34,404 nt of DNA from Nemertoderma westbladi (taxonomy: Eukaryota; Animalia; Xenacoelomorpha), in contig JAUCBJ010005416.1 of the NCBI GenBank assembly GCA_032718475.1, forward strand, positions 1 to 34,404, in the 5' to 3' direction. The notes below the pieces were generated by a model that had not been told where the DNA came from, did no database searches, and saw only the letters and a program-made list of their open reading frames with translations. Below are positions 1 to 34,404 of this stretch, one piece after another. Every line of letters starts with the position of its first letter. Position 1 is the stretch's first letter. Position numbers and translations under genes: made by a program.

Positions 1-217
1 ATAATACAGTAGGCTTGACCGCAAATAAATTTAAGCCCACGAATCCAGTCTCCCGGTGTTATAAACGGGTCATTTGGACGCGCATGGACTGGCTTCGGCT
101 AATGTTTTTTTGGTTTGTTTTGTATTAAATCTTATCATCTTATAAAAGGCAGATTATCAATAAAGACATATAAATTTCGGCAGGTTAAACTGCTGAAGGT
201 CTATAAAAGCGCGTACA
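1..217 (-). mobile_element. Terminal part of a second, diverged copy of the solo-LTR-like element at 16590-17841 (opposite orientation, runs off the window)
   Basis: The reverse complement of 1-217 (TGTACGCGCTTTTATAGACCTTCAGCAGTTTAACCTGCC...AAGCCTACTGTATTAT) aligns end to end with 16590-16807. Confidence 0.8.
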
Positions 218-250
218 GAGGTCGTGGGTTCAATCCCTGTATGAGGGCCA
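218..250 (+). mobile_element. 3' half of a tRNA-like (SINE head) sequence abutting the element end
   Basis: GAGGTCGTGGGTTCAATCCCTGTATGAGGGCCA: T-arm/B-box-like sequence. Confidence 0.45.
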
Positions 251-468
251 GGGCAGTTTTCGTTTCGAGACGAATGAATGCTTTTAATAGCCTAGCCTGC
301 TAGCCAGGTCGCATCTCTCTCTGCATCCTTTTTAGTGGTTAGTTAGCTAATTGAGTAGGCCTAGCTAGGCCTACTGCTGTTTCATCTTGGGGGTATAATT
401 ATGGGAACCGCCATGAAAAAAAACGTCATAATTTATACGCAATCCCTGGCCTAACGGCCGAAGAAAAC

Positions 469-546
469 TTTAATTTAAACATTAAACAATTTTTTAAACC
501 ATTTATTTTAATTTAAACATTAAACAATTTTTTAAACCATTTATTT
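469..546. repeat. Tandem duplication of about 38 bp
   Basis: tttaatttaaacattaaacaattttttaaaccatttat occurs twice in direct succession. Confidence 0.85.
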
Positions 547-984
547 TCAGCTATTTTACTTTTTAATGCGATCATGTAAAGTTAACATAATTCAATAAAC
601 TTACCTCGAATGCGCGTAAGGCCAATGATAGAGCCCCAATTTTTTCATCCAGTGTGAACGTAACTGAGACGCCTGCTCCCGGATTTGGAATGTTCTTCGC
701 ATACATGGTAGATAATAAATCGTTCATCGAAATTGTAAAAATTATTTCACAATAATACTGTTTAATATGCAAATTATATTTTCAAAATTTGAAATCCAGT
801 TGTGTTTCAATTAGGGTAAATAAACTTTATTAACGATACACGTCAATATTTTGAGTTAAAGCGTTATTCACCGAGTTTTTGACCTACCGTGCGAGCGCAG
901 CGAGGGAAGTTTGCACAAATAAACTCGGTACCTAACTGGAAATTATTCAAATCCCCAAATGCCCAATTCTAATTCATGAATTTC

Positions 985-1150
985 TGAAGTCTGTCGCTCT
1001 TTCTGTCAGTTTGTCTGTGAAGACTTTAGAAATAATAAAATCTACTAACATTCTTACTATAGGGTTTTTCCTGGTCAAGGCTGGATTTCATTTCCGCTGT
1101 CAGTTTTCACTTTTGACCCTATCCAGACTGTCTGTCGGTTTGTCTGTTAT
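985..1150 (+). repeat. Dispersed copy of the monomer amplified inside the 20368-22015 element
   Basis: gtctgtc..tctttctgtcagtttgtctg..aagactt.agaaa...aaatctactaacattct...gatttcattt matches 20415-20560. A further diverged copy lies near 6890-7000. Confidence 0.7.
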
Positions 1151-1249
1151 AGTTATACGTTATAGTTTTTAACAATACATTTTTAGTCAACTCATTGGAT
1201 TGACGAACTAATTGGTTATAAATTCATATTAAGATCTCTCATTAATTGT

Positions 1250-1500
1250 AAACTATAAAGCTTGGCGTTTGTCATGTGTTGTCTCCAGCTGATGTTTAGG
1301 GCTGCCCTTAGTAGTCTTGTGTAGCAACCATCAATTCGTTGTTCAAGTGATTTAGTCAGTGTCCAGGTCTCACCCCCGTATAAAAATACACTTTCCACTG
1401 TGGCTCGAAAGAACTTAGTCTTCAGGTGCCTGGAGAGATCTGATTTCCAGATGGAATCCATTTTTGATAGAGCTACACAAGCCACTGAAAGACCTCGTCC
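1250..1500 (-). mobile_element. RTE-like non-LTR retrotransposon fragment (region C-terminal to RT)
   Basis: IWKSDLSRHLKTKFFRATVESVFLYGGETWTLTKSLEQRIDGCYTRLLRAALNISWRQHMTNAKLY. Confidence 0.85.
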
Positions 1501-2235
1501 CTAAGTGGTACACCAGGCTGGGGTCGATAAATCAGCTACTGGAACAGAAAACAGAGAAGAAAAAAGAACCAACCTGTTGAAATGTAAACAGACACTAAAA
1601 GATTGCTACAATGAACGCACGCACGCTGAAAGTACAGGTTATAAGACTGAAATAAGCGCTTTAAAGCACTTACTAAAAATAAATTAAAAAAATAAAAAAT
1701 CTTCATATATAACATTCAAATAAAAAGTTGACCGAAAAGTGAAATCCTGGTATTCTTCACATGGGCGCATTATTTATATTTTTCATTTTAGAATTGAGAC
1801 AAAAACTCTTTCTCGCCAAAAGATTACTTGGGATGAATGACTGACAACCGTAATGTTTGGGTTTATATAATACGTTGCAACCGCAAACAACACATGGCGT
1901 GCTCTAATGAACATTCACCTGACTTCTTCAAAACACGCCCCATATATTATGACGTCATAGATGTATCTAGTATTCCTTTGTATTAAATAACCAACGCCCT
2001 AGTTATAGGATATATACTCCCTGGACGTCATTGTACACTAATCGTACCTGAGGAACTTGAAGTAGAGGGATATGGATTGTTTGGTCTTGGAGTAGAGAGA
2101 TATTATTAAGGTAGAAGTTGTGAAAAATTACGTAATTACTCATAACAAGCGCGAAATCGCGCAAAAGTCCGCGTCTACTAACGCATGAACTGTCTCTTGA
2201 ATGGCTTACTACCAATCGTACAACAAAAATCATTC

Positions 2236-2308
2236 ACCGGAATGGGGGATTGGACTCGGTACCTAGAGATTCCATGTCTCACGCTCTGCCAACTGAGCCA
2301 CTGGGGCC
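2236..2308 (-). mobile_element. tRNA-derived SINE head / tRNA pseudogene
   Basis: GGCCCCAGTGGCTCAGTTGGCAGAGCG (A box) ... GAGTCCAATCCC (degenerate B box); no acceptor-stem pairing. Confidence 0.6.
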
Positions 2309-2329
2309 GTATCAATCCCTAATACCAAA

Positions 2330-2522
2330 ATATCCCGCCTCAATGTTAAATTCTCCATTTAGGAAAAGGAGCAGGTTACAGTGGCACGTTATTTTAACCA
2401 AAACAATAAACTAAGCACAATAGAACAGGTTACAGTTTCATTTTTGAGAATAATCAGCTATTATTTGCATCCAATTTCCCCTGGAGAGGGATAAATTATT
2501 TTTTTGCGTCCAGTTTCCCCCC
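2330..2522 (+). mobile_element. Partial copy of a MITE-like family (module A)
   Basis: atatcccgcctcaatgttaaattc...ggagcaggttacagtggcacgttatttt...ttgcgtccagtt is near-identical to 7565-7750 and to the reverse complement of 32120-32330. Confidence 0.8.
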
Positions 2523-3277
2523 TCTGTAAATATCAGCACTTTAACTATGCAGTGTGACTCATGCGTTCAAAGCCAACGAATTACCAAATAATTAGATGCA
2601 GCCATCTAGACGACCGGGTGACTAACCGTATGACATTGAAGGAGTGAGTCACACTGTATCAATATGAGTGCCGGATCTCTATAAATAAGCCACATGCTGT
2701 GCTGCGTTCTCCGATTGGCTAAGGATAACTTTCGTGGAAAGTAGAAATCATGGGGAAGATGCAAAAAGGGGAAGGAACTGTATACGTCATCTGGGAGGCT
2801 CATGGTGAACCAATCGCAAACGTTCTAAAATCTCCACTACTTAAATGCTCCACGAATTTCAAAGCCCTGGTTGTGTTTCCACGTTACAAAGGAGAACTTA
2901 CGTGGTAATGACTATCTGGGGTTGCAAACTATACACATTCTGTTAGAGTTGGATCTGAAGAAAGTCGGTACATGACCCTAAGTAGGAATAATTATGGATC
3001 AGAAAAACTTATTTAAAGCTCAGGTATGCAACGAAACAATTTGAATCACATCAGGCATCATGTATAGGGATTATTGTTGCGATGGTTTACGGCGACAATC
3101 ATTTTTATAGAGTAAGTCATACTACTCTATAGGCCATTCATGGATATGCCATTCTTTCAGATCTTTGTAAAACGACCCATGATTCCTTAAGAAATCATTG
3201 GTGCGATCACATCAATATATCCATATATATCCATACAATATATCCAGACTAATTTGAAGTTTTGAGGGGTTCTGATG

Positions 3278-4287
3278 CACAGTAAACCCTTCCACTCTGT
3301 TTCTTAAAGGAATGCCTGTTCACTACCATAGGTGATCTTCCACAGTAAACCCTTCCACTCTGTTTCCTATATAAATGCCTGTTCTCCACCATAGGTGATC
3401 TTCCACAGTAAACCCTTCCACTCTGTTTCCTAAAGGAATGCCTGTTCACCACCATGGGTGATCTTCCATAGTAAACCCTTCCACTCTGTTTCCTAAAGGA
3501 ATACCTTTTCACCACCATGGGTGATCTTCCACAGTAAACCCTTCCACTCTGTTTCCTAAAGGAATGCCTGTTCACCACCATGGGTGATCTTCCATAGTAA
3601 ACCCTTCCACTCTGTTTCCTAAAGGAATACCTGTTCACCACCATGGGTGATCTTCCACAGTAAACCCTTCCACTCTGTTTCCTAAAGGAATGCCTGTTTA
3701 CCACCATGGGTGATCTTCCACAGTAAACCCTTCCACTCTGTTTCCTAAAGGAATGCCTGTTAACAACCATGGGTGATCTTCCGCAGTAAACCCTTCCGCT
3801 CTGTTTCCTAAAGGAATGCCTGTTCACCACCATGGGTGATCTTCCGCAGTAAACCCTTCCGCTCTGTTTCCTAAAGGAATACCTGTTCACCACCATGGGT
3901 GATCTTCCACAGTAAACCCTTCCACTCTGTTTCCTAAAGGAATGCCTGTTCACCACCATGAGTGATCTTACACAGTAAACCCTCCACTCTGTTTCCTAAA
4001 GGAATGCCTGCTCACCACCATGGGTGATCTTCCACAGTAAACCCTTCCACTCTGTTTCCTAAATGAATGCCTGTTCACCTCCATGGGTGATCTTCCACAG
4101 TAAACCCTTCCACTATGTTTCCTAAAGGAATGCCTGTTCACTACCATGGGTGATCTTCCACAGTAAACCCTTCCACTCTGTTTCCTAAAGGAATGCCTGT
4201 TCACCACCATGGGTGATCTTCCACAGTAAACCCTTCCACTCTGTTTCCTAAAGGAATTCCTGTTCACCAAAAATAGGTGATCTTCCA
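3278..4287. repeat. 63-bp minisatellite, about 16 copies
   Basis: Unit cacagtaaacccttccactctgtttcctaaaggaatgcctgttcaccaccatgggtgatcttc, head to tail with no spacers. Confidence 0.97.
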
Positions 4288-4366
4288 CCTTAAACCTTTT
4301 TCAAGTCTGATTTCCAAGTTACGTTTGTTCCTATTCGTCGACCAGTCAAGGATGATGACCAGGGTT

Positions 4367-4416
4367 GAGCTAGGCTGCAACATGTAAATAGCGCTTTACA
4401 TGTTGCAGCCTAGCTC
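4367..4416. repeat. Perfect inverted repeat, 22-bp arms, 6-nt loop
   Basis: gagctaggctgcaacatgtaaa-tagcgc-tttacatgttgcagcctagctc. Confidence 0.9.
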
Positions 4417-4647
4417 TTAAGAGTGCTACTCCTTCTAGGGCTCGAACATCGGTCTGCTGATTGCAAGTCTATGAAAATCACCACTATTTCAAGTAAAAAA
4501 TAAATTAATAAAATAAAAGCTGCTTGATTTATCTCAATATCGCTTGAGATTTTATTCTTCAATATGACGGCTTAGCTGATTACCTTGTTGGCTACTAATT
4601 GTGGACTACTACTACTAGGATCAGCATGCTGCATTGCAGCTGCATTT

Positions 4648-4960
4648 TTAAGAATGCTGTGCCGGCTTATCGACAAAATTGCACCGCCACAACTCCCTAT
4701 CACCCATGACATTTGCTAGATCATCCGCATCTTCAAGGCCAGTTTCCTTTAAGATGCGTCTCAAGAAAGTCATGGGCTGTCCACCATGCTTATTCACCAC
4801 ATGCGGCTGCCAAAGTACAAGATTATTCACTGGCTGGTCCTCACGGCGAAAGCAATGTCCTGCAAAGCGGAGGCGATTATGTTCTAGTGTCAAGCTTGGG
4901 GGAACCAATCCTCCAATGTTATATAGTGTCTGGTTGTAGACGAGTTCAGTTTAGTTCCTG
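4648..4960 (-). mobile_element. RTE-like non-LTR retrotransposon ORF C-terminal fragment
   Basis: RLRFAGHCFRREDQPVNNLVLWQP...DLANVMGDRELWR, a typical RTE-like C-terminus. Confidence 0.85.
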
Positions 4961-5839
4961 TTCCTGGGTTCATGGAAAAGTAGCTCGGCTGAAGGCATCC
5001 TCATCCACATGTTAAAAGTATTATCTGCCACCAAGAAGCTGAATTGGCATAATCTGGAAGTCAGACCATTTGGGTACTTTATTAAAGAAAATTCCTTGCA
5101 GAAAGTTTACGCTGTTACAGTACAACTGCTCTGTTCTATACGTGATTACTTAGGCCTACTGGTTTGGTTCGTAAAGCTGCATTTATAAAAACTAATATTC
5201 ATTTTTTCGAAGAAAGTGCCATAAAACGCTGGCATCATTTTCTTCTGTATGTAGTCTCAAATGTTACTCTCAAATAAATACAAGGAACAACTTAATTTTA
5301 ATTGCGTCAAGTCCCTCTATCTGATATGTCTGTGTGAAAGTCTCTCTATTTTATAAAGATTCAAAATGACGTATGAATTAAATTCAAAATTCACAAACAT
5401 TATCTTACAGGTTTCCTCAAAGAGTACGTTGCAGTTAATAGCCAAATGCTAAGTACAGTTTTATTATGAAGCTGTTATAAGTAAATAGTAAAGTTTTCGT
5501 AGCAACAGATTGTTACGTAACTGTAGTAACTAACTAACACCTGTTGTTGTAATAAATTACATAAATAATTTTAATAAATTAACCCACGCAGCAAAATGAC
5601 AATGAATCTTCTTAGTTATTTTGTCATAGGAAAGCCTGTTCCATCCACCCACGCTACACACATACAAACGCGGTAGATCTTTGATCAAAATAAACTTTAT
5701 CAAAAAAATGTTTATTGTTAAATTTATATAACTTGAACTTCAACATGTGAGACAGGGACGGAACTCACTTCTAGGCGATTTCATATTTCCCTCAATGATA
5801 AACAAGGAAGAAACTGACTTACAGACCAGATAACGAACA

Positions 5840-5980
5840 CAATGTTGGAAGTTGAAATTTGGAAGTCCCATAGAATAAAACAGAATATCAAGGTATGAAT
5901 ATTTAGGGCAGCAGTAGAACCATTACTCCTATATGGGGGCCCATAATGGGCACTAACTGCAGAGGATATGAACGACACAA
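5840..5980 (+). mobile_element. Decayed RTE-like fragment
   Basis: Plus-strand frame EIWKSHRIKQNIKV*IFRAAVEPLLLYGGP*WALT, homologous to the 1250-1500 peptide, with stops. Confidence 0.7.
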
Positions 5981-7217
5981 GCAGGTAATATAGGCTATTA
6001 TGGTAAAACGCCCAATAATTACCAAATTATAATACCAAAGAGCGATTAGATGTGAGTAATTGTTAATAATGCCTTGTGTCAAATATCATATTTATAATAA
6101 TTAGCAACCCGATTAGTATTCATTGCTTGAATAAAAAACGGCTTTTAAATAAAAGTTAAAATCATATTTATTTTAGTTTTAAGTCACAACATTTCACTAT
6201 ATTATAAGTATCATCATTGAAACAATAATAAGTAAAAAAAACACTGTTTACTTGGTTAAGCTGTATGGTATATTGGTATCGCTAACTTTTTATATAGGCC
6301 TACTAACAATTACCGACTAATTCCACGTTTCAGAAAAATTAATAGTACGCTATATAAATAATTATTTGGAAATAATTTCAATATTTTGTTAAGCAGGGGG
6401 GGGGGGGGGGGGGTTGGTTAGAAGATTTTTACGTAAGTTGCGTAAGTCAATACCATCCGTAGTGTTATTTAGTGTCCACCCAATTTGGTGAAGACCAAAG
6501 TGCGACACAAATTGAAGTTTGAAAAAATTTGTCTCCCTCTGGCGGCGTGTGACTGAATTATATACTTAACTAAAAACATCTCTATAGTCCCTTGATGTTT
6601 ATCTAAATTTTTGTTTTGGAAACTTTCCAACAATTTTAAATTAAATATGATTAAGAATTTATTTCAACAAAACATTTCTTATGCTGGAGAATTTTTCAAA
6701 AGATTTTCAAAAAACCTTTCAAATTAGTCATAAATTATCGAATTTGGGCGAAAAATTACAGAAAATATAATTCCGAAATAATTTCCTTTAAAATATTGAG
6801 CCTTCCCGCTCAGAACTCTCTTTCAGGGATTTAGTAAGTTTTTGTTACGTTACCAGTAGTAATGTCTGGCACTACTAAGGCTGTACAACAAAATTTCATC
6901 GTTATGGGGGTTTTTGTGGTCGGTGATTTCATTTGATATGTCAATTTTTTGTTTGATGGGAACTAGTCTGCCTCTTTAATGGTTTGTCTGTCTGTCTGTA
7001 TTCTCAAAATTTGACGGACGAATTGGTGGACGATTTAAGTTATATTTAAATTTAAATAGTTTCAGCAGATGTTCAAACTCTAATCGAACCATCAAAAATA
7101 ATTATTATTGAGTTGCCATAATTATTCATATTAACTATAGGATGCATTGCAATTGGTAGAGATTTCGGATAAAGTATATTATTGTAACTAATCGTAGAGG
7201 TTGGGTCGGCAATATTC

Positions 7218-7456
7218 TACACTTCGAAAGTGAAAACACTTCGAAAAGACAGGGGTAGCCTAAATAATTCGAAATGATAAATACTTCGAAATTGTAAACA
7301 CCACTTCGAAATGCCAGGTAAATAATTCGAAATGGTAAACAGTTTGAAAACCAAGTAAAGACTTCGAAATAGTAAACACTTCTAAAAGCCAGGTAAATAC
7401 TTCGACAGAGCAAACACTTCGAAGGTGTGTAAACAAAAGATAAACAATTCGAAACA
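7218..7456. repeat. Degenerate tandem repeat of about 18-22 bp with a (A/C)TTCGAAA core
   Basis: About 12 recurrences of gtaaacacttcgaaa / taaataattcgaaa-like units. Confidence 0.75.
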
Positions 7457-7502
7457 ATTTTGGTCGCGAAATAAATATGAAAAATATCGTGTATATAACT
7501 GC

Positions 7503-7782
7503 TACGGAGAGACAGGGGGGGGGGGGGGGGGGGGACTGGACGCAAAAACCGCCTTGGCGAATTAATATCCCGCCTCAATGTTAAATTCCCAATTAGGGAA
7601 AGGAGCAGGTTACAGTGGCACGTTATTTTCACCAAAACAATAAACTAAACACAATAGAACATGTTAGAGGTTTATTTTTTAGAATAATCAGCTGTTATTT
7701 GCGTCGATTTTCCCCTGGAGATGGATTAATTTTTATTGCGTCCAGTTCCCCCCCCCCCCCCTCCTCCCTATCTGGCTTCGGA
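7503..7782 (+). mobile_element. MITE-like element (module A) with poly-G/poly-C ends
   Basis: Inverted ends GnACTGGACGCAA ... TTGCGTCCAGTTCn. Homologues at 2330, 32099 (reverse) and in part at 18886 and 34240. Confidence 0.75.
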
Positions 7783-8180
7783 ATAATAATTCATTTAGCG
7801 CGTTAAAAGATATTATTTAAAGTGTTCGTTGCTGTTTCAGGACAAAATGGGAGGACTTCGAACAATATACAAAAATATACAAAAAAATGCAAATAACAGA
7901 TTCATGTATGAAATGGGCTGAATTTAAACATCGTCATTGTCCAGCAAATACGTTCATTTTTTAATGAACAAACTTCATTTTGGTTTGGTGTCAGACATTG
8001 TATTAATTTTTGATGTACTCGGACACTCACCTCGGAACCCTGGTTTGTGGAATACACTGAAAAAACGAACCGACGGTTGTTTAAAAAAAAACCACCGGTT
8101 TTCAAAAAAACCACCGATTAAATTGGGGACAAAAAAAACGGCGGTTTATTTTGAAGAACCGGTGGTTAATTATAAGAGTA

Positions 8181-8668
8181 TAAACTGGCGGTTGTTATGC
8201 TATTATAAACTGGCGGTTGTTATGCTATTATAAACTGGCGGTTGTTATGCTATTATAAACTGGCGGTTGTTATGCTATTATAAACTGGCGGTTGTTATGC
8301 TATTATAAACTGGCGGTTGTTATGCTATTATAAACTGGCGGTTGTTATGCTATTATAAACTGGCGGTTGTTATGCTATTATAAACTGGCGGTTGTTATGC
8401 TATTATAAACTGGCGGTTGTTATGCTATTATAAACTGGCGGTTGTTATGCTATTATAAACTGGCGGTTGTTATGCTATTATAAACTGGCGGTTGTTATGC
8501 TATTATAAACTGGCGGTTGTTATGCTATTATAAACTGGCGGTTGTTATGCTATTATAAACTGGCGGTTGTTATGCTATTATAAACTGGCGGTTGTTATGC
8601 TATTATAAACTGGCGGTTGTTATGCTATTATAAACTGGCGGTTGTTATGCTATTATAAACTGGCGGTT
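8181..8668. repeat. 25-bp minisatellite, 19 identical copies plus a partial copy
   Basis: Unit taaactggcggttgttatgctatta; degenerate units continue to about 8735. Confidence 0.97.
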
Positions 8669-8856
8669 ATGAAATTATAACTGGCGGTTGTTATGAAAAC
8701 GGGCGGTTGTTATGAAAATGGCCGGTTGTTATGAAATTCTAAACTCGTATAAAACCATATTATAATATATTGAATTATTGACCCAATATATATTTACATA
8801 CCCATAAATGGATATTATATTTATATACATAAAAAATATGTAATTAGATAGAGAAT

Positions 8857-9205
8857 AATTCTAATTATAACGAAAAAAAAAACAGATCGTATCATAGTTT
8901 CCCAATATATATCACAATAATTGATGCCTTATAGTTCAGTTAGTATTCCCGGCGGTAGGTCTAGTTCAGGTCTAATTCTAATTATAACGAAAAAAAACAG
9001 ATCGTATCATAGTTTCCCAATATATATCACAATAATTGATGCATTATAGTTCAGTTAGTATTCCCGGCGGTAGGTCTAGTTCAGGTCTAATTCTAATTAT
9101 AACGAAAAAAAACAGATCGTATCATAGTTTCCCAATATATATCACAATAATTGATGCATTATAGTTCAGTTAGTATTCCCGGCGGTAGATCTAGTTCAGG
9201 TCTAA
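8857..9205. repeat. 115-117-bp triple tandem repeat containing the PWWP ORF stop codon and 3' flank
   Basis: Units start at 8857, 8974 and 9089 (aattctaattataacg...ctagttcaggtct). Confidence 0.93.
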
Positions 9206-9478
9206 CTCATTTTCTATTTCTTGTATTCCTGCAACAAATGCTGGTCTCGAGCACTTCTTCGAAAATTCGTGCCGATATTCCATATATGGAAACAAATAAA
9301 GACCCCGTACATCCTTCACCCATGCGGCATCCTTTGATCCATAAAAGTAGACCCATAAACATTTACCCATCTTTAATCCCGGAGGATCGGCCATGGCTGG
9401 TGGAGCAGAAATACGACCAGGCCATGGTGTATCCTTTTTGCGCATTTTCGCCCACACCAGATCACCAATCCTCATCAT
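9191..9478 (-). CDS. Stand-alone PWWP-domain ORF (GLYR1/NP60- or HDGF-like), transposon cargo
   Basis: MRIGDLVWAKMRKKDTPWPGRISAPP...KCLWVYFYGSKDAAWV...LFPY..YRHEF.K..RPAFVAGIQEIE covers the whole PWWP beta-barrel plus helices. It is uninterrupted and GC-richer than its flanks. Expression unknown. Confidence 0.8.
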   Translation of the reverse strand: MMRIGDLVWAKMRKKDTPWPGRISAPPAMADPPGLKMGKCLWVYFYGSKDAAWVKDVRGLYLFPYMEYRHEFSKKCSRPAFVAGIQEIENELDLN

Positions 9479-9534
9479 TTGCGACTCATCTGACTCCAGA
9501 CCAGAACTGGTCTGGCTCTGGTATTAAGATTGAA

Positions 9535-9880
9535 TAAAGAATGATTTCTCACTAAAATCTAGTTTAGTTTACCGACACTTTTGTATTTCTTCAAACCGCC
9601 GGTTAATGGGAAAAATTCCTTTGGAAAACCGGCATTTGTCCGAATATAACCGCCACTTTTGTAATTTTCTTCAAACCGCCAGTTTTAAAGGAATGATTTC
9701 TCACTAAAACCGGCAGTTAGTTAACCGCCATTTTGTATTTCTTTGTTTCTTCAAACCGCCGGTTAATGGGAAATTATAACTGTGAAAAACCGGCATTTTT
9801 CCGAATATAACCGCCACTTTTGTAATTTTCTTCAAACCGCCAGTTTTAAAGGAATGATTTCTCACTAAAACCGGCAGTAG
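9535..9880. repeat. Tandem duplication of about 160 bp in the right arm of the CACTG element
   Basis: gaatgatttctcactaaaa occurs three times; tttcttcaaaccgccggttaatgggaaa...ccgaatataaccgccacttttgtaattttcttcaaaccgccagttttaaag occurs twice. Confidence 0.85.
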
Positions 9881-10429
9881 CATGATATAACCAACTGTTT
9901 GATATTTTGACTTATATTAACAATAAATTCACCTAAACTAACTCACTCATGAACCGGCAGTTTTAATTATCAACCGACGGTTTATGAATGCCTTTGATTA
10001 ACATTTTATGCTAACCCCGGTTTTGAAATTTCTACCACCAGTACTTAAATACAACCACTGGTTAATAATTCGACCGGCACTTGGTTTTTTCAGTGTATGC
10101 TACTTTTGAAGTATTCACCATAAACTCTATTAAATCAGGTTTCAATAGCAATGAATCTAACATGCGATTTTCTGCCATGAATCGAGTTTTTACAGTTTTG
10201 AATGTTATATTTACAATTTAGTGTCGCTTTCATGCGACCTGATAAGAACCAAGCAAGCAGTTAGCCTTCTATGACAGAAATTGTTTTCTAAAGGAAGTCA
10301 AATATCTAAGAATAATTCCACTTCCAGAAATATTGCAATAAATCGTTAGTCATTAACGTTATTCTTGTATCCTAGGCAACCATCGAATTGTATTAACTGT
10401 ATTATCAACCAATTACAATATAGTCCAAT

Positions 10430-10810
10430 CTATTTCCGCCGACGCCTCCACATATAAGGCATAGTAATGTTGGATCGTCCGATATGAGAATCAACCGGAC
10501 AACCAAATGTTCTAGAGAATTCGTCGATATTAGCCAATGAGCCGAGGGCTCTGTACTGGGCCATTGTATGGACGCTGTTGATATTACTGAATACGGCATA
10601 TTGGTCATCAATCTCCGAGCACATGAGTTGGGAGAAGGATAAGTAGAACATCTTCTCATTATTTGTGTTTAAATTTCCCGCCAGATTTAGACCCGGCAGC
10701 GGTAGTTCAGATTGGCCGGTTTCTTTGATGTACAGTTTGTAGGCCCGCATAGATAGTGTGATTCCGGCGATATCTGCTACATTCTCCATTGAGGTCTGAA
10801 TACCGTTCAA
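10430..10810 (-). CDS. M13 metallopeptidase terminal coding exon (ENxAD zinc ligand, stop codon)
   Basis: atttttag|TTG AAC GGT; LNGIQTSMENVADIAG...KMFYLSFSQLMC...VHTMAQYRALGSLANIDEFSRTFGCP...MWRRRRK*. The TTG is an exon start, not an initiation codon. Confidence 0.95.
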   Translation of the reverse strand: MNGIQTSMENVADIAGITLSMRAYKLYIKETGQSELPLPGLNLAGNLNTNNEKMFYLSFSQLMCSEIDDQYAVFSNINSVHTMAQYRALGSLANIDEFSRTFGCPVDSHIGRSNITMPYMWRRRRK

Positions 10811-11749
10811 CTAAAAATATAAAATAGATTATTGTAATGTAACTAATAATTTTGTTTCCATTCCAACAGGTTAAATTACTAAAGTTACAGTTCAACCTAT
10901 TGTAGTTACATCATGGTGAGGAGTGCAATCACTTGCCGCAACAATTGTTACTTATTCCTGCTATCTTCAGCTTCAGGCCAAGCCTAGGGCGAAGTAAATC
11001 ATGGTCTACAATATATATCCCGTTATCTGGCTGCAGGTGCAGAAGTTCTTCCACCAATTGCCATTCTAGGATTGGCTCCTGATGAGGCACCAGCCAGTAG
11101 CGATGCGGTACATGGTCTGCTGAAATTTGTGGCACTATTTTCAAAATATTTACTTACTTCACATGTGCTACTTTGGTTAGTTGGATATGATGACTAGGGT
11201 TAATGCAAATCTAACAAAATGTTTTTCAAGCAAAGTTACAAATTGGAGCGCCTTATTAATTCAAGGATACTGTTCTTGAGATTTGGTACGTGTTTAAAGG
11301 TAATAAAAGTCTATCAGAATATTTGAATTTAAAAATTTTTTCAATCCCGTTTCCATGGTGATGGGTTTTAGGTTGATTTTCCACTATGACCGCCAGCTAG
11401 AAATAGAGCTACTATTTAATATTTATATCAACTATTTATAGCAACTGACATGCCTGGGTGTTGTCCTTTGTTTCTAATAATTGTTAAACGAAATTGAATA
11501 TTCTGGAATTTAAAAATCATGCTTTCAAAGGTCTTGCCCATATAAATATGGCCCGTTTAAATATGATCACAATTGACGATTTATAAAACATAACGTTGGC
11601 AAATTTAACTTATTATTTAAACTGACATGCCGAATAAAATGCTGTTTTATACAATTGGTAGACAATTATTCAAATTCATTCGTCATTATACTTATTACCA
11701 TGGCAACGGGAATGTGAAAGAATTGAAATGTAAATTATTTTTATACACT

Positions 11750-11800
11750 TAAGCTGGTCCTCACGGAGAAAACAATGTCCCGCAAAGCGGAGGAAACAAT
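11750..11800 (-). mobile_element. Short RTE-like fragment
   Basis: LRFAGHCFLREDQ, same motif as 4835-4875. Confidence 0.65.
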
Positions 11801-14051
11801 CTAACAATATATGCGAAAATGTTCTGAGCAGCACTTTACTCCAAGTACAATAATGTGGTCCCAGGTGGTTCCCATACCGGGCTGCCGGGATCACCGGATC
11901 TGGCGACTGGTCTCTCATCTTAGCCTCGTGCTGCGCGAAAGCCTTGTCGTCAGGGTTTTTTTTTTCAAAATGTCCGCTGTGAAAAGTTTCTAAACGGCGA
12001 GGAAAAATTTAGAAAAAGTAGGCCATTCATTACTTCCTGCATTACTTCCTGCATTGCTTTGATTTCTACTTTATTCAACCAAACGGTGTTGTACTGGTAA
12101 GTCGTATGTCGTATATGTCATAAGTCAAAATAAATTATGGAACACATTGGTTTCAATTCAATGGGAGCGCTTCCATGGGTATGTCATAAGTCGTTTGTTA
12201 CGACTCATGAGTCGAAAGTGATTATTTCCCATGTTCCATCTTTTGACATACGACTCATGAGTTATATCCGGTAAGAGGCCTGTGATTGGTGACTTTGGGT
12301 AGCAGCAAGCCAGAAAATATTGTACAGCAATTTATGGTGTTCCATTAATTCTTAGGCGCATCTTATATTTTTTAAGAAAATTAAATTAAGTAAAATAAAT
12401 TTGGTAAATTAATGCCATTTTTATTGGGAAGGAATATTCCACATGATTTGGGTGTTGTGACAGTAAAATAAGTATAAAATTTATAAGACTGTAAATTATG
12501 GGAATGTCAGTGAAACACTCTTAGACTGTAACACAGTCGGTGTCGATCTACCTAGAAATAAACAATACCAGAGAAGTGTGGGAGTTTATTTGATATTATA
12601 GAAGTTGGTACAAATGAAGCTGATGGAGATGAATCAGATTTAGAGGATCAGTATTAGATTCTAGTGAACGAACAAGGAACAAACAACATTACATAATAAA
12701 TTAAAATAGTTAATCTTAAATTTTGATTTACAGGTGTTTTTTTTATTTCAAACGCTGTAGTAAAGTTTATATTTTTCAATTCGTTGTTTGCAATATTTAA
12801 TTTTAGAAATATTTCTAAACAAGTTTAAAAAATTTAGAAATCACTATTTTTATTTATAAATTTCACTAACACAAAAAAAACAAAAAAAAAACCCTGCTTG
12901 GTGTTCTATCACACGCAACCTTTGAAACCTGTAACCTCGTATATATAAGGTATTCACAGATTATTATACTTTTAGACACCTCACGCACTTTCTGACGTTT
13001 AAGTGAACTTGAGTTAAGCAGTGTGGAGAGAGTCAAAACTGCGAGCCATCAGCGAACTGTTATAATCATACTATGGCCGTTTTCCAAAAGTCTGTGTATG
13101 TGTGTGATGTGTGTGTCAGTGTGTCGGGAGCCAATAATTAACTGCCCTTTCCTTGAACATAGAGTCCCAGTAGCCAATAACCGCTGAGTATTTCTAGCTT
13201 TACTTGCCAGCTTGCTTGATGTTGCTCAGCGACTGTGAGCGGTTGTTCGAGGAATTGAACTAGCCATAGTATAATTATAATTATTCGCGAAGATGGTTTG
13301 CAGCTTTTGCTGCACAAAGGCCCCACTCGTGTTTTTCTTTATACCCCACAAAGCAGTCTGTTTTTTATCCGGTCGGGGGATCCTGACCGGATAAGTAAAC
13401 TACGCGTCACCGTTTGCTTGGGGATAATGTTGGTAGCTAGGCCGAGGCCGTTGTAGTAAAATGATAAGAGTTTGTTGTTGTCTCTTGATACTTGAATGTC
13501 AATTAATAATAGCACAATAAAGAGTCTGAGTAACAGGTTTTGATGGATACCGGTATGATTGATAATATGTTGGTGACGGTGAAGAACATTACCGGTCTGC
13601 ACTAAAACTAATAACTGGGTAACTGAACAGTATACCAATATGTATTGATAATATATATGTGATCACTTCTACACTACTGTGGCCTCTTACCCAGTGGATG
13701 CCCTCCTTCGCCCCTATTGGCTAATAACCTAGTTCACGCCTTTCACTCTCTGGGAGTGTCCCCCCCCCCCCCTGTTACTGGCCCCTGCTGGTTGTCTCCC
13801 CTTCCGAGGTGGTTTGACCTCTAACCTCCCTTTGTGTGGCTTTGGGGTTGTACTGTCCCTGATATCGGTTGTGATACGAGATTAGTTACTGCTAATCTCG
13901 TATCTCCAATACATTGCTGAAAATGCCACTTCGCATTTTATGAGGGTAATGCGGCGGAATTGAATCCGCTTACAATAAATAGTTGTTCTTACAGTTGCCC
14001 ATACCATATAGTTGTCCTTACAGTTTCCGATGTCGTTAGGTTTGCCCTTAC

Positions 14052-14188
14052 CCTTATTGTTGTCCAGTCTACATCGTGTTTGTAACTTCCGTAATGGTCA
14101 GCCAGCAGCATCTGTAAGGTTTTGTATTTGTTTGCGGATTCTGACGACCAGGGGTGGGTTTTCTTACCATTGGCGTCCAACTCATAGG
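14052..14188 (-). CDS. M13 metallopeptidase exon
   Basis: tttttag|CC TAT...ATA AGG|gtaagg; 137 nt. Translates (S)YELDANGKKTHPWSSESANKYKTLQMLLADHYGSYKHDVDWTTIR, matching 'YD..GN...WW...S...F......QY..Y'. Confidence 0.9.
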
Positions 14189-14419
14189 CTAAAAAAAATC
14201 AAGGCCGTCAACTAATTAATTATTACCTAGGTAATAATATCGAGTCACCAATCTAGAAGGGAGTATTTTAAAATCCGCAATCCCAATTTTAATATGTTTT
14301 ATTCAATAAAATTTTATTTTTTTAACCTTTGTTTCGTACAAAGATTTGAATAGAAGTGAAATATAGGAAAATTATTTTCCCTCTAAACGCTTGACATTTA
14401 TGTTAAAATTGTTCAAGAG

Positions 14420-16589
14420 AGTCCCAAAGAGCGTTTTAGGTCCCAAAGAGCATTAGGTCCCAAAGAGCATTAGGTCCCAAAGAGCGTTAGGTCCCAAAGA
14501 GCATTAGGTCCCAAAGAGCGTTAGGTCCCAAAGAGCGTTTTAGGTCCCAAAGAGCGTTAGATCCCAAAGAGCATTAGGTCGCAAAGAGCGTTAGGTCTCA
14601 AAGAGCGTTAGGTCCCAAAGAGCATTAGGTCGCAAAGAGCGTTAGGTCTCAAAGAGCGTTTTAGGTCTCAAAGAGCGTTTTAGGTCCCAAAGAGCATTTT
14701 AGGTCCCAAAGAGCGTTTTAGGTCCCAAAGAGCGTTAGATCCCAAAGCGCGTTTTAGGTCTCAAAGAGCATTAGGTCCCAAAGAGCGTTAGTTCCCAAAG
14801 AGCATTAGGTCGCAAAGAGCGTTAGGTCTCAAAGAGCGTTTTAGGTCCCAAAGAGCGTTTTAGGTCCCAAAGAGCGTTTTAGGTCCCAAAGAGCGTTAGG
14901 TCCCAAAGAGCATTTTAGGTCCCAAAGAGCGTTTTAGGTCCCAAAGCGCGTTTTAGGTCCCAAAGAGCGTTAGATCCCAAAGCGCGTTTTAGGTCTCAAA
15001 GAGCATTAGGTCCCAAAGAGCGTTAGTTCCCAAAGAGCATTAGGTCGCAAAGAGCGTTAGGTCCCAAAGAGCGTTTTAGGTCCCAAAGAGCGTTTTAGGT
15101 CCCAAAGAGCGTTTTAGGTCCCAAAGAGCGTTAGATCCCAAAGCGCGTTTTAGGTCTCAAAGAGCATTAGGTCCCAAAGAGCGTTAGGTCCCAAAGAGCA
15201 TTAGGTCGCAAAGAGCGTTAGGTCTCAAAGAGCGTTTTAGGTCCCAAAGAGCGTTTTAGGTCTCAAGGAGCATTTTAGGTCCCAAAGAGCGTTAGGTCCC
15301 AAAGAGCATTTTAGGTCCCAAAGAGCGTTTTAGGTCCCAAAGAGCGTTTTAGGTCCCAAAGAGCGTTAGATCCCAAAGAGCGTTAGGTCTCAAAGAGCGT
15401 TTTAGGTCCCAAAGAGCGTTTTAGGTCTCAAGGAGCATTTTAGGTCCCAAAGAGCGTTAGGTCCCAAAGAGCATTTTAGGTCCCAAAGAGCGTTTTAGGT
15501 CCCAAAGAGCGTTTTAGGTCCCAAAGAGCGTTAGATCCCAAAGCGCGTTTTAGGTCTCAAAGAGCATTAGGTCCCAAAGAGCGTTAGGTCCCAAAGAGCA
15601 TTAGGTCGCAAAGAGCGTTAGGTCTCAAAGAGCGTTTTAGGTCCCAAAGAGCGTTTTAGGTCCCAAAGAGCGTTTTAGGTCCCAAAGAGCGTTAGATCCC
15701 AAAGCGCGTTTTAGGTCTCAAAGAGCATTAGGTCCCAAAGAGCGTTAGGTCCCAAAGAGCATTAGGTCGCAAAGAGCGTTAGGTCTCAAAGAGCGTTTTA
15801 GGTCCCAAAGAGCGTTTTAGGTCCCAAAGAGCGTTTTAGGTCCCAAAGAGCGTTAGGTCCCAAAGAGCATTTTAGGTCCCAAAGAGCGTTTTAGGTCCCA
15901 AAGCGCGTTTTAGGTCCCAAAGAGCGTTAGATCCCAAAGCGCGTTTTAGGTCTCAAAGAGCATTAGGTCCCAAAGAGCGTTAGTTCCCAAAGAGCATTAG
16001 GTCGCAAAGAGCGTTAGGTCTCAAAGAGCGTTTTAGGTCCCAAAGAGCGTTTTAGGTCCCAAAGAGCGTTTTAGGTCCCAAAGAGCATTAGATCCCAAAG
16101 CGCGTTTTAGGTCTCAAAGAGCATTAGGTCCCAAAGAGCGTTAGGTCCCAAAGAGCATTAGGTCGCAAAGAGCGTTAGGTCTCAAAGAGCATTTTAGGTC
16201 CCAAAGAGCGTTTTAGGTCTCAAGGAGCATTTTAGGTCCCAAAGAGCGTTAGGTCCCAAAGAGCATTTTAGGTCCCAAAGAGCGTTTTAGGTCCCAAAGA
16301 GCGTTTTAGGTCCCAAAGAGCGTTAGATCCCAAAGCGCGTTTTAGGTCTCAAAGAGCATTAGGTCCCAAAGAGCGTTAGGTCCCAAAGAGCATTAGGTCG
16401 CAAAGAGCGTTAGGTCTCAAAGAGCGTTTTAGGTCCCAAAGAGCGTTTTAGGTCCCAAAGAGCGTTTTAGGTCCCAAAGAGCGTTAGATCCTAAAGCGCG
16501 TTTTAGGTCTCAAAGAGCATTAGGTCCCAAAGAGCGTTTTAGGTCCCAAAGAGCGTTTTAGGTCCCAAAGAGCGTTTTAGGTCCCAAAG
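14420..16589. repeat. 17/19-bp satellite, left block (homogeneous, with higher-order repeat)
   Basis: Unit aggtcccaaagagc(g/a)tt(tt), about 120 copies; intronic. Confidence 0.98.
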
Positions 16590-17841
16590 TGTACGCGCTT
16601 TTGAAGACCTTTAGCAGTTTAACCTGCCAAAATTTATATGTCTTTTGGTTTATAAATAGACTTTAGAAGTTGACAAATATTTAATACCAATAAACACAAC
16701 ATTAGCAGAAGCCAGCCTAGTGCGCGTCCATTCACCCGCTGGATATACCCGGGAGACTGGATTCTGAGGGCTTAGATTATTATTGCAGTGAAGCCTACTG
16801 TATTATTCGATTGATCGTTAATAAATAATTTCTGACTAATATTATTCACTTTCGGGAAATATTAACAGTTCCTTTAGGACGTGGCGCTCTATCTAAGTAA
16901 ACAGAGATATGACTTATACTAATCACAACGGTAAGTCGGTAAGGCTTATGATTCACGTATGAGGCGCATTCTTTAGGAAATGCTTAGTTATCAGTCACAA
17001 TCATGCACACTACCGGTAACGCACAATACTGCTCACTAATTTGCCGACCGTCAATGAATTTTATCATATATAAAGAGAATAGCAACGGACTCATGTAGTG
17101 CTTATCAAATAGCATTAAATTCACTACAAACCACAATAATATAAGTCGCAATCGCTATATATAACCCGTCTCTCTAACCTGTAGTGTATCAAGAAAATTG
17201 GGAAATTTGGGTTCTTTATAAATGTTCTCCAAATAATATTCAATCAACTGACATAAAATATGACAACAGTAAAAACATTAAGACGGTAGGTTAAGATAAG
17301 ATATGAACCGATATGTACAGTGATATGCACTGATAACAGCTATACGCTCTATAATTTAAGCCTACTAATGTTTCTTCTAAAGTATGAAACGAATTGACTC
17401 TAGAGCCGGTGTTCCTGGCCTAGATAGCAACAACAACAAAATATCACAAAAAACAGTAAGACTGAACACTCCTAGTATGATCGGCCGAATATCTACACGT
17501 CGACAGAAAAAATCGCTCTGATTGGCTCAAGCCAAACAAAGAACCATGCGTCCAAGGGCTGTTTCCATGCCAGCAACCAGCTGCTAGATGTCGCAATCTG
17601 AATCATCAAGGCCAAGCCGTGTAAAGGTATTTGGTGCATTGCGGGTTTTTTGCCTTACCATGTCCGCCAAAGCACGTATATAGAAGAATGACTTTTATGT
17701 CCGTTAAAACACCTATAACGGTACCTTGCGGGCGAGGGGAATATATATACAGTTAGAGAACCTTTTAGAGTATTCCAGCGCCTGGGGGGAAACTGGATTG
17801 CGAAGCAAAGGGGCCAGTTATATCCCACAGAATCTTTTACA
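16590..17841. mobile_element. Solo-LTR-like insertion (1252 bp) with 5-bp TSD CAAAG
   Basis: cccaaag|TGTA...TACA|caaagagcg. Removing the element and one TSD restores a perfect satellite unit. No long TIR and no meaningful ORF. CCAAT- and TATA-like motifs near 17520-17750. Confidence 0.8.
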
Positions 17842-18873
17842 CAAAGAGCGTTAGATCCCAAAGCGCGTTTTAGGTCTCAAAGAGCATTAGGTCTCAAAGA
17901 GCGTTAGGTCCCAAAGAGCATTTTAGGTCCCAAAGAGCGTTTTAGGTCCCAAAGAGCGTTTTAGGTCCCAAAAAGCGTTAGATCCCAAAGCGCGTTTTAG
18001 GTCTCAAAGAGCATTAGGTCCCAAAGAGCGTTAGGTCCCAAAGAGCATTAGGTCGCAAAGAGCGTTAGGTCTCAAAGAGCGTTAGGTCCCAAAGAGAGTT
18101 AGGTCCCAAAGAGCGTTAGGTTCCAAAGAGCGTTAGGTCCCAAAGAGTGTTTTAGGTCCCAAAGAGCATTTTAGGTCCCAAAGAGCATTTTAGGCTCCAA
18201 AGAGCGTTAGGTCCCAAAGAGCATTAGGTCCCAAAGAACGTTTTAGGTCCCAAAGAGCATTTTAGGTACCAAAGAGCGTTAGATCTCAAAGAGCATTAGG
18301 TCCCAAAGAGTGTTTTAGGTCCCAAAGAGCGTTAGGTCCCAAAGAGCGTTATGTCCCAAAGATCATTAGGTTCCAAAGAGCGTTAGGTCCCAAAGAGTGT
18401 TTTAGGTCCCAAAGAGCATTTCAGGTTCCAAAGAGCATTTGAGGTCCCAAAGAGCATTTGGTCCCAAAGAGCATTTTAGGTCCCAAAGAGTGTTAGGTTC
18501 CAAAGAGCGTTAGGCTCCAAAGAGCGTTAGGTCCCAAAGAGCGTTAGGTCCCAAAGAGCGTTAGGTCCCAAAGAGCATTTTAGGTCCCAAAGACTGTTAG
18601 GTCCAAAAGAGTGTTTTAGGTTGCAAAGCGCATTTTAGGTTCCAAAGAGCGTTAGGTCTCAAAGAGCGTTAGGTCCCAAAGAGCGTTAGGTTCCAAAGAG
18701 CGTTAGGTCCGAAAGTGCGTTTTAGGTCCCAAAGAGCGTTAGATCCCAAAGAGTGTTTTAGGTCTCAAGGAGCATTTTAGGTCCCAAAGAGCGTTAGGTC
18801 CCAAAAAAGTGTTAGGTCCGAAAGAGAGTTTTAGGTCCCAAAGAACATTAGGTCCCAAAGAGTGTTAGGTCCC
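17842..18873. repeat. 17/19-bp satellite, right block (more degenerate)
   Basis: Same unit with increasing point variants toward 18873. Confidence 0.97.
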
Positions 18874-19305
18874 ATTGCCATTTTCAGGAGCAGGTTAGTA
18901 ATGGAACAGGTTACAGAGGAGTGTTGGGGGAACCAAAACAATAAATGAAAGTTAACACATGTGTTTTGTAGAGGTCTTTAGTCTTTGGTTGTTTGTTTTG
19001 TACTCAGCCATGTATGACCAGAGGACCACCACCATTCCTCTCAAAAGCCAACTAACCAACCGTAGAAAAATATTTCATAAAGGCTGAATAAGTTCTACGA
19101 GAGCCATATGGTCAAAAAATGTTGCCGGGTGGTGCGTGGTTACTGAGATGTACATTGGTTGTTAAGTGACATGAACATATTTACTATAGGCCTACTACAT
19201 CATATTACTCATTATATAAGGGGTATGTTATGAATACAGTTCAACATTAATTTGTAATCCTGTCACTCGAATGTGATTGACGTCACACGCTTGTTTATGA
19301 CTCAC

Positions 19306-19496
19306 AAAAGAAGTCGAAACTATGTGCGATCTCATGACCCAGAACGTTGCCTATCTTTCCAAATGCGGAATACCATTGGTCGTCAGCAAGAAGAATTGGA
19401 TCCCATAGCATCGCCATAGTAATGGCAATCTGATTGGTTGCTGGGTGATAATGGGCGTTGGTTAACAATGGAGAAATTTGTGGAATTCCAAGGAAC
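19306..19496 (-). CDS. M13 metallopeptidase exon (NAxY and HExxH motifs)
   Basis: atcag|G TTC...TTT T|gtgagt; 191 nt. Translates (M)FLGIPQISPLLTNAHYHPATNQIAITMAMLWDPILLADDQWYSAFGKIGNVLGHEIAHSFDFF, with TNAHY corresponding to VNAFY and GHEIAHSFD to GHEITHGFD. Confidence 0.95.
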
Positions 19497-20367
19497 CTGA
19501 TAATAGGACCAATAAAAATACTATAAATTATTATCAAAAGGTGATTTGTATTAATTGATTGCCGGTTCCTACATAATAATTGTACTTAAAATTTATCAAT
19601 ATTTTGAGCTTTATAGTATTACTGTATATACAAAATAATCACCGATCAGATAATTAAATGATTTTTTTCGAGTATTCACAGAAACAAATCTCTTAAAAAC
19701 TGGACAACTCTCTCTCCTGTATCACTTGGTGTTTTTGCTATGAGGACTTTGTGAGGTGCTTGATTAGGATCTGGCCCTTTCCGCCAGGCATTTAAATAAA
19801 TCAGAATATTAAATTTAAACAAGAAAAAAATATAAATATTATATCATAACACAATATATGTAACTAATTATTAATTCTATAATTAAGAAAAAAACTAATT
19901 TTACAGGTCAAATGAGAACTAAAAATGGTTTGAATTATATGGTATATGACGCGATATCATTGTACCAGTAATATTTATTAAGGAACCAGACGGCACGGGT
20001 GATTCTTCTAAATAGTGCCCAAATTGTGTCCAAGATTTCAAAGTTCAATTTATTGTGTTTACGACGCTGCAATATTACAAATCTATATACCATTTTATAT
20101 ATACACCATTTATTGGCACCTCAATATTGAAATAGTGAATATGATTGAATATTGATATTATAATCCCACTAGGTTTGAAAGGAAAGCGTTTTTACTCGTT
20201 TATTTTCTTCTAATAATTTTATCGATAATTTAGACATATTTTCAATATTTTTTACTATATATGGGTGATACTCTTAAAAAGTGCCCAATTTTTGTACAAG
20301 TTTTCAAAGATAATTTTCTTGAGTTAACGAAACCGCAATATTACAAAACTATCTATATACCATTTAA

Positions 20368-22015
20368 CCCTTTCACTACTGATTCAAGATTGTATGTGTT
20401 CCCCACAGACTGATGTCTGTCGGTCTTTCTGTCAGTTTGTCTGCCAAGACTTAAGAAAGAATTAAATCTACTAACATTCTCGCTTTGGGGGTTTTAAGGG
20501 TTGGTGATTTCATTTCTGATGTCAGTTTTTAGGACTGACCAACTCTAGGCTGTCTGTGTCTGTATGTATGTCTGTTTGTCTGTCAGTCTGTCTGTCAAAA
20601 AATAAGGAAGCATATTATGTAATAAAAACATTCGCTATGGGGTTTTCTAGGTCTCTGATTTCATTTCTGATGTCCTTATTTACGACTGACCAACTCTAGG
20701 CTGACTGTGTGTGTATGTATGTCTGTTTGTCTGTCAGTCTGTTTGTCAAAAAATAAGGAAGCATCTTATGTAATAAAAACATTCGCTATGGGGGTTTTCT
20801 AGGTCTCTGATTTCATTTCTGATGTCAGTTTTTACGACTGACCAAATCTAGACTGTCTGTGTCTGTATGTATGTCTGTTTGTCTCTCAGTCTGTCTGTCA
20901 AAAAATAAGGAAGCATATTATGTAATAAAAACATTCGCTATGGGGGTTTTCTAGGTCTCTGATTTCATTTCTGATATCACTTTTTAAGACTGACAAACTC
21001 TAGGCTGTCTGTGTCTGTATGTATGTCTGTTTGTCTGTCAGTCTGTTTGTCAAAAAATAAGGAAGCATATTATGTAATAAAAAAAACATTCGCTATGGGG
21101 GTTTTCTAGGTCTCTGATTTCATTTCTGATGTCGGTTTTTACGACTGACCAACTCTAGGCTGTCTGTGTCTGTCTGTTTGTCTGTCACACAATGTGTCGT
21201 GAGTCGAGCCAGGCGTGAAAACTGACATCAGAAATGAAATCAGAGACCTGGAAAACCCCCACGGCGAATGTTTTTATTGCATAATATGCTTCCTTATTTT
21301 TTGACAAACAGACATACATACAGACACAGACAGCCTAGAGTTGGTCAGTCGTAAAAACTGACATCAGAAATGAAATCAGAGACCTGGAAAACCCCCATGG
21401 CGAATGTTTTTATTACATAATATGCTTCCTTATTTTTTGACAGACAGACAAACAGACATACATACAGACACAGACAGCCTAGAGTTGGTCAGTCGTAAAA
21501 ACTGACATCAGAAATGAAATCAGAGACCTGGAAAACCCCCATGGCGAATGTTTTCATTACATAATATGCTTCCGTATTTTTTGACAGACAGACTGACAGA
21601 CATACAGACATACATACAGACACAGACAGCCTAGAGTTGGTCAGTCGTAAAAACTGACATCAGAAATGAGATCAGCTACCTGGAAAACCCCCATGGCGAA
21701 TGTTTTTATTACATAATATGCTTCCTTATTTTTTGACAGACAGACTGACAGACATTTTATTACCAGTACCAGCAGGCCTTTATATTCCATTATACTTACT
21801 GCCCTACAGCCTTACCAAAAACCAAAACAACCAATTAAAATTTGAAATTACCACTTAATTTTGTTATGAGGAAGAGTACTGAACATGTAATGGGTGTGTC
21901 AGCTATCAGACTGACATGTTTAGGTGGCCATAGAGCTCCTAGTACTTCGTGGCATAACACCTAGGCCATAGTCCAGTAGGTGTGACCTAACTGTTATGCC
22001 ATAGTAGTGAAAGGG
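20368..22015. mobile_element. piggyBac-like non-autonomous element with internal foldback array
   Basis: TTAA|CCCTTTCACTACT ... AGTAGTGAAAGGG|TTTTAA: 13-bp TIR with CCC/GGG ends; right TSD imperfect. Confidence 0.7.
20473..21755. repeat. About 152-bp units: about 5 forward then about 3.5 inverted (large palindrome)
   Basis: cattcgc anchors at 20629, 20780, 20932 and 21087. Reverse-complement units (aaaactgacatcagaaatgaaatcagagacc...) begin at 21218 after a spacer of about 30 nt. Confidence 0.93.
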
Positions 22016-23666
22016 TTTTAATAGAGAATTTTCTCGTGATTTTTAAACACCAATAATTACGTAAATATGATAAACCATTGAAGAATTATGACTGTTTGAA
22101 GTTGAAAAAGTCGTAAATTTAGCTTGTCCAATTTATAAACTTTCATTTTCAACATTCGATAAATACCTGCAAATTCCATAAAGCCCTCTCAACAACCCGT
22201 ATATCATATTGAAGTATAGAATTTAAGCTTTCATGCAGATCATATTTATTATCAAAATAACTTAATAACAAGTTTTCGCACTGTTAATAATGTGTATCCA
22301 AATTCGGTTAAAATGTCCCCGCTGTAATGCCGATGTCCACGACTTTTCCATGTAACGCTATGCCAACAATGTCAATTTATTCGAAAACTACAATATCTGT
22401 TTGATATACTGGCTGTAATTTCGCGTCTAAACAATATCCCAAATTCTTATGGTAGCAGAGTAATGTGAAAAAGTCGAGTTCGTAAAGCAATGGTCTACCG
22501 TTGTAATGATATAAAAATGATTGGAACTTTCTTATAAGTAGGCCTACAGTAGATGGCTTGGTTTTTGTATCATCTGAATCGTTGGTAAATTCGCTATCCG
22601 AATATTAACTTTATAGTACTTTGTCAGCCTCAGCAGTTTATTTAAATGTTAACCAAACAATAGTGTCCACCATGCAGTAATGCGTCCACCATTACTGAAT
22701 GGAATTACAGCCCACCAGGACTGTCCCCGATGTAATGGTACATATAGATACATTTTGCATTACCGTACAGAGAGATAGAGACGGTATCCCGATAGAAAGG
22801 AATTGAGAAGCAGATAAGGTAACAACCAATAGGCTATAGAGCACCTTTCCTGCAGGGTGAAGCCCGGTCCTAATGGCCGCATCGTCCTATCTGCAGCTCA
22901 GGGCCAAACATCACCCCATAGCGAGGTGCCCATTGGCTGACAACTCTATGTACCTGCACCTGCATTAGCTGCTTCAATAAATAATTTCACGGTTGCCCTC
23001 GATAGCCATCGTTTTCACAACAAAAACTCAATCATCTATGTGAAGTATTTGCTGTCAATATGCCTTGGAAATTGACGACAAGGGACTTCTCTGTGAAACT
23101 TGATGGCAAATTTAAACAAACTGCCGTGAATTTTCACGATAAATTCCTATTGGCTATGTTTCATATTGCTTTGTGGTGGACTTAATTATCACAATTATAG
23201 AACTATTCATTAATATATTATTATCATATTATATTAACTTAACTTGCTAATGTTTTTTACATTTTCTACAAATACAAAAACAATGCAATACCGGTACATT
23301 TATTGATAAGCCACAATGGGTTCAAATTAGTATAAATAGCATAGGCCTACAGCTTTACTTAATTTGTCCCACTTTTGTCCCCCATGAAACGCATTACAAC
23401 AAGGGACAAAACCATTACAGCAGGGGACACTATATTTTGCTCTATAGTTGTTAATGAGGTACTTAAGCGTGGCACGCAGCACCGTCATATTCTCAATTCA
23501 AATACCTTTCGAATGATATATAGTTTTTCATATTTTGGAACAAAAAAATTTGCAAAAAAAATCAGTTATTTGGGCAATTTTTAGGAGCATCAACCAGACA
23601 TGGAAATTATATTTTCACTGTTTTTGTTAGGTAAACGAAAAGCCTGATAACAAATGCCTCACTTAC

Positions 23667-23851
23667 ATGTCACCATTATATCGGCCCTCAATTAAACTGT
23701 TTAAGTTCCTCTTCGCAATGAACTTGAAGGCTTCTCTGAGGTTGTTTATATGTCCATAAGGGGTAACCCTGAGACTGCTGTAGTATGCGGACAGCTGGGC
23801 CGTATCCTTTACGATGTCAGGATAGCCAATAAACGTATCAATTCCAGCAAT
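23667..23851 (-). CDS. M13 metallopeptidase exon (IGYPD motif)
   Basis: tacag|ATT GCT...GAC AT|gtaagt; 185 nt. Translates IAGIDTFIGYPDIVKDTAQLSAYYSSLRVTPYGHINNLREAFKFIAKRNLNSLIEGRYNGD. Confidence 0.9.
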
Positions 23852-24139
23852 CTGTATGCAAAGGTAATTAAAGATTCTTTGTGTTATAATTATATCGAAT
23901 TAAACGATTTACATTATTGCTACTATAAATAATAATCACCTAGTCGGTTTCCAGTATTCATCTAGTTAACCTTGACTTACAGTTTAGTAAAGATCAAAAT
24001 GTCCCTTTCCTTAAAGACGGCCAAGTACAACTGTAGGGTTGAGCTTGAGCACAGTGGCAGCATATGATGGTATTGACAGATGGAGGCCATGAGGAGGTAA
24101 ATTCCGGACATACAGTATTTCCAGGTCTATATTTTACCT

Positions 24140-24212
24140 GAGCCGCTAGCTGAATGGTTAGAGCGTCAGGCTTCCCACCCGGAGGTTACCAGTTCGATCC
24201 CATCTGGATGTC
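24140..24212 (+). mobile_element. tRNA-derived SINE head / tRNA pseudogene
   Basis: TAGCTGAATGGTTAGAGCG (A box) ... AGTTCGATCC (B box); no acceptor stem. Confidence 0.6.
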
Positions 24213-24524
24213 ATTCCCGACTTTGCAAAAGAGCTGTGCCAAACTAATAGAGCTGTGCCCAACACAAATAGTATTTCCTTTAAGTCAATCTCTTTGATTT
24301 ATCAATGTCTGCGTCTGACTATCTACTTGACTGTCAATCACTATGATCATCACTATGTCCTCCTGACTGCTACCAGTAGGAGGTAGTTAGTCAGTCTATC
24401 TGGCTTTCTGTTAATCAGTCTATCTGTATGTATGTCTGTCTGTTTATAAGACAGTCAGTCGGTCTTCTTCGTCAATAAGTCGGTCATCGAATAGCTATGT
24501 GGTTAATTGATTCAGTTAAAAAAC

Positions 24525-24676
24525 CTTTTGTTTAATGGACTCCTTGGTGTGGTCACTGAGCCATGATTGGCTGTCTATGAACCCCGTAGATGACCTCATT
24601 AGATAGTCAACAATAGTTCGACTTCGTTCGATCTTAGATTCGTTAAATCTCCCAAATTGTAGAAGCATGGAGGTTC
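24525..24676 (-). CDS. M13 metallopeptidase exon
   Basis: tttttcag|GA ACC...CAA AAG|gttttt; 152 nt. Translates (G)TSMLLQFGRFNESKIERSRTIVDYLMRSSTGFIDSQSWLSDHTKESIKQK, the 'WMD..TK..A..K' motif region. The donor is weak but phase-consistent. Confidence 0.85.
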
Positions 24677-25384
24677 CTGAAAAATTTAATATAATGTAAT
24701 AATTAATTATTGATTAACAATATTAATAAGTATTAATGCTACAGTAGTTATTAATTAATAATAACTAAATAATTAATTATCAATATCAATTGAAATCAAA
24801 GGTTCAAGAAATGTATGGAAATTTTGTACATATATACTATGATATGTCCTCTACAAGTTGGTGAAGTGGTAACACCTAGTTACTGTCGGTTCGGTGAGTT
24901 CTGGCTGTCTGTCTGTTGTCTGTTCTTTTCGATGTACATACAATACATAAATATTTTATCATGGCTTAGTATCATTCAACAACATACTCACACTATGTGG
25001 ATAATGGTTTCTTTACCAATGTATGACGCTCTGGTCTGCCCGTCTGTAGGGCTATTCAACTTTGTCTGTCTGTCCAACTGTCTGTCTTGTTGTCTGTCAA
25101 TTAGAATTACAGTAATGCTTGTAAAGTTCTATATAATTTTGGAAACAAACACAATATAAATTCAATAATTAGATATTATTGATTTACTCATATGAATTTT
25201 ATGAGAGACAGACATACTGACAAAGGACAGACATACAATAAATTACAGACGCCACAGATGTCATAAAATGTCTGTTTGAAACAATTGTGTGTTCTTATAC
25301 TGCAATTTAGTAGATAAATGCACTTGACTAAAATGGACAGACAGACCGACAAACAGCCAGACAGACACACAGACAGACAGATAG

Positions 25385-25600
25385 AAATTAATTTGCTGTC
25401 CACCACTTCTATTCTCACCAGCCGGATACCACAGCACAATGTTGCGTACAGTTTGATCCTGCCGGTGGAAACTGTGCTCAGCAAGAATCAGGAGGCGTCT
25501 CTGCAGGGTGATGCTGGGTTTTGGCAATGATATGTTACCATAGTTGTATAATACATCGCTTATTTGTGCGTCATATGCAACGTTATGCAATTTATACAAT
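25385..25600 (-). mobile_element. Decayed RTE-like C-terminal fragment
   Basis: LYNYGNISLPKPSITLQRRLLILAEHSFHRQDQTVRNIVLWYP...GGQ, homologous to the 4648-4960 peptide. Confidence 0.7.
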
Positions 25601-25666
25601 TTATCCTTGAATAGTCTGGTTGTAGGAATTTTATATTTCATTGATAATTGTAACATACCAGAGAAA

Positions 25667-26176
<510 letters not shown>

Positions 26177-27607
26177 AACCGTCGTATAAATTTCAGTGAC
26201 CTCATACGTTATAAAATATTAAGTAAGCAATTGAGGGTGCTTACACTGCAAAGTAATAGATACAATATACTTAAGTACCATATTTTTAATAGTTTGAAAT
26301 TGACAGATACATTTGACAGACAGCCAGACTAGGCCCGGCCAGGCATGGAACGTAATAATCAGGCATACTGTATCTCGTTATAACGAACCTGCCTATTAAT
26401 AGGCCAGGGTAGTTCTTGTCAAAAGTTGAGCCGTTCAAAACACGATGTGGTTGTGTGTGTGTGTATGTATAACCATCCAATATCTTAAAAACTCAATCAG
26501 GTACGCAAATATTTTAATAACAAACTCTACATAAATTTTGGTTGCGCACAAGACTGTATATTTTTTGTGGCGTTTCAATCACGGGGTCACTGTAAAATAG
26601 CGGTTTTGAAAATTTGAAGTCGAATTTCACCGATTTCAACTCGTCGAGTATGCACCAACTTTTTTATTTGAGATATTCAGTCATCTGAGCCACATATTTG
26701 AGACTCAGAATCTTTTCAAATATCGCCAATCTCGCACAGAACGTCGCCAAAATTTGTTAGTCCGGCAAAAAAATGCACAAATTCGTCTAAAAGAGTAAAT
26801 TATTTGGTTGCAGAATAATATGATTCAACTAGAAAAGCCAGCCAGCTGGCTATAAGGAGACCGTCCATATAGACAAACGTAGTGTAAGTTGGGTCCCTCC
26901 TCATTCATTATCATCAACCTATAAAACATTTAAACGGCAATTACCTGGCCTCCAATCTACAGTAACATAGCAGTGAGTAACCTTATAGATTATTGTCATA
27001 GGATTCACTGGGAAGAGCTATTCATCTGGTGGGGTAATACATTATACAAACTAACAGTTGATATTTGATTACTGTCTGGGTTAGAGTGAGATAGTAATAA
27101 ATTTGGCAAGTAATATACTTCTCTGCATTTTGGGGCTATCCATTCAATCAATAGTAGTAGCTTACTAGGCCCTCATGAGTACCAGCAGCTGGTGTTTCTA
27201 TCGTTGAGTTGATGGCAATTTTCGTGTTTCCATTTTTGCTCACTCAGGGTACTAGTTTGAGGGGCAGGTTCGTTTAAAGCCGCTGGTTTTCGAGTTATAC
27301 TTATATTATTCGGGGAGAAATTGCTTGCTGGCTTTCTAGTACAGACTAACTCTCTTGATCTCTTGATCTTTATTTATATCTCGTATTATTTTTTTTGTGT
27401 GTGCTTATCAAGATAGGTTGTTTAGTGATTATTTTGTAGTATATTGCAACTTTAGGATTTTAGCGGTATTGTATAGGTAATAAGGGAGCAACTGGGAGGG
27501 TACCTAACATTTCTCGAGATTCGAACTGTGCTCTTAAGCAGCATACAGCATAGTTATACATAGTTATACTTATAGTTGTACCCGTTTTCCGATTTTTATC
27601 ATTTCAT

Positions 27608-30600
27608 ATGCTTGCCGATAGATGTTGCTGCTGCAGCAAAAAATTACGTAATAACTATGTCATTCTACAGTGCACTCTATGTCACGAACAATCACATATT
27701 AAATGCCTACAAGGTGTGAAAATAAATGACTTTGAATATTTGAAGGCATGTAACGACTGGATCTGCGGTACATGTTTCTCTGACCTTTCCAGAAAATTGT
27801 AAAGGACAAGGATTATATATTGACTCTATGTGACTATAGACTACCCTCGGTAATTAGTTTAGATCTTCTTGACGATAAATTTGTCAATTTCTTTGACAAT
27901 GAAGAGTCGGTTTTCGCTGACACTGAATTCGATCCTGATACAAATTTTTTCAATAATAATAACCTCAACTGCAAATATTATTCAAATTTATACGATGTAT
28001 ATAAGGGACAAAATAATCAGTTTTCTGTAATGCAAACTAATGTCAGGAGTTTAAACAAAAATAGTGACGATTTGCAGTTGTAATTACTATGTTTGGGTAA
28101 ACCCCCTGACGTAATTGGTGTAAGTGAAACTTGGCAAAACGCTGACAATCATGATCTTTTCCAAATGAAAAACAATAACTTTTTTTATAACGTTCGTACA
28201 AATAAAATTGGTGGAGTTGCTGGAATTTATATCCGGGATGACCTGGACTGTGAAAAAAGATCTGATTTGGGTTCATTTAAATGTGGATTATATGAAACAA
28301 TTTTTGTAGAGTGGAAAAGTGAAGGGCACAGAAATGTGATATTTGCTAATATTTATCGTCCTTCTAACACAGATATTGTTTCATTTTTGGAATGCTTGAA
28401 AACGGACTTAGAAAAAATAAATAATGAAGGAAAATTATGTTATATTACGGGCGATTTCAATCTAAATGTTCTACATGCAAATGATTGTCCTCAACCGCAA
28501 AATTTCCTTGAGAAATATTAAATCAAAATTTTTTTGTATCACTGCTAAATAAACCTACTCGAATAACCGAACATAGTGCAACGGCGATAGATAATATACT
28601 CACTAATGACTTTACCACCATCACACATACCGGGGTTCTACTTGCACAAATTTCTGATCATTTGCCCATAATTACTTTTTGTAACATTCCACATTCGACG
28701 AAGGCTCCCCCATAAATTTTTCTTCCGACGTGATCATTCAACTATAAATCTGGACCGATTTAAACAAGCGCTTCAGAGTCTAAATTCTGAAGGTTGACAT
28801 AATGTGCTCGGCTCGAACAATCATGAGTCTGCTAATGATAATTTCATCTCTTCCTACCAAATATTATATGAAACACATTTTCCACTCAACAAAGTAGGCC
28901 TAAGGATAATCAACCCTGATAAACCTTGGATCACGGAATCACTGTTTAAGTCAATTCGCACAAAACATAAATTATATGCCGAATTTATTAAAATTCGGAC
29001 ACTCGAATATAAGCATAAGTTTTTAACATTCAAAAACAAATTAACAACTATGGTATAAACTAAGGTATACTTTAGTAATTTATTCATGAAATTCAAGGGA
29101 AATGTAGGTAAAACATGGGATGTTCTTAAGTCAATTATCCCACTAACTTCTAGCAAAAAATCATACAAATCGAATGTCAATTCGTCATTTCTCATCAATA
29201 AAAGGCTTGTAGACAATGGGAGTGATATTGTTAATGGCTTTAATGAACACTACTCAACATTCGCCAACAAACTACTGTAGCAGATAAAATTCCCACAAAC
29301 TCAGACTCGATTTACAAATATCTTCCAGGTGGTCAGTGCAACTCAATGTTACTTTCCACTATCTCAAAGGAAGAGCTACATAACATTGTCTTTTCTCTTG
29401 AAAAGAAAAAAAGCAATCGGCCCCGATCTAGTGAACCCCTCAATATTTAAAAAGGTATTTGAACACATTGCTGATCCATTGTTACATGTGGTTAACTTGT
29501 CTATTGAAACCGTACCGAAAGGTATGAAAGTGGCAAAAATTACACCTATAAATCGAAAAACAAAAAATTGGTTATAAACTACAGACCAGTTAGTGTTTTA
29601 TCATTTAGTTACAAACTAATCGAGAAATGTGTGTTTAATCAGTTAATATCATACTTGGAAAAAAAATAATATTATTTCTGATCACCAGTTTGGCTTCCTA
29701 AAAGGAAAATCAATTGATCTGGCACTTGCACTTCTTTTCAATGAACTATCGAATGCAGCAGAGAATACTTTAACTACAGTAGGTGTATTTCTTGATCTCT
29801 CAAAGGCCTTTGACACTGTTAATCACACAATTTTGTATAAAAAAATGGAACACTACGGCATTCGGGGTAACCCACTAGAATGGTTTAAAAGTTACCTTTC
29901 TGATAGATTTCAATATGTTCAGTACGGTGGATTTACTTCAACAAAGAAACCCATTACCATTGGTGTGCCTCAAGGATCAATCCTAGGTCCTATTCTATTT
30001 CTGCTATATATAAATGACATTGTTAATTATTCAAAAATTCTAAGTTTCATACTTTTTGCGGATGATACCAATGTCTTTCTTTCAGGTAAAAATGTATAAG
30101 AAATTATCCACACCTTGAATATTTAACTAAAAACGTCACTAATTGGTTGGCAATAAATAAACTTACGCTTAATATTGATAAAACTAATTCCATGGTATTC
30201 AAACAGAAACGTCCTTCAAATTTAATCTTACCACATCTACAAATATCTAATGCCTCTATTCCAGAAGTAACCACAATAAAGTTTCTTGGTCTTATGCTAT
30301 CAAACGACTTAAAGTGGAAAACACACATTAATTATATAAGATCAAAGATTTCTAAAAACGTTGGAATTATCAATAAACTGAAACATTTCATTCCTGAAAC
30401 TATACGTCTCATGTTATATCATACACTAGTGGCATCTTACTTATCTTTTGGTCTGATACTGTGGGGTTTCAATGCGACAGAGTCAACTCTTAAACTACTG
30501 ATAAAATTGCAGAATAAAATAATACGTGTCGTCTCACTGAAATCCAAAACAGTTCACGCCGAACCACTTTTCAAATATTTAAAAGTACTAAAACTTCAGG

Positions 30601-31300
30601 ATTCTTATCGGTTACAATGTGTCAAATTAATCTACTGTATAAACATAGAACATCCTCGGTGAAACTACCCTCAGAATTGAGTTCCAAACTGATACTCAAT
30701 CGACAGATACACTCTTATCCAACAAGAAATGCTGCTAATTATCACCTGCCCCTATATAAAACAGCATTAGCTAATGGTTATTCCAATAATAACCAAAATA
30801 ATACCCAGAATCGCCTTCGTTTACTTCACCTATTTGTGTACCGTAATGATTTCCATATAACGACTATTCTTCTTCTCTCTGTTTATAAATTTCTGTTTAA
30901 TTAATATAAATTGTTCTCAATGAATTTAAAAATGACTATAAAGTAAATTTTTAATGCACAGTGTCATTTTATTTCTCACATTTACAGTGCAGCTCAACTC
31001 GGCGCATAAGCTATGCTTTGATGAGGTTAGTACTTTGGTTGAAGTCGGAATTCGGGTGCAATTGTTTTCTTTAGATTTATACTGTAGACCTACTAACTAG
31101 ACTTAGTCAGTTGTATCTGTTAAACAATATCGTACAGTAATTATCCTAAGGCCTCAGGGGGGTGGGTTGGGTTGGTAACACGTGCATGCTCTCATTAAAT
31201 ATTTTAGTTTAATCGTGTTAGGTATAGGTTTAAATTTATTACATCATTATATTGGATATTATACGAGTCCTATGGGCTCAATCAATCAACCAATCAATCA
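27608..31300 (+). mobile_element. Decayed near-full-length CR1/L2-group LINE (PHD finger + APE endonuclease + RT), antisense in an intron
   Basis: PHD C..C...IxCxxC...H..C...W.C..C; APE motifs NVRSL, VSETW, GGV..YI, IYRP, GDFN, SDHLP; RT motifs FLDLSKAFDTVNH, GVPQGSILGPILFLLYIND, FADDT. Many stops and frameshifts. Probable (AATC)n tail at 31280-31300. 5' boundary uncertain. Confidence 0.92.
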
Positions 31301-31377
31301 CGAGGGTTAACTTCCAATCTTACTAGTAAAAAAATTACCGGAAATTATATCTTTAGATTCTTATCTTTTCGATTACA

Positions 31378-31853
31378 GCCATAGTAACCAATGTATTGCC
31401 ATACTAACCAATGTATTGCCATACTAACCAATGTATTGCCATACTAACCAATGTATTGCCATACTAACCAATGTATTGCCATACTATCCAATGTATTGCC
31501 ATACTAACCAATGAATTGCCATACTAACCAATGTATTGCCATACTAACCAATATATTGCCATACTAACCAATGTGTTGCCATACTAACCAATGTATTGCC
31601 ATACTAACCAATGTATTGCCATACTAACCAATGTATTGCCATACTAACCAATGTATTGCCATACTAACCAATGTATTGCCATAGTAACCAATGAATTGCC
31701 ATACTAACCAATGTATTGCCATAGTAACCAATGTATTGCCATACTAACCAATATATTGCCATAGTAACCAATGTATTGCCATTGTAACCAATGTATTGCC
31801 ATAGTAACCAATGCATTGCCATAGTAACCAATGTATTGCCATACTAACCAATG
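31378..31853. repeat. 20-bp minisatellite, about 24 copies, overlapping an exon/intron junction
   Basis: Unit atactaaccaatgtattgcc (minus strand CATTG|GTTAGTATGGCAATA). Confidence 0.97.
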
Positions 31854-32018
31854 AATCCGAGGTGCTCGGCAACCTCTTTAGAGCAACCGACCCACCCGGT
31901 CTCCAACACGCTGCCGTCTAGATAACGCGTCACCATGGACCACAACTCTCTTTGAGGGGGTGGAAACCCCGGAAATAACGTAATCAATCCCCGGACAAAC
32001 ACATAATCGTGTAGGACT
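31849..32018 (-). CDS. M13 metallopeptidase exon
   Basis: tttcttag|A GTC CTA...TTC ATT G|gttagt; 170 nt. Translates (S)VLHDYVFVRGLITLFPGFPPPQRELWSMVTRYLDGSVLETGWVGCSKEVAEHLGFI, resembling 'TL.NY..WR.V...RW..CV..V...LG'. Phases fit both neighbours. Confidence 0.85.
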
Positions 32019-32098
32019 CTAAGAAAAATATCGCAGAACAAATTATATACAATTTTATATACAAAATCAATAAATTTATCAAAGAAATGACAAACATA

Positions 32099-32531
32099 CG
32101 GAGCCCCTAAGAGGCAGATAGGGGGGAAACTGGACGCAATAAAAATTCATCCCTCAATAAGGGGAAATTCGACGCAAATAACAGCTGATTACTCTCAAAA
32201 ATAAAACTGTAGGCCTAACCTGTTCTATTGTGCTTATTTATTGTTTTGGTTAAAATAACGTGTCACTGTAACCTGCTCCTTTCCCTAAAAGTGAGAATTT
32301 ATCATTGAGGCGGGATATTAATTCGGCAAGATGGGATTTGCGTCCAGTCCCCCCCCCCCCCCCCCTCCCCTCCCCTGTCCCCTAAGAGGACATAAAATCC
32401 TCGTTTTATACTGTATGTTCGCTATCTCAATATATTGAGTTAGAAGGCATGTTCGCTAACTCAATGAGTTAGCGGACATCTACTGTATACTAAGTAAAAA
32501 ACGAGGATTTCATGTCCTCTTAGGGGCTCCC
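32099..32531. mobile_element. Composite MITE (module A reversed + palindromic module B), TA-flanked
   Basis: TA|CGGAGCCCCTAAGAGG ... CCTCTTAGGGGCTCCC|TA, with an internal third cccctaagagg at 32379 starting a palindrome of about 150 bp. Confidence 0.75.
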
Positions 32532-32819
32532 TACAAACAATTCAGAGAGAGAATTATTGTTTTTTGAATTATAAAATTTAGCATTTACGAAAAATCATTT
32601 GGTACCAAAAATTAATATCTAAAGAACAGTGGGCCATTAATTGGCATAGGGATGGGGCGCGGTACTGAACCATTAAACAGGTTTAGACAATAGGTACAAT
32701 TCGACAATGCTGGTTCCAAATCTGCTTTCAGATTTGCCCCCCCCCCCCCCCCCATATCAAGTTTCTCATATTTAGTTCAAATAGCCCAGGGTCGAACCGT
32801 GATCTGGGATGCCAGATCA

Positions 32820-33095
32820 CATGGATCCCCTCGCCCCTAGTCACTGCAAGAAGACCCTCATAGAGGTGGGTGGAACTGCAGAGGGTCCGAGCAGGGGTAT
32901 CGCTCGGGACGGAGAGGGGACATACAATATATTCCATCCAGTGACCTTCGAGAAGTCCTCTCTCCTCCAGGAGATCGGTTCCCGTATCCATACCTTGAGG
33001 TATGATGAGCCCCGCTCCCACTGTTTCCTATTGCAGCGCATCGTCGTGGCCATTCAGGTGGCCATTGCGGTGTCTATCTTGACGACTCTCGGCCC
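32820..33095 (+). mobile_element. C-terminal restriction-like endonuclease fragment of a CRE-like non-LTR retrotransposon
   Basis: D.LAPSH...YNIFHPVTFE...LLQEIGSRI...EPRSHCFLLQRIVVAIQ..A.SIL resembles the 'F.P.A.ET...EPRS..FL.QRISVAIQRGNA.SILGT' motif. Confidence 0.7.
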
Positions 33096-33596
33096 ATACC
33101 CGGGGGGAGCTTTGTGGAATAAGCCTACAGTAGTCAGAATTTTTGAAATATTCTTAAAAAAAATTTTAGAAACTTTTTTAGGTTTTTTTAGAAATTTTTT
33201 TTCAAAAAATTTTCAGTCTTAAATTTTGTCATTCACTATTAACTGACGCTTGCCACATACCTACATATCAAACCCTCGAGTGGGATTCTTCCCCTGGAGT
33301 AGGAGTTGGTAGAGCGATGACACTAAAGTTATTGAGACACCCCTTAAAGAACCCGTCCAACGGATCAAATACAAACGTAAAATTAATGGATCTTAATAGG
33401 TCCAATGCTGCAACCAATATCTAGCCTCAATAATTATAGCGTAGGAAAGAAATGCTAAATAGGTATTTGTTTGTTACCGAAGAAAAATATTTTATACTAA
33501 ATTAAAATATAAAACTTTTGGTAATAATTTAGGAATAGTGTAGATTCCTACAATTCGCAAATCAATACCGAAACTAAAACTTATAGCGGAACTTAC

Positions 33597-33789
33597 GATT
33601 CATTTATTTTCTTGAGATCGCTTAGGCTCTGTAGATACGCGTAGCTTGATATCTGGATCTCCATGTCATCTCCTAAAGTTATGCTCGATCGTTGTATCTG
33701 ATCGGATAAAATCGAATTAAAGAAATCAATCCAATTAAATTCCGGAATCCCTCTTGTAAGATTGGATAACGGGACGACAATTTCTTCCT
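33597..33789 (-). CDS. M13 metallopeptidase (neprilysin/ECE-like), first exon found in window (N-terminal domain region)
   Basis: ttttcag|AG GAA...GAA TC|gtaagt; 193 nt, open. Translates EEIVVPLSNLTRGIPEFNWIDFFNSILSDQIQRSSITLGDDMEIQISSYAYLQSLSDLKKINE, matching the M13 'L..L....P.FDW..Y...EV.V....YL..L' region. Phase 2 joins the next exon. Confidence 0.85.
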
Positions 33790-34079
33790 CTGAAAAATAA
33801 ATTTACATTAAAATATTTAAAAATGTAATTTGTATAACAAAATTAAAGAAAGTTACACGAGCCTAATGTAAATTTATAGTAAATTAAATTTCAAACATTA
33901 TCTAGTTCATAAGTTGATTGTTTAGCTAAGATATACAGTAGAAGGTCTACAGTATGCCTACACATTAAATAAATAATAATACTATTCGAAATAATATATA
34001 ATATTAATAATAAATTTAAAAAATGTAATATTAATAATTTTATTGCGTGGTAATAATTTTGTACATTATTTACACTATT

Positions 34080-34140
34080 AGGGGCCGTCCATAAATGACG
34101 TCGCGTAGGGTAGGGGGGGGGGGGGGGGGGGGGGGGGGTT
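34080..34140 (+). mobile_element. Left end of a probable PIF/Harbinger-type MITE
   Basis: TTA|GGGGCCGTCCATAAATGACGTC followed by a poly-G tract; matching right end not found. Confidence 0.45.
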
Positions 34141-34335
34141 ACAGATTTTGTGGCTAATTGTGCCATTGGGAGATGGCGAGTCAGAGCGTTATGTGAAGTC
34201 AGATTGACCAATTTATTTTTGGAGCACCTTTGCACAGTAATCAATTATTGTTTTGGTTAGAAAATGCTGTCTCTGTAACCTGCTCCTTTCCGTCAATTTG
34301 TTACTAAAATGGTTACTAACACAAATCTTATTTTG

Positions 34336-34404
34336 GGAAGGTTGCTCGCGGGCGAAGATTGCCATGCGGGGAAGGTTTCCCCCGGGCGAAGGTTGTACGC
34401 GGGC
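34336..34404. repeat. Start of a degenerate GC-rich tandem repeat of about 18 bp
   Basis: gggaaggttgctcgcg / ggcgaagattgcc / ggggaaggtttccccc / gggcgaaggttgtacgc; truncated by the window end. Confidence 0.55.

What the first reader, a model, noticed from the sequence alone, without database searches (positions are those of the whole stretch)
8055..10095. CACTG-ended DNA transposon whose only cargo is an intact stand-alone PWWP chromatin-reader ORF
Seen: 12-bp CACTG TIRs, TA flanks, oppositely oriented subterminal GGCGGTT/AACCGCC motifs, no transposase, and one uninterrupted 95-aa ORF that is essentially just a PWWP domain. Known: PWWP domains bind H3K36me2/3 nucleosomes and DNA; the LEDGF PWWP tethers lentiviral integration; CACTA elements capture host gene fragments. 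Inference: this is either a Pack-CACTA-like capture of a GLYR1/NP60-like domain or a remnant accessory gene of an autonomous element that uses PWWP for target-site selection or anti-silencing. The second would be an unusual, possibly undescribed, system.
Basis: partly seen in the sequence, partly recalled or inferred. Interest (0 to 1): 0.85.

Follow-up and report, generated by a model that had tools for sequence, protein, structure and literature searches.

The report
DNA transposon carrying a PWWP domain
A real, low-copy jumping gene in an animal genome carries an unbroken reading frame for a PWWP chromatin-binding domain that has lost one of its three histone-reading residues; it is likely a shortened copy of a longer element, and the domain is predicted to grip DNA rather than read the H3K36me3 mark.

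Summary
In detail: perfect 12-bp CACTG ends, TA on both sides, inward-facing GGCGGTT arrays, and a 95-codon PWWP frame (Pfam E 8e-14; model pLDDT 91). Contigs of public DNA runs show a low-copy family whose ends stop exactly at the TA.

(1) 'Only cargo' is true of this copy only. Two other runs lack its 9513-9525 junction, and a contig in one of them runs on for 753 unseen bases there, so this is likely an internal-deletion form and the PWWP may be one exon of a longer gene. (2) The cage Tyr is an Asp (82 of 90 relatives have Tyr/Phe), while the HRP3 DNA-contact Lys and Arg are kept; H3K36me3 reading is doubtful and DNA gripping is more likely. (3) The protein is at most 43% identical to 90 relatives yet keeps 18 of 22 conserved columns, so it is not a decayed copy of a typical GLYR1 or HDGF.

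No transposase, empty site, RNA or dN/dS could be obtained. Reader capture by transposons is known; I found no PWWP case in print, and the scan's notes held none.

The parts
8053..8054 (.). Left TA (target-site duplication, or fixed first letters of the end)
   Evidence: Sequence. Related ends in runs X1-X4 are laid from 8052 or 8053 with at least 4 different flanks. No empty site seen.
8055..8066 (+). Left terminal inverted repeat CACTGAAAAAAC
   Evidence: depth rises from 26.9 to 172.7 (X1), 36.4 to 161 (X2), 42.9 to 230 (X3), 0 to 91.5 (X4) across this boundary.
8068..8167 (+). Left subterminal imperfect palindromes AACC-N3-GGTT (8068, 8090, 8157), likely transposase binding sites
   Evidence: role inferred by analogy with CACTA subterminal repeats (recalled).
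8179..8736 (+). Left arm arrays: 25-bp unit x20.8 (98% matches) and 19-bp unit x3.1, built on the GGCGGTT motif
8856..9205 (.). 115-bp unit x3.0; the first unit on the minus strand holds the last codons and the stop of the ORF and starts at a donor-like GT
9191..9478 (-). 95-codon PWWP ORF; cage Met12, Asp16 (normally Tyr/Phe), Trp19, Phe45; predicted DNA contacts Lys11 and Arg78
9479..9523 (-). 15 further open codons upstream of the ATG, with acceptor-like CAG sites (exon starts at 9517, 9511, 9506 or 9489)
   Evidence: splicing not shown
9513..9525 (.). Junction specific to this copy; other copies leave the window's sequence at 9512 and at 9526
   Evidence: Loose ends behind 9512 in X2 and X3; X3 record 22 (944 bases, 191 laid); cover left over for these 13 bases about 0 in X3, 10 per base in X2, 256 in X1
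9535..9878 (-). Right arm: about 81-bp and 161-bp repeats holding AACCGCC motifs (GGCGGTT when read inward)
10084..10095 (-). Right terminal inverted repeat
   Evidence: X1 record 6 (9878-10097, depth 128) ends at the TA, flank record depth 27.7
10096..10097 (.). Right TA
10430..10811 (-). Context, not part of the element: likely last exon of a neprilysin-like (M13 peptidase) gene; its stop lies 335 bases from the element
   Evidence: Pfam PF01431 E 5.7e-15; acceptor-like sequence

Best explanation
This is a TA-flanked DNA transposon copy without a transposase, likely an internal-deletion form of a longer CACTA/EnSpm-like element, and its PWWP frame is likely a relic exon of a gene that the element's lineage carried under selection, predicted to grip DNA rather than read H3K36me3. 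Shown: the ends, the arm motifs, repeated ends with different flanks, the PWWP fold, the lost cage residue and the copy-specific junction. Inferred: a transposase made elsewhere in the genome binds the GGCGGTT / AACC-N3-GGTT motifs in both arms, cuts at CACTG and inserts at TA. Inferred: in the full-length ancestor the PWWP belonged to the transposase or to a TnpA-like helper and held the complex on nucleosomal or AT-rich DNA, much as LEDGF holds lentiviral integrase but encoded by the element. In this copy the domain is most likely a passenger.
For: Vehicle: (ends, motifs, contig ends at the TA, at least 4 other flanks). Deletion form: X2 and X3 bridge the same right junction (records 12 and 23) but lack cover of 9513-9525, and X3 record 22 continues 753 unlike bases below 9526. 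Family-borne PWWP: in X1 the ORF record has depth 109 and the right-end record 128 against 27.7 for the flank; a second variant with 13 differences in 190 bases is in X1, X2 and X3 and, by matching depths, likely belongs with a contig of about 2 kb that also has GGCGGTT repeats. Long selection as a protein: best identity 43% to 90 relatives (their median nearest neighbour is 63%); 18 of 22 conserved columns kept but only 3 of 33 variable ones; neutral decay to 70% identity left the frame open in 0.35-14% of 2000 runs per setting. Cage and DNA contacts: Asp16 where 82 of 90 have Tyr/Phe; Lys11 and Arg78 match HRP3 Lys18 and Arg78. In HRP3, Y22A costs 15-fold in H3K36me3 binding with weaker effect on chromatin binding, and Lys18/Arg78 select TA-rich DNA (PMC6547440, passages). 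Exon-like edges: acceptor-like sites upstream and a donor-like GT at 9206, right after the last helix.
Against: No autonomous partner was seen: 0 of 100 protein relatives showed a transposase domain (best 5 families shown per protein), and the extra bases in other copies could not be read. 9 of 90 relatives are as isolated as the query, and 4 of 35 GLYR1-type proteins also lack the cage Tyr/Phe, so a fast-evolving host paralog fits too. The 90 relatives were selected by likeness to the query, which inflates the conserved-column match. Coding versus non-coding divergence between the two variants is not different (13 of 190 versus 15 of 142, p 0.24). Of 5 listed substitutions inside the ORF 4 change the amino acid; X3 shows a 4-base insertion in one contig and X4 a truncated copy, so present copies decay. 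HRP3 Gly21, Lys77 and Lys79 are not kept, and Lys11 is near-universal (84 of 90), so it says little. The donor-like site is weak. Contig depth is not a copy number.
Confidence: 0.5

Rival explanations
1. Pack-CACTA-like passive capture: the element picked up an exon of a divergent host PWWP gene (a lineage-specific GLYR1 or HDGF paralog) with flanking intron sequence, and the domain never served the transposon.
For: All named or typed relatives are host chromatin proteins: 35 of 100 carry the GLYR1 dehydrogenase domains and 4 the LEDGF domain. Splice-like edges fit a captured exon. Copies decay. Divergent host paralogs without the cage residue exist.
Against: A decayed copy of a typical GLYR1/HDGF is unlikely, so the donor must be an unseen odd paralog. 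The second PWWP variant seen in X1-X3 appears to sit next to arm-type repeats as well (linkage inferred from depth), so no non-transposon donor was seen.
Confidence: 0.3
2. A working stand-alone mini-gene: the 95-aa PWWP is expressed from the right arm and, in trans, steers insertion to H3K36me3 gene bodies or shields the element from silencing.
For: The frame is open, the ATG sits where GLYR1 and HDGF proteins start, the model is confident, and this one insertion lies 335 bases past the stop of a likely host gene.
Against: The cage Tyr is lost. A lone reader has no second domain to hold a transposase. This copy's upstream region is a derived junction. No AATAAA/ATTAAA lies within 1 kb after the stop (first at 8150). 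One insertion site says nothing on bias.
Confidence: 0.1
3. The vehicle is not CACTA/EnSpm-like but another TA-targeting group, most plausibly Tc1/mariner (CA..TG ends and TA duplication; recalled). This is independent of where the PWWP came from.
For: Strict TA at all related ends seen. The animal CACTA-related elements in the papers read begin CCC, not CAC (PMC1636069, PMC4298943; passages).
Against: A 12-bp TIR followed by hundreds of bases of asymmetric motif arrays is CACTA-like anatomy (recalled). CMCT elements share CA..TG ends with 2-5 bp duplications, EnSpm has CAC..GTG, and ESTA makes TA duplications (PMC12730594, passages).
Confidence: 0.2
4. Assembly artefact or chance pairing of repeats.
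For: A 12-14 bp inverted pair alone can arise by chance. No empty site was seen.
Against: The left junction is bridged in X1 (record 1, 7790-8208) and the right junction in X2 and X3, which come from two studies; contig ends fall at the TA on both sides.
Confidence: 0.02

Closest known systems
CMCT clade DNA transposons (EnSpm/CACTA, ESTA, Plavaka; Kojima 2025, PMC12730594, passages and 2 of 88 supplement hits read)
   Same: CAC..GTG ends; 2-bp flanking repeat; TA as in ESTA.
   Different: ESTA was described from fungi, with TET/JBP as cargo; 'PWWP' occurs 0 times in that paper's text and supplement. No transposase here to place it.
Animal CACTA-related TRC elements (SmTRC1, PMC1636069; Spongebob, PMC4298943; passages read)
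   Same: 2-bp direct repeats, internal tandem repeats, truncated copies of several sizes.
   Different: Their ends start CCC and the SmTRC1 TIR is 54 bp; no PWWP in the passages seen (not searched for in those two papers).
Transposon-chromatin reader fusions (Grau-Bove et al., 10.1101/2021.11.30.470311, passages read)
   Same: A mobile element carrying a Royal-family or other histone-reader domain; includes hAT-Chromo fusions in a sponge.
   Different: The 823 candidate fusions are said to be mostly PHD and Chromo; PWWP is not named among them in the passages seen. Supplementary Table 6 could not be seen and may list some.
HRP3/HDGF/LEDGF and GLYR1 (NDF/N-PAC) PWWP domains
   Same: Same fold (VIA-align Z 13.3, rmsd 2.4 over 86 residues to 6iip_A); Trp, Phe, Met of the cage and the Lys/Arg DNA contacts kept.
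   Different: Cage Tyr replaced by Asp with a one-residue loop insertion; 43% identity at best; no dehydrogenase or integrase-binding domain attached; lies inside a transposon.
Pack-CACTA / Pack-MULE gene-fragment capture (recalled, not read)
   Same: Non-autonomous element with a gene piece between its arms.
   Different: No close host donor found; the cargo shows the pattern of long selection rather than recent copying.

Membership tests
CMCT (CACTA/EnSpm, ESTA) | 5'-CA..TG-3' termini (CAC..GTG in EnSpm) | tested here: met
   CACTG..CAGTG; definition from PMC12730594
CMCT (CACTA/EnSpm, ESTA) | 2-5 bp target-site duplication (TA in ESTA) | tested here: inconclusive
   TA on both sides and at related ends, but no empty site was seen, so TA could be part of the end
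CMCT (CACTA/EnSpm, ESTA) | Subterminal repeats of a short motif in both arms (feature recalled) | tested here: met
   23 GGCGGTT left, 7 AACCGCC right; arrays
CMCT (CACTA/EnSpm, ESTA) | DDE transposase with C(2)C and H(3-4)H motifs in the autonomous partner | not testable with these tools
   No transposase frame in this copy; no genome held; longer contigs cannot be fetched
IS3EU | TAYGG..CCRTA ends, TIR over 30 bp, 6-bp duplication | tested here: not met
   Ends read TACAC..GTGTA, perfect repeat 15 bp, and the 6 bases outside the TA differ
Tc1/mariner | TA duplication and CA..TG-type ends (recalled) | tested here: inconclusive
   Ends are compatible; no empty site; arm anatomy is atypical
Tc1/mariner | DD34E/D transposase in the autonomous partner | not testable with these tools
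   No partner in reach
PWWP domain (PF00855) | Profile match above the gathering score; five-strand barrel plus C-terminal helices | tested here: met
   52.3 bits against 25.6; model pLDDT 90.8; Z 13.3 to HRP3
H3K36me2/3-reading PWWP | Three-residue aromatic cage (HDGF2 Y18, W21, F44; HRP3 Y22, W25, F48) | tested here: not met
   2 of 3 kept; Asp16 (or Thr17, by gap placement) at the Tyr position
GLYR1/NDF (N-PAC) | PWWP joined to a dehydrogenase-like domain; placement in the GLYR1 clade | tested here: inconclusive
   No dehydrogenase sequence in the element; quick tree on 84 columns gives no starred set holding the query
Pack-type capture element | Cargo closely matches an identifiable host gene elsewhere in the genome | not testable with these tools
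   No genome held; no close protein relative

The most novel reading that the evidence does not exclude
The autonomous parent is an animal TA-targeting CMCT transposon that encodes its own LEDGF-like tether: a PWWP domain, joined to the transposase or a helper protein, whose methyl-lysine cage has been remodelled so that it grips nucleosomal or TA-rich DNA and delivers the transposon ends to insertion sites without a host adaptor.
Probability: 0.2. Interest if true: 0.75.

Novelty: new variant of a known kind. Interest (0 to 1): 0.42.

Why it matters
Chromodomain and PHD readers on transposons are known, and lentiviruses borrow a host PWWP protein for targeting. A cut-and-paste element that encodes its own PWWP would be the missing self-contained version, and a natural example of a reader turned from histone mark to DNA. 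It would give a compact module to test how DNA transposons choose chromatin. If it is only passive capture, it is an ordinary gene-fragment-carrying element, of modest interest as an animal example.

Tried and rejected
No genome is held for this window, so genome-wide copy search, dN/dS and donor search were not possible. Protein word searches found no relative at 52-167 aa and none significant among 28 candidates at 168-2000 aa; the exact protein is not in the 15-billion collection. The metagenome scan gave 2 loci, both short chance matches in GC-rich DNA. Viral contigs gave 0 loci by protein, by end pattern and by alignment. The end pattern in prokaryote genomes gave 8 loci; 0 of 8 matched the element by blastn or the PWWP by tblastn. 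The viral fold library gave 0 matches at E 0.001. ESM Atlas returned generic PWWP clusters only. No RNA holder was listed; this is no evidence on expression. No empty site was seen in 4 runs; contigs show presence, not absence. IS3EU was considered after a note of the scan and rejected. The tree did not finish its careful search; the quick tree leaves GLYR1 versus HDGF open, and my 'HRP3-like' labels were set by eye, with one wrong (P0064). Paper searches for a PWWP-carrying DNA transposon: 2 papers; 173, 40 listed; 5; 10; 20; none of the listings showed one; most were seen as listing and abstract start only. Repbase and Dfam were not available. The journal version of the chromatin-evolution paper is not held. 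Complex prediction was not used: there is no partner protein to test.

Full report
Observation. The element runs from 8055 to 10095. The 12-mer CACTGAAAAAAC occurs at 8055-8066 (+) and 10084-10095 (-) and nowhere else in the window at up to one mismatch. TA lies outside both ends. A short inverted pair is weak evidence by itself: 5 of 100 shuffles gave two matches, and 60 Markov simulations gave 1.15 perfect 14-bp pairs per window, none beginning TACAC. The arms are decisive. All 23 GGCGGTT of the window lie in the left arm and 7 of 9 AACCGCC in the right arm, so both arms read GGCGGTT inward. The left arm is a 25-bp unit x20.8, the right arm has 81/161-bp repeats, and a 115-bp unit x3 lies inside. 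The ORF 9478-9191 gives 95 aa and matches Pfam PWWP at E 8.1e-14 over nearly the whole profile. Its model has pLDDT 90.8 and aligns to HRP3 at Z 13.3. No frame in the element is long enough for a transposase.

Is it a family? No genome is held, so I used contigs of four public DNA runs (three samples, three studies), laid on the two parts beside the long array. Depth steps up at 8053 in all four runs. Related ends are laid from 8052 or 8053 with at least four different flanks, and repeat contigs end exactly at 8053 and at 10097, so the TA is shared. These other ends are about 80-87% alike and may be sister families. In X1 the right-end record has depth 128 and an ORF record 109, against 27.7 for the flank, which suggests a handful of copies; the tool warns that depth is not copy number. 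The insertion at this site is bridged on the left in X1 and on the right in X2 and X3. No empty site was seen.

This copy is likely shortened. Record coordinates are on the record's own strand (the same 349-base record is 1-190 on + and 160-349 on -). Read so, X3 record 22 (944 bases, depth 303) matches 9716 down to 9526 and then continues for 753 unlike bases. Both PWWP variants in X2 and X3 leave the window's sequence behind 9512 with the same loose end (2 records each, agreement 0.98). Bin arithmetic leaves about 0 cover for 9513-9525 in X3, 10 per base in X2 and 256 in X1. So X2 and X3 lack this junction though they carry the insertion, and the commoner form likely has at least 0.75 kb more between the right arm and the PWWP. 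A gain in the others cannot be excluded, but loss in one allele is simpler. A second variant (13 differences in 190 bases) appears in X1-X3, at depths that match a contig of about 2 kb with 1.8 kb of unlike sequence left of 8729; that may be more element or host flank. I could not read these bases.

Gene or exon? The ATG sits where GLYR1 and HDGF proteins begin, but the frame is open 15 codons further up, with acceptor-like CAG sites there. A weak donor-like GT at 9206 follows the last helix, exactly where the 115-bp triplication starts, five codons before the stop. No poly(A) signal lies within 1 kb after the stop. An exon of a longer gene and a stand-alone gene both fit; no RNA holder was listed.

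The protein. Of 100 relatives from the full HMMER search, 99 have PWWP, 35 the GLYR1 dehydrogenase domains, 4 the LEDGF domain and 0 a transposase domain among the families shown. I aligned 90 of them, dropping 9 truncated domains and 1 non-PWWP hit. The query's best identity is 43%; the median nearest neighbour among the others is 63%, but 9 of 90 are as isolated. It keeps 18 of 22 conserved columns (others: median 19) and 3 of 33 variable ones (median 9); hit selection inflates the first figure. Neutral decay to 70% identity left the frame open in 14% of 2000 runs without indels and 0.35% with them. So it is not a rotting copy of a typical host gene; it was kept as a protein for a long time, in a transposon or as an odd host paralog. 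The quick tree does not choose between GLYR1 and HDGF. Among present copies, 4 of 5 listed ORF substitutions change the amino acid, one contig has a 4-base insertion and one copy is truncated. Coding and non-coding divergence between variants do not differ (p 0.24).

Reader or DNA clamp? The methyl-lysine cage is three aromatic residues (HDGF2 Y18, W21, F44; PMC3119473, passages). The query keeps Trp19 and Phe45 but has Asp16 where 82 of 90 relatives have Tyr or Phe; 4 GLYR1-type proteins also lack it. In HRP3, Y22A lowers H3K36me3 binding 15-fold but has weaker effects on chromatin binding, while Lys18 and Arg78 bind the minor groove and favour TA-rich DNA (PMC6547440, passages). The query keeps both as Lys11 and Arg78 (Arg in 17 of 90 relatives), but not Gly21, Lys77 or Lys79. 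The domain is therefore predicted to hold DNA or nucleosomes and to read H3K36me3 poorly. The link to TA targeting is a hypothesis.

Mechanism. Shown: ends, motifs, repeated ends, fold, lost cage residue, copy-specific junction. Inferred: movement by a transposase supplied in trans that binds the arm motifs and inserts at TA; origin of the PWWP as part of an element-encoded protein that tethered the complex to DNA; present status as passenger. I put this at 0.5, passive capture from an unseen paralog at 0.3, and a working H3K36me3-targeting or anti-silencing mini-gene at 0.1.

Known systems. CMCT elements share CA..TG ends and 2-5 bp duplications, and ESTA makes TA duplications (PMC12730594, passages; supplement search). 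Animal CACTA-related elements have 2-bp repeats but CCC ends. IS3EU is excluded by ends and flanks; Tc1/mariner is not excluded. Without the transposase I say it works like a CACTA/EnSpm element and do not file it as a member. Transposons carrying chromatin readers are widespread, 823 candidate fusions, mostly PHD and Chromo (10.1101/2021.11.30.470311, passages); its supplementary table was closed and may list PWWP cases. Five searches showed no PWWP-carrying DNA transposon, and seven look-ups in the scan's notes showed no such finding.

Verdict. A real, low-copy, non-autonomous DNA transposon with an unusual cargo. New variant of a known kind; interest 0.42. The self-encoded tether reading (probability 0.2) would deserve 0.75.

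Noticed in passing
window 10430-10811 (-): Likely last exon of a neprilysin-like M13 peptidase (Pfam E 5.7e-15) with an acceptor-like site; its C-terminus looks divergent, and no AATAAA/ATTAAA lies between its stop and the element.
   Followed up: partly
window 11951-12896: Small element with CAGGG..CCCTG ends and flanks that agree at 6 of 8 bases; hAT-like by recalled criteria.
   Followed up: partly
window 20368-22015: Foldback element with CCCTTTCACTACT ends, TTAA on the left and TTTT on the right, and inverted arrays of 144-152 bp units at 84-92% arm identity; piggyBac-like ends by recalled criteria.
   Followed up: partly
window 7508-7773: Short inverted-repeat element with poly-G/poly-C arms (41 nt, 83% complementary) just left of the finding.
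   Followed up: no
window 27608-30662: Fragmented LINE-like element: weak PHD and endonuclease hits and reverse-transcriptase-like frames in pieces.
   Followed up: no
window 14421-18874, 3278-4296, 25666-26175: Satellite arrays: 17-19 bp CAAAGAGCG-type units with higher-order periods, a 63-bp unit x16 and an ACAG microsatellite x128.
   Followed up: no
window 11140-11500: Very high-copy repeat in all four runs (summed depth up to 9,346 in X1 against 27.7 for the flank).
   Followed up: no
run X3, record 15: An 8,638-base contig has a related CACTG end at 613-651 followed by AACCGCC motifs; a candidate long relative that could not be fetched.
   Followed up: no
window 32100-32530: Short element with perfect inverted ends of about 15 bp starting GGAGCCCC.
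   Followed up: no
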